Translations under genes and position numbers: made by a program
NCBI RefSeq assembly: GCF_000143415.4
Contig: NW_003314274.1
Location: 1,502,851-1,566,850 of the forward strand
Source of the DNA: Selaginella moellendorffii
Taxonomy: Eukaryota; Plantae; Lycopodiophyta
Direction: 5' to 3'
DNA: 64,000 nt
The notes under the pieces: generated by a model
What the model was told of the DNA's origin: nothing
What the model saw: only the letters and a program-made list of their open reading frames with translations
Databases searched by the model: none
Shown: positions 1-64,000 of the stretch, piece after piece
Numbering within the stretch: position 1 is the stretch's first letter
Layout: every line of letters begins with the position of its first letter

Positions 1-458
1 ACGAGCGCCGCCGTGATCGTGTTCCAGCTCACCACTGTTCGCTGCGGCATCTTGTCGAACAAAACCTTCGCTTCGTCAAGCTGCCCATACGCGGCATATG
101 CTGCGAGAATGGTGTTCCACGACACCACGTCTTTCAACGGCATCCGGTCGAACACGTCGCGGGCGTCCTCGATCCGACGGCTGTGTGCGTACGCGGCCAT
201 CATGATGTTCCACGAGAAGACGTTCTTGGAGGGGATCGAATCGAAGACGCGACGCGCCTCGTCCGGGCTGCCGCATTTGCCATACATCTCCATGGCGAGA
301 TTCTGGAGAAATTTGTTCTGGCGATGCTCGGTGGCGATTATCCTTCGATGGATCCGTCGTCCTGTCGAGAGATCCTGGGAGCGCGCGCACGATCGCAGGA
401 GCGCTGCATAGAACGCCGGCGAATTCTTCTCGTCGGCGGTGGAAGTTCTCAACTCCAT
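1..458 (-). CDS. PLS-class pentatricopeptide repeat (PPR) protein, 3' end runs out of the window
   Basis: Manual minus-strand translation from ATG at 458: MELRTSTADEKNSPAFYAALLRSCARSQDLSTGRRIH...MYGKCGSPDEARRVFDSIPSKNVFSWNIMMAAYAH...VFDRMPLKDVVSWNT, typical PLS PPR motifs; no stop before position 1. Confidence 0.9.
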   Translation of the reverse strand, partial: MELRTSTADEKNSPAFYAALLRSCARSQDLSTGRRIHRRIIATEHRQNKFLQNLAMEMYGKCGSPDEARRVFDSIPSKNVFSWNIMMAAYAHSRRIEDARDVFDRMPLKDVVSWNTILAAYAAYGQLDEAKVLFDKMPQRTVVSWNTITAAL

Positions 459-572
459 TCGAGAAATCCCTTCCCTCCATGCGAGAAATTCCAAGATGCC
501 CCAAATCCATGCAAAGAAAAGACCTAATCCCCTGTTCTTTTGAATTAGGGTTCTAGGGAAGGAAGCGAGAGA

Positions 573-1281
573 ATGACCGCGTCAGGGCCGAAGAACGAGG
601 AAGGCGGCGAGCAGCGCCATCTGCAAGGAGGCACGCAGCTGGGAGTTCCAGCTTACTATGGCACATTTCAGGGAAATCCCAGCTTCCCGCAGCCAGTACA
701 CCCTAGTCAGTACGAGCAGCAGCAGCAGCAGCAGCAGCAGGAATATCACCCGGGCTACGTTTCTTCTCAAGGTACCTCTTGATCGATTCATCTCTTTGAG
801 CTCAATCGCGCTCTAGATCTAGATATTTCGTCCTGGACAAAGGATCTCTAAAGAAATCTCTCTTTTTTTTTCGGTTCTTTGCTTGTGTAACAGGATACGA
901 GAGAATCGATCACTATCAGCATCACGATAGGCTTCCGTGTTGCGGGCTTGGAATTGGATGGTGTCTGTAAGTCTTCGGCTCGCTCTGTTTTTTTTTTTTT
1001 CTCTTTCCTTGCTTGAAACTTCTTTCGATATGATGTTTGAATCGCTCACACTGTTTTGGCTTGTAGTTTCATCCTTGGCTTTTTGACGCTTTCGCTTCCC
1101 TGGTTCGTGGGGGCTTTCATTTTCTTTTGCATCAAGACGGACGCGAGAGAACACGTCGGGCTTGCAGCGTGTGCCATTGCAGTAAGTCTTTCTGGTGTTC
1201 ACGCATTCACTGATTTACTCCGCAAAACAGGCACTCATGGCTCTCCTCGTCGGTGGCAGCAAAGGGATCCATATGTGGTAG
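573..1281 (+). CDS. Plant '60S ribosomal protein L18a-like' small membrane protein (4 exons)
   Basis: Spliced product with YYGTFQG...PQP N-terminus, RLPCCGLGIGWCL|FILGFLTLSLPWFVGAFIFF...DAREHVGLAACAIA motif; GT-AG introns at about 772-893, 967-1066 and 1182-1230; stop TAG at 1279-1281. Confidence 0.75.
716..740 (+). repeat. (CAG)n coding microsatellite (poly-Gln)
   Basis: About 8 tandem CAG units in exon 1. Confidence 0.9.
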
Positions 1282-1517
1282 ACGTAAGAGGCACGCACGC
1301 ACGCTACGCATGTAAATAAGCTAAGTCATTTGCGAATCTAAACATACTTTTCTTCGGAAACTCGAGCTCGTCGAGATTTTCAAACGTTAACAGTGGCGCG
1401 GAAAGTCCCCCGACGATAGACATGATCTACAGTGTGAGACGAAGCGACTGACGGGAAAACCAGACTTTATTCCAGATGAGATATGCTACAAGAGAAAACT
1501 CTACGGTGGCGACCATC

Positions 1518-1973
1518 TCAAGCAAGTCTGTCCAGACCCCCGGCTTCGATCTTTGGAACCGTGACAAGGAGAACTTCGTCCGAGTACTCCACCCGGGTCG
1601 CCTCTGGCGAGGTCGTGGGTGGGAGCCGAAACCTCCAGCAGTCGACCTGATTCTCGTCGGAAGAAGAAGATAGCAGCCCGACCACCACTTTGACAGCTCC
1701 AGGGACGATCTCGAGAACTTGGACCCGGACATCCTCCGCCGCCAGGCCCGAGTGCTGGATCGCAAACATGTAACACTCCGGAGTCTCGTGGACCTCGACG
1801 TCCTTGTCCGATCGAAAGGGGAGCTGGAGAACTTTGGCAAACAGGTGTGGCATCCGCTTGAGTGGCTTGCTGCTCGTCACGGTGGATGGAACGGCGCTGG
1901 CGGCGGCCTCGATATCATAGACGACGACCATCGTTTGCCTCCTGTTTAGCGGATGTACCTTAGCTACTGTCAT
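1518..1973 (-). CDS. Alpha-crystallin/HSP20-like domain protein (plant 'LPHVFSRVLELPF' family)
   Basis: KRMPHLFAKVLQLPFRSDKDVEV...WRFRLPPTTSPE...EVLLVTVPK; intronless. Confidence 0.8.
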   Translation of the reverse strand: MTVAKVHPLNRRQTMVVVYDIEAAASAVPSTVTSSKPLKRMPHLFAKVLQLPFRSDKDVEVHETPECYMFAIQHSGLAAEDVRVQVLEIVPGAVKVVVGLLSSSSDENQVDCWRFRLPPTTSPEATRVEYSDEVLLVTVPKIEAGGLDRLA

Positions 1974-2657
1974 AGCTCTGGAGAAATTTTTTTCTTTCCT
2001 TGATCACTGTGATCCTTTCTTCCTTTCTTTTGGTATGAGAATCGAGAGAGGGAGAAGCCTTTTTCTTCTAGGTACCTTTTAACGCTGGAAAGCTTTCTCT
2101 TGGCTTCCTCTGTCTTTCAAAGAGCCTGCTTATAAACATAACCAAGGAAGGAATGAAAGCTTGGAGGAATGGAGGAGAGGAATGGCGATGTGGGCGATTG
2201 CGAGGGGCGCGACCCACGTCTCCAAATGCCCGTGACTGACGACCCAAGAAAGCGCAAACTCGATCGGGACCCCCAAAGTAGCCCTAGTTGGCTGAGAATC
2301 TTTTTTAGGGAAGAATGAGAGGAGGGAATTCTCTACGGTGGTTGCAAGCGGTTAGGCTATGGCTGCCAGAAAGGACATATAAATCTTGTAACTAGCAGTA
2401 GATTTTAGCGGATGAAATGGATAGATGATAGAATTTCCAGAGATAAGAGTGGGCTATAAACAGCGATGGGATCGGCGGCTTTGGGATCATCAAGTCAAAC
2501 GGCTAATCATCTGAAAGTTGGAAGAAATTTTCATTCCTTGCGAGCTGCTCCACCAACCTCCTGGAAAAAACCACCGGATCAAACAATCCCCACATGAAAG
2601 AATTCGCATTGTATTTAGCTACGCATCGCATCGATCAAAAGAAAAACGAGGAAGGAG

Positions 2658-2999
2658 CTAGAAAACCTGTGAGATTGGCCTCTTCCCCAAGCGCTTGATC
2701 TCCTTGTCCATGTTTCCAGTGAGCATCAATCCAAACATCTTGCAATCGCACATAAACGACCAGAGCGGGTGCCCAAATGTGGCCGGCGTGTTGCCCTCCA
2801 CGAAGAAATGGCTGTACCACGCCATTCCATAGCCCACCACTGGCACCAGGAAGAAGAGCCACCACTTAATCAGCAGCGCGCCCACCAGCAGGATCGTCGC
2901 GCAGCTCGTGCCCAAGAAATGCAATCGCCGCGTCGTCGGCTTGGAGTGCTGATTCATGTAAAAGGGCCAGAACTCTTCGAAGCTCCGGAAGTGCATCAT
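2658..2999 (-). CDS. DUF962 (Mpo1-like) membrane protein
   Basis: FRSFEEFWPFYMNQHSKPTTRRLHFLGT...GYGMAWYSHFFVEGNTPATFGHPLWSF; real start at the MM codons (2999/2996), not the ORF-track start. Confidence 0.9.
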   Translation of the reverse strand: MMHFRSFEEFWPFYMNQHSKPTTRRLHFLGTSCATILLVGALLIKWWLFFLVPVVGYGMAWYSHFFVEGNTPATFGHPLWSFMCDCKMFGLMLTGNMDKEIKRLGKRPISQVF

Positions 3000-3456
3000 C
3001 GATTTCGCCAATCCTCGACGCAAATTCTCCACCTGGGCAGCTGATCCCCACCGATTCCCGACTTGGGCTGCGATCAATTCCTCGCCAGGAGCCCTACTTC
3101 GACAGCGAGAACGCGCGCCACCACCATCGCCATAGCTTCCCCATGAAACCAAAGGAGAGCCGTTGATTGCCTGCCACGTATGCGACAGCTCTGAGCCGTT
3201 GGATGGCGTAGCGGGAAGTGTCTCAGGTTCGATTCCGGCCGCGGGCATTCCATTTTGCGGGAAGGGGCTGCCATGGCGGCTGCGTTGTCGGCGTGAGAGG
3301 ACCGACCAGGTATTGTTCTAGGCGAGAATTTCTCGAAATCGCGCTCACGATTTCTCTCCAGATCGCGCGCGTTGCATTCTCGCGGCGCCACGATGGCGAT
3401 CGGTGGTGGAAAGATCCGGCATTAGGGTTTATCAAGCGCGACGCTGTTCTTGCTGG

Positions 3457-4431
3457 ATGGCGAGTAGATTCCAGGCGCTGGCGATGCTGTCCAGGGTGTG
3501 CTGCCTGCCGCGGGCACGAATCGGTCGCAGGTTTACTCACAGCAGCGCAGCTGGGGCGTTCCAGATTATCAGCAGGAGGGGCAATCACTTTTGGTCGAGT
3601 TCTTCCGAGGATAGTGGGATAGATGTGGAGGCGGAGGCTAGCAGCACCAGCAGCGCTAGCACTAGCAGTCGCAAGTTGCCGCTGGTGGACGAGAAGAAGA
3701 TCACACAGGCGGCCCCCGACTGGCTTCCACTTGTTCCTGGGAGTTCTTACTGGGTACCATCGGAGGAGGAGAAGGTGAAGCCCGTCACTGTGAAGCTGCT
3801 CAACTTGAGCGACGGGAAGATCACGGCGTGCATCTCGCCTTGCGGCTGGCCAGCCTTTTCGGAGGACGAAGATTGTAAGTTCTTTCTCTTTGCTTTGTTC
3901 TTCCTTTGTTCTTGATGTGTTCGTGGTTTTATATGGTTTCTATGCCTTGTTCTCGTACTCTACATTGTGGTCGCATCTTTCCCTTGCTAGTTTTTCTTCA
4001 AGTTTTGATCGTTTCCTTCGGTTCTAGTCTTTAATTCTTGGTTTTTTTCTGTGTTCTTGGTGGTGTTTGGTTTTGTATGCGCAGTTTTCGTGGTGTCTCA
4101 TGCGTTCTTTCCTTGATTTTTTTAAATTTTTTTTTCAGTTTAAGTGTTGATCGTTATTCTTGGTTTGATGCTTGGTTTGGTTGTGTGTTCTTTTGTGGCA
4201 TGAAACCATTGCCTCGTACTTCTTTTGTGTGACTCCGAGAGGGAATATTTGTCGTCGATTTTGTGTAAGATTGCTGCGAAGATTTTCTTCCTGTGACACG
4301 ACCGGTGTTTTTGTGGTGTCGATTTTGTGTACGATTGCTGCGAAGATTTTCTTCCTGTACTGACACGGCCGATGTTTCTTTTTCTTCCTGCAGTCACGGA
4401 TGTGTCTGAGGACGAAGATGACGATGATTAA
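3457..4431 (+). CDS. Uncharacterized plant protein ('AAPDWLPFLPGSSYWVP' family), probable organelle transit peptide, 2 exons
   Basis: QAAPDWLPLVPGSSYWVP and GWP motifs; intron about 3874-4393; acidic tail ending at TAA 4429-4431. Confidence 0.7.
4254..4380. repeat. About 64-bp imperfect direct repeat (2 copies) in an intron
   Basis: GTCGATTTTGTGT(A/AC)...GATTGCTGCGAAGATTTTCTTCCTGT at 4254 and 4318. Confidence 0.85.
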
Positions 4432-4597
4432 ATCATACGAGCTGCTTAGCTTGCTCAAGAGCTTGCGAGCTTGCGAGAAACAAAGCAAAGGGAAAAAGAA
4501 CCACTGACTGGGGCCAAACGAGCTGGAAATGCTCACTCTGTGCGTAAACGCTGGGAATGTAAAATTTATTCTAGCAAAACGATAGAATAAGCCTTCG

Positions 4598-4633
4598 ATC
4601 AACGGTTGGGATTTTCGATCCGTATTAACGGTG
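4598..4633 (+). promoter_or_regulatory. Two MSA-like (MYB3R, AACGG) elements
   Basis: ATCAACGGTT at 4598 and ATTAACGGTG at 4624, about 150 bp upstream of the next ATG. Confidence 0.45.
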
Positions 4634-4767
4634 TCGATCCACGGGGAAGAGAATATTCGCATAGCGCCAACATTTTCCCTCTCTTTTCTTTTGTTTGAAC
4701 CACCACTCATCAGAGGGCTTTGCAGAGCTAGGGTTTTGCGGGAAGGAGGCGTTGCTCGATCGATCGA

Positions 4768-6571
4768 ATGGACGAGGTAAGCGCCGCACGGCGATCTAGA
4801 GTTGCGCACTCACGATGCTTTGATTCTAGAATGTGGCGCCTCTCGCAGTGAATCCTCGAGCTGCGCACCCTGGTATGCGTATTATTTGAACGGGTTTCTG
4901 ATGATCACTTGTGTTTCATGGATGTAGTGCCAAAGAATGTGTTTAAGCGTCTATACAGTGGATTCAAGGGAGGGGATCCGAAGATCCGCAAGCATGGGAG
5001 GTAAAAATGCCATTTTTCTTCTTTTAGCTGATGATTAAGTTGTCATGCAGTACGAAAGAGGAGGAGATTGATAAAACCCCGTTGAAAGCCACCAGAGGAC
5101 GCCAAGTTTCATCCAAGTTCTCTGGGGTTTTGTTGTCCAGATCCACCAAGAAGTACGACAGCCAGAGACAATGCTTGGCGAAGAAGTTCTCATTTAAGAC
5201 GCCGTCTACGAACCAGCAGTTTGTGACGTCCGAGAGAGGGGCTGAGAGCAAACCGTCGGTGAAAACTCCCGCTTCCGTTAGACTTGCGAGATCCAAGCTC
5301 GAGTCCGCAAAGTACTGGTTGTCGCTGGTGAGTGTTGCGGAGAAAGCAGGAAAGCACGCCGTCTCGGTGGGGCTTTTCCGCCTTGCTACCGACTGTGGAG
5401 CAAAGGTATTGATTAATTTGTGTCAGATTTCTTTTCTCCTGGCATGATCCCTTTCTCTCATGTGTGTGCAGCCGATAGCTGACATCCAAAAAGGCCTTGC
5501 GTCCTATACTGCTCGATACAATCTCAACTCGACTCCCGCAGACAGCCACCTGGAAGTTTCAACTTCTCTTAAAGTCGAGGAACATGTCCCGGACGTGCAG
5601 TCGGATAGTCAGCATCCTGCAATCAATACTGACGCTGACGAAGGCAAAGCTGTTAAAGAAGTCAAGGCTATGGAGAATGTCGGTGACGAAGAGTGCTCAC
5701 GGGTTTCTGTCATTGACAAGCTTAATCCAGAAGACGATGCTACCTCTGAGGTCATCAACGGCGTCATTCACACTACTGATGCCCATGAAACTGGTGCCAC
5801 CAGTAAGTTGGACGCGCAGAAATCGCCACCAAAGCCTTCGGCTGAAGTTATTGCTCCTCGACGTACCCCTCGCCGTGCATGCGCTATACGCGCGATTCAG
5901 AGGATTGAAGAAAGCAACAAGAAGCAACCTCGACGAAAGCAGTCAGGTACCTGGATCTGGAAAGTTCTACCATAGTTCTTTCTAATTCTATGTGTGTTCC
6001 GTCCAGAGTCGAAGGCTGGCGAAACCTCGAACGAAGCTCCTGAGTTGGATGTCGAGAAAATGGACGTGGATGCCCTGATGGAGGAGGTAGTCTCGTGCAT
6101 GATGACAGGTTCGGGCAACCAGGAAGTGCTGAGTACTTCCAAGCCCCGTCTGCGTTCGAGCTGTAAGAAGCAAGCGAAAGTACCTGCTCGATGCGCAATC
6201 TCGCCAAATCAAGCACAGGATAAGAAGGCTGGCAACGGGAACAAGGAGTTCCAGGTTGTGAACGAGAGCTCCAAAACCAGCGATCACAACGAAGTTGGAA
6301 AAGAAAATGCTCCAAAGGTGACAACGAGTCGAACACTTTTCGAGGTAATGACCTGTGGCATTCCAGTACCAAGACTTTTGAATTGATCTTATGATTTCCT
6401 TGTTTACAGACACCGACAAAGAAAAGCATAGCTGTTGAACCAGGTAAGTCTTTTCTTCTTGTTAGCTTTCTCTTCTCACCACTTTGCAACGTGCCAGTGC
6501 CAGGAAGTACCGAAACAAGGAAGTCGGCAAGAATCCGGTCAATCGGCAAGTCCGCCGGCAAGTGTGCTTGA
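4768..6571 (+). CDS. Uncharacterized plant protein ('microtubule-associated futsch-like' family), multi-exon
   Basis: Conserved block KYWLSLVSVAEKAGKHAVSVGLFRLATDCGAK|PIADIQKGLASY in an otherwise low-complexity protein; GT-AG introns; stop TGA 6569-6571; 5' exons uncertain. Confidence 0.6.
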
Positions 6572-7972
6572 CAATGTGAGTTTTTCCTAGACTTTACAGT
6601 TTCAGCTTGCTATGATCTCTCAACTTTCGAAAGCAAGCTAGCACCAGTTGAAAGATTTGACAGAGAAAGCATATAGTAAATATTTCCTTTACTTGATCGA
6701 TTTCAAGAGCTGAGAAAAAAGGTGCTTTTGGCGACACTGGAACTTCTTTAAAGGTAAATATCAAGTTTCCTTGTCCCTTTCATTATCTGTAGAAGATAAC
6801 AGCCAGAGATATTCATACTTTCTGTGTTACAGGCATTTGGGGCGAGAAGCGTAGCTAGTACACAGGTAAGATGGCAAGATCTGTACTATATTCTTTTTCC
6901 TTTCGTCTGATAATTATCTGCGAGACTCCGACTGACTGTTCATTATTTTACCCAGATGCGCCACGGAGCTTTTACTTACTCGAAGAAAAGTAAGTGCTCG
7001 CTATCTCATCGATAAGCCAGGCTTGTGTGACTGACTAAATGGGACGTGTGTAGCTCGTCTGCTGGGGTCCCAGTTTTGAGGGGCATCGGATGCTTCCATT
7101 CCGATATGGATGCTATCTTCGAATCCAGGCTCGCTTTCCTTCTGGAGTCCATTTCGAGAGCTTTGTTTTTAAGTGTTTTCAATGGGCTAAAGCTGGTGCT
7201 TTGCTTGGTGTAGCTGTTTAAGTGGGGACGCTTGGAGCCTCCTTTTCTTTTATCAAGTGTTCTTTCTAGCGGTAAATGTGAGAATGAAAGATCTTTGTCA
7301 CCAGTCTTTGTTTTGCAGCTCTGTTCTTCCTGACAACAACGACACACGCCTTGAATTCGATTTGCAAAACCGGACTCGTTGCGATATCATCCATCCATGC
7401 CAGTTTATTTTTTAAAAAAAAATTGCTAACGAAGAAAATTATGGCTCGAATAGAAAAAACCATGAGCAAAAGCCAGCTGGCAGGGGCCCTCCACGTGGCC
7501 CGCCGAGTGAATCCACCACGGCCACGTCTCGAGATTATAATAATAGCCTTGATCAAGCAAATCACCTGTACGACATCCCGTCAATCCAGCGGTGACGTGT
7601 ACGGCGGAACCAAGAGAGAGATTAGCTTGCGTTCGTCTTTCTCTCTCTTTTCTTTCTTTTTTACGAGTTGGTGTTTGGCGAATGGCCCACTCTCGATCCT
7701 TTTGAGCGTAGATCTTTTATCACCCCCCTTCCTCTGCGCTTATACACAATCTTCTCCCCTTGGCAACACTCCTAGACGCGCTTCTTCTTTTTCTTCTTCT
7801 TCCCAAGGTCGGTATCCTCATCTCCTCATCGCAAATTCCTCGAGAATTCCATCGCAAAAGCCCCCATTTTTCTTGGCTGCTTCTTTGTCTCTATCTGTGT
7901 CGTCGAGAAATTAAGCTGTGGCTGTTCTTGGCTGTAGAGAGAGCGAGCGAGCGAGCTCCATCGTAGAAGAGA

Positions 7973-8906
7973 ATGACGGAACAAGCGCCACCGGCTCCAG
8001 TCACTCACGCTCCAGTGGCTCCAGTCACTCACGCTCCAGTCGACAAGAATGTCACTGCCGAGACGGCCAGTCCCACGTCGGTGATTGGAACAAATGTGAA
8101 GAGCCCCCCTTCTCCAGGACACGCTCCTGCCGACGCCAACCACGCTCATGCGGCTACCACCCATCCTGGTAACGAGAATTCTCGCTGTGCCCCCTGTTTC
8201 TCTTCCTGACCCTGTGAGTTCTCCCCAATTTCTTCTCTGCAGAGGCTGCTCATGTGAAGGCTGCTCCAGGAAGTCCCCCTTCCAGCAAGAATTCCCTCTC
8301 GTCTTCGTTGAGGACTGATGGAGGCGGATCAATGGATCGAGGTACGAAGTTTTGGTTGCCGGGTTCACGAGTCTCCAGCGGACCGTTTACTCTCTCGCTG
8401 TAGATTCCGCTCTTGCCAAGGTCCAACACGAGAGGACAATGTCGAACATCAAGGCCTGGGAAGAGAGTCGCAAAGCGAAAGCCACCAACAGGTAAGTAAC
8501 GTTTTGAGAGGTTCTTGCTGGTTCTTACCTTTGTTCTTTGTTGGCAAACAGGTGCGCCGCGGTGATTGCAAAGATCGGTGCCTGGGAGGCCTCGCAGAAG
8601 GCTGGAGCTGAAGCAAAGTTGAAGCAGGCTGAGGTGAGCAGAAACAATTTTAATTAGCAAACTTTTAGCTTGAAAAATTAAATATTAACATGTCTCAAAC
8701 CTGTGCAGGAGAAACTCGAGAAGAAGAGAGCCGCACTCGTCGAAAAAATGCGTAATCAAATTGCAGCCGCTCACAAGATGGCCGAAGAGAGACGAGCTCT
8801 CGCGCACGCGCAGGAAGGCGAGGAGATGTTCAAAATCGAAGAAACTTCAGCAAAGTACAGAGCTCAAAACAAGAAGCCTGGAGGATTCCTGTGCTTCAAG
8901 GCCTGA
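7973..8906 (+). CDS. Remorin (group 1-like, Pro-rich N-terminus)
   Basis: IKAWEESRKAKATNR|...IGAWEASQKAGAEAKLKQAE|EKLEKKRAALVEKMRNQIAAAHKMAEERRA...GFLCFKA coiled coil and C-terminal anchor; 24-bp internal duplication (APVTHAPV x2). Confidence 0.93.
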
Positions 8907-9391
8907 AAGTATATGTGATCCCATACATATGCTACGACGAACGACAGATGGTTTGCTGTGATCCTGTTTGGCTTGAGGATCTTTGCTTTGGTTGCTGTAA
9001 ATTATTCGATTAATATGAAAACCAAAACAATTGTACCTGGGTGGAGAATCATTTTACAATAACTGTTACAAAGCTTTGTCTCTCGCAAGCAAAAGACACA
9101 GACTTTACTGTGTTCACAGACCCCGCAAGTGCATTGAAAGTAAAACACTGCACAAAGACGATAAGCGGTTCAACGATAAATCCCACAGTTTTCTCACCTG
9201 CAGGAAATGCGGAAAAAGTTCCGCTTGAACTGTCTGTCTCGCATTACGTTTTAGATGCACACATGTACAAACTGCCCCACACCTGTCACTTCGCTGTTTC
9301 CCGTTTTGCTGAAATGCCACTTAACTGAACCACCTGCAACACACACACAAACTCTTTCAAGGCTCGTAGATCAAAAAAAGATTTGAGTTTT

Positions 9392-11649
9392 TTACCTCCT
9401 TCGGGGTCTTTGACTGCGATACCGAGACGATATCAGATTTCCCGTTGAGTGCCGCGACTTCCCTCTCTTAGCAAGCCACTTCTCTTCTCTCTCGAGGCTG
9501 GCTTGACAACGAGTTCTTTGGTACCGCCGCTCTTCAATGGTTTCCACTGTCCGGATCACCTGAGACTGCTGGTAGTCATACGGGAGCTTCGTCGAGTTCC
9601 ATTGCACTAGCTTTTCATGGATCTGTGTATCGGTTTGTCTTGCTTCTGGGTCGGCTGGAAGAAGCACGCCGTTGCCGCTGGCTGAAAACTTGCCAGCATA
9701 GAAAGGATCGAAGGCACCAGTCCTCCCATTTTTCTCGTTGAGCCTCCCAGTAATGTCAGAAACTGTCACGGACGATCTGTAAGTCGGCCGATCCATCATA
9801 AAGCTACTCCTCATGTTACGTTTACGCTCCAAAGGATCCGCTTCGTCATCCTCGTCGTTTATGTGACAGCTTGACATAGCCGAAACAAGCGACGGTAGAG
9901 AATGGACGATCCTGCCAGATCTGGACGAGCTATCTTCAAGTGGAGGACCTCCAAGTTCTTCAGCAAACCATCTCCTCCGACTGCTAGCTGGGCGTGCAGT
10001 CGGACTTTCGTCGACATCTGTATAGATCAAAAAAATATTAATTATCATCTCAAGCAACTGTAAGCAAGAATGTTTACCAGTTGGAGAAATGAGCGAAGAT
10101 TCTGACATGCGGTAAACACGGTCTTTCCATGACCGAATTTCCACATCTTTCATGTGGAGCTTTTTCTCTGCTTCTTTCAGTTCAGCTTCGAGCTCTTTTA
10201 TTTGCTTTGCCTGCCTTTCCTCGAGAACAATATGCAGCCTTCTGTCGAGTTCCCGAGGGGATATAGCCCAATGTTGATTTTGAGGAGGCGACGAGCCATC
10301 GTCAAAAATTTCTATGAAGTCATCCTGCAGGCTTACTGAACTGGAACTGCTAGACACATTTGATGGTTCCCTCTGCACAACACCGCGTTCTTGGTAAATT
10401 CACGTCAACAGAAACTAAAAGAACTTACTTCGGCCCCATTTGCCTTCCCAGTACTCAGGTTGAGCTGCATGATCTCCAACTCTGCCGCGAGTTCCGCTTC
10501 AAGCACGGCCATGGGATCCGTCTTTGTTTCTACTGTCACCACACTTGTCATGGACTCATCATCGTCATCGTGACAATCATCAGGAATTTCTATCCCAAGT
10601 TTCGTGTTTTGCGTGTCTGTTGGTTGCTGTGGAAGCTCCATCTCTCTTTTCTTATACAGAACCATAAAAGTCATAGCAGCGTGTACGCCCATCGCAAACA
10701 AGAGCACCTCCTTAGCTGAAAAACCGTCAAGGTGAGCGAGTACAAAGACAAACAAGATCCACAAACCTGAGCTCTCGTAAATGTTTGAACTTCCGTTGAG
10801 AGCCTTCCTTTTCCTTGCAGTCGGTAGCATAGCCAGAGAAGCCGGAACCGTATGTATATTTGGAGTCGCAGGCACAGAAGAGTCCCTGCTCTTGCTCCTC
10901 CCTCTCGACTTGCGGTCGTATAACTTCTTCGTTCTCGAAGTTGCCAAACTCCCATCCATTGGACCAAACATGTTATGCTTCTGCGCTGCTGCCATGGTAG
11001 TCCAGTCCAGGATATTGGGAAGATCATCCAGGCACAGATTTTCTACGTCTTGCTTCGATGTAGTCCAGGAAACATCCCCCAAAGAAGTTCTCACGGTTAC
11101 GTCCATGTCCACTGTTGAGACATCACCACCATTGGCACCACTTCCCGAGTTCCCTTCCAAAGAAAATCCATTCCTCGCCTGTGCCTCGTTGATCTCGACA
11201 GTAGTTCCTTCGAAGTCGTCCGAGTTGAGGCATTTGTCTTGGCATCTGCTCTGAGCTCTTGGCCAAGATGGCCAACCTTTCGTCTTGCTCTTCGACTTCA
11301 ATCTCGACTCGTGAATCCCCTTTTGGAAGGAAGTAACAAGACTGGCCTCCAGCACGTCCCTCGGGCTGTTTCCACAGCATGATCTCTTCCATCGCTTGTC
11401 ATCAACGCTCTGTGATCCAACAGCACCGTGCTCTTGAGTGACACTCTTCTCCTCTTCTCCGAGTCTTTCAAAACGGTCCTTCACCCGTAGAGCTTCTTCG
11501 CTTAACAAACAGTCGACTTGATCAGGTGGAGACCTGGAAATGTTTTCATCGTCGCTCAGCCGGAGCCTCTTACTCTGATTCGAGAAGGAGGCATTCTGGA
11601 GGCACCGTGCAAGATATCCCGATCCTGCCGCCACAACCCAGAGCCACAT
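9392..11649 (-). CDS. POLAR-like coiled-coil protein
   Basis: MWLWVVAAGSGYLAR N-terminus, LEAELAAELEIMQLNL, ISPRELDRRLHIVLEERQAKQIKELEAEL...EIRSWKD; short introns near 10739-10768, 10375-10428 and 10018-10077. Confidence 0.7.
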
Positions 11650-12055
11650 CTCCACTCCTCGATCATCTGTCACAACGCAATGCAGCTTAGATCCCGCGTT
11701 TCACCTCGAAATCTCGAGCGATCAAGCACGCTAGCAGGATCACGCAAAAGGGACCGATCTCACTCACCAGAAAAGGGAATCTCTCGCCTCCGCAGCTCGC
11801 ATTCCTCATCGACCAGCCGGATCCATGGAAACCCTATTGCCTCCTCGGCGATTCTCCTCCAACCCTAGCGCCCTCCATGGCATTGAAGAACGAAGAAGTC
11901 TGCGAAGGAGAGTTTGAAAATATATAGAGTAAAACGTACAAACATACGCTACCGTCCCATCATTCGTCCGGCGGGTTTTGGAGGGAGAAAGCCCGGCCGT
12001 CAGAAGCAACCATCCGACGCCTGGGAGCTGGCCACGCGTTTGCAGTATTAAATGT

Positions 12056-12112
12056 TGACCGTTGGATGTTTCTCTTCGTCATTATTGGAGGGGGTGGCGC
12101 ATCCAACGGTCA
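12056..12112. promoter_or_regulatory. Inverted pair of MSA (MYB3R) elements forming a perfect 13-bp inverted repeat
   Basis: TGACCGTTGGATG (12056-12068) and CATCCAACGGTCA (12100-12112); both contain TCCAACGGTC, matching the MSA consensus YCYAACGGYY. Confidence 0.6.
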
Positions 12113-13060
12113 TGGTTGCGTTGCAGGCCACCAAACGTACGATATTGGTCACTTTTTGGAACCATGAGATAGTGCTCACAGATGGAAAGGCCAATGATAT
12201 TTCCACATAAGATAGGAGATCACATCATGGTAGGAGGTTTTCACTAGATAATAATAAATAATCCACCTCTATCCATTCACAATAACTTTGGTAAGTGGGT
12301 TATCGTTGATCTAAATTCGACACTGGTCATGAACTTTCTAGCAAGCTCCTCTTTAAGGTTCTATGTTGCTGTTGTGATTGAGATTGCTAAAGGTTGTAAG
12401 TTTATCTTGGTCTTTCTTTTCAATCCATCAATGGTCCCTTAAGCATCCATTGATCTTGTTCGTGCTTGTATTTTCTTTTCTTTTGTAAGATGTATCATGT
12501 GAACTCCATGGGTTTGATCTTTGTGTAAACTTCTATCAAGTTCCCAGTGTCAAGTTCACCCTTCTCCTAAAAAGTAAACTATGCCACACCTTGAGCTGAC
12601 AAAGAAAAAAAAATTGGTGAAGAATATATTCTTAATCCCTTGTATCAATTATTTGCTCAATCATCTTTGTAGTGTTTGGTATTTTACAAAGATTGATTTG
12701 AAGTCAAGGTATTATTAAATTTGTGTCAAGTTGAAAGATGTTCCAAAAATGCCATTCCAAACAAAGATGGGTTATTACGAGTTTTTAGTGATGCTATTTT
12801 TTGTTTAATTTTGCATTGCTAATGAACTTCTAATGGTTACAATGATGAAATCCAAGTGAGGAACCATGTGAACGGTTCTTACTTGCCCATTACTTCTACA
12901 ACATTATGATTCAAGCTTTCTATAATTCCTCCCAAAGCCCTTTAAGGCTTAATCACCTCAAAAGTTAATTGAAGTGTTGAGTTAGCGTGTAGAATTAGGA
13001 TCAAACTTGTTATGGGGAGAATTACCCAAATACTTAAATTCTGCAAAAGAATACATGTGT

Positions 13061-13134
13061 TGGCCCATGCAGGTCTCGAACCTGCGACCCTTGCGTTATG
13101 AGCGCGACGCTCTAACCGACTGAGCTAATAGGCC
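13061..13134 (-). tRNA. tRNA with plant cytosolic tRNA-Ile(AAU)-type body but a CAU anticodon
   Basis: Reverse complement GGCCTATTAGCTCAGTCGGTTAGAGCGTCGCGCT-CAT-AACGCAAGGGTCGCAGGTTCGAGACCTGCATGGGCCA; intact A and B boxes and cloverleaf; T4 run about 12 nt downstream. Confidence 0.85.
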
Positions 13135-13181
13135 AATCTGCTCAATAGGGTTTGCTCACGAATTCGTTGGACCAAGGAGAC

Positions 13182-13774
13182 CTAGATTGCCATGGCGTAT
13201 GCCGTGGCAATGGCGTACATTGTCTTGTTCTCCCAACGCATCGTACGGCTACCTAGAAGAAAAGCTTACTGGTGATTGGTATGTAGTTAGTTCAGATTTA
13301 CCGTCGGCTAGTGGATCCCAAAAGCAAGAGCTTGCCGTGACAAGCCCAGCGCCGTTCTTTTGCATGATCATACAGGTAACTATGGAGGAAGATTTAATAG
13401 AAATTTCAATAGGGCAAAGAGGGGACGGAATTTTTACCAATATACTTGAAGGGCTTGTTTAGATTTACGAGCTTGGCCATGCATTTCTCGCAGACTGTGG
13501 ATGTCCATTGGCCGATCTATAAGAAGATCGCCACTGATCGCATAGAGGTAAGACACACACAAATTTTTTGATGAATTTAATCCAAAGCTTGCCTTGTGAT
13601 GCATGAATTGGGAGCTTGCGAGCGATTCATCGAGGCATTCCTTGAGGATGTTGTTCACGTCATCGCCATTGAATTTGGGCTGCGACAAGAGCAGATTGAT
13701 CGATGGATTTGCGGGAGAATTTCTTCACTCACATCGATTGCCGGCTCGCTTGCTTCTGCCGCCGCAGCCGCCAT
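13182..13774 (-). CDS. Dynein light chain, Tctex-1 type
   Basis: Spliced: ...[22 protein letters not shown]...[23 protein letters not shown]|[27 protein letters not shown]|[22 protein letters not shown]. Confidence 0.93.
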
Positions 13775-14014
13775 TCTTCCGATCAGCTTGAAATCGCGAA
13801 AAAAATTCCAGGAAGAATCGATCAAAGCGCCCTCGATCCTTCTTCCTTCTTCGTCAGATCAACAGAGGCGCTCCAAGGTTTAGGGTATTTAGCGCCACCT
13901 GGGAAACTACCTTTTGTGACGTGGAGAATGTTTTGTGAATAAATGCCACGTTGCAAACTACTTTTCTGACGTGTGGAATATACTTTATGAGTCTAGGGCT
14001 AACACTTACAAGCT

Positions 14015-15393
14015 ATGGATGCCAGGCGCCATGTCTGGGAGGGCGCGATCCCCATTTCTTTTCAGCTGGATCCTTCCGAGATTGCTACGGCGCCAGCTCC
14101 TCTTCCGCTTCTGGTAAGATTTCGATTGTCCTGGTGCAAATGCAAATCTTGCTCTTTCATCGAAAGAATTTCCATTCCAAACATCTAAAATCTCGTGCTT
14201 GATGCGTTGTAGCTAATGGCTGCTCGGAATGGATACCTCCCCCTCCTCGCTAATCGAATCCGGCAGTATTTCCAGAACGCTGTCTTGTCTTCTCCTTCGT
14301 CTTCTACCCCTTCCAGCGATCAGATTCTGTGGTTCGATTTCAAAGGTTTGCCTCTCAAATGGTATAATCTAGCTAGAACTTCCTTGTCACTTAAGATTTC
14401 TTTGGTCTTTTTAATTGTTTCTTTGGATGGATAGGCACATTCCTACTGGTGTTCTGTTTGACTTGCTGTGTCTTGAGCCACAAAGGCCGTGGGATCTCAC
14501 AGTAAGAATCTTTTCTACAGAGCCTTGTGTTTAGCGGCTGATATGACAGGTCCATTTTCGGGGCTATCCTTCCGAGATGATGGCTCCTTACGAGGGCGAT
14601 GAAGCTGTGAAATGGAGCTTCATGAACACTCTGAAAGAGGTAACGCAATTGTTGTTTGTATGGCCTGTAAGTTCGAATACTTTGTCCAGGCGTCGTACAT
14701 CATTCGTGGAAACACGAAGAACGTCATGGACTTGACACAGAACGACCAGAACAACCTGTGGAGCAGCATTGTGAAAGGTTTGCGACCTGTGTTTGATGTG
14801 GAAACTATATCTGTAGTTTGCTACTTCAGGGGATATGGAAGAACACGATCGCATCGCAGCTCAGTTTGTTGGTCCTGGGAGAATCGAAGGCAAGCCAGGT
14901 AGCTAGAAATGGTGATATGGTTTAGCTGTTTCACTCTATCAACTTGGACTCCAGGGAAGGTACCTCTACGCCTTTACGTTCGTGCTGTGAACGGCGGTCT
15001 GGATGATCCTTTCTCTTTAGCCCCAGTCAAAAGCTGGAACGAAGTGATGATTCTGACGAGACCCGTAGAAATTCTTCGCCAAGAAGAAGGTGAGCTTGTA
15101 ATCTTTCTTTTGCCTAGTTTCACTTACCTTCTGTTTGAGCAGGCCTAGCGTTCACCTTAGGAGACGCACTGGTGAAAGTTCTGCCTCAATATTTTGGTAG
15201 CAGCTCCGAAGATCCCGAGCATAGCAGTAGCGATTCTAGAGTTGACGAATACGGACCGGGTGTACAGTTCGATGGCACGGTCAAAATTCAGGGAATTCAG
15301 CCCAACCTCGACTTGCCTTTCGACTGGGTGGCCAGAAATTTGGCTGGACAAGAGCATTTCACCCACGTCTGCCTGTGGGTGCCCGGGAAATAA
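14015..15393 (+). CDS. ATG5: Autophagy protein 5
   Basis: MDARRHVWEGAIPISFQL..., RNGYLPLL, WFDFKGLPLKW|HIPTGVLFDLL...RPWDLT|VHFRGYP, FMNTLKE|ASYI, VKIQGIQP; multiple short introns. Confidence 0.95.
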
Positions 15394-15476
15394 AGCTGAC
15401 AACGTTTCTGTAAGTCAATTGTATCATTCTTTAGCTTAGCTCCTCGACACTAGGGTTTTGTTTCGCTTCCATTTCA

Positions 15477-17018
15477 ATGGAGAGCTCCTCGAGAAAGCAC
15501 CATGTCCGCTGCATTGTGAAACTTGGTAAGTTTTCTCTTGTGAGTTTTATTTGGTGCTCACTATTTCCTGTGTGCCTTCCAGGAGGCGCAGCTATTACTT
15601 TCAAGGACAAACTCGAAGCTTTGAACCGCGAGAGTTTGTCTAGGACTAGCTTGCAGCTCCACGAAGCCATGGGAGGTGGCGTGTCTTTCAACATGGATTG
15701 GAGCAAAAATCTAGAAGTGCCAGATCCCATTGACATGGAGCTCCATCAGAAGCATGCCTTCGTTGTGGTCCATGGTGCAGGTATGATTTCAACACATTTT
15801 GTTCTAAGATTGTTGTTACTGTAGTCCTGGACTAAAGCTTGTAGCTGTTTGCTTAAACAGGTTCTTTCGGGCACTTCCAAGCCAGCATTTCTGGTGTCAA
15901 TAAGGGAGGCTTGGACAACTCGCTGCTCGTAAATGCAGGTTTTGTCGCAACAAGATTATCAGTTAAGTTGATCCATTTCTCCTCTAGTGACACATAATTT
16001 TCTGTAACAATCAGGTCACTAAACTCAATCACAAAGTGATCCGAGCGCTTGCATCACGTGAGTACTTTGTTGATCATTTGTGAGAAAACGTAACTATCTC
16101 AAATTCAGAGGGTATTCCTGCTGTTGGCATGCCCCCATTTGCTGCTGGGTGGTCAACTCATAAGCGCATCGTAGGTAGTAGCTTTCTTGACGTCGTGTTA
16201 CGCATATGTTTTTTCTGCAGCTAGATTGCGACAATGTTTCTGGAGTAAGGGAAGTTGTCGATGCTGGCTTTGTGCCCGTAAGTTTTGTTTTCTTTTATCC
16301 CTTGGACTCTTACGAAAGAACTTGCAGGTCTTGCACGGTGATGCTGTGCGCGATAGCCATCAGGTAAGTTTTCCGTAGCCTGACTTCCAGGTAACTTTTT
16401 ACTTTTTTACCAGGGCTGCTGCATTCTGAGTGGAGATGTTATCGTCCGCCGCCTTGCGGAGGAACTACAGCCTAGCTATGTCGTCTTTCTTGTATACTGA
16501 TTTTTCTCTTTTTCTCTTTTGCTTCGTTTTGAAGTATTTCCCTGACTGAATCGCAGACAAACGTTCCTGGGGTTTTTGATCGTCCACCGTCAGAAGAAAA
16601 TGCAGTTTTACTGCAAGAGATTGGTACGTTTTGAGCTTTTGGCGATGGCACTTAATTTTATTTCCTAGTTGTCTACGAGGATGGGACTTGGAGCATTGCA
16701 AGACCACGACTTGAGGCCCCAGGTAATCTTCTCACTTTAACTTCTCAATCTACTAGACTCGTTCGCTTGCAGTGAAAACCGAGATGGCCTCTCATGATAC
16801 CACTGGAGGAATGGCTACAAAGATCGCTGAGGCAGCTTCCATCTCTCGGCTGGGAATGGATGTCTACATTGTGGAGGTACAAAGCTCTTTTCTTCCTTTT
16901 TCTTCTGATCTATCATTTCGTAACATAGGCTGGAACCGAGCACGCTCTCCAAGCTTTGAAAGGAAACATCGAACAAAACTGGATTGGAACAATCGTGAGG
17001 AAAGCGAACTCTACTTAA
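15477..17018 (+). CDS. IPK: Isopentenyl phosphate kinase (amino-acid kinase family)
   Basis: CIVKL|GGAAITFK, VVVHGA|GSFGHFQAS, LHGDAVRD, ILSGDVI, HDTTGGMATKIAEA, WIGTIV motifs across exons. Confidence 0.9.
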
Positions 17019-17737
17019 TCTTCACTGTGAGACAAATTCGAAACTTACACTGGATTTTTAGCTCGAAGTAAGTTCTCTAGCCTGGCGCTTACCAAAGTGG
17101 AAGGAAAAAACTTCGCTTGGACTCGTAAGTTTCGTGGTAGATAAGAAATTTTCAATGCCAAGCCAACAACAAACTATCAAAGCATTGGAATGTGGTCAAT
17201 TTGAGGATACGCTACATGGCTGGGACGACGTAAATGGGAGAAATATTCCTATCGTAAGTCCACGATGTTTCGTGCGGCACACGAAGATCCCATGGAATTT
17301 TTAACGCCTCCAAAACAATGTGTGGAGAGGCATTACCTACCAGCCCATATGCTTTGACCCCCAATCTCTGCCGTACGTGCCGTGGCGGTGTCAACGGTCA
17401 CGATGCGCGGTAGGGCTCTTCGCATTGTGGAGAAGAGTAGCTTGGCCAAAAGCTAACCCACTGTGGACGTTTGTGTTTGCCCTACTGTAGTGGTCGCAAT
17501 CAGCTACAGTGACGCTCGCCCAGGGCCTTTATCTTCGGTGCGCGCGCCAGGGTTTCTCGCACTGCCGTCTCGACTAGCAGCGGCCTCCAGATCCAGATCC
17601 ACGACAATCTCGGCGCTGCTCGCGAGGTGAGGCACCGCTCGCGATTCCAGCTCGATTCTTCGCGAAATCTCTTCCGCATTTTGATCTAGATCTAGATCTT
17701 GATCCAAATTTCGTTGCTTTGTGCCAGATCCTGTGCC

Positions 17738-20728
17738 ATGGCGTCTCACATTGCTGGCTACCCTCGCATGGGCCCGAAGAGAGAGCTCAAGTTCGCTCTC
17801 GAGTCATTCTGGGATGGGAAGTCGAGCGCTGCGGATTTGGAGAAGACTGCCAAGGATCTGCGCGCCTCGATCTGGAAGCAGATGTCCGACGCCGGGGTTT
17901 CATTCATCCCCAGCAATACATTCTCCTACTATGATCAGGTCCTCGATACCACGGCCATGGTGGGAGCTGTTCCTCCCAGATATGGCTGGACTGGTGGAGA
18001 TGTGGCCTTCGACACCTATTTCTCCATGGCGAGAGGGAATGCCAAGCAACCGGCTATGGAGATGACGAAATGGTTCGACACTAACTAGTAAGTATCTGGC
18101 TAGTTCATGTGATTTGTGGTGGAATTGCTAACGTTGTGGAAATTTTGGGCAGCCACTACATCGTCCCTGAGCTCGGTCCCGAGGTTAAGTTCACGCTATC
18201 CTCGCGCAAGGTTTTGGAGGAATACACTGAAGCGAAAGAGGTTGGTTTTATGGTTTCTTTGATTCTTGCTGGATGTAATTCTTGGATGGTTTGCAGCTCG
18301 GCATTGAGACTGTTCCAGTTCTGGTCGGACCATTCACTTACCTGTCGCTGGCAAAGCCTGCTAAAGGAGTTGCCAAGGACTTCGATCTTCTTGGGCTTTT
18401 GGAGGATCTCTTACCCGTCTACAAGTACTTTAAAATGTCCATTGTCATTTTTACTGAAGTGAGGTTCCAGGGAAGTGATTGGCGAGCTGAAAAGTGCCGG
18501 TGCCAAATGGATTCAGTTCGACGAACCAGCTCTTGTTCTGGATTTGGAGTCCCACAAGTATGATGTCTTTAAGAAGGCGTACTCCGACCTGGCACCGAGC
18601 TTTGGCGATCTTAAGCTTTTGGTGGTGACGTACTTTGCGGATCTTCCAGCTCCGGCCTACGAGTAAGCGGATAATTTCCTGCCGTTTATCCATCTCATGT
18701 TTGTATATGCAGGCTGCTCACTGGACTTGAATGTGTGGATGGTGTGGGACTTGACTTGGTTCGCGGCACCAAGACTGTTGAATTGATCAAGGTAGCAGGG
18801 TTTCCTTCCTCGAAGAAGCTGTTCGCCGGTGTCGTTGATGGTCGTAACATTTGGGCCAATGACCTCGCTTCATCGCTCACGTTGCTCGGGGAACTGGAGA
18901 GCAAGCTGGGGAAAGGAAACGTTGTGGTATCGACGTCGTCTTCACTTCTCCACACAGCAGTTGATCTCAAGAACGAGACTAAACTCGACGCTGAGCTCAA
19001 GTCTTGGCTAGCATTTGCTGCTCAGAAGATCGTCGAAGTCGTTAGTCTTGCTGGGGCTCTCGGTGGAAAGAAGGATGAGGTGCGTTCATAGATTTCATGT
19101 TTTGCATTTCTAAGTATTTGTTCGTCTCCAGGAGTTCTTTGCGGCCAATGCATCTGCTCAGGCCTCTAGGAAGACGTCTCCTAGAGTCCACAACGACGAA
19201 GTGAAGAAGGCGGTAAGCCCGTCCTAGAATCCCCCCTTCATGGCATTAATCCATGTACTTGGTGTCTCAGGCTGCTGCCCTTCAAGGATCGGAGCACAGG
19301 CGTGCAACTCCTGTGGCAGATCGTCTTGATGAACAACAAAAGCACTTAAAGCTTCCTATTCTGCCAACAACTACAATTGGATCTTTCCCTCAGACAGCTG
19401 ACCTGCGCCGAGTGCGACGTGATGTGAAGAGCAAGAAGTAAGTGAAGACTTTTAGACAGGATTCTATCTTATGCATCCGTGCATCCGTGTGATCAGGATA
19501 AGCGAGGAAGAGTACGTGACGGCCATCAAATCTGAAATCGCCAGCGTTGTGAAGCTCCAGGAGGAGCTTGATATTGACGTCCTCGTCCACGGAGAACCCG
19601 AGGTAGGATTTGGCAGATTCCATAACTGATCTAATCTACATTGTCCTTTTTCGCCAGAGAAACGACATGGTTGAGTACTTCGGTGAGCAGCTGCAAGGTT
19701 TTGCTTTCACCGTCAACGGATGGGTACAGTCCTACGGATCCCGGTGTGTAAAGCCACCCATCATCTACGGAGATGTGAGCAGGCCCAAGGCAATGACTGT
19801 CGAGTGGTCTTCCTACTCGCAGAGCCTCACTAAGAGGCCCATGAAGGGAATGCTCACGGGACCCGTGACAATTTTGAACTGGTCCTTCGTCAGAAATGAC
19901 CAGCCGAGGTGAGCTTTTGTCTTTCTCATCGACATCTTTGCTAACTGGTCTTACGTTTCATTCATTCACCACAGAGAGAAAACCACGTACCAGATTGCCT
20001 TGTCCATCAAAGAGGAGGTCGAAGACCTTGAGAAAGCTGGCATCCATGTACGTTGTTCTATGGGTTTGTTTTGGCCGCGTGCTAACAAAAGCTATTCTGC
20101 CAGGTGATTCAAATCGACGAAGCTGCTCTACGAGAGGGTCTTCCTCTCCGCAAGTCCGAGCAGGCCGCCTACTTGAACTGGGCCGTCCATGGTTTCCGCA
20201 TCACGTCGTGCGGAGTGAAAGACACGACTCAGGTAAAAGACGCGACGAGTTTCTATAGCTTCGTGACTGACACTGGCGTTGTTTGAAATCCACAGATCCA
20301 CACCCATATGTGCTACTCCCACTTTAACGACATCATCACAGCCATCATCGACATGGACGCCGATGTGATCACGATCGAAAACTCTCGCTCGGATGAGAAG
20401 CTACTGTCCGTGTTCCGGGAGGGAGTCACGTATGGAGCCGGCATTGGACCCGGCGTGTACGACATCCACTCTCCGCGAATTCCAGACACCGAGGAGATGG
20501 CCGAGCGCATTCGCAAGGTACAAATCTTTCGCTTGGTTTCGCTCTGGAAGATCCTGATCGATCTTCTTTTTTTTTTACTAGATGCTTGCCGTCCTGGAAT
20601 CCAAGGTTTTGTGGGTGAACCCCGACTGTGGTCTCAAGACGCGAAAGTATGGCGAGGTTCTCCCGGCGCTCACTAACATGGTAAAGGCCGCCAAGATCCT
20701 TCGCGCGGAGCTAGCCAGCACTCACTGA
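17738..20728 (+). CDS. METE: Cobalamin-independent methionine synthase
   Basis: [25 protein letters not shown]..., [16 protein letters not shown]|[41 protein letters not shown]; 5'UTR intron at about 17627-17727. Confidence 0.98.
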
Positions 20729-21008
20729 TCGATCCCCTCACCTGGAAAGCGAGAATTTTTTCCTCTATGGCAAAATAATTTCTAAAGTGAAATGCTATTT
20801 TGGCGAGTTTTATCTTAATTGTTTAAGCAAGAAAATGCGAATTGGTAAAGTGTAAGAAAATGCGCATAAATTGAATTAAGAAAGGGGTAGATTGTGCGTG
20901 GAATCGATCCGGTGCCACATTTTTCCCGCTCCGATTCAAAATTTTCTATCGGATATATAAGCAAGGCCGGCTGGCTTTAACGCATAGGGTTTTGCGAGCG
21001 CTTTGGAG

Positions 21009-22690
21009 ATGGTATGGCTCGTGTTCTTCCTTGTTCGAGATGGTAATTCTTTGTTCTTGCTCTTCCAGGCGCAATCTCTTGCTGTGAAGCCGAAGACGGA
21101 GATTACCGAGAAGGAATCGCTTCAGCTGGTAAGCGCGCCGATCCGGAAGATCGCGGCATTGCTCAGTCGTTCTTTTCCAGACTAGAAACCTCCTCCGGAT
21201 CGCCGTCTTCAACATCAGCTACATCCGGGGATTGTTTGACGAGAAGTACTTCGCCGACACTCCCATTCCAGGCATTGGTAATGCGATTGCTAACGTTCTT
21301 TGGCCGGAAACTGACAGAGATTTCGAGCAGATATGAAGGTCAAGAGGCTTCTTCCCTACGACAATGAGTCCCGGAGATTGATCGACTGGATTGAAAAAGG
21401 TTTTTGTTCTTTTTTTCTTGTCGAGAGATTTTCACTTCCCTGATATTTTTTTCATATCGTTCCTCAGGAGTGTATGATGCGCTGCAAAAGAAATACCTGA
21501 GATCGATGATGTTTTCCATTTGTAGCGGAGACGATGGGCCTCTGATTGAGGAGTATGAGTGTAAGTACCAAACGTCTCATTCCTATTTCAGCTCTTTGAT
21601 TTTTTCCAATGGCAATGCAGTCTCCTTCACCTACCCGGAAAATTCATGCGAAATGACGATTGCTCGGGCTGGAGATGAGAAATCCGGCAGAAACGTCAGC
21701 TCGGGCGATAAGACGATGAAGTCAATGAAGTAAGTAGTATTCTCGTAAAACTGACATAACGAGTTTTGGCTGGGCAGAAAATCCGTTTGCAGGATCGTGA
21801 GAACTCTCATTCAGCTTATGCGCACCCTTGACAACGTTCCAACCGAGGTAGATTTTCTTTGCTTGCTTGCCTCCAGCGAAACGATGTGATTGAATTACCC
21901 CTTGATCTCAGAGAACCATCATCATGAAGCTTCTATACTACGATCTAACGGTATGCCTTAATGTATGACGATGCTATCAACATTTTTGCAGCCGGAGGAT
22001 TACGAGCCTCCGTTTTTCAGGTGCTGCACTGAGGACGACCAGATGAAATGGGTGAAAACTCCTATCAGAGTGAAAGTAGGGGATCTAAACAGCAAGCACT
22101 ACGCTGTGGCTTTGAAGGTGCGTAGCATGTCTCGGTTTCCTTCTTCCTTTGACTTCTTCTCGTGCAGGTGAGAAGCACACTTGACCCTTGTGAGGACGAG
22201 AACGAGAGGAGAGACGAGAACGAGTGTGACGACTGCGAAGGTGATCAAACCGAGAAGGAACGCGTGGAGGTGGAAGCAAAGCTGCAGCAGCTCAAATGCA
22301 GCAGCAACGTCTCCACGATCGGTCTGTTTCGTACAGTCGGCTCCGAGGTGACCAGGCACGGAGACTCGGCTTCTGGCTTTTCAAAGAGGCCGCTATCTCC
22401 AACAACATCCATTTGCCAGGTACTCGATTGGTTAATGTTGCAAATTTTTTTTTTTTGTTCGTTGACGGATATGCTCTTTCAGCCGGCCATGTCCAAGGAA
22501 AGCACGATCCCGGCTAGAGGAGCGGCTGCTTTGGACTGTCATAGACTGAGCCAAGACTGCATGGACATGGACCGTATGAAAGCCAGCAAGGTAATTTGAA
22601 GATACTCGTCTTTCTTGAACTCGATTTTGATTTGTTGCGCAGGTGCAAGAGCCGATCTACCAGCCGGCAAAGAAAATGCGAAGCAGCTAG
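21009..22690 (+). CDS. ASY1: Meiotic HORMA-domain protein, ASY1/PAIR2-like
   Basis: EITEKESLQL|TRNLLRIAVFNISYIRGLFDEKYF, RLIDWIEKGVYDALQKKYL, RTIIMKLLYYD, PEDYEPPFFR; C-terminal KASK|VQEPIYQPAKKMRSS closure-like motif. Confidence 0.9.
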
Positions 22691-23002
22691 ACAGGAAGGC
22701 ATTCGGTTTGTATATAAACTTAGTTGTCGGACACGTGGACTCGCGGTTGTGCATCAGAGTAGCCCTAATTGTTCTGTCTTTCTTTCGTTGTTTTTTTCTC
22801 CTTCCTTCTCTCTGGTAAAGCGCTGCGAAAGCAGAGGTCAGTGGTTTTTCATTCTCGAGGATGCGCAGCTGACGATTTAATCCAATGCAGGGTGCTGGGA
22901 AACAAAAATGCGGCCAGTTTTTCGATTGACAGCGCCTTGAAACTACATGAGAGTGACGGATTTGAATGGCGTATATGCTGGAAACGCGTTCTGAGGCATG
23001 CT

Positions 23003-24382
23003 ATGGGCAAGCGTCTTTATCAACACTGGAAGGGACGAAATGTGAGCTCCCGGCTTTCGATTTATCTAGTTTTCCTCACTCCTTGTTGTGGCAGAAGTTT
23101 CTTTTTGGCGGAAGGCTTGTGCTTGGCCCGGATGCAAAGGCTGTAGCTATTACCGTCGTTTTGATTGTTGTCCCATCCATCGTTTTCTTCTCCTGCGTTG
23201 CAAGGTACCTTTTTGACGACTTTCCACACCGCAGTGGAGTGGCAATTCTGGTTATAGCAGTCTTATACCTTGCATGTGTAAGTTTTGTCTCGCTTTTCCC
23301 ATTCACTGATACGAGGACTGATTGATCGCTTCTCCATTCCAGGTGTTGACGTTCTTACTGCTCACCTCTAGTACAGACCCGGGCATTATACCTCGTAATC
23401 GCCATCCACCCGAAGTTGAGGACAGACCTCTGGATTTTGTATCTGGACAAAGCGGGAGAGTGCGGCTCCCACGAACCAAAGATGTCGTTGTAAACGGCAT
23501 TGCGGTCCGGACCAAGTACTGTGACACTTGTATGCTCTACAGGCCTCCTCGCTGCTCTCACTGCTCGGTGTGCAACAATTGCGTGGAGCGTTTTGATCAC
23601 CACTGTCCATGGGTTGGACAATGCATTGGCCAAGTAAGCTCTACTTCTTCCTGTTATCACTTACAGACCAGCTTTCCCCTTCTCTTGCAGAGGAACTACC
23701 GTTTCTTCTTTATGTTCGTGTCGTCGGCAACGCTCTTGTGCGTCTATGTGTTTGCGATGTGCACCGTCTACATCAAGTCCGTGATGGACGACCGCCAGTG
23801 CAGCGTGTGGACAGCCATGGCAAAGTCACCGGCGTCCATCCTCTTGATGGTCTACTCCTTCATATGCGTATGGTTTGTTGGAGGGCTTACTTTCTTCCAT
23901 CTCTACCTCATCAGCACGAACCAGGTGCCTCGTCCTTCGAGCACGCTGCTAGAAACCCACTCCATCTCTTACAGATTCTTTGCGTTTCTTTCGTGCAGAC
24001 CACCTACGAGAACTTCCGCTACCGCTACGAGAACAAGCTGAATCCGTACAACCTGGGCATGGCGAGCAACCTGCGCGACGTCTTCTGCGCGGCGATCCCG
24101 CCCTCCAAGAACAACTTCCGAGCATATGTTGACGACGAGGAGGACTCCCGGGACGAGGAAGCGCGCAGCCGGCACAGCGACTCCGGGGGCACCAAGACCA
24201 CCACACTCCCCAGCGAGGAGGAGGATCAAGAGCTCCACACTTGCGGGAACAGCAACGCGGACGAGATCCTGGAGGACGGAACCGAGTACGACTATGGCGG
24301 CGAGCAGTCCAGCCCCGTCAACTCCTCGTCCAGGCGCTCCAGTTGGGACCACAAGAGCGTCGGCGATCATAGCATCTGGTAG
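23003..24382 (+). CDS. DHHC-type protein S-acyltransferase
   Basis: [10 protein letters not shown]|[69 protein letters not shown]. Confidence 0.97.
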
Positions 24383-24869
24383 AGCTCATTGCTCGCTCGA
24401 GAAGAGTTAATTTTCTTCTGCGAATATTCTCTAACCGTATCCCAGTTAGCCATAAAAGTAAGAGCTCTAACAAGAAAAACATCGGAAGGCGGGAAGATCT
24501 TTTGGCTGTTTGGTCTCCAACTTGAGAATGCAAAATTTGCGAAATGGAAGAGCTTTGCTGATGCACACTCGAAGCTCCAATCATGCGATCAGATGCTAAG
24601 CATACGAATCACAAGATTGTTTAAGGAATCACACCTACATCCCATGAAATTTCCAAAAACTATCAATGTCAAATGAAGAATCCTAATGATCGCATCATTG
24701 CTTAGTTAAACAGATTGTAATCCATAGGAAAAAAGAAAGTAATAGAATTGATTTGGCATCCAATTAGAATATTCATTAACGGTGAGAAATTTTTTGTTCC
24801 AGACCGAGCATATTCTCCCAAACCAAGCAAAGCGCACTTACATTTCTAGGGCTCTTCGTCTCCTCCAAG

Positions 24870-26502
24870 ATGACGAGCGCGTGGGATCCGGCCTACCTGT
24901 GGAGGCAAACCAGCAAGCTACTGCGGCGATCCGAGCCGGAGGTCCACGTCCACGAGGTAAATCACGCCGAAATTCCAGCGCCGAGCAGCGGCGGGGGAGG
25001 AATCGAGAGGATATTTCCCGCGTTGAGCTCCAGGGATGTGCTGCTCGTCACCGGCGCCGCGGCGGTCGGCGGAGCTCTCGTCGTGGCGGCCGTGTACGCC
25101 GCGCCAGGGATTCTGTCCAGGTATCAGATCGAATGCCCGGCGTGTGGATGCCACTGCTGCGTTTGCTATGTCGCCCACCAGCGCCCGGCGGAGCTCGTTG
25201 CCAAGATGATCAAGGGAATTTCATCGTCGCTGGTAAGCTCGCGAATTTCTTTTGGAGAGCCTCGTTCTTTCTTCGTTCTCCTTTTTCTCGTTTCTCACTA
25301 CATTCTTTTTTTCCCTTTGGAAATTTTCTTTGGTAGGCTGCTGGAAAAGAGAAGATCCAGAAGGCTGTAGGATTCACCTCGGCTACCAGCGACGAGCATT
25401 CTCACGCAGACAACAACAATGGAAGCTGGACGTGCATCCAAGTCTCGCGGGACAAAAACTCTGCCACTACTGTGGATATCGAAGAGACACCGGCGGCGGC
25501 TGTGACAGGCGACGAAGAGATCGACATTGACAACAGGCCTGGCTTGCCAGATCCTTTCTCCGCGACGAAGCGCAAAGGGTAGGCACTTCTAAAGTCTGGC
25601 ATTCTACAACACTTCATTCTTTGTCCGTGCAGCTATCTCTCGTGGGACGATTACTTCATGTCCATTGCGTTTCTCTCGGCTCAGAGGTCCAAAGATCCCA
25701 TCCGACAAGTCGGAGCTTGTCTCGTTAGCCAAGACTACGTCATCTTGGGTATGAAACATTTCTCTTCCAGTTTTCTCGAGTTTTTCCCGCTAATGCTGGA
25801 CTCTCCAGGCATTGGCTACAACGGCTTTCCTCGAGGTTGCTCTGACGATAAGCTTCCCTGGGCCAAAGTAAGCTCCATTCCATGTATTTTACTCTTGAGA
25901 TTCACTTGGAACCTCTTTGCAGAAATCACGGGATGGTGACTTGCTCAAGACCAAATATCCGTAAGTCGTTTTCTCATTTGTTTGTTCTCTCCACTCGATT
26001 TCCTTCGTCTTTCTTCGTGTTTTTCCTGATTTGACAACGTCGTTGTTGTTATCTCTTTGCAGATACGTATGCCATGCGGAAGTGAACGCCATCCTCAACA
26101 GGAATCACGCCTCAGCATCCGGTCAGGTACTCGTCAAATTCATGCCACGTTGAAAGCTCTCCCTTCACTTGGATCTCCGTTTAGAGGCTCTATGTGACCA
26201 TGTTCCCGTGCAACGAGTGTGCCAAAGTCATAATCCAGGTACTGAAATCTTACCACCCTCGCGACTAAACTTCTCGTTTGTCTTTTCAGGCAGGAATTGC
26301 CGAAGTGATCTTCTACACCGACAAGCAATCGCACCCCGACTTCCAATTCACGGCCTCACGCAAGCTGCTGTCCATGGCCAACGTTAAGGTAAGAAAGATC
26401 CTCCAAGTCTCTGGGAACTGGAGAAATCACAGAAGAACTGTTGTGTCTTTGCAGCTCCGACAGCACCAACCCAAAGCAAAGTCCATCATTCTCGAGTTCT
26501 AA
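24870..26502 (+). CDS. dCMP deaminase (cytidine/deoxycytidylate deaminase family)
   Basis: KRKG|[55 protein letters not shown] zinc-binding motifs; start codon tentative. Confidence 0.92.
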
Positions 26503-26585
26503 GCAAGAGTGAGCTTCCGTACATATATATACACTAGACAAGTAAGAACAAGGAGATCACTCTCCGTACGTAATAGCTATTGACA

Positions 26586-27959
26586 CTAAGAAGTTTTGTC
26601 CGTGTAGACGAGGACTAAGAACTTGGTGATCTCTTGCGAGACGATCTTCCATTGCGTGTTCTTGCCGCTCTGGTTGTGATCCGGGTGGTAGAGCCGCAGC
26701 GCCTTCTTGAGCGCCGATCGTGGCGACTGGACGCTCTCGTCGACGATCCGAACGCGATCCGCGGGATCCAGCCCCGGCGGCGGATGCTCCGCGAGGAGAA
26801 ACTCGAGGAACTTGGGCAGATTGTGCTTGTTCTTGGCGAAATTGGCCTCGAGGCGCATGAAAACTTTGGTCTTGAGCTCCTCGTGATCCCTGTTCTTGCT
26901 CTTCTTCCTCATTGCCAGGGCCTGGTACGCGCTCTTCATCCTCTCCACGAGCTTGGAGAAATTCTTCCTCCTCTTGTGCTGGAGCAGCGAATCGCCGATG
27001 GCGATGGCGCTCGTGTAGGCGCTCTCGCCCTGTTCTTCCAGCCCCAGCGTGACAAGGAGCTGCCCCACGCCTCCCAGCGCGAGAACCCGCGCCTCCTCGT
27101 CGCAATCCCTCGCCAGGCGCTCCGATTCGCGGAACTGATCCAGCGCGCTCACCAGGATCTCCAGCCGCTGCTCCGAATCCCGCGATCTCCCGGCCAGCTC
27201 GCGGAAATCCTCGCCCTTCTTCCTCGCCTGGATGGATTCGCACAGCCGGCGCTTGAGCTCCACGCGGCGCTGGAGCTCCCGCAGCTCGCGCCGGAAGTCG
27301 CGGAAGTCGCGGCCCTCGCATTGCGCGGCGGCGATCTCCAGCGGCGCCGCGCAGTCGCTGAGGATGCCCAGCGCAGCGAGGAAGAATCTCACGCCCTCGC
27401 CCCTGTCCGCGTCCTGGATCATCTCCTCGGCCTTGCGGAGGAGAGCCTCGCAGTACGCCCTGTGAAGAACAGCGCTAGCGTGGATTGAGCCTTGGGGGTG
27501 GCGCTGGAAGATCTTGCAAGCCTTGGCGAGGCTGGATTCCGAGCCGAGAACTGGATCGCTGGCCGCGATGGCGGCAAAATCCAGCAGCGCCGCCTTGATC
27601 CCCGCGATCCAATCTTTGGACTGGATCCCCGATCCGTGGGAGATGGCGTCGAGGGAATCCCTCACGGAGCTGGATAGATGGAAGCTTGCGACGTCCTCAC
27701 CGCAGCAATCGTGGCGGAGGAGCGCCACCATCGCCAGCCGCCTGTGCGCCGACGCCAGGTTCTTGTGGCACCTGGATTTCTCGGCGCGGTGCTCATCGCC
27801 ATCGCCAGCGCCATGGGAAGATCGATCGAGGTGGGCGAGAGCGGAGGAGTAGGCCGCCACTGCCTTGGTCAATCGATCATACCTCACCAGTGGCGAGAGA
27901 TTCTCCGAGTCGCTCCAGAAATGCCTGTTGCCTCTCTCGCGCAGCGAAGAAGCCGCCAT
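26586..27959 (-). CDS. Helical (TPR-like) protein with a C-terminal J-domain-like HPD motif, intronless
   Basis: 457-codon ORF from ATG at 27959; LRERGNRHF start, all-alpha composition, ALKKALRLYHPDHN...WKIVSQEITKFL near the C-terminus. Confidence 0.7.
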   Translation of the reverse strand: MAASSLRERGNRHFWSDSENLSPLVRYDRLTKAVAAYSSALAHLDRSSHGAGDGDEHRAEKSRCHKNLASAHRRLAMVALLRHDCCGEDVASFHLSSSVRDSLDAISHGSGIQSKDWIAGIKAALLDFAAIAASDPVLGSESSLAKACKIFQRHPQGSIHASAVLHRAYCEALLRKAEEMIQDADRGEGVRFFLAALGILSDCAAPLEIAAAQCEGRDFRDFRRELRELQRRVELKRRLCESIQARKKGEDFRELAGRSRDSEQRLEILVSALDQFRESERLARDCDEEARVLALGGVGQLLVTLGLEEQGESAYTSAIAIGDSLLQHKRRKNFSKLVERMKSAYQALAMRKKSKNRDHEELKTKVFMRLEANFAKNKHNLPKFLEFLLAEHPPPGLDPADRVRIVDESVQSPRSALKKALRLYHPDHNQSGKNTQWKIVSQEITKFLVLVYTDKTS

Positions 27960-28233
27960 CTCCGCGAAGAAACCTCTCTCTCTCTCTCTCTCGCCCGCGA
28001 CGTAAAGTTGACCACGAATATTCCAATATTGTACGGAACTAGGGCATTTTTCGGGAATTTTACCAATCATATTTGTAACACTGCATTTAATTCGTAAAAG
28101 TACTTTATAACCCTTGGAATACGCGAGATCTCTTTAAGTTTAAGATAAAAATAACGTTTTTACCCCTTATAATTTTAAGAATATACCACCTTCAAAAAAG
28201 GATTAGGGCTTTAGAACCCTAGTTTCTTGAGCT

Positions 28234-29669
28234 ATGAGGCTCAGAGCGTCCTATCGCTCGGTCGTGGTGGGCGCCGGTCCAGCGGGGCTGGCAGCCATCG
28301 CCAATCTCCTCGACGCGGGCATCCATCCAATCCTGTGGGTGGATCCAGCCTTCGCGGCCGGCCGCCTCGCCAGGTACCAGCGAGTTCCAAGCAACACGAA
28401 GGTCCAGCTCTTCGTGGATTTCGCCATGGCGTCGCCCACGCTTGCTCGCCTCGCTGCCACCATGTCTCCGCCTCCTCTAGGTGAGTTTGAGAGCATGGAT
28501 CCGCAAGGCACTTGCTTGCTCAAGCACACGGCTCGGATGGTTTCGCAGCTCACCCGAGGAATCCAGCAGCACCTCGCTGACAAAGTCGATTGCTACCAAG
28601 GATGGGTGACTCGAGTTCATGGCTCATCTAAGGTTCGTCACGGTTCTCTCTCTTCCTTCGTGTTCGTGGAGTCGTGAGTGATCTTCCTTGAGAATGAATG
28701 ACTTGTTATAGTTCTCGTGCAGCAGCCATCTTGGTCTGTTGCTCTCGGCGTCGAAGCTCAAGATCAAGAAGCTACTGTGGTCGACACGGACAGTGTGATC
28801 TTCGCCACAGGTTTGTCTCCCACTCCAGACTTGATCGTAAACAGCTCTCCTTGTTTTATCAAGGTTCTCATCCCATCCCCTCGCATTCCTCCTGGGCTCC
28901 CCATAAACTCTATGCCCGTCCCGAGCATGCCAAGATGGTCGAGGAGCTGAGCTTGGAGACCGCTCTCGACCCAGGCGCGCTACAATCGGGAGTAACTCCC
29001 TCCGACGTTGTAGCTGTCGTCGGTGGAAGCCACTCGGGCGTTCTCTGCCTCAAGAATCTAGCCGAGCTTCCAAATAGACCACGCAAGATCCTTCACTACT
29101 ATCGGTACTCTTTTCGTTTTCCTTTTTTTTCTTTGCTCGATTGATATGAGTTCTTGGAGTTCTTGTACAGGCAAGAGCTCAAGTATGCCGTCTACATGGA
29201 CGGCTGGATTCTATATGATAATACGGGACTGAAAGGTGACGCCGCCGTTTGGGCGCAGCAAGTCCTCGAGCCTGGCCTCGTTCCACGCCTCGACTCACAC
29301 CACCTCGAGAGCCCCGAGAGCGAAGCCGAGATTTACAAGGCAACCATGCCTGAGGTGACCAAGATCATCTACGCGATTGGCTTCCAGCGGAACAAGCTCC
29401 CGGAGATGGTGCTGGAGGAGTTTCACGGTGGAGGCTCCAAGGATCATGGAGAACGTGTCAAGCATTCTCCACAGAGTGGGAAGCTCGTCCTGGGCGACAA
29501 GCCCATTCCTGGGCTGTGGGGATATGGGATTGCGTTCCCGGAGGAGACTGTGGATCCTCTCGGGAACAAGGAGTGGGCCGTGGGACTGTGGAAGTTTATG
29601 CGTTACATGAAGAAGGTGATCCCTGAGAATGTAGCGCCAGAGATTATGAGTAATAGCAGCAAACTATAA
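28234..29669 (+). CDS. FAD/NAD(P)-dependent (pyridine nucleotide-disulfide-like) oxidoreductase, 4 exons
   Basis: VVVGAGPAG FAD motif, VPSNTKV, VIFAT|GSHP, VAVVGGSHSG, WILYDNTGLKG, IYAIGF, GYGIAFPEETVDPLGNKEWAVGLWKFM. Confidence 0.85.
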
Positions 29670-30850
29670 TAATTAATAATCGAATCAATAAAAGAATTAT
29701 TGTCAATAAATCAAATATATAAGAACTATAAATTATAAAGATAAAGGCAAATAATTATAATGTAAATTTTATATTTCATACAATTAAAATAAATTTTTTT
29801 TTTAATACACTTTCATAAAATTTTTATAAGGATATTTATTAGTAATTTCTTATTAAATATAAACTAGCAAAAATGTTTAAAATTGTTTTGACAAACAATA
29901 AACATGACCTCTGTACGATTTGAAATCATAACCTTCAGATTTTTTTGTTTATTCTTGGGGTTAGAGTTTGTTTAGTGATGCATGATGGCATCTTTTCTAG
30001 TAAAAATTAATTATAAATTTAGATTTTTTCAAATCAAATATTTTTATTTTTATTTCTTATTTCTGATATTTATCATTTGCAGGTTTTAGTATGTTTTTAT
30101 GGGAAAATTGTAAAATCATAAATGATCCAAAAGTTATAAAATAAGCTAGTTTTTAATTTATTTTCATATGATTGTTTTAAAACTTTAATTATTCAATTGG
30201 ATTATTTATTTCTCTCTATCCCACTTTCAAAAGATATATATAATATTATTATTTATTATTTAAAAACAATTTGTAATTATTAGCTATATTCATTAAAGCT
30301 TAATTAGGAAAAATTTATGCTGTATAATCACTAATAAATTACTACATCAAGTATCAATAAATTCATTGCATTAGATACCAATATCATCAAAAATAAATAA
30401 TTAATTAAATATTTTTTATTATAAAAATATTATAGTATATTTTGTTTTTTATATAAGAAACTTGTGAAAATTATTATTAAAATTGTAATTGACTAATTTA
30501 TTATAAATTATTTTTCAATTTTTATATATTTAAAACTTTGATTAAATAAAACTATATAAAAGAAAAATTTTGAAAATAAATATATAACATTGAAAATAAC
30601 TTTCAAATGTTAAATATAAGAAGTTTTTTATTAGATATTGTTATTTTATAATTATAACTATAAAGTCGGTAAATACTAAGAACTTTATTAGCGTTTTTCA
30701 TTTGAAACTCTACAATGTTACAAGATAATTTCAAAAATATAAATTTCAAAATAACATATATTTTTCTTGTAATTTAAATTCAGGGAAATTAAATTGATAA
30801 AATTAAAATTCTGAAGATGATGTTCTCGTCTATAATAAAAGGATAAGGTG
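29670..30850. other. Extremely AT-rich non-coding island (possible decayed insertion)
   Basis: Abrupt compositional shift between GC-rich genes; no ORF and no terminal repeats recognised. Confidence 0.5.
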
Positions 30851-30876
30851 AAAATAAAGGTGGCAAATCAGTGAGT

Positions 30877-30942
30877 GCCACGTCACCACAATCTGCGTGC
30901 TTTGAGCCTCAAATAGCCGCGCTCATGTGGCTCCCACGTGGC
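30877..30942. promoter_or_regulatory. ACGT-core light-response boxes (GCCACGTCA; CCACGTGGC G-box) upstream of HEMA
   Basis: Motifs at 30877-30885 and 30934-30942, about 300 bp upstream of the HEMA ATG. Confidence 0.5.
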
Positions 30943-31235
30943 CGCAAACCGGCGGAATCGGTAGCGAACACTATCTTCCGTCTCGGGCCGGCGGGAGCCG
31001 CCAGTGGTCCGGTCACCCACCACTATAGAATGGAGCTGGTAAGCAACGCTAGACTTTGAATGGGCAGTGCGTGTTCCAGCCACGCGCACCAGATGGGCGC
31101 TTTTGACCTAGAAAGAGGGCTCAAATTGGCGATTCATGAGAAGAAGTCCAGTAGCTCGCACTCTCTCCTAAAGCCCTAGGATCGAATGCGCGCGCCAGAC
31201 AGATCTGGCTAGGTCTTGGGCAATCTGGACGAGAA

Positions 31236-33008
31236 ATGGCTGCCACAGCCGCAATTGGCCTGTGCTCTTCGATTGGCTCGATAACGGAGGTTTGCAGCAG
31301 CTCCAGCAGCTCCAGAATTGTGGAGGTCGCAAGGATTGGCTGCATCCATCGAGATTTTGGTAGATTTCCCAGGAAGGCTGTGCTCGTGAGAGCTTGCTCC
31401 ATTGGTGGAGGAGGAGGAGACGCTCGTCTTCCTCCCAGTCACAGGGCCAAGGCTGCGAGTTTGGCAGCTCTAGAACAGCTCCGAAATGCCGGCGCCGACA
31501 GTAAGTTTAGCTTTCCTGTTTTTTTTTTCTCGTGAGCTGATAAGATTGGATTGGATTGTGTTCTTGGCAGGATACACTAGCGAGAAGAGCAGCATTCTAG
31601 TGATAGGATTGAGCGTCCACACAGCTTCGGTGGAGCTACGTGAGAAGTTGGCCGTGCCAGAGGCGGAATGGCCACGCGCTATCGGCGAGCTCGTCTCTCA
31701 CAACCATATAGAGGAGGCGGCGGTTTTAAGTACGTGTAATCGCATGGAGATTTACGTGGTGGCTCTCTCGTGGCACCGTGGTGTCAAGGAGGTGACCGAG
31801 TGGATGTCCAAGGTGAGCTCTCAAGTTCTTGGTGCTAGAGTCTTAAAAACTTCCTTTTGTATTGGTAGACTAGTGGAGTTCCTCTGGAAGAACTCCGGCA
31901 GCATTTGTTCATACTACGCGACCGGGACGCGACGCAGCATTTGTTCAAGGTGTCGTCCGGATTGGACTCGCTGGTGCTGGGCGAGGGGCAGATTCTCGCG
32001 CAAGTCAAGCAGGTGTTCAAGGTCGGGCAGGGTGCCAACGGATTCGGCAGGAACTTGAATGGGCTCTTCAAGCAGGCGATCACGGCTGGCAAGAGAGTCC
32101 GGACGGAGACGAGCATTGCGGCCGGGGCGGTGTCGGTGAGCTCCGCGGCGGTGGAGCTAGCAGCGATGAAAGTTGCGAGCTATGGAGGGCTCTCCGCGGC
32201 TCAAGTCGTGATCGTCGGTGCCGGGAAGATGTCCAAGCTGCTCGTCAAGCACCTCATCTCCAAAGGCTGCACCAAGATGGTGGTCGTCAACAGGACGCAG
32301 CAGCGCGTGAGCGAGCTCCAGGCCGAGTTTCCAGACTCCACGCTCGAGTACCAGCCTCTGGACGAGATGATGAGATGTGCCGGGGAGGCCGACGTTGTCT
32401 TCACGAGCACAGCGTCAGACCAGCCACTCTTCTACAAAGATGACGCTGAGAAGATCCCGGCTGCTCCTTTGGGAACCAGGTTCTTCATCGATATCTCGGT
32501 CCCTCGAAACGTTGCGGCCTGTGTTGCCGAGGTCCCCTCCGTCAGGCTCTACAATGTGGACGACTTGAAAGAGGTGGTGGCCGCCAACCAGGAAGAGAGG
32601 AGGAGGAAGGCCATGGAAGCCCAGACCATCATCGAGGAGGAGCTGCGGAGCTTCGAGGCGTGGAGGGACTCGCTGGAGACGGTGCCGACGATAAAGAAGC
32701 TGCGAGCTTACGCGGAGAGGATCCGGACGAGCGAGCTGGAGAAGTGCCTGGCGAAGATGGGAGGCGACGAGTTGTCCAAGAAGAACAGGAAGCTCATCGA
32801 GGACCTCAGCCGGGGAATCGTCAACAAGCTGCTCCACGGGCCCATGCAAAACTTGAGAAGCGATGGCAGTGACGCCAGGACGGTGAACGAGACGCTGGAA
32901 AACATGCACGCTCTAGAGAGGATGTTTGATCTCAAAGCCGAGCTTGGTGGTCCCCTGGAGCTCAGATCCGCCAAGCAGCCCCCACCAGCAGCACCACCTT
33001 CCAGCTGA
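31236..33008 (+). CDS. HEMA: Glutamyl-tRNA reductase, chloroplastic (3 exons)
   Basis: Transit peptide; [78 protein letters not shown]. Confidence 0.98.
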
Positions 33009-33189
33009 CCACCACAGAAAATCCGTTCGCTACGGACGATCGAACGATATCGGAAAGGTTTGTCTCTTCTTCTTTATGTTTTTGAGAGCTGAGCTGACGG
33101 AATAACACGGCACTGATACCAGTGCCTTGGATTACTCCTGGAAATTGTAAGAAAACATTCATATGAAATCAAACGCGGCACATTGTCGG

Positions 33190-33343
33190 TGTCCAAATGC
33201 AATCATACATACTTCTCACGTTCTGGGAGACGGCCAACGCCTATTTGTTCCCAGCTCCAGAAGTTGTGACCCTAAACCGGCTCTGAAGTCCACCTGGAAG
33301 ATCGGGAAGTTGACCGTGCTCGTGCTCTGCACGTCGGCTCCAG
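33190..33343. pseudogene. Scrambled remnants of a BAHD acyltransferase 3' end, in both orientations
   Basis: GGGAGACGGCCA..CCTATTTGTTCCCAGCTCCAGAAG (33224-33263) is BAHD sense on +; AAGTCCACCTGGAAGATCGGGAAGTTGACCGTGCTCGTGCTCTGCACGTCGGCTCCAG (33286-33343) matches 35007-35064 in the original orientation. Confidence 0.8.
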
Positions 33344-33820
33344 GGTGTGGGTTTTTCGTCACCGATTATATTATAACCTGAATTTTTATCTTTATTATTG
33401 GATACATAAAGTCTGTCAAAATAGTATACGTTTAATTGATATTTATGATATATTTTATAGATCTTATTTTTCTCTGACACATCGATATACAAACTCAAAA
33501 AGAGGGGAAGTGAGCATAGCTTTTAAAACTTTTTTGATCAATTTCTGGATTCTTAGTATCAAGAAATTTACAGAAATCTATAAATACCACAAAATTTCTT
33601 CATGTGTCTACTGCAACAATATTGTTGCCAGACACACTTGACTGATAAATTGTTTTATATGGAGACTTTGAGAAATACAATTAACCATCATATTAATAAA
33701 TTTCAAAGGGTATGGCTCATTGTGCATTTGTCAAGTGATTGTAGTATTTATGCAATTAATAATAATTTTTTTTTAGGGTCATGCAGTGCCTAATTGGAAA
33801 TATGAAACCACAATGCAATT

Positions 33821-33962
33821 GATGCAAATGAATTGCCAATCCTTCAACTTTTAAAGCATGAAAATATTATATTAGTTAAAAGTATTATGAGATGCAAATG
33901 AATTGTCAGTCCTTCAACTTTTAAAGCATGAAAATATCATATTAATTAAAAGTATCATGAGA
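33821..33962. repeat. 70-bp tandem duplication (2 copies)
   Basis: GATGCAAATGAATTG.CA.TCCTTCAACTTTTAAAGCATGAAAATAT.ATATTA.TTAAAAGTAT.ATGA at 33821 and 33891. Confidence 0.9.
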
Positions 33963-34385
33963 ATCAAACAGAATAATAATTTGCTATGTGTTGCATATTC
34001 AATTGATCAATTAGAATCATGTTTATAATTTATAAGTAAAAAATTAATTTTATTATAAGTATTTAGGACAGTTTATAAAATATAAATACAAAATTAATTT
34101 AACTGTTAGATGGTGGTAGAATATCCTAAAATATCCAAATATATTCTAAGTATATCCACTCCCATCCCTTAGCCAAACCAAAAATATATGATTGACAAAT
34201 GAAGGGATGCATTTACTATTTGAAGCAATTAACATATTATTGCATTAGCAGCAGGTTGCTGCTTTCGCTCCACAATGTCCGACTGATGCTTGGAGCCACA
34301 CCGTAAACGAAGACTTAGGTCTTATGCCCTCATGGCAAAAGAAAAATGTTTATATTATCGGCTGAGATGTTTGTTTAAGGCTCTA

Positions 34386-34560
34386 GCAAGAGTCCAAGGT
34401 CCGCCCACAGTGGAACTTGAATGGCCTCTTGGTTAGCTCCATCACTCCAATCTCCATTCAGATTCTCTTGGGCGAGATCTTGATTGTTGGCGCCAGAAAA
34501 ATGTCCAAGCTGCTCGTAAAGACCTCCTGCACAAAGATGGTGGTCATCACACGCTGGACG
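34386..34560 (+). pseudogene. Highly eroded HEMA fragment
   Basis: GGAACTTGAATGGCCTCTT and ATGTCCAAGCTGCTCGTAAAG..CTGCACAAAGATGGTGGTC match HEMA 32050-32290 ([21 protein letters not shown]). Confidence 0.75.
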
Positions 34561-34798
34561 CCCCCAGCCTGCCAGATATTTCAATCCCTGCGACCTAAGC
34601 TTGTGAGTACCTAAACAAGGAGCCAGTTGATGCAATTGATTCTAGGGAGCAAAGAACAAACGAGAAAGTCCAAGCTCTTCGCATTGTTTGTCTCATCACT
34701 TCCACCTAGCTCCAGCTTCGACCACCCCATGTACAAAGTTATAAACATGGCACCTCGTCAGTGTCCAATCCAAACACGTACCTCTTATATATTTGCTC

Positions 34799-36252
34799 TC
34801 AATTGCTGTAGTAGCTATAGTCTTTAAGATCGGGCTGGAACCTTCGAAAGAGCTCGTTTCGGAACAAGTTCTTCATCGCAAGTCTCTTCATGTAGATGGG
34901 AACAAGTCGGTTTCGTCCACCTTCTGGAGCTGGGAACAAGTACGCGTGGCCGTCTCCCAAGAGTGGTTGGAACGTGAAGGAGTTGTGAATAAGCGTTCCC
35001 CATCCGAAGTTCACCTCGAAGATCGGGAAGTTGACCATGCTCGTGCTCTGCACGTCGGCTCCAGAGTAGAAGTCGCAGGCAAAACCGATGTCTCTGTCGT
35101 TCTTCTGAAGCTCAATCTCCATCCAGTCTATCACCGACTTGAGGTACTCCGTCGTTGTGGCTGAGAGGTCGTCGTAGATGAGCTTTGCAGCGTAGGAGAC
35201 GTGCTTATCCTTGATGTCCCCGGCTTTAGCTGCTAATGACGAAATATGAGCCGTGTTTCCAAAGAAGCCGCGAGGAAGAGGTGGCTGCCAGCGCTGTCTG
35301 CAGCTTATCGGGTAGACATATCGAGTTGTGGTGTCGTCCGGGAGCTCTCTGGCTTCGGTCATCACCTTCCAGGTGAATGCCGCCATTGCAACGAAGCTGG
35401 AGGCTTCGACCTTCCAAGGACCGTTTCTGACCTCCTGGATGATTTCGTCCACCTGTTGAGCTGTGAACCTGAAGGTGATAGCTTGGTATGGCGATGGAGC
35501 TCCTTCCTCAAAGATCTGATAGTTGCTGCTGAGAGAGCCTTCAGCCTTGGGAACTGAAATGTAGTCCTTAATGGGAACACTCACCACTGGTGGATCTCTG
35601 GCTTTCATCAGGTGATTTGCAAACACTGGCGGAGTTGACACTGGAAGATGCGTATGAAGTTCCGACCATGATTTTACAAACTCCATCGCAGCCCAGCCAT
35701 CGTGAATTGCATGGGCCATACTAAATCCCAGAGCGATCCCTCCACACTTGAAGAGGGTCGCCTGGAAATAAAATCAGCGAGCTTTAAAAGAAGTTTCGAG
35801 TCTGTTAATTTTACCTGAGTTCGTATGAGTGGAGCGGTGTTGTAGTCCGCTATGATTGTATCTTCAAATGTCAGCTTGGCTTCTATGGTGCAATCCTTGA
35901 TGTCTTCCCAGTCATCGAATCTTGCCTCGGTAACTGCCTCGCGAAAAATAACTCCCTCGTCATTCAGCTCGACTTCGAATCTGTTATTCTCGTTCTTCAC
36001 CAGCCTCCCTGCGAGAGCTGGATAGTAAATCAATAACCTCGACAATGAGTCCTTTAATCCTTTGAAAAAAGCATCCTGGTCTTGAATCAAATGATCCGAA
36101 GCTGGCTTGAAGTACCACACGGTGTTCATGTACCACTGGCCTGTAAACACCTGATCTAAATTCGAAAGGAAACGTCGTTCCTGAATTGGTGTTGGAGATG
36201 CCGGGACGATAACAGAGGTGCACTTCAGATCGACTCCCCATAGAGCTCCCAT
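34799..36252 (-). CDS. BAHD (HXXXD-type) acyltransferase, copy A (2 exons)
   Basis: LSNLDQ, YYPALAGRL, Q|ATLFKCGG, HAIHDG, GFFGN, NFGWG; single intron about 35762-35814. Confidence 0.95.
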
Positions 36253-39200
36253 TCTCTCTTGAATTCGCGGAAGGGTTGAACCACGCTTTATCGAAGGCTA
36301 TATGATGGCTGTTGCAAGTTTATTTTTTTTTGGAGCATCGTTTTCCAGGCACATAGGTCAAAGGATCTTCGCTTGAAGAGTGGGTGTTGTCGCTTCTAGC
36401 ATGTAAATTAAGATTCGCAACCATGACAAATCAAGCTCATCTATCTTGATCAGGACAACTCTACCATGCTAATTTAACGCGTTCTCCGTTTATCGGCACT
36501 CGCTCTTGGCCCCATTGACCAACTGCGTGAGCGTTCCCACTAAGGAGATCAAGGCGCTTTTCCTTCCTAGCAAGCTTTCAAAAATTTGCTTATGCTATGT
36601 TTCTTAAGATTAAGCTTTATGCCTTATCTTTTTTCCACTAACTGTTTTGCCTATATGTACAATATGACAGTGCAAATAGTTGTCAACCATAGATACAAGT
36701 GACCTGCTCAAAATTCATATTATTTAATGCATTATTAATTTGAACAAGTTTAAGCACACGTAAGTGACGAGAAGTGCCTGTCACTTTTTACTTCATCAAC
36801 CCATTTTTAATATCAGCAGCACCTCCATCATGCTCATCCTTCCTCTGGCCAGACCCGAAATTTTTTAAAATCATGTCAATGTTGAAATTCTTGAAGTGCT
36901 GTCCAATTTGCTGAAAAGAAACTCTTGATTTGAATTGTCCAGCACAACCATCACTTCAAATGTAGTGCCTCTTGTAAATAACTCCTTGTTTTAGCAACCA
37001 AAAGTGATAGTATTTGAGGTAATGTCGAACAAATACATTCCTTGTTATTGTCATTATGACAAGTAAAAATGAAAGTACTTTTTCACTTAGTCACTTCTTG
37101 GAATACATAAGTGTTTCCTTGCTCATTCTCCCAGTGCCTAGATTGCACTTTCCATGAAGCTATAGTTTTTGGTGAAGTCAAGAATAAAAACTATAATTTC
37201 AATTCGAAAGTTAGTAAGATATATCAAAAGCTATTGCTTGCCACTTAGTTCAAAAGTTGTGTCAAAAACTTAATAGTATTAACTTTTAACTCATATATCA
37301 AGTTTTCTAAAATGGTTTCGACTTCTGAAAACATTAGTTTTCTCAAAAATTTCATCTTGCCTCTTGCTTTCAATTGCTCCATTTGCTTTAGTAAGAACTT
37401 CTTTTTAATTTTGATAAATTGTCTCTATTTGATCTTGTAGTTGCTTTCTGTTTCAAACTACTTTGGACAGAGACACCACAAATGTTATATTGTTAGTAGA
37501 TGCAATTTGGATTGTGCTATTCAATCAAACCTCCAGCATCACAAATGCTAAAATTCTAAAAGGTTGTTTGGTGTTTTCACCTTTGCTTCACATTCTTTTC
37601 CTGGTCCATATAGCTCGCATTTGCAATTGCAATCATTATGAGGACCTCACTTGTCAAGCCTTAGTTTCTGCAAACCTTGAATGATGTACTTCATCTTCAT
37701 GTGATCAATACAACAACATATGTTGCATTCAATTATTAGCTTCATAAATTGGAACTACAAAAGAGAGAAACTATAAGTGAAGCTCAAAGTTGAATTCACT
37801 TTACAAACTAATAACACAGTAAAAGTGTAATGAACTAAACACAATTAAGTGGTGGGAGGTGAGTGAGTTTCAAGTGAAAGTAATGCAACAGTCAATGAGT
37901 CCTAAAAATTAAGTGAGTCTAAGTGAAAATCAAAGGTGCCAGTAAAATCAAGTGAATATAAGTTAAAATAGAGTATAACTTTAGAAATCTAATAGTGAGA
38001 AGCAAGAGGATATATGTGAATCAAACTGAATAGGTAAGTGATTATAATTGCAATTTATTTCCAACCAGTGCATCAAATGTTCCTTGTAAACTCCATGGGA
38101 CACTCTATGTTGACAAATGTCCTTCCTATTTGGTAACATGCAAGTGTTACAAATTCAGAAATCATGTATCACTTCCTTGATCTCATCTAGTATCTCATTT
38201 AAATACTTCCTCTATCTAGCTATCGTTTACAGCAAGTGAAGAAATCAAAACTCATAAATTTGAGTTAATCCATGAAGTTTGCTCTTTTATTCAGGTTGAA
38301 AGTGGCTGAGGACTATCTCCTTATAGAGATTAAGATCACTCTTAGTGAGCCCTGTGTACAAAGAAAAATTAGAAATTAGAAATTTTACTGATGGATGAAA
38401 GCTAGATATAACATGGCAAAAGTTCTCTATGTGTAGAACCAAGCCAAGAATCTTACATTGAGTGGTGAGAGAGAATGTAAAGGTGAAGTTCTTGAATATA
38501 CAAGCTATATGGTTGGCAATTCTTTGCTTTGCACAAAATGATGGTTATGACCTTGAAATTGTCACAACTACAACACTTCTTGAGTTGTCACTCACACTTC
38601 CAATTAGTGCTGCTGCTCACTATACTGGGAGGCAATCACTTGGCAGCACAACAAGTCTTGGAGAAGTGCAAGAGAACTTTAGCCAAAACTATGAGATTCT
38701 TTGGGCCAATAGCTAAGATTCTAACTTATAAGGCCCAAATTAAAAAAAAAGTGATATGTATACCCATCTGATCAAATACAAACTTCAATTCACCAAATCA
38801 ACAAATCAATTAACTTATCTACCACTAAACACTTTTCTTGGTACCTGTTTCATGCTTTTACCCTAAACATCTCTTCTCTTTTACAATATTAAATATAATA
38901 ATAACAATAGTATTTTTTATGATGTTGAACATCAATTTATATCCTTTTTATTTAGCTAATAATGAATTACATTTATCGTCATTTCTTATTTACATTTAGA
39001 TTGATATTTTCCTAGCCCTTAAAAAAAATATTTATCACCTTTTGATAAATATTTTATAGCTTCTACACATGTGCCATCTTCTCATATCCTCTAATGAACC
39101 ATGCCACGGTCTGGATTTTGGGGGAGCTAAGTAGTGCCACCTGATCCCGATCCGTGGGCAGTCAAAGAATTTGAGCCCCGTGAGCATGGACTGGGAAATG

Positions 39201-39774
39201 ATGCTGGCAGAAAATTCAAAAGACTGATATGCGACCCACATCAACTGGAAGTTGAACGGGGAGATATTGCCGACCACGAATTCCGCAGGAGGACTAACTG
39301 TGCCAACGCTGTAACCAACAATAAGTTGAGGATGATATATAAATAAAATTAAAGTCTACATGTTTATAATATAAATGTGTTCTATCGAGCAGTCCTCTTG
39401 TATACAGGCTTGACTGGCTGGTTGACTTTTGTCACTCTACTTGCCAATCTTACAAAAACACAAAGCAAAATCCTTAAGCTAAATCAGTTACAGGCAGGGA
39501 AAACAGGTTTTCACAAGCTGGTCCTTGGTTACTCTGGAAAAAAGTGGAGCAGCTTGTTTGAAAACAATAATGCTCGTCTGGACGCTCTTGCCAGACGTGG
39601 TCGCCTGCTTGAAGAGTGACGACCTGCAGCAATTGGGACGGAACAAATGTCGCGTCACGTAAAACAAGCTTTTTTCGGTCATGAAGGTTTACCCAAGGCA
39701 TCAGATATCTAAGTCTTCGTTTGATAGCAAGGAGTTCGCTGGCTCGGTGCTGCTTGTATTTCAGCGTGCGCTTG

Positions 39775-40262
39775 GTGGCAGCGATGAAAGTTGCGGAGCT
39801 ATGGAGGGGCTCAAGTCGTGATCGTCGGTGCTGGAAAAGATGTACAAGCTGCTCGTCAAAGGCTGCACTCGGCTGAGCGACGTTGTCTTCACGAGCACAG
39901 CCTCGGACCAGCCACTCTTCTACAAAGGTGACGCTGGGAAGATCCCCACTGCTCCTTTGGGAACCAGGTTCTTCATCGACATCTCGGTTCCTCGGCGTCA
40001 AGCTCTACAATGTAGACGACTTGAAAGAGGTGGTGGCCGCCAGCCAGGACGAGAGGAGGAGGAAAGCCATGGAGGCCCAGACCATCATCGAGGAGGAGCT
40101 GGGGAGAATTATAAAGAAGCTGGGAGCTTACGCGGAGAGAATCCGGATGAGCGAGCTGACGACCCATCTTCGTCCCCCCACCTACAGAAACGGCAGATCG
40201 AACGTACACGGCACTGATACCCGTGCCTTGGATTACTCGTAGAAAAACTTCATATGAAATCA
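39775..40262 (+). pseudogene. HEMA pseudogene fragment (3' coding part plus 3'UTR) with many internal deletions
   Basis: Near-identical blocks to HEMA 32160-33170 ([38 protein letters not shown], and 3'UTR CACGGCACTGATACC..GTGCCTTGGATTACTC) with frameshifts. Confidence 0.92.
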
Positions 40263-40334
40263 AAGTTGTAAACGAGCACATCGTCAGTGTCCAATCCAAA
40301 CACGTACCTCTTATACAATGGACGGTTGTTCCTC

Positions 40335-41790
40335 TCAATCGCTGTAGTAGCTGTAGTCTTTAAGACCGGGCTGGAACCTTCGAAAGAGCTCGTTTCGGAA
40401 CAAGTTCTTCATCGCAAGTCTCTTCATGTAGATGGGAACGAGTCGGCTTCTTCCACCTTCTGGAGATGGGAACAAGTAGGCGTGGCCGTCTCCCAAGAGT
40501 GGCTGGAACGTGAAGGAGTTGTGAATAGGCGTTCCCCATCCAAAATCCACCTCGAAGATCGGGAAGTTGACCATACTCGTGCTCTGCACGTCGGTTCCAG
40601 AGTAGAAGTTGCAGGCAAAACCGATGTCTCTGTCGTTCTTCTGAAGCTCAATCTCCATCCAGTCTATCACCGACTTGAGGTACTCCGCCGTTGTGCACGA
40701 GAGGTCGTCGTAGATGAGCTTTGCAGCGTAGGAGACGTGCTTATTCTTGATGTCCCCGGCTTTCGCTGCTAACGACGAAAGATGAGCCGTGTTTCCAGCA
40801 AAGCCGCGAGGAAGAGGTGGCTGCCAGCGCTGTCTGCAGCTTATCGGGTAGACATATCGAGTTGTGGTGTCGTCCGGGAGCTCTCTGGCTTCGGTCATCA
40901 CCTTCCAGGTGAATGCGGCCATTGCAACGAAGCTGGAGGCTTCGACCTGCCAAGGACCGTTTCTGACCTCCTGGATGATTTCGTCCACCTGTTGAGCTGT
41001 GAACCTGAAGGTGATAGCTTGGTATGGCGATGGAGCTCCTTCCTCAAAGACCTCATAGTTGCTGCTGAGAGAGCCTTCAACCTTGGGAACTGATATGTAG
41101 TCCTTAATGGGAACACTCACCACTGGTGGATCTCTGGCTTTCATCAGGTGACTTGCATACACCGGAGGAGTTGACAGTTGAAGATGCGTATGAAGTTCCG
41201 ACCATGACTTTACAAACTCCACCGCAGCCCAGCCATCGTGAATTGCATGCGCCATACTAAATCCCAGAGCGATCCCTCCACACTTGAAGAGGGTAGCCTG
41301 AAAAGAAAATCAGCGAGCTATACAAGCAGAAGGTTCGAGTCTATTCATTTACCTGAATTCGTACGAGTGGAGCACTGCTGTAGTCCGCTATCACTGTATC
41401 TTCAAATGTCAGCTTGGCTTCTACTGTGCAGTCCTTGATGTCTTTCCAGTCATCGAATCTTGCCTCGGTAACTGCCTCGCGAAAAATAACTCCCTTGTCA
41501 TTCAGCTCGACTTCGAATCTGTTATTCTCGTTCTTCACCAGCCTCCCCGCGAGAGATGGATAGTAAATCAATAACCTCGACAATGAGTCCTTCAATCCTT
41601 TGAAAAAAGCATCCTGGTCTTGAATCAAATGATCCGAAGCTGGCTTGAAGTACCACACGGTGTTCATGTACCACTGGCCTGTAAACACCTGATCTAAATT
41701 CGAAAGGAAACGTCGTTCCTGAATTGGTGTTGGAGATGCCGGGACGATAACAGAGGTGGACTTCAGATCGACTCCCCACAGAGCTCCCAT
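40335..41790 (-). CDS. BAHD (HXXXD-type) acyltransferase, copy B (2 exons)
   Basis: Close paralogue of 34799-36252; HAIHDG and canonical DFGWG; ATG at 41790. Confidence 0.95.
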
Positions 41791-41903
41791 TTTCTTGGCT
41801 ACCTCTTCAGATTCAGCCCGAAGAAAGCAGGTTGAATGCGTTCTCCTTATCAAGGCTGCATATGGTGGTTGTCCCATGTTCAGTATTCCGGTAAAGGTCC
41901 ATG

Positions 41904-44439
41904 TCATGTACGAAGTACAGCACCATCAGTAATTCTCCAGCCAGCATCTCCGTAATGAAGTTCATATCTTGTAGTGTAAGAGCTTTTGTATGAATCGTTG
42001 CGTTGGGGATTGTTGCTATCATAGAGCCGAGCAGTTTCTTCAAGAGTGGCCTCCACCATAGCTCGTCTACCGTCCTCGCTAATAGTCACACTGTCTATAT
42101 TTATCTCCAGAAGCTTGTATTCCCAATACCATCCATGTTTTGCTACTTCGACAGCCCGATCAGTCCAGCTCTTCAGCATCTGGCCGTCGAGTATCTGCTC
42201 ACAGAAAGTACCAATGTTATTAGTACGCAAGCAAGAGCATATATCCACATGTACCTCGTTAAGTTGAGTGATGCCACGGGTCACTCCAAGCGCCTTGGCT
42301 TTTGCAGCCTGCCATTTTCGTATCAACTGCTCTGCTAGCCTTGCATCCATTCTTAAGACCTCCTTCTGTTCGGTTGTACCTACAGGTAAGAAAACAATCG
42401 AAAAAAGCTCCACCCAATCTGCACACAACATACCTTTCCTTAAAGTCATCGCAGACGTAAGTGCTGGCACGAGAGGTGCCACTCTCCAGCTTTTGAGGAC
42501 CTTCTGGAAGGGTGGATAACTGACGCTTGCGATTGCCAGCCCTCCAAACACAGCAGCAATGCAGGCGATCTGCAGAGGAAGTAAACGGTTGCTTGAATGC
42601 TTAGTAACACCTTCTCCGAGACGTGCAATAGCAGCAGCAGCCTCTTGTGGAAAGCTTCCTTTCTCAAGCTTTTCCAGGTATCCAAGCACCTCTGCGTCGT
42701 CGTAGTAGTCACTTAGAGAGACGTGAAAGTCTGCCGTTTCTCGAAAGTTTGTAAAAACCTCCTCGGCCAACCAGCTTTCCAACAATTTGCAAAGCCCTGG
42801 AAGCAGGTCACTGTCCCCGTTGCCATCTGTGCCTGATAACACAAAATCTGCGACTTCGGGACACCTATCTGGAGAGTTGACATCGTTCAGCCCGAGGAAA
42901 TTTTTGCAGTTCTCCACTTCCCCAAGCAAAAGAGCGGATAGAGCCCGTCCAAGCATCACATCTCTTTGCTCGTCCGTAATAAGATGATTGTCATTTCTGT
43001 CACCCAAGCTCTGGTGCAGCTGAGTGAACAAGCTTCCACCCTCTTGAATCAGCCGAGGCTTCTTCGTCTTAAATCCTTCAGCAACATGCGCTAAAGCGGC
43101 CGAGTAGATCTCAAGCTTCTCTGCTGGTATATTCGTAGGAGTCTCTGTGAACAGCGCCACCTTGATGAATAAAGCTGTCAATTAGAAATAAATCACACTG
43201 AAGAATAAGTTTGGGTAAAAATGAAGTACCTGCTCGCATGCAGTCATGCGAGATAGTGCCTCTTTCATGAATTGCTCACGCGTGTATCCTCCCACTGGTG
43301 CCATTAGACCTCCTTCGCCAGCGGTCCAGAGAATGTTACGGACTTCTTGAAGCCCTTCCGAACGTTGCGACTTGTGTTCTTCGTCAAGAGGCAGCGCAAG
43401 GAGCTCCAAAACACAGCGAGGTGTGATCTCTTCTAGAGTCTCGTATACTTCTTCCTGTAAAGACGGTGCTAGCATATTTCCTCCAGCCTGCCAAAATCAG
43501 TATTTAGAAAGCGGAAAGATAAATAAAAAAGACTAAGCATACCTGTAGAAGCCTCAAAGCCCCGTTCAGCATGTCACAACTTCGAATGACGGCAGGAGGA
43601 TTTTCAGTCATTGCCTCCCTTGATAACTCAACATAAGCCAAAGCCGTCACGAGCACAACATCTTGCTTAAATGGCTTCTTCAAATTCTCATCGAGTAGAG
43701 CTTCACCGACTTGCAAAACCACTTCGGCCTCGCCCGCTTCTTGAAGAAGGCACAATGCTGCTGGTATCTGCAAAATTGCGTCAGTCGAGGACGAGAACAA
43801 ACACTAGATTGTTTTACTTACTTTGCTCCAAGGAACTTCCACAACCAGAGTTCCAGCCTCGTCTTCTTTCAAGCCATGGTCATACTCGTCACGAAGATCT
43901 CTGTCAGCCAGTGTATCACACGCGACTTTTAAGATTTGCTGTCGCGCTTTCAGAAGCTCCACGCTGAATCCCTCGGTGGGAGGGTTGCTTACGCGAGCTT
44001 CGTATGCTCTCATCACAGCATCGGTGGAGAAATGTGGCTCTGCTCCAAGAATCTTTATCAGACAAAAAAACGTCATCACCACAAAGACTACTTTGGAAGA
44101 AAATAAAGAGTTTGTCTCACTTGGTAGTAGTCGATGGGAAGCTGCATGGATTTCTCTGCATTTCGCAGCGCCACGGAAGGCTGAGCCTGTGCTAGAGCAC
44201 AAATCACCGATACTTTACTTCGCTTTTGCAAGCGCAGAGGATTGCTCGTCGCAATGCCCGCTTCTAGACTCTGGCCAGCAATCCTGAACGGCAATGCGCG
44301 CACCGGAGCCCGAGGCTTGCTCCCGGGGCGGCTTCCAAATGCTGGAGCAGCGATCGACACCTGCGCCGCGAGGAATGTAAACCCTACCTCGGAGAATCAC
44401 AAGAAATACCTGGACGCGAGCCGCCTGGCAGGGCGCCAT
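41904..44439 (-). CDS. ARC6: Plastid division protein ARC6
   Basis: LPIDYYQ|ILGAEPHF J-like domain, VEVPWSK|IPAALCLLQEAGE, LEEITPRCVLELLALPL, C-terminal MDARLAEQLIRKWQ...WYWEYKL...ATLEETA...SYTTRYEL. Confidence 0.95.
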
Positions 44440-44604
44440 GGAAATTCCACCCCTGTGATTCCAATGAGCTCCACCGCTACCGCACCAATCGATCGATCAT
44501 GAGCCGCTATCTAGCTCACACTGGTCTTCTCTCTTTCAAACGCATCCGTTGGATGGCCAGCTCGACATTCCGCCGCGTAATTTCCGCCTCGCTGGCAAAA
44601 TCGA

Positions 44605-44634
44605 AACCGTTGAACTGGCGGTTAACCAACGGCT
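44605..44634. promoter_or_regulatory. Two MSA-like AACGG elements in the divergent ARC6/LRR promoter
   Basis: AACCGTTGA at 44605 and ACCAACGGCT at 44625. Confidence 0.4.
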
Positions 44635-44882
44635 GTGACGTGGAGGGTAAAGTAAATAGCCATGTCATAGCGAAGTTGGTTGCCGCCAAGCGAAGAGCGA
44701 GAGACGTGACTGTACCCGCTAGGGTTTATCGGGATGATTGCGCGAGGAGGAGGTTTGTGGTCCAGAGAGAAAATGCGAGCTATCGGTGTGATCTATGGAG
44801 AAATCTCGAGAGGTTTCCATGCTGAAATGCCGGCAGCTGCGATGCGAGCTTGTAAGGCGAGGATTCTGAGAATTCCAAGAGA

Positions 44883-46937
44883 ATGAGGATAGAGGGAAGA
44901 TCAAGCTTTGTAGAATCAGCCGACGTTACGAAGAAGAATGCTAGATTAAAACAGGACAAGGGGCCAAATGAGCAGAAAGTTCTCGATTGGCAGACACTGG
45001 TAATGACTTCTACATTTATATTTAGCTTCTTATGCTTGATTGTGTTTTTTTTTTTTTTTGGCCAGTGCAAGGCAGGACGTGTTGACGAGCCATCGAAGCT
45101 TAAACACGCAAGATTCAAGGGCCATGGCATAAAAAAAATCGATCCACAAAAGTTTGGAGAGTTTACTTCCCTGCGTTACATCAATCTCACCAGCAACTTT
45201 GTGCCTCTTGTAAGTATTTCTTGTAAAAGCTTGCAGCTCTGAAACATGAGCTTCTTTTGTCATGGTTTTTTCAGGAGTCCCTTGCACCGTTTCCTTTCCT
45301 CCAAAACGTTTGCCTCCAACGGAATCGACTACTATCGGTGAATCCCCCTGCACAGAAGTTTACGGCCCTTCAGGTACAACGATTTGTTCGCTCGTGGAGC
45401 ACCTTCGTGACAAACTTTTGTTTGCAGGAATTGGATGTGTCGTACAACAAGTTGAAGGCATCGGCTATGCTTGCGTTGTCGACGTTGCCAGACTTACGCA
45501 GGCTCAACATAGACTACAACTATTTGGGCAAGATACCGGACGAGATAGGAGACTTGGGGGCATTTCCTAGTTTGCAAAAACTTTCTGCAGCAGGAAATGG
45601 TCTTCACTCATCGTCCCTCATACCCTTAAGCAAGGTTTATAAAAAAAGTACTGCATTCCTTTGTGATTATTCTTGAATTTTCTTCGCCGTCACTAGACAG
45701 CTATACTGGTAAAGGAATGCTCACTACAGTAAGTCTTTGTTTCTGACACTTTCCGCTCGTTGTAAACAGATACGAAGGCTGGAGCTGCTTTGCTTGTCGA
45801 GAAACTCGATCAGTAGCTTGCCAGAGGAGGTAACCAGCTCATTTCTCTCTTCTTTTTTTCAAAATACTGACTTGAATACTTTGGTGTCAAGCTGTACAGG
45901 TGTTTTCGTGGCCTAAGCCATTCCGGCGGCTCACGGAGCTGGATTTGTCTTTTAACTGCCTCAAAGAGCCTCACACGCTAGTGTCCCTGAGGTTTCTGGA
46001 GCATTTGAACAAGGTACGCTCGAACCTTTGTCGAGCTTTGTACTGAACTTTGCATATCATCTTGTTTCCTCAGGTGATATTGTGGGGGAATCCCATCGCC
46101 AAAAACGTTGGGCAACCGGTTATCAAAGCGTATCTTCAAGCACGGCAAAGTGGTCAGTCGTGGGCTTTGGAACCGCCACCTCCGTCACGGCATCCATACC
46201 AAAGATTCATCCCAGTTCTTCGCCCACAATCCTGTTTACTCGTAAGTTCTTCTACGTGCACTTTTTCACTAAAAAAAAACCTCTTCATTCATCCAAACTG
46301 ACTCGACTGGCCAAGTAGAATGACGCTGAGCTTCAGGCAGCTGAATGCAAGCCAGACCCCAAACCCGAGAAGAAGGAAAAGAAAGAGGTGATTTTTGCTG
46401 TAGTTGTGAAGCTACTGTCGTTTCGTAAACTCCAGTGTGTCTGTGCATGGTTTGCAGGATCCTCCAGAAACCCCAGCGGCGGATAGATCCGCATTTGGAG
46501 CGTCAATGGCATTTCTAACTCTCAAACGAGAGCTAGCATTTCCGCCCGCTCCGGTAAGCTATATCGTTCTTATCTAGTTTCATGAACGTGTTTGTGTTTG
46601 ATCCAGTCGGAGCTTAAACCTCCTCACTACTGGGCTCCTCCAAAGAGGCAGGACAGTAGCTTGTTGGAAGCCACGAGACGACACCATCGCCCCACGCTTT
46701 TGCAAAGAGTCCGGAAAATGCAGGCAAGCTTTTCCAGAAAAATTCTTCCATTTTGATGTTCCAATTTTTTTTATTTTTTTATTTTTTTCTGTTTCCATTT
46801 TTTACTTGGGACAGGCCGAGCAGGAGAAGCAAAGAACTGATGTTATTCTCAAGGGAATGCAAGAGCGCTTGAAACGTGTAGAGAGTGGGCTGAGCTTCTT
46901 GCAAAACAAGCTAACACCCCTTTGTAAGGCGGCTTAG
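44883..46937 (+). CDS. Leucine-rich repeat protein, XRRA1-like, multi-exon
   Basis: VLDWQTL|CKAGRVDEPSKL...FTSLRYINLTSNFVPL|ESLAPFPFLQNVCLQRN...LQ|ELDVSYNKL...LSTLPDLRRLNIDYN...FPSLQKLSAAGN; LWGNPI cap; stop TAG 46935-46937. Confidence 0.7.
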
Positions 46938-47080
46938 TTTTCTTTTCCAATTTCTAGCTCTAGAAGTTCACTGGTTTTCCATTCTCAGTGAGCTTAGGCT
47001 TGCAAAACATGTAAACAGAAAAAAATGTCGAAAGAACGAAGCGAAAAAATAAAGAGACCAGAAGAGGGAGGCATTTCCTT

Positions 47081-50000
47081 TTAACCGTCTTCTTTCGCGG
47101 CTTCCTCTTTGCGTATTCTTTCCTCCTCTTCTTTGTTGAAGATCGCGTTCAGCTGTCTCTCCAGCTGCGAAACAGGATTCCATTCGTGAGCGAAAAAGAA
47201 AACAAGAACACCAAGTACCTGGACATTGCGAAGCTTCATCATTTGCAGCTCGTCACCAAGCACTCCCACTCTAAACAAGCAAAGTGTTAAATTCGACAGA
47301 GTGTCTTACATAGAGACTTGATTTCTCACCTCACTTGCAGTTCAAGGACTTGTTGGCGAAGGTCACGTTCACGGTCCGAGCAGTTGTGATCGCTCTGTTT
47401 GAAGCAACAAGTTTGTCACTTTTCGGATGAAAACAACATACACATACCCCGTGGTCTACTGCACTCGCACTCGCACTCCGACTCAAGCGCTGGTTGGACG
47501 CGCCTGCGCAAAAAAAGTCATGTAAGAACAATAACGTGGAATTGCAGCCACTTACCAGCGGATAAGTCAGTCCCATGGTTGCATACAATGGTCATCAGAT
47601 TCACAATCATGTCCTGTTGGAATTAGCAGCTTCACGGTTCTGTAACATTCAACATCGTTGCATACCTGCTGCATCGCCGTTTGGTTTAAAAGATTCTGGA
47701 GCAGTGGCAGTAATGCCGCAGTCGACACGGGAGTGTAGCCAGTAGTAGATGGTGTGGCTGGAGATGGAGATGTACCGGATGACTGTGGAAAAACTTGCTG
47801 GTACATCTAAGCCACCAAAGCGTTAAGATTTACTGACACAAACTAATAGAAAGTTCAACCTGGGCACTCGAAGTTCTTCGGAGACTTGAGGGAGAGAGAA
47901 GTTCCTGCAGCAGCAGATGTTAAGTACTTATCAACGCAAAAGAAGAGTCAACTGTACCGAATGCTCAATAGAGTTTACACTGCTTTTTACTTTCACATTT
48001 GGAAGAGCGGCAAGCCTTTCCACATCCTTGTTCTGCAACGAGCTTATTACATAGAATCTTACTAGCATTTAGACAGCAAACTAATACCTCCTTAAGGTCC
48101 TTGAGATTGACATCTGCCGAGGTTACGGAGAACCGTCCTTTCTTCTGGACGACGGGCCCTTTGACCTTCTCATCCTCTTTTCCTGTTTCATTCAGACAAT
48201 TGAGACGACTCAAATAATAAATCAAAGAGGCTATACCAGGTGGGGGCTTGGCTGATCCATTTGCAGGTCGATGGTCAACGACTCCATTGCTAGATGGCAC
48301 AGTAGAGGGGTTCTCCTCTCCTGAGGGGCGCATCGTTAGCTTGTGATCTCTGAAGTCAAATGCCGTCAGGATCAAGGAAGAAAAATTGCAATATGTTACC
48401 TGGTTCTCTCGTCATCCAAAGGCTTGTCTGTAAGTGCATCATCAAAATCTAACTGTCGGTTGTGATCCATTGAAATATCTTTTGCGTTTATGATTTTCGA
48501 GTCATCAAGCTCTTTATCTTCGAACTTTTCCTCCTTGTGGTGCGCAAGCGCACTTTCTTCGCCGTTGAGTTGTTCTGCGTTCTCACACCAGTTTGATGAA
48601 TCTATCTCCACGTTATCGACGAAGACATTGAACCGGCCTCTGTAAAGAAACGATTTGATTAACTTAAAATAGTCGAGAGAATAATACTTACCTTATCTTG
48701 GCTCCATTTGGCGGCTTGCGAACTATGCACTCTTCTCCCTACATTTGAAACGAACAAAATAGTTTACGTATAGGAAGACAAACTACTTACATCGAGAGGT
48801 ATCTCGGCCTTGATAGTCTCAGAGATAAGATTATCGTCGGCGGATATTGTCGTATGAGGCGAGGCTACTCTAGAAACAGTTTTAGAGGGAACTCCTTCCT
48901 CCTCTTTCTTGATGACAGGAGCATAATCATCGTCTTGCAACTGCATTGCATCAAACTGGTCAAAATGAAATAACCATACTGTCATTCAAGTTACCATTGC
49001 TGCCTGTGCTTTGAGATCCTCAACGTCAAAATTCCAGCCACTTACTCCGCGTTTATAAGCGTTCTGCATGGTTTATTCCCGTGTTACATTTATAACAATA
49101 CATTTTTCTAGCCTGACCTGGGATTTTTCTTCCTGCTCCTCGAAAGTAGACGTTTTCTTTTCCGCAAGTCGTGCAGCATCCTTCAGCTGGTGTCACAAAA
49201 TGTTACCTCATGGCACCATACAGATCCAATTCTCATACCTTCACATCCCTCACACGTTCCCAGAGAGGTGGAAGGCCGTCCAGAACGTGACGGACTATAT
49301 AGTCGCTTGACTTTGCCGATTTGAAAAAAGAATGCTTCAAAAGCTTTTCGGCTGTTGGCCTTTTTGTCGGGTCCTTAACCAAACACATGGCAATCATCTC
49401 CTTGAAAGACTAAATTAGCAAAAGGCAGCTGTTAAAAAGCGCAAAAGAAACTAGATTAAAGTGACCTTAGAAAAGCGCTTGTCCCTCTCGTAAGTCAATC
49501 CAGGAGCTGCATTTTGTAAAGTCATCAGTAGAACCTGTCAAGCGCATTCAGCACTCGAAGGAACATAAAAATCACGGATTTACCTTCAGAGGTGGATATT
49601 TCGAGAACGGAGCATGGCCGTGTGCAAGCTCTAGAGCAGTTATACCGAAAGACCATACGTCAGCCCTGTGGGCACACACTGGGAGATAAGAAAAATCGAA
49701 AGAAAGTAATTTAGAATTGTACTTAAAATCGTAACCATTGATCTGCTCCATGACCTCCGGCGCCATCCTGCAGAGATTCGTTAAGAATGAATCTCGAACA
49801 GAATCATATTGATTGCGTACCAGCAAGGTGTCCCCACAAAAGTTTTTCTCGACCATTGCCTATCGCCATTGTCAAACATGAAAGCCGCGACGCCAAAATC
49901 ACCGAGCTTCACGGCACCGTTCTCGTGTATGAGGATATTCCCAGCCTTGATAGAACACCCAAATTAGATAGATCCAAGGACAGTTGACTTGAGAGGAACA

Positions 50001-50513
50001 TACCTTCACATCTCGATGAATGTGTCCCTGTCGGTGAAGATACTCCAAAGCTTTCAACGTATCGCGAAGAATTGTCGCAATAACCGGCTCGTCGAATCCA
50101 TCGGGAGATGTTGCCTTCATGATGTGAAGACACGAGCCACCTCCCATATACGGCATGACTACCCAAAGATGCTGAGACACCACAAACGAGCAGTGTGCCT
50201 TCACGACATTGGAATGGTTGATCAAGCTCATTGTCTGAGCTTCCTTTCGGATGGTATCCTGGGAAGCACGGACATCTAAGTCAGCTACCAGCAAGGAAGA
50301 AATAAAACTTTAAGATGAGCTCGAAAGTATCGGTATACTTACCAAAGTCCCACTGCATTTCTCCAAATCCAGCTGCTTCACCGCGACATATTCTCCAAGA
50401 GGCACGCAAAATGCCCGAAACACCAATCCGCTCACGCCCTGCCCGATCTCTTCGAGCAACTTGTAGTCGGCTGGTACCACTGGATACTTCCCCTTGTCCT
50501 TTCGCTCCTCCAT
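47081..50513 (-). CDS. STE20-family (OSR1/SPAK, BLUS1-related MAP4K) Ser/Thr kinase
   Basis: [37 protein letters not shown]|[43 protein letters not shown] and a C-terminal coiled coil. Confidence 0.95.
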
Positions 50514-51188
50514 ATCTTCCACAGGAATATTTTCACTTGGACTATGGCTGTCCGATTCGCGTACTGTTCATCGCACACGAGCGTCGAAATATTTCGGCAC
50601 CGCGAGCTCACGGGAGCACGGATTTCTCGATCTTGGACGCGGCGCCGCGGATATTCTCGCGATCAAACCGCCACCGCCTACTCGCATTCCCCGATCCCTC
50701 CCCGCGGCCTCAATTCCTGAAATTGGATCCCAAATATCGGTAGCGTAGGAGCAAAGATCCACGCAAACAAGGAAAAGCGCCGCAACAAGGGAGAAATTCC
50801 ACCGAGCTTACACTGGCGATCGTCCAGCGCCACAGCAGCGTCGCAGCGCCATCGCCGCGCATTAAATTCGGGATCGAAATCCCGTTGCTCGGTCTTCTTT
50901 CAAGCTCCCGCAACGCAAGCTTGCTCGCTCATGCACAGCCTCGGCCCGGACCTACGAGCCCCAAACCTAGAATGGCCTATAAAACGGCCGTCAAACCCCC
51001 CGTGACGGCCACGCCTCAGCTCGTCATGGACCCGTCACCGCACGCCACGGCCTCTCCCGTGCGCTTCTGTGCACGAAAACAGTGGCATTACTGATAACAA
51101 GAAGCCAATCATAGTCTCAACCCCCTCTCTCGTTTAGAAAAAAAAATTAAACAATTCAAACGGCTGACCGTTGACAATTTTTGACCCT

Positions 51189-52004
51189 CTAGAACCCTAA
51201 AACTTCTTTCTTGCGAGCGTTTCGAAACGCGCAGCAGCCCACAGAATAGACGATCACCAGGAAGAAGAACATCACCGCGCTCACGAACGCGACCTTGCGC
51301 CAGTCGCGCTTGATGTTCTCGAGCACTCCCGCCTTGCAGGAATCGCAATCCAGGCACAGATCCTCCTGGTTCCACCGCGAGCAATCCGGGTCGGAATTAG
51401 GGTTCTGGGGATCCGCCCAGCTTGTGGCGTTGGCGAAGCCACACGCCGCTGGAGGCCGGCAGCATCCAGACTGCAAAGGGACTAGACACAATCAATCCAA
51501 TTCGAGGAGATTGGGCCACACCTGCAATGGGGAGTAATTGGTGAATGTAGCTTCTTCCAGGCCGACGCAAACCCTCGCAGCGATCAAGCAGCTCTTGATC
51601 TTTGCCCAATTCCCCGGATTCTTGACGCGATCTTGGAGCCAGGGCGAGTAATCCGTGAGCCTATACTCCTCGTAGCCCAATCCAGCCAGAGAATGCCTGG
51701 CACCGCCCCTGCTCGTCACCACAAACGCAAATGCCGTGAATGCCAGCAGCGCTAGGATGAGCAGCAGCATAACCAGGAGATAGATCCACAGCAGCCACGC
51801 GATCCGGAAGCAGCTGCCGATAAATCCCGCCAGGGACACGAGCAGGATGAAGAGCCCTAGCGCGATCACGGGAAACTGGAGGAATTTCACGCACACCGTC
51901 TCGTGCCGGTGCGCAAGCCAAATTCCCGCACCAATCACCGCCAGCGAGAGGATCATCGCCGCAAAATTCAGGATCCCCGTGAGGTAGTTGCTCGTCAGAC
52001 CCAT
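51189..52004 (-). CDS. Tetraspanin (2 exons)
   Basis: SNYLTGILNF, four TM segments, EYRLTDYSPWLQ, plant GCC(K/R)P motif QSGCCRPPAACG, CLDCDSCKAGVL. Confidence 0.96.
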
Positions 52005-52167
52005 CAGATCGATCGATCGATCGGGCTGGAATCGCCTAGAACACTCGCGTACGGAAGCGCGACAAAAATGCCCGGCCTTGGCATCTGCTGCTCCAGGCCA
52101 GCGCGCGTACGGACGGGGATAAGAATGGGCCACCATTTTAATGAGCGTGACAAGGACCTGCCCGGCG

Positions 52168-54486
52168 TCATCTGACCGTACAGAGGTTGGACATCACGAC
52201 GTACGCCGAGGAGTGGCCATGGTCCAAGCTCCGGGCCTTTTGGGCTGTCCGTACACCCCGGTGTACGTCACCGTGGATGTGGCAAGCGCCCAAGAGGCTC
52301 ATCCATTGGGCGGGAGATGGCCAAATGGGCATGGTTTGAATGAGCTCCTCAACCCTATCGAGGCGCCCAGCGCGGCCGAGAAGATCGACGAGGCAGCCAT
52401 AGTTGTCCTCCAGTGGCTCGATAGAGTAGTCCCCGATCATGAGATGGAACTGGCGGCGGGCCTCTCGGATCGATCCGGCATGCGCGCATGCGAAGAGCAC
52501 ACAGGTGAAGCTTATCACATTCGGCGCCACGCCCTCTTGATCCATTCTTTGCAGTAGGTCCATCGATTCGCGCAGGTCACCCTGGTGAGCGTAGGCCCCG
52601 ATGATCGCGTTCCAGGAGATGGAGTTCTTGCCCCGGATCTCCTCGAACGCCGCCCTCACGCTGGCGGGGGCGCCGCAGCGATCATACATGTTGACTAGCG
52701 CGGTGCCCGGGATCACGCTGCTTGAGAGCCCCTTGGCGGCGATGGCGGCATGGATCTTCCGCCCTTCTCGCAGGTCCTCGCACGCATCCAGCGCGCTCAC
52801 CAGCGTCAGCTGGTTGGGATGGATCCCTTGGAGCTCCATTCTACTCAGTAGCAGCAGGGCTTGATCACCGTGACCCTGGTGAGCGCAAGCTGTGATCATC
52901 GACGTCCACGGGATCACATCGTCCCTCCGCTCGTCGCCCATTCGATCGAATACTCTCCAGGCGCTCTCGATGCTACCGCAGTTGCCATACATGTCAATGA
53001 GCGCCGTCTCCACGCTTTGGGACTCGTGGATTCTATTGCTCTGATCGTATTCTTCGTGGATCCTCCTCCCTTCCTCGATCAATTCCGGCGTGTTTGACAC
53101 CGCCTCCAGCACGCTCAAGAACGCGATCTCGTCGGGCTTCGTCCCTTCCGCGTCCATTTGCTTGAAGATCTGGAGAGCTCTCCGGGGGAATCCATGCTGG
53201 GCATACGCGGCGATCAGCGACGTCCACGACACGATCGTCCTGCACTGCAACGAATTGAAGACGCTCTCGGCATCGATCAAGCTCCCGCATTTGCCATACA
53301 TCGTCACCAGCGCATTGCTCAACCGGGTGGAGCTCTCGTCGATCACTCCACTGCCCGCGGCGGCGATCCTCTCGTGAATTCTCCTCCCATCCTCCAGGAA
53401 CTCCGCGCTGGAGCAAGCGCTCAGCGCAGTCAAGAATGTGTTCTCCATCGCCCTCACGCCTTCGCAATCCATGAGCTTGAGCAAACGCAGCGCTTCCTTG
53501 GCCTTCCCATGCTGAGCATGAGCTCCAATCAGAATGCCCCACGTCACCCCGTTCCTGTACGGCATGCCCACGAATACCGCCATGGCCTCGTCCAGGCTGC
53601 CGCACCGCCCGTACGTGCTCACCAGCGTGTTCCCGATTAGGGCTTCACGCTCGAGGCCGCGAGCGGCGAGGTCGCCATGGAGTCTCTTCACCGAATCGAT
53701 CGATTCGCAGGTTACAAGACTGCTCAAGAACGTCGATCGATCGGGCGCCAGCCCCGCGGGTTCGATCCGGTAATACAGCTCCAGCGCTAGATCTCCACGG
53801 CCGTGAAGAGAATACGCTGCGATCATCGCGTTCCAGGCGATAATATCCCGCTTTCTCATCCGGTCGAAGAGATCCCGAGCTCGATCGAGGCCGCCGCACC
53901 TGGCATACATGCTCACCAGCGCCGTGCCGAGATTTCCACTCAGATCGAACCCGCTTGCCTCGATCCGGGCGTGGAGGCGCTCACCCCGGGCGAGATCCAT
54001 TGCCAGGGTGCAGGCGCCCAGGAGATTGATAAACGTGACATGGCTGGCCTTGACGCCGTGGAGATCCATGCTTCCGAGAAGATCCAGCGCCTCTCGCAAA
54101 TGCCCATTCTCGGCATACGCAGTGACGAGAATGCTCCAGGAGAAGACGTTTGGATGCTCGATGGACTCAAATGCGGCGATGGCGTCGTCCAGAGCTTCGC
54201 ATTTCCCGTACATTCTCACGAGGAGATTCCCGAGAATGGTGTCGCCGCCGGCGCCCGCGCTGTTGATCTGGGCGTGGAGGCGCTTGCCCTGCGGGAGATC
54301 TCTGGAGCTTGCGCAGGCGCGAAGGAGATCCATGTAGGTGGAGAAATCCGCAGCAACTCCTCGCTTCTCGAGGCGATCCAGCCTCTCGCTAACATCACTG
54401 TGGCTCGGTCTCGCGGCTCTATCTCCATATCCAGCGCAAGAGCAGAAAAACCTTCTTGCTCTTCCCGAGACACGTCTTTGCAACAT
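52168..54486 (-). CDS. PLS-class PPR protein with truncated E domain, no DYW; intronless
   Basis: Repeated MYGKCG/VSWT/FLSVL motifs; ends YGCLVDLLGRAG...WMSLLGACHIHGD...SAYVVMSNL. Confidence 0.95.
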   Translation of the reverse strand: MLQRRVSGRARRFFCSCAGYGDRAARPSHSDVSERLDRLEKRGVAADFSTYMDLLRACASSRDLPQGKRLHAQINSAGAGGDTILGNLLVRMYGKCEALDDAIAAFESIEHPNVFSWSILVTAYAENGHLREALDLLGSMDLHGVKASHVTFINLLGACTLAMDLARGERLHARIEASGFDLSGNLGTALVSMYARCGGLDRARDLFDRMRKRDIIAWNAMIAAYSLHGRGDLALELYYRIEPAGLAPDRSTFLSSLVTCESIDSVKRLHGDLAARGLEREALIGNTLVSTYGRCGSLDEAMAVFVGMPYRNGVTWGILIGAHAQHGKAKEALRLLKLMDCEGVRAMENTFLTALSACSSAEFLEDGRRIHERIAAAGSGVIDESSTRLSNALVTMYGKCGSLIDAESVFNSLQCRTIVSWTSLIAAYAQHGFPRRALQIFKQMDAEGTKPDEIAFLSVLEAVSNTPELIEEGRRIHEEYDQSNRIHESQSVETALIDMYGNCGSIESAWRVFDRMGDERRDDVIPWTSMITACAHQGHGDQALLLLSRMELQGIHPNQLTLVSALDACEDLREGRKIHAAIAAKGLSSSVIPGTALVNMYDRCGAPASVRAAFEEIRGKNSISWNAIIGAYAHQGDLRESMDLLQRMDQEGVAPNVISFTCVLFACAHAGSIREARRQFHLMIGDYSIEPLEDNYGCLVDLLGRAGRLDRVEELIQTMPIWPSPAQWMSLLGACHIHGDVHRGVRTAQKARSLDHGHSSAYVVMSNLCTVR

Positions 54487-55192
54487 CAATCCATTGAGAT
54501 CCTATGACCTTATCAGATTGAAAGAGAGAATCCCGCACTTCAATCCCTCTTGTTGTGGCCACAGATATTGGAACCATTCAATGTTGTTGCAGTTGCCCAT
54601 GCGGGAACAAATGATATTTCTTAGGACATAAAGCAGCTACCTTTGGGATTGCAAGTCAGCACCTCAGGTTGATTGAAAGTGAGAATCCCACACCTATCCC
54701 CGCAGAACTTGGAGGCGGGGTTTGATGAAAGTGTGGAAGTGCTTGATCTGGAGATCGCAGCTCCGGCAGCAAAGCTTTGTACGATTCGCGCTGCCCGGCT
54801 AGAAATTCATAGGCATTCTAGGCTCATTTAGCCGCTGAAAATGTTAAATAATATTTAATATCAGACCTATTGGCTCAGCTGGACAATTGTAAACCTCGTG
54901 TTATTCCTCTATGTTTCAAGCAGTTTTGTTTCCTGCTGGCTATATGATTCTTGATGAGGTGTTGTGTGGTTTTTCTTGGTGATCATGCAGGAAATTATTG
55001 AGTTCGATTATAATTATTTGACGTAAAATAGAAAAATAATGATTAAAAATGACCAATAAATTCTTAATTATCAAAATAAAATCCAAAATAAGCATCTTTC
55101 AATAATGACACAATAATACAAAATAATAATAATGAACATATACTTTATATAAAGCATGTAGCTTCCAATAATTTACTTATACACTTTCAGAA

Positions 55193-56171
55193 ATGACTAA
55201 TTTTTTTATTTATGTTTTTTTATTTACTAGTATTTTTCCCTTCACTAATTCTCAAGTTGATCCATGTCAACATGACTCAGATTGTATTTCAGGTTATCAC
55301 TGCGATAATGCTAATTGTGTCAAAAACAAATCATGTTTTCCAGGTATAGTTCACTTTATCATATTCGTAGCCCTAATTTTATTACTAGGTGATGCTATTT
55401 TAAAGCTTTCTAATGGTAAACGAAAACAAATAAAGGATATTTCAATTGGTGATAAGGTTTGTAAGATTAATCACTTAATTTTACTCTTAACTGTTGTAAT
55501 TAGGTTGCAATCCGAAATAAAGATGGAAAAATAGATTATTCTGATATATATGCTTTTGGACATAAAGATATTGAGCCTTATGAAGAATTTATTCATATTA
55601 ATACTGAAAATAATAAGAGCATTGAGTTATCTAGTTTACATTTTATACCAACTAAAAGTAAGAATTTTTATTTACTATTTCATGCATCATATTCCTAATA
55701 ATCCATTTTAGATTCAAAATCAATACTATATAAGTATGCAAAGGATATTACTTTTGCAGATACTTTATTAGTTTTGGATGAGCAATCAGGAGAACTATTA
55801 CCTAATAATATATCAGGTAAGTATTAATTTTCAGTTTTTTATTTTTAATTAATTCATCTTTAGATATTTATATATCAAAAAAATATGGCCTTTACAATCC
55901 ATTTACATTGTCTGGAGATTTAATTGTAAATGATATTGTAGTATCAACTCACAGTGATTGGTTTTTAGATGAGATATTTGAATATTTAAAACTAAGCTAT
56001 TTATTACCTGATATATATCATAATTTTTTATTTCCAATTCAATTACTATATAGATATTTAAATATTGATATTTATTTAAAATTATACAACTTAGTGGACA
56101 CCATGGTTAATAATATTAGCTCTATTATGGTAGTTGCTGCTTTATCAATGTTTATTAAGAAACAAAAGTAA
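55193..56171 (+). CDS. Secreted Cys-rich peptide fused to a Hedgehog-type Hint/Hog autoprocessing domain (5 exons, 261 aa)
   Basis: Exons 55193-55343, 55389-55456, 55504-55657, 55712-55816 and 55864-56171, all with GT-AG introns, join in frame: signal peptide-QVDPCQHDSDCISGYHCDNANCVKNKS-CFPGDAILKLSNGKRKQIKDISIGDKV...YSDIYAFGHKD...IELSSLHFI...YAKDI...GLYNPFTLSGDLIVNDIVVSTHS...HNFLFPIQLLYRYL. Confidence 0.9.
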
Positions 56172-56243
56172 AGATAATAAAATAGTTAATAAAAAATAAA
56201 GCAGAAATAATAAGATAATTCTAATTAATAATTAATTTTTAAA

Positions 56244-56347
56244 TGTGTGTGTGTATGTGTGTGTGTGTATATATATATGTATGTATGTATACATATATAT
56301 ATATATGTATGTATATATATATATGTATGTATATATATATATGTATG

Positions 56348-56380
<33 letters not shown>

Positions 56381-56387
56381 GAATATG

Positions 56388-56420
<33 letters not shown>
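56244..56420. repeat. Compound microsatellite (TG)n/(TA)n/(TATG)n/(CT)n
   Basis: Visible dinucleotide and tetranucleotide runs. Confidence 0.95.
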
Positions 56421-56421
<1 letters not shown>

Positions 56422-58005
56422 AAAAAAAAATTCTTTGTGAGTTTTGAATGGATTAATTAATTACATAAATTTTATATTTTATTTCAGTAGTAATGTTTAG
56501 AAAATAAAGGAAAACAATAGTTATGGCAAGCAAAATATGATGGGAGTATTAATATGAGAATATTTATTTTTTATTTTGTATACAAGGATGTTTTGATTGT
56601 TATAATAGCAATCTAAACGTGATTGTATCCATGACACACAAGACTGCCACATAAGCCAATTAAGAAAAAAAGGCTTTCTCTCTCTTAAGTGATTCTAGTG
56701 ATCACATGTGGATCTAGTGTAAGTTGTGTTTCCAATGCTACTGTCAGAACAAGATTTTTTAGTTAGTTCTTCCTTCTGCAAGACATCTTGCTCCACATGG
56801 AGTTGTCATATGAAGAATTTATACAAGGCACTAATATGTATGCTTGTGTTCACGTTGAATTTCTTGGGTCAAGTCCACTAGTGACTGATAATCAAGCTTG
56901 GTGGGCATGATCTTCTTCCAAACACTCATCCTCTTGGCCAGGGCCTTGCTCTGGCCTTGCTGCAGTGGATGGAATCACAATCGCTCTATACAAATAGAAT
57001 TTAGTATCATGAGATCACTTTGATGGAATGGTTCTTTCCATCCATATGTTATTGTGGCAGAACTCCCACAATCTTGATCAGCTCTCCTCTTGGAATAGCA
57101 AAATCTTGCACCTTACTTTCAATCTTATTGTTACATATTCCTTGAGATTTAGCATCATCAAAAGGCCATGATTTCAATATGCAGCATTTGATTCCAGGAA
57201 AAAAGAAAACAAAACCATTCAAACATAATGTTCATACTAATGTATACCCATGTCTACAAAAATGATGTATCCAAAGATTATTTGGTGAGTCATACAGTGT
57301 GTTTAAACAATTCAAACATGTGTGTTTTAAATTGATTTTATCTTGCAATATAATTGATTTGCAGTGTGTTATTTGTAAAATAGGTGTCTATATATCTGAA
57401 TGAAACCCTGCAACTTCAAACATACAAACTTTATACAGTGGTCACTTGCCACAAGTACTGGACACCCCAATATATTCCACCAATCCTTTGGTAGGAATAT
57501 GCTGAGGATCCAATAGCCATTCCATAGTCATCCAATAAGATGGGATGGTTAGAATCATAGCCCATACATGCCATTGATATTCATGCCTTTGATTTAGGTT
57601 ATTTAGTCAATCATGGTCATAGACTTCTTTAGCAGTTGCAATCCCTTTCATAAATGCATTGATATAAGTGTCAAAAGACATGAAAATGTTGTTTGGATTA
57701 TCATTGGTTTGCAGTGCCAAATCTCACCTTTACCTATAGTTTTTGTGATATAAATAGTTTTTTTCATTATATTCTTAAAAACTTTTAGTAGTACTCTCTC
57801 TCTATTCATGAAGTAGATATTGAAGAACTTTAAAGTCTTTATCTATTGTTTGCATGGAAAGATTAATTTTGCAATGTTGTAAATTATATCATTTGGAGTT
57901 TTATTCACTACCAAAGTAACATATGTGTAATTGAGAAAAATGAAATACAATTTTTGTTATAGTCTCTAACCACTCTTTTGTACTGCAATTATCTATAATA
58001 CATAC

Positions 58006-58181
58006 TGTGATTGCTTGGAATATGGAAAGGGAATATAAAAAATGTGTATATTAATTAGCCCAAAAACCCTAATTTATATACAGGAGCAAGTGGTCCAAAT
58101 TGAAACCAATCCGATGGCTACCAAAATCCCATTATGGTAATATTAGTATACGGCATTATAACCGTACGCTTGGACCTCACA
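58006..58181 (-). repeat. 3' LTR of the Gypsy element (polypurine tract adjacent at 58182-58197)
   Basis: TG...CA ends; homologous to 62805-62978; minus-strand GAGAGGAGGGGATGA immediately precedes it. Confidence 0.9.
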
Positions 58182-61100
58182 TCATCCCCTCCTCTCGGAA
58201 TAATGGAAGACTATTAGGGTTCTCTTGTATATGGCCCAAGATTTGGAGGAACATCAGGAGGAAGCATTGGCGGATTTGTAGGTGGTCTCAGTTGTTCTTA
58301 ATCCCTTTGTATAAAGCGTTTCAATTGTTACACATGCACAATTTCTGGAGGATTAACCTGCTAGATGTCATGCTAAACCTCATAAACTTGTAATCCAACT
58401 TGCCACAACACCCAATACTGTCCTTTCCACTGAGCAAACAACCCCTTAGATAAACCACGTACCATAAGATGGGGAAAATGGACTAACACCAAGTCATTCA
58501 CTTTGTACTTTACAGATGGATGATGATGGGAGTTGTAGTGCCATTGTTGTCCCACTTATATACGGCTTAAGTGTTTCACAAACTTTGTTCGGACAAATAG
58601 AAGAACGCTTGTCAAATACTAATCTCACGACCTAGCATTAGCAACTCATGACAATCGCAAAGGTAAACTCAGCTCTATTGGTAAAATTGGATCATGACCA
58701 TATAAAATTTTATATGGTGAAGCACTAATAGAACTTTGCACCCCTATAACATATATATACTGAAGAAACGGCAAATAACTATCCCAATCTAAATCTTGAA
58801 AGTTCACGTACTTTGCGATCATTCCTTTGAATGTCCAAATGAGCTGTTCCACCAAACCGTATGACTGTGGATGATAAACACTCATGAAAGTGTAGTATAT
58901 CCCAACTGAGACGTCAAAACAGGAAATGCCTCAGCCATAAATGTGGGACCATTATTAAGAATGCTGAAACACCACTCGATTGAAGAGGAAGTATTCAATA
59001 GTAGTTGCAAAGGCACTAGCAAGAGCACCAACTTCCACCCAACAAGTCAAATAGTCAAAAGCAATAATAATATACTTATTGCCAATAGTTAATTGTGGAA
59101 AAGATCCTATAAGATTAAATGCCACCAACTCAAATGGATGGGAAATTGCAATTGACCCCAACCATCCTTTTCCAGCACGAAAGGGAATATTACGAGCTTG
59201 GCACCAAACACAGTTATGCACATACTGGATAACATCACATCGCATCTCTAGCCAATAAAAATATCTATGCAGTTTCTCGGTCACACGACGATGTCCCATA
59301 TGCCCACCTAGAATAGGAGAATCATGATAGGCATGGAGAAACCGTGGAATAAAGACAGAAGGCACTACCAGCCGTAAAGGATCATCAAGATCCATCCTAC
59401 AAAATATAAAAGGCCTTCTTCAAGGCAATACTAAGAATGTAAATGTTAGAATGGCAAGTCATAAACAAATGATATAAGATTCTCAAACCCATCACGAAGC
59501 CTTTGAATCCATAGCTTAAGTTTTTGAGGCTCATGAACCTCATCAAGATTAGGTAGATCTTGCTTTGCACATTGTGGACACTGAATATTAAATATAAAAT
59601 TGCCGATGGCACAAAATCCTTGTTTAGAAAATTCACAAATGCCAGAACAACAAGCTTGTCAAAAATATGAAAAGAGAGTGGAGAAGAAAGAGGAGCTCAA
59701 AAAAGGGCATCAACATCAGCCATAGAACTCCCTGGCCGATAAACAATATCAAAATCATATATCTGAAGCTTCAAAGCCCACCAAGTAGTACGACCAACCA
59801 GGTTCTTTCACTTCAATAATAAAGTAACTGCAGCATAATCACCTTCAAGTAACTAATGTCCGGAACCATGTACATATACATAAAATTTCTCAAAACCCCA
59901 AACTATTGCTAAACACTCCTTCTCTATCGTGGAGTAATTCACCTCCACTAGTTGTAATGCATGGCTTATATATACAATAGGATAGAGCTGACCAGGCACA
60001 TTTGGGCTCTCTCGCATCAACACACTTCCAACACCAATATCAAAAGCATCCACCTGCAAAATAAAAGGTCGAGTGTAATTAGGATATGCCAAAACCGGAG
60101 GAGTCATTAAGAGCTCATTAAAATCCATGAACACCCACTCACAATCCAAAGACCAGATGAAAGATGACGTTGATGACTTAAGCAATGCTCGCAATGGTGC
60201 GTGCAATAAGAAAGATGATCCACAAAATAAATGAGATATTGCGTCTTGCCTAGGAAGCACTGCACATCATTTACACACTTCAGAGTAGGGAACTTTAGAA
60301 CAGCCACATGTTTGTTAGGATCAACTTGCAAACCCTCACGAGAAACAGTACCCAAGATAAGTCATGTTCTTAGACCCAAACATGCATTTCGACCGCTTCA
60401 GCGTTAAATCAACATCCTATAGCCAATCTAACACTTTATAAACATCATGAATATGCTCCTCCAACATCCCTTCTGAGTGAATCAAGATATCATCAATGAA
60501 GTCAACAATCACCTCCAGTATATTGCAAAGAATCTCGTCCATCATCCATTGGAAAGTTATTGGAGCATTGTTCAAACCAAATGGCATTACCAAGAATTTG
60601 TACAAACCAAATAGTGTACTTAAAGCAGTCTTAAGAATATCTTTTTCAGCCATTGGTATTTGCTAGTACCCAAAAGCAAGATCTAGCTTGGTGAACCAAC
60701 AACTTCGCCCTAGACAATCCAAGAGATCAACAGTGTGAGGAAGAGGGTATATATCCAGGATCGTCACTTTATTTAACGGACAATAGTCGATGCAGAAACA
60801 AATTCTCCCATTAAGCTTTGTCACAAGATGAGGTTCATATGCCCAAGGATTTTGCAACTTTCGATTAACACCCTTCTCTAACATCTTCTTGACGTTTACA
60901 TGTAAAATCTTGATCTCTTTGGGTGACTAATGACGAACAGGAACCTTGATTGGACGAGCATCCCCAGTTGGAATCGAATGACATGTGGCAATCTTGGCCC
61001 CAGACGATAAGTCAAATTCAAAGAGATTAGAATACTCCTTCATGAGCCGGTCAACCGCTGCAACACAAAGATTGTCGGAGGGATAAAAAAAGGGAAGAGC

Positions 61101-62804
61101 AGAACAAAATGGAAATATACAAAGAAATAGTGTGGGGACAAAAGTAATAGAAGCAGAAGTAGAAGTAAACAAAGAGGTATAGAAGTGAGAGGAATGGATA
61201 AAATATAAGGAAGTATGAGACAAAGGGGAGAAGGCTCAAAATCACACTTGGCATAATTGTGCTGCAACCAATCCATATCAAAGATGAGGTCAAAAGCTTG
61301 ACTCAGCACCACCCGCAATGACTACAATCCAAGCTCGAGATCGCCCACATGCACAACCAAATCTACCTCATCCCGTGCACATACATGTGTACGGCCATTG
61401 CCATAAAGAATAAAAATTGGCTCCGTCGCATGACGCAAGTGTAGACAACAACGTGTGGCAACATGTCGAGCAATAAAGATAAACTCGAACTTGTATTAAC
61501 CAACATGGAGAGAATAACAGAAGACCTCTCATTATAAAAATGAGTTTAGAAAGTAAACACTATATAAATTGGTGCCAAGTGAACTCCTTGATGATACTCC
61601 CGAAAGAAAGATGAAGGGGTCACTAACTTATTCATGCAAGGTTCCTCTATTACTCGCGTGACTCCTTGTTTCCTAGATGCATCTCGGTATCCAAACCTTC
61701 CACTACAGCAGCACCAATAGGACATTGTTAACGCCAAGGTCTCCACCTAGGAAATGGAGGTTGCTAATCCAGAAAATGCTAACAAAACCGATAAGTATGG
61801 CCAACTTCATCACATACCCAAAAGCAAACATCATGGCCACAAACACATCTTCACCCTTGTCCTTGGACTTGAGCAGCAGCAACATTAACCTCCATTGAAA
61901 CAAGACCATCATCGCCCATAAGAAGTGGAGCGAAAGGACATGCAATGAGAAGTGGAAGAAGTGATGTTTCATAACATTGTGCCAAGATAAGAGCATTATC
62001 AAGGGTGGTTAGAGCAAGTGCATGTACAAGTCCGACAAGATCTTGACAAAGTGCTAGCCACAAAATTCCTAGCTTGATCTGCTCTAACATATTTGGCTTT
62101 GCACGGAGCAAGAGGCTTCAGAAATGAACACCAAATTGCATCATTGACTCAGATGGCCCTTGACAAAGACAATGCAATTGCTGGAAGGCACAATCACAAT
62201 CGTTGGCATATCCGAATGTGCATTTGAAGACGTTCAGGAGAACATTCCAACTGCACTCAAACCATTGTACCACTACAGTGCCATCCTTTCGAAACACGTG
62301 GGAAACTCACTCAAATGTCAAACATCATCCCAAGAATGAGAGGTGGCAATCACCATGAAATGTGATCAAACCAATAATACACATCATCCTTAGGATTCCC
62401 ACAAAAGAACTCTGGCTGAATGCAAGGATGGCACCAAGAGAAAGAGGAGTTGTACCATGTGACATGAATGCCACTATCAACTGAGTTTGATTGTTCAATT
62501 GCAATTGCATGGGATCAAGCAATTGCACCAACTATTGCTCTAGAGTCAGAAGAGGATATTGCTGCTCTGCCATGAAGATGAATAAAAAAGAAAAAGCAAA
62601 AGAAGGGAAATGAGGAAAAACTAGAAGGAAAGAAAGATTTAGACAATGGAAAAGCTAAATTTAAACCAAAATCTTGAAAGAAAAGAATAAAAGAAAGGAA
62701 ATGGAAAAAACTAGATCTAGACGATGCAAAAGTTAAATCTAAACCAAAATCCCAAATTCAAGCACTCCTCAGGGACAATGAAATATGCCCTTCAACTCCA
62801 TCAA

Positions 62805-62978
62805 TATGAGTTTAGAATATGGAAAGGGAATATAGAAAATGTGCATATTAATTAACCCAAAAACCCTAGCTTATATACAGGAGTGAATGGTTTGGATTGA
62901 AATTAATCTGACGGCTACCAAAATCCCACTACATTAATATTAATATATGGCATCGTAGTTGTACACTTGGACCTCACA
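62805..62978 (-). repeat. 5' LTR of the Gypsy element (degenerate PBS adjacent at about 62786-62804)
   Basis: GAATATGGAAAGGGAATATA...CCCAAAAACCCTA...GGCTACCAAAATCCCA...TTGGACCTCACA shared with 58006-58181; minus-strand TTGATGGAGTTGAAGGG follows. Confidence 0.88.
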
Positions 62979-63159
62979 ATACTAATTTTTTCAATTTTGA
63001 AGACTTTTCATGCCAAAATTTATGTTCAATTTGTACAAAGTTAGCCAAGAACCCTTCTTGACTCTTCTCTAGATGCACCAACTTCATATGCATCTTGCTT
63101 GAACTTCAATAAAAGCTATAAACAAAAACAATAAAAAATGACATTATATCTAAATTTTA

Positions 63160-63300
63160 TCCTATAATCATGTGTTATCCAAATCTCATTTTATGATCAC
63201 TAAATCTACCAATCTTTCCATTATAAAATCTCATCCTATCATTATATGCATTATCCAAATTTCATTCTATGATCACTAAATTTACTAATTCTTCCATTGT
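63160..63300. repeat. About 75-bp tandem duplication
   Basis: TTATCCAAAT.TCATT.TATGATCACTAAAT.TAC.AAT.TT.CCATT at about 63175 and 63251. Confidence 0.8.
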
Positions 63301-63354
63301 GTAAATCAATTATTTGATGTGAAGTAACTAGTTCTACAAGGGATATTTTTGTTT

Positions 63355-63720
63355 GTGGATGGATGTTCAATATATAATTTTAAATTTAGGGGTAGAAATA
63401 TACATACTCAAGGCTATATTATATTTTAATGGCTACCTTTTTCCATGGATGGATGCTTAATATATAATTTAAGATTTAGGGGTAGAAATATGCCTACTCA
63501 AGGTTATATTATATTTTAATGGCTATATTTGTAGATGAATGCTCAATATATAATTTCAAATTTAGGGGTAGAAATATGCCTAATCAAGGGCATATTATAT
63601 TTTAATTAGCCATTAATCAATTTGGATGCTCAATACATATGATTTCAAATTTAGGGGTGGGAATGGATGTTCAATACATATGATTTAAAACTTAAAGGTA
63701 GAAATTTACCTTACTCAAAA
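63355..63720. repeat. Tandem repeat, about 88-bp unit (3 full copies plus partial copies)
   Basis: GGATG.TCAATATATAATTT.AAATTTAGGGGTAGAAATAT.C.TACTCAAGG.TATATTATATTTTAAT recurs at about 63360, 63450 and 63535, with shorter copies at about 63624 and 63665. Confidence 0.9.
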
Positions 63721-64000
63721 TAACCATTAATCATTGGGAATCAAACTCATGCCATTGCTCTTGTAACACACTATATTTCTCTCCCCTTAACCCAACTAAA
63801 AAAGGATTAATTAATTGATGAAAAAGCTTTTAATGGTTATTTTATCCTTATTTATCCCTCAAGGTTTTAAGGATCCATGACAATATATCCAAATCTTATC
63901 CCATGACTATATGCACTACAATTTTGTTTAAATAGGTTGCATATGTTTAGATTAACATATTTAAATGCCATATATATAAGATTTGTCTACTATAAATGGC

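What the first reader, a model, noticed from the sequence alone, without database searches (positions are those of the whole stretch)
55193..56171. Hedgehog-like self-cleaving precursor of a tiny secreted Cys-rich peptide in a plant
Seen in sequence: five exons separated by 45-54-nt GT-AG introns join into an intact 261-aa protein, which the ORF track shows only as two unrelated pieces. The architecture is a roughly 20-aa signal peptide, a 27-aa peptide QVDPCQHDSDCISGYHCDNANCVKNKS (C-x5-C-x5-C-x4-C), then CFPG and all Hedgehog Hint blocks: KxIKDIxIGDKV, YSDIYAF, the block-B His (LSSLHFI), YAKDI and GLYNPFTLSGDLIVNDIVVS. An SRR-like amphipathic segment (HNFLFPIQLLYRYL) and a hydrophobic tail follow. 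Established knowledge: Hedgehog Hog domains cleave before the CF cysteine and esterify a sterol to the released N-terminal fragment. Inference: this gene could release a roughly 3-kDa, disulfide-bonded, sterol-anchored extracellular peptide, a modification not known for plant signalling or defence peptides. I recall surveys reporting Hog-domain sequences in non-metazoans, including some non-seed plants (not verified here), but I know of no functional description of this minimal-peptide architecture.
Basis: partly seen in the sequence, partly recalled or inferred. Interest (0 to 1): 0.92.

Follow-up and report, generated by a model that had tools for sequence, protein, structure and literature searches.

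The report
Unannotated AT-rich Hog gene, Selaginella
This is a real, intact but unannotated and apparently silent spikemoss gene that joins a tiny four-cysteine secreted peptide to a Hedgehog-type self-cleaving domain; it is one more, unusually AT-rich, copy of a plant gene family reported in 2008 whose function is still unknown.

Summary
Five exons (55193-55343, 55389-55456, 55504-55657, 55712-55816, 55864-56171) join through four GT-AG introns of 45, 47, 54 and 47 nt into a 261-aa protein. It has a signal peptide, a 27-aa four-Cys peptide, CFPG, a complete Hint domain, a helical C-terminal region and a hydrophobic tail.

The window is Selaginella moellendorffii. The protein belongs to the lycophyte and moss Hog family, reported by Burglin in 2008. 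NCBI annotates at least 12 paralogs as 'warthog protein 4/6' or 'indian hedgehog B'. Some carry the same four-Cys cargo and share three intron positions with this gene.

What is particular to this copy:
- It is unannotated and only about 40% identical to any paralog.
- It is 25% GC (GC3 14.5%) and lies in a CpG-depleted AT island beside an old LTR element.
- It lacks 10-17 residues of a conserved C-terminal motif.

Three raw RNA-seq runs gave no reads, and 19 transcriptome assemblies held none of its words. The frame is open far beyond chance, and a second DNA sample has a 96.5% identical variant that differs more in introns than in exons.

Self-cleavage is plausible. Sterol attachment is untested: His replaces Asp46 and Thr replaces Cys143.

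Verdict: a new member of a known kind, of moderate to low interest. Other windows of this scan noted further Hog copies in the same genome.

The parts
55146..55153 (+). TATATAAA, a TATA-like box 40 nt upstream of the ATG (inferred promoter element)
   Evidence: Read directly from the sequence. No transcript evidence, so this is inference only.
55193..55343 (+). Exon 1: signal peptide (residues 1-20, 55193-55252), 27-aa four-Cys cargo peptide (residues 21-47, 55253-55333), the nucleophile Cys48 (55334-55336), then FP and the first base of Gly51
   Evidence: The intron falls at the same position and phase as in the paralog P0162 gene.
55344..55388 (+). Intron 1, 45 nt, GT-AG, phase 1 inside the Gly codon of CFPG
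55389..55456 (+). Exon 2: Hint N-terminal block (GDAILKLSNGKRKQIKDISIGDK)
55457..55503 (+). Intron 2, 47 nt, GT-AG, phase 0, at the same position as in P0162
55504..55657 (+). Exon 3: Hint blocks with YAFGH93KD (His at the Asp46 position) and ELS116SLH119F (the SxxH equivalent of TxxH)
   Evidence: Pfam PF01079 match, E 8.6e-5, profile positions 43-86. Residue mapping through the PDB profile alignment.
55658..55711 (+). Intron 3, 54 nt, GT-AG, phase 1; this intron is absent from the P0162 gene
55712..55816 (+). Exon 4: middle of the Hint domain (SILYKYAKDITFADTLL...)
55817..55863 (+). Intron 4, 47 nt, GT-AG, phase 1, at the same position as in P0162. It carries 6 of the 12 substitutions in the variant from the second DNA sample.
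55864..56171 (+). Exon 5: end of the Hint domain (GLYNPFTLSGDLIVNDIVVST188HS, with Thr at the Cys143 position, 55947-55949); helical SRR/ARR-like region (residues 189-242, 55950-56111); hydrophobic tail plus KKQK (residues 243-261, 56112-56168); stop codon 56169-56171
   Evidence: Pfam PF01079 match, E 1.3e-4, profile positions 133-162. phmmer found 318 hits. Alignments. Hydropathy.
54819..56776 (.). AT-rich (24.6% GC), CpG-depleted (observed/expected 0.31) island that holds the gene
   Evidence: GC profile

Best explanation
This is a genuine, intact, unannotated and highly diverged paralog of the land-plant (lycophyte and moss) Hog family in Selaginella moellendorffii.

Shown: the gene model, the family membership, the host genome and the compositional oddity.

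Inferred mechanism: the signal peptide takes the precursor into the ER, and the hydrophobic C-terminal tail probably holds it in the membrane. The Hint domain then performs an N-to-S acyl shift at Ser47|Cys48, assisted by the Ser116-x-x-His119 motif. A nucleophile resolves the thioester and releases a roughly 3-kDa peptide with four cysteines. That nucleophile may be a hydroxyl-bearing lipid such as a phytosterol, bound by the helical C-terminal region and activated by His93, or it may simply be water.

My odds: about 0.97 that this is a Hog-family gene of this plant; about 0.5 that this copy is expressed and functional somewhere in the life cycle; about 0.55 that it self-cleaves if it is made; about 0.25 that the adduct is a sterol.
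For: - Gene model: the frame is open with 0 stops, against 15-40 in the other frames.
- Pfam: colinear Hint matches on exons 3 and 5.
- Sequence similarity: the spliced protein against annotated Hint proteins gives E 5e-53 to S. moellendorffii P0162.
- Solved structures: a family profile that includes the window pieces matches Drosophila Hedgehog Hint over its whole length (6TYY 8e-22, 1AT0 3e-20), with Cys1 and the xxH motif aligned.
- Fold: the AlphaFold model of the P0162 Hog domain (pLDDT 91) matches 1AT0 and 6TYY best, at TM 0.85. It ends in five helices.
- Tree: the protein sits in a supported (98/94) clade of 28 rows that holds every labelled land-plant sequence (18 of the 28 rows; the other 9 were not identified).
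- Introns: all three introns of the P0162 gene are shared in position and phase.
- Conservation: 51 of 64 clade-conserved columns are kept, and most changes are conservative.
- Host: the neighbouring GluTR exon is 100% identical to SELMODRAFT_171031.
- Second sample: a second DNA sample of the species holds a 96.5% identical variant. It has 7 of 101 intron positions changed against 6 of 273 exon positions (Fisher p 0.049), and its only indel lies in an intron.
- Chemistry: D46H Hedgehog still autoprocesses (PMC12054796).
Against: - Expression: there were no RNA reads over 54963-57500 in three raw RNA-seq runs (about 12% of each was read), while the neighbouring PPR gene had depth 1-6. Nineteen RNA contig sets of the species held none of the sampled words.
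- Context: the gene lies in a CpG-depleted AT island next to a degenerate LTR element, which suggests methylated, silent chromatin.
- Divergence: it has a long branch (1.2) and skewed composition (FYMINK 42%).
- Losses: 10-17 residues of the conserved C-terminal VAEFG.K.GG motif are missing, depending on the alignment. Several conserved residues are changed non-conservatively: R133Y, R219Q and G226N.
- Catalysis: the Cys143 equivalent is Thr, and C143A/D abolishes processing in Sonic Hedgehog (PMC12054796).
- No Hog protein outside animals has been shown to transfer a sterol. A 2026 paper still calls their function unknown (PMC13353863).
Confidence: 0.6

Rival explanations
1. It is a silenced, dying paralog. 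In this reading, a Hog copy landed or was left in transposon-rich, methylated chromatin, has drifted towards AT, and is no longer expressed. The frame is still open only because constraint was lost recently.
For: There are zero RNA reads and no transcriptome words. CpG observed/expected is about 0.3, and GC is 25% at all codon positions and in the introns. An LTR element lies 1.8 kb downstream. The branch is the longest in its clade, and part of a conserved C-terminal motif is lost. Unchecked earlier notes describe clusters of decayed Hog genes among transposons in this genome.
Against: Zero stops in 261 codons at 25% GC is very unlikely after long neutral drift, since the shuffle minimum was 7 stops. 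All four splice-site pairs are intact. The catalytic Cys48, His119 and most invariant columns are kept. The variant in a second sample changes introns more than exons and keeps the frame.
Confidence: 0.3
2. The Hint domain does not cleave, or it only hydrolyses. In this reading, the protein is a type-I membrane protein that displays the Cys peptide, or it releases the peptide free without any lipid.
For: The Cys143 equivalent is absent (Thr188) and varies as T/V/S/C/A across the plant family. Asp46 is replaced by His. The C-terminal region gives no HMM-level match to the Hedgehog sterol-recognition region: the PDB and Pfam matches stop at the Hint core. A transmembrane-like tail is present that animal Hedgehog lacks.
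Against: Cys1, the xxH motif and the whole active-site scaffold are conserved in a family with very different cargos. This conservation makes sense only if cleavage at Cys1 matters. The D46H mutant of Hedgehog remains active (PMC12054796). Burglin 2008 reports the SRR motif K in plant Hog domains (PMC2362128).
Confidence: 0.3
3. The AT-rich block is foreign DNA: a contaminant, a misassembly or a recent horizontal transfer from an AT-rich organism.
For: There is a sharp GC drop from about 50-60% to 25% at about 54990. The introns are tiny. No contig in the second DNA sample bridges the boundary.
Against: Three intron positions and phases are shared with an S. moellendorffii paralog. The protein is placed inside the land-plant clade. 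Two independent DNA samples under the same species label hold the stretch. Eight AT-rich islands occur in this one window, so such islands are a feature of the genome. No terminal repeats flank the gene.
Confidence: 0.03

Closest known systems
S. moellendorffii annotated Hog paralogs: P0162 'warthog protein 6' (265 aa) and P0016 / XP_002985754 'indian hedgehog B protein'
   Same: They have the same architecture: a signal peptide, a four-Cys mini peptide ending in a ...G[FY].C.N..C....|CFPGDA-type motif, then the Hint domain, a helical C-terminal region and a hydrophobic tail. Three intron positions are the same. His stands at the Asp46 position, and there is no Cys at the Cys143 position.
   Different: Identity is only about 40%. 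This copy is 25% GC against 45% GC in the paralog gene. It has one extra intron and a 10-17-residue deletion in the C-terminal motif. It is unannotated and has no RNA support.
Plant Hog proteins of Burglin 2008 (pSm, pSl and pPp Hog; PMC2362128)
   Same: This is the same family. It has a Hog domain with motifs J and K, with the motif-J cysteine replaced by Ser, Thr or Asp. It also has a signal peptide and a short conserved upstream region.
   Different: That paper found one sequence per species. The present copy is a further, far more diverged locus.
Animal Hedgehog C-terminal autoprocessing domain (Drosophila HhC; PDB 1AT0 and 6TYY)
   Same: The Hint fold and sequence are homologous over all of about 145 residues. 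Cys1 follows the cargo, and the xxH motif and a helical C-terminal extension are present.
   Different: The cargo is a 27-aa peptide instead of the roughly 170-aa HhN domain. Asp46 is His, Thr69 is Ser and Cys143 is Thr. A transmembrane-like tail is added. Sterol transfer has not been shown.
Nematode warthog, groundhog and quahog proteins, and red-algal and other protist Hog proteins
   Same: They are secreted precursors with unrelated N-terminal cargos joined to a Hog domain. The families are multi-copy and the adduct is unknown. In Cyanidiophyceae the genes are subtelomeric and specific to a life-cycle stage (PMC13353863).
   Different: The cargo domains are different, and they form separate clades in the tree.
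Inteins and bacterial intein-like (BIL) domains
   Same: They share the Hint fold and an N-terminal Cys that performs an acyl shift. They are the next-best structural matches after Hedgehog.
   Different: There is no C-extein and no terminal Asn plus nucleophile. The protein simply ends after the tail, so splicing is impossible.

Membership tests
Hint module (Pfam PF01079) | A significant match to the family HMM | tested here: met
   The exon 3 piece scores 22.7 bits (profile positions 43-86) and the exon 5 piece 22.1 bits (positions 133-162). The matches are colinear. Each is below the 29.7-bit cut-off alone only because introns split the domain. The spliced protein scored locally against PF01079-annotated proteins gives E 5e-53.
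Hint module (Pfam PF01079) | An N-terminal nucleophile Cys at the cargo/Hint junction | tested here: met
   Cys48 in ...KNKS|CFPGDA aligns with Cys1 of 1AT0.
Hint module (Pfam PF01079) | The block B TxxH motif | tested here: met
   Ser116-Ser-Leu-His119 aligns with Thr69-x-x-His72. The His is kept, and Thr is replaced by the similar Ser.
Hint module (Pfam PF01079) | The Hedgehog/intein fold | tested here: inconclusive
   The fold was shown only for the paralog P0162, with the window pieces in the alignment: pLDDT 91, TM 0.85 and rmsd 2.3 to 6TYY and 1AT0.
Hog domain (Hint plus SRR/ARR, Burglin 2008) | Motif J at the end of the Hint domain | tested here: met
   VVSTHS aligns with VAASCY. The Cys is replaced by Thr, as Burglin reports for plant Hogs (PMC2362128).
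Hog domain (Hint plus SRR/ARR, Burglin 2008) | A C-terminal adduct/sterol-recognition region with motif K | tested here: inconclusive
   The family-conserved L.P[VI]R.LY appears here as LFPIQLLY. It resembles the Hedgehog LAPMRLL only at motif level. No HMM or PDB match extends past the Hint core. The region is helical in the paralog model.
Land-plant Hog clade | Phylogenetic placement with lycophyte and moss Hog domains | tested here: met
   The clade has support 98/94 and 28 rows, including 15 from S. moellendorffii plus Ceratodon and Diphasiastrum (9 rows not identified). The window protein has a long branch and lies outside the 14-row S. moellendorffii subclade.
Land-plant Hog clade | Shared gene structure | tested here: met
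   All three introns of the P0162 gene fall at the same position and phase as introns 1, 2 and 4 here.
Bona fide Hedgehog | An N-terminal Hedge (HhN) signalling domain | tested here: not met
   The cargo is 27 aa and matches no domain. The only hit is a weak sub-threshold one to Nodulin_late.
Bona fide Hedgehog | The catalytic residues Asp46 and Cys143 | tested here: not met
   His93 and Thr188 stand at these positions. D46H is tolerated but C143A/D is not in Sonic Hedgehog (PMC12054796).
Bona fide Hedgehog | Cholesterol esterified to the released N-terminal fragment | not testable with these tools
   This needs biochemistry and mass spectrometry.
Intein | A C-extein with a +1 nucleophile and a terminal Asn for splicing | tested here: not met
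   The protein ends at KKQK after the hydrophobic tail, so there is no C-extein.

The most novel reading that the evidence does not exclude
Land-plant Hog domains (His at position 46, no Cys143, transmembrane tail) may covalently attach a phytosterol or another membrane lipid to very small secreted cargos. These cargos include four-Cys peptides like this one, Pro-rich wall-type peptides and 4-6-residue stubs. That would create a class of lipid-anchored extracellular peptides in bryophytes and lycophytes that seed plants lost. This AT-rich copy would be a member specific to one life-cycle stage, for example the gametophyte, and so missed by annotation and by sporophyte RNA-seq.
Probability: 0.15. 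Interest if true: 0.8.

Novelty: new member of a known kind. Interest (0 to 1): 0.3.

Why it matters
Whether Hedgehog-type autoprocessing lipidates proteins outside animals has been an open question since 2008, and a 2026 paper still calls non-animal Hog proteins of unknown function. Selaginella has a sizeable Hog family with strikingly small and varied cargos, which makes it a good system for that question. This locus adds an unannotated member to the family. It shows that gene annotation misses AT-rich copies with tiny introns. It also offers a natural example of a coding frame held open under extreme AT drift. It is not the best copy for a first biochemical test, because expressed and annotated paralogs with the same architecture exist.

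Tried and rejected
- Exon 1 peptide against Pfam: only sub-threshold hits (Nodulin_late at E 0.002 and 18.7 bits against a 30.4-bit cut-off, carboxypeptidase A inhibitor, squash inhibitor). I attribute these to the signal peptide plus Cys spacing, not to homology.
- Closer relatives: phmmer of exon 5 against 1.84 billion representatives gave nothing above 55% identity. The word-indexed search of the same piece gave one hit at 49%. So no ortholog or annotated copy of this lineage is on record.
- Other copies in the window: tblastn of the spliced protein against the window found none.
- Transposon cargo: no direct or inverted repeats flank the gene. The only LTR-like pair (58015-58181 and 62812-62978) lies wholly downstream.
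- Exact look-up of the neighbouring PPR protein, to name the record: not on record. The organism was instead settled through the GluTR exon.
- Reads: the single read-laying run gave no RNA over the gene and only short DNA contigs. The four junctions and the continuity across the GC boundary therefore remain unconfirmed by reads.
I resent it without that row.
- Whole spliced protein: I did not hand the 261-aa protein to any remote tool, because it has no single reference. Whole-protein comparisons were run locally.
- SignalP: not available. The signal peptide call rests on hydropathy, the -3/-1 rule and alignment with paralog N-termini.

Full report
**Observation.** The region 55193-56171 is very AT-rich. 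The mechanical ORF list shows only two pieces on the + strand, 55193-55534 (113 aa) and 55908-56171 (87 aa). Joining the five exons gives a 786-nt CDS and a 261-aa protein.

| Exon | Coordinates | Following intron | Length |
|---|---|---|---|
| 1 | 55193-55343 | 55344-55388 | 45 nt |
| 2 | 55389-55456 | 55457-55503 | 47 nt |
| 3 | 55504-55657 | 55658-55711 | 54 nt |
| 4 | 55712-55816 | 55817-55863 | 47 nt |
| 5 | 55864-56171 | none | none |

All four introns are GT-AG. The CDS is 25% GC, with GC1/GC2/GC3 of 34/26/14.5%. The reading frame has no stop, against 15-40 stops in the other five frames. Shuffles gave a mean of 23 stops and a minimum of 7 in 20,000 trials. The open frame is therefore not chance.

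**Protein layout.**
- Residues 1-20: a hydrophobic signal-like N-terminus.
- Residues 21-47: a 27-aa acidic peptide with spacing C-x5-C-x5-C-x4-C, mass about 2981 Da, pI 5.2. It ends in the sequon N45-K46-S47.
- Residue 48: Cys in CFPGDA.
- Then a Hint domain, running to about residue 190.
- Then a region of about 50 residues that aligns with helices in the paralog model.
- Residues 243-258: a hydrophobic tail, with the protein ending in KKQK.

**Family assignment.**
- Pfam Hint (PF01079) matches the exon 3 piece (E 8.6e-5, profile positions 43-86) and the exon 5 piece (E 1.3e-4, positions 133-162) in colinear order.
- phmmer with the exon 5 piece against 1.84 billion representative proteins gave 318 hits at E up to 0.001. 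The best were 53-55% identical, and none was a self-match.
- The named hits are Hint-domain proteins of Selaginella moellendorffii (annotated 'warthog protein 4/6' or 'indian hedgehog B protein'), the moss Ceratodon purpureus and the lycophyte Diphasiastrum complanatum.
- A search with P0016 listed at least a dozen S. moellendorffii paralogs.
- Scored locally, the spliced protein matches these with E down to 5e-53 and aligns along its whole length.
- A family profile that includes the window pieces matches Drosophila Hedgehog Hint over all 144 residues (6TYY 8e-22, 1AT0 3e-20).
- An AlphaFold model of the Hog domain of the nearest annotated paralog, P0162, has pLDDT 91 and pTM 0.84. It matches 6TYY and 1AT0 best (TM 0.85, rmsd 2.3), ahead of inteins and BIL domains. 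It ends in five helices.
- The window protein itself could not be folded, because the spliced sequence has no single reference.

**Catalytic residues.** The positions were mapped through the alignments and named as in PMC12054796.

| Hedgehog residue | Here | Comment |
|---|---|---|
| Cys1 | Cys48 | kept |
| Asp46 | His93 | His in the whole plant family; PDB 6TYY is the D46H mutant, and D46H still processes in cells |
| Thr69 | Ser116 | similar residue |
| His72 | His119 | kept |
| Cys143 | Thr188 | varies as T/V/S/C/A in the family |

Cys143 forms a required branched intermediate in Hedgehog, and C143A/D abolishes processing. The plant family must therefore work without it, or may use a Ser/Thr oxyester as some inteins do. 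That alternative is my inference. Past the Hint core there is no HMM-level match to the Hedgehog sterol-recognition region. There is only a motif-level resemblance: the family pattern L.P[VI]R.LY, here LFPIQLLY, against the Hedgehog LAPMRLL. Burglin 2008 reports motifs J and K in plant Hog domains, with the motif-J Cys replaced (PMC2362128).

**Organism and origin.** The window also carries a PPR gene, ARC6, glutamyl-tRNA reductase (GluTR) and BAHD transferase exons. The GluTR exon is 100% identical over its full length to S. moellendorffii SELMODRAFT_171031, and the next best hit is 80%. The gene for P0162 (locus L001, GL377597.1) has three introns, and each sits at the same position and phase as introns 1, 2 and 4 here. 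Intron 3 is extra in this gene. In an IQ-TREE analysis of 60 Hog domains, the window protein falls in a supported (98/94) clade of 28 rows. That clade holds every labelled land-plant sequence. Nine of its rows I did not identify. The protein lies on a long branch (1.2) outside the 14-row S. moellendorffii subclade. Two DNA samples under the same species label hold the stretch. Contamination or transfer from outside plants is therefore very unlikely.

**What is unusual about this copy.**
- It is about 40% identical to any paralog.
- It is 25% GC, against 45% for the P0162 gene (GC1/2/3 of 52/43/47%).
- Its protein is 42% F/Y/M/I/N/K and 11% G/A/R/P, against 22-28% and 22-34% in relatives.
- It lies in an AT island (54819-56776, CpG observed/expected 0.31). 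Eight such islands occur in this window.
- The island starts about 500 nt from the divergent PPR gene. It lies 1.8 kb upstream of a degenerate LTR element, whose 167-nt LTRs are 83% identical at 58015 and 62812. No repeats flank the Hog gene itself.
- It keeps 51 of 64 columns conserved in the clade, and most changes are conservative. R133Y, R219Q and G226N are not.
- It lacks 10-17 residues of the VAEFG.K.GG motif before the tail, depending on the alignment.
- No closer relative exists in either large protein collection, so this lineage is unannotated.

**Expression.** None of 19 RNA contig sets of the species holds its sampled words. Three raw RNA-seq runs, each about 12% read, gave zero reads over 54963-57500. 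The PPR gene next door had depth 1-6 in the same runs. The four junctions therefore remain unconfirmed.

**Second DNA sample.** A DNA run from a second sample contains a 375-nt contig over 55533-55906 with 12 listed substitutions (the contig table counts 13) and one indel. The indel and six substitutions lie in introns. The six exon changes split three synonymous and three non-synonymous: T123I, D147G and S159T. That is 7 of 101 intron positions against 6 of 273 exon positions (Fisher p 0.049). This is weak support for constraint.

**Comparison with what is known.**
- Burglin 2008 already reported Hog sequences in S. moellendorffii, S. lepidophylla and Physcomitrella, with a signal peptide and a short conserved upstream region.
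- Cargos of the annotated S. moellendorffii paralogs vary widely: four-Cys peptides (P0162, P0016), Pro-rich wall-type stretches (P0023, P0160, P0164, P0165) and near-bare stubs such as TNTNNS (P0166).
- Relatives from unidentified organisms carry hevein-like modules.
- The motif G[FY].C.N..C....|CFPG is shared between this gene, P0162 and the Ceratodon protein.
- The 'minimal peptide plus Hog' architecture is therefore not new, but no functional study was found.
- A 2026 paper on red algae still describes non-Hedgehog Hog proteins as of unknown function, possibly lipid-modifying. It finds them to be multi-copy, subtelomeric and specific to a ploidy stage (PMC13353863).
- Other first-stage notes of this scan list further Hog copies in the same genome, including decayed clusters among transposons. 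I did not check those.

**Verdict.** The Hog assignment and the plant origin are supported. The claim of novelty is not, and sterol anchoring is an untested inference. It faces two non-canonical catalytic positions, and there is no expression evidence for this copy. My best reading is an intact, divergent, unannotated Hog paralog that would self-cleave at Ser47|Cys48 if made. The main rival is a silenced copy on its way to decay.

Noticed in passing
window 52168-54486 (-): An intronless 772-aa PPR gene lies divergent from the Hog gene. Its exact product is not on record. RNA reads on it carry many mismatches and a recurrent 'goes back 294' joint from 54109 to 53816, which probably comes from PPR paralogs or repeats.
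   Followed up: partly
window 34799-35719 (-) and 40335-41255 (-): Two 306-aa ORFs both match the BAHD 'Transferase' family (PF02458) over the same profile range. They look like a tandem duplicate pair flanking AT-rich islands.
   Followed up: no
window 31905-33008 (+) and 41904-43181 (-): A glutamyl-tRNA reductase exon is 100% identical to S. moellendorffii SELMODRAFT_171031. There is also an ARC6 plastid-division exon. Both are ordinary nuclear genes, and the first fixes the organism.
   Followed up: yes
window 56236-56439: A compound microsatellite of TG, TATG, TA and CT units followed by an A run lies about 65 nt (stop at 56171, repeat from 56236) downstream of the Hog stop codon. The read tool skipped it as a repeat.
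   Followed up: no
window 58015-62978: A degenerate LTR retroelement is flanked by 167-nt direct repeats (83% identical) at 58015-58181 and 62812-62978. It is CpG-depleted.
   Followed up: partly
window 63338-63603: Three tandem copies of a 90-nt unit (79-83% identical) lie in an AT-rich block at the end of the window.
   Followed up: no
L001 1155-1990 and 3001-3969: In S. moellendorffii scaffold GL377597.1, two Hog genes sit in tandem and are followed by a PPR gene. The first copy is 95-97% identical to P0162 in exons 2 and 3 but only 72% in exon 1. This suggests the cargo evolves faster than the Hog domain.
   Followed up: partly
window 56157-56168 and 55325-55333: The protein ends in KKQK, which fits the KKXX dilysine ER-retrieval pattern but is not conserved in paralogs. 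The cargo ends in an N-K-S glycosylation sequon directly before the cleavage Cys, and short-cargo paralogs also end in sequons (TNTNNS, TNTTG).
   Followed up: partly
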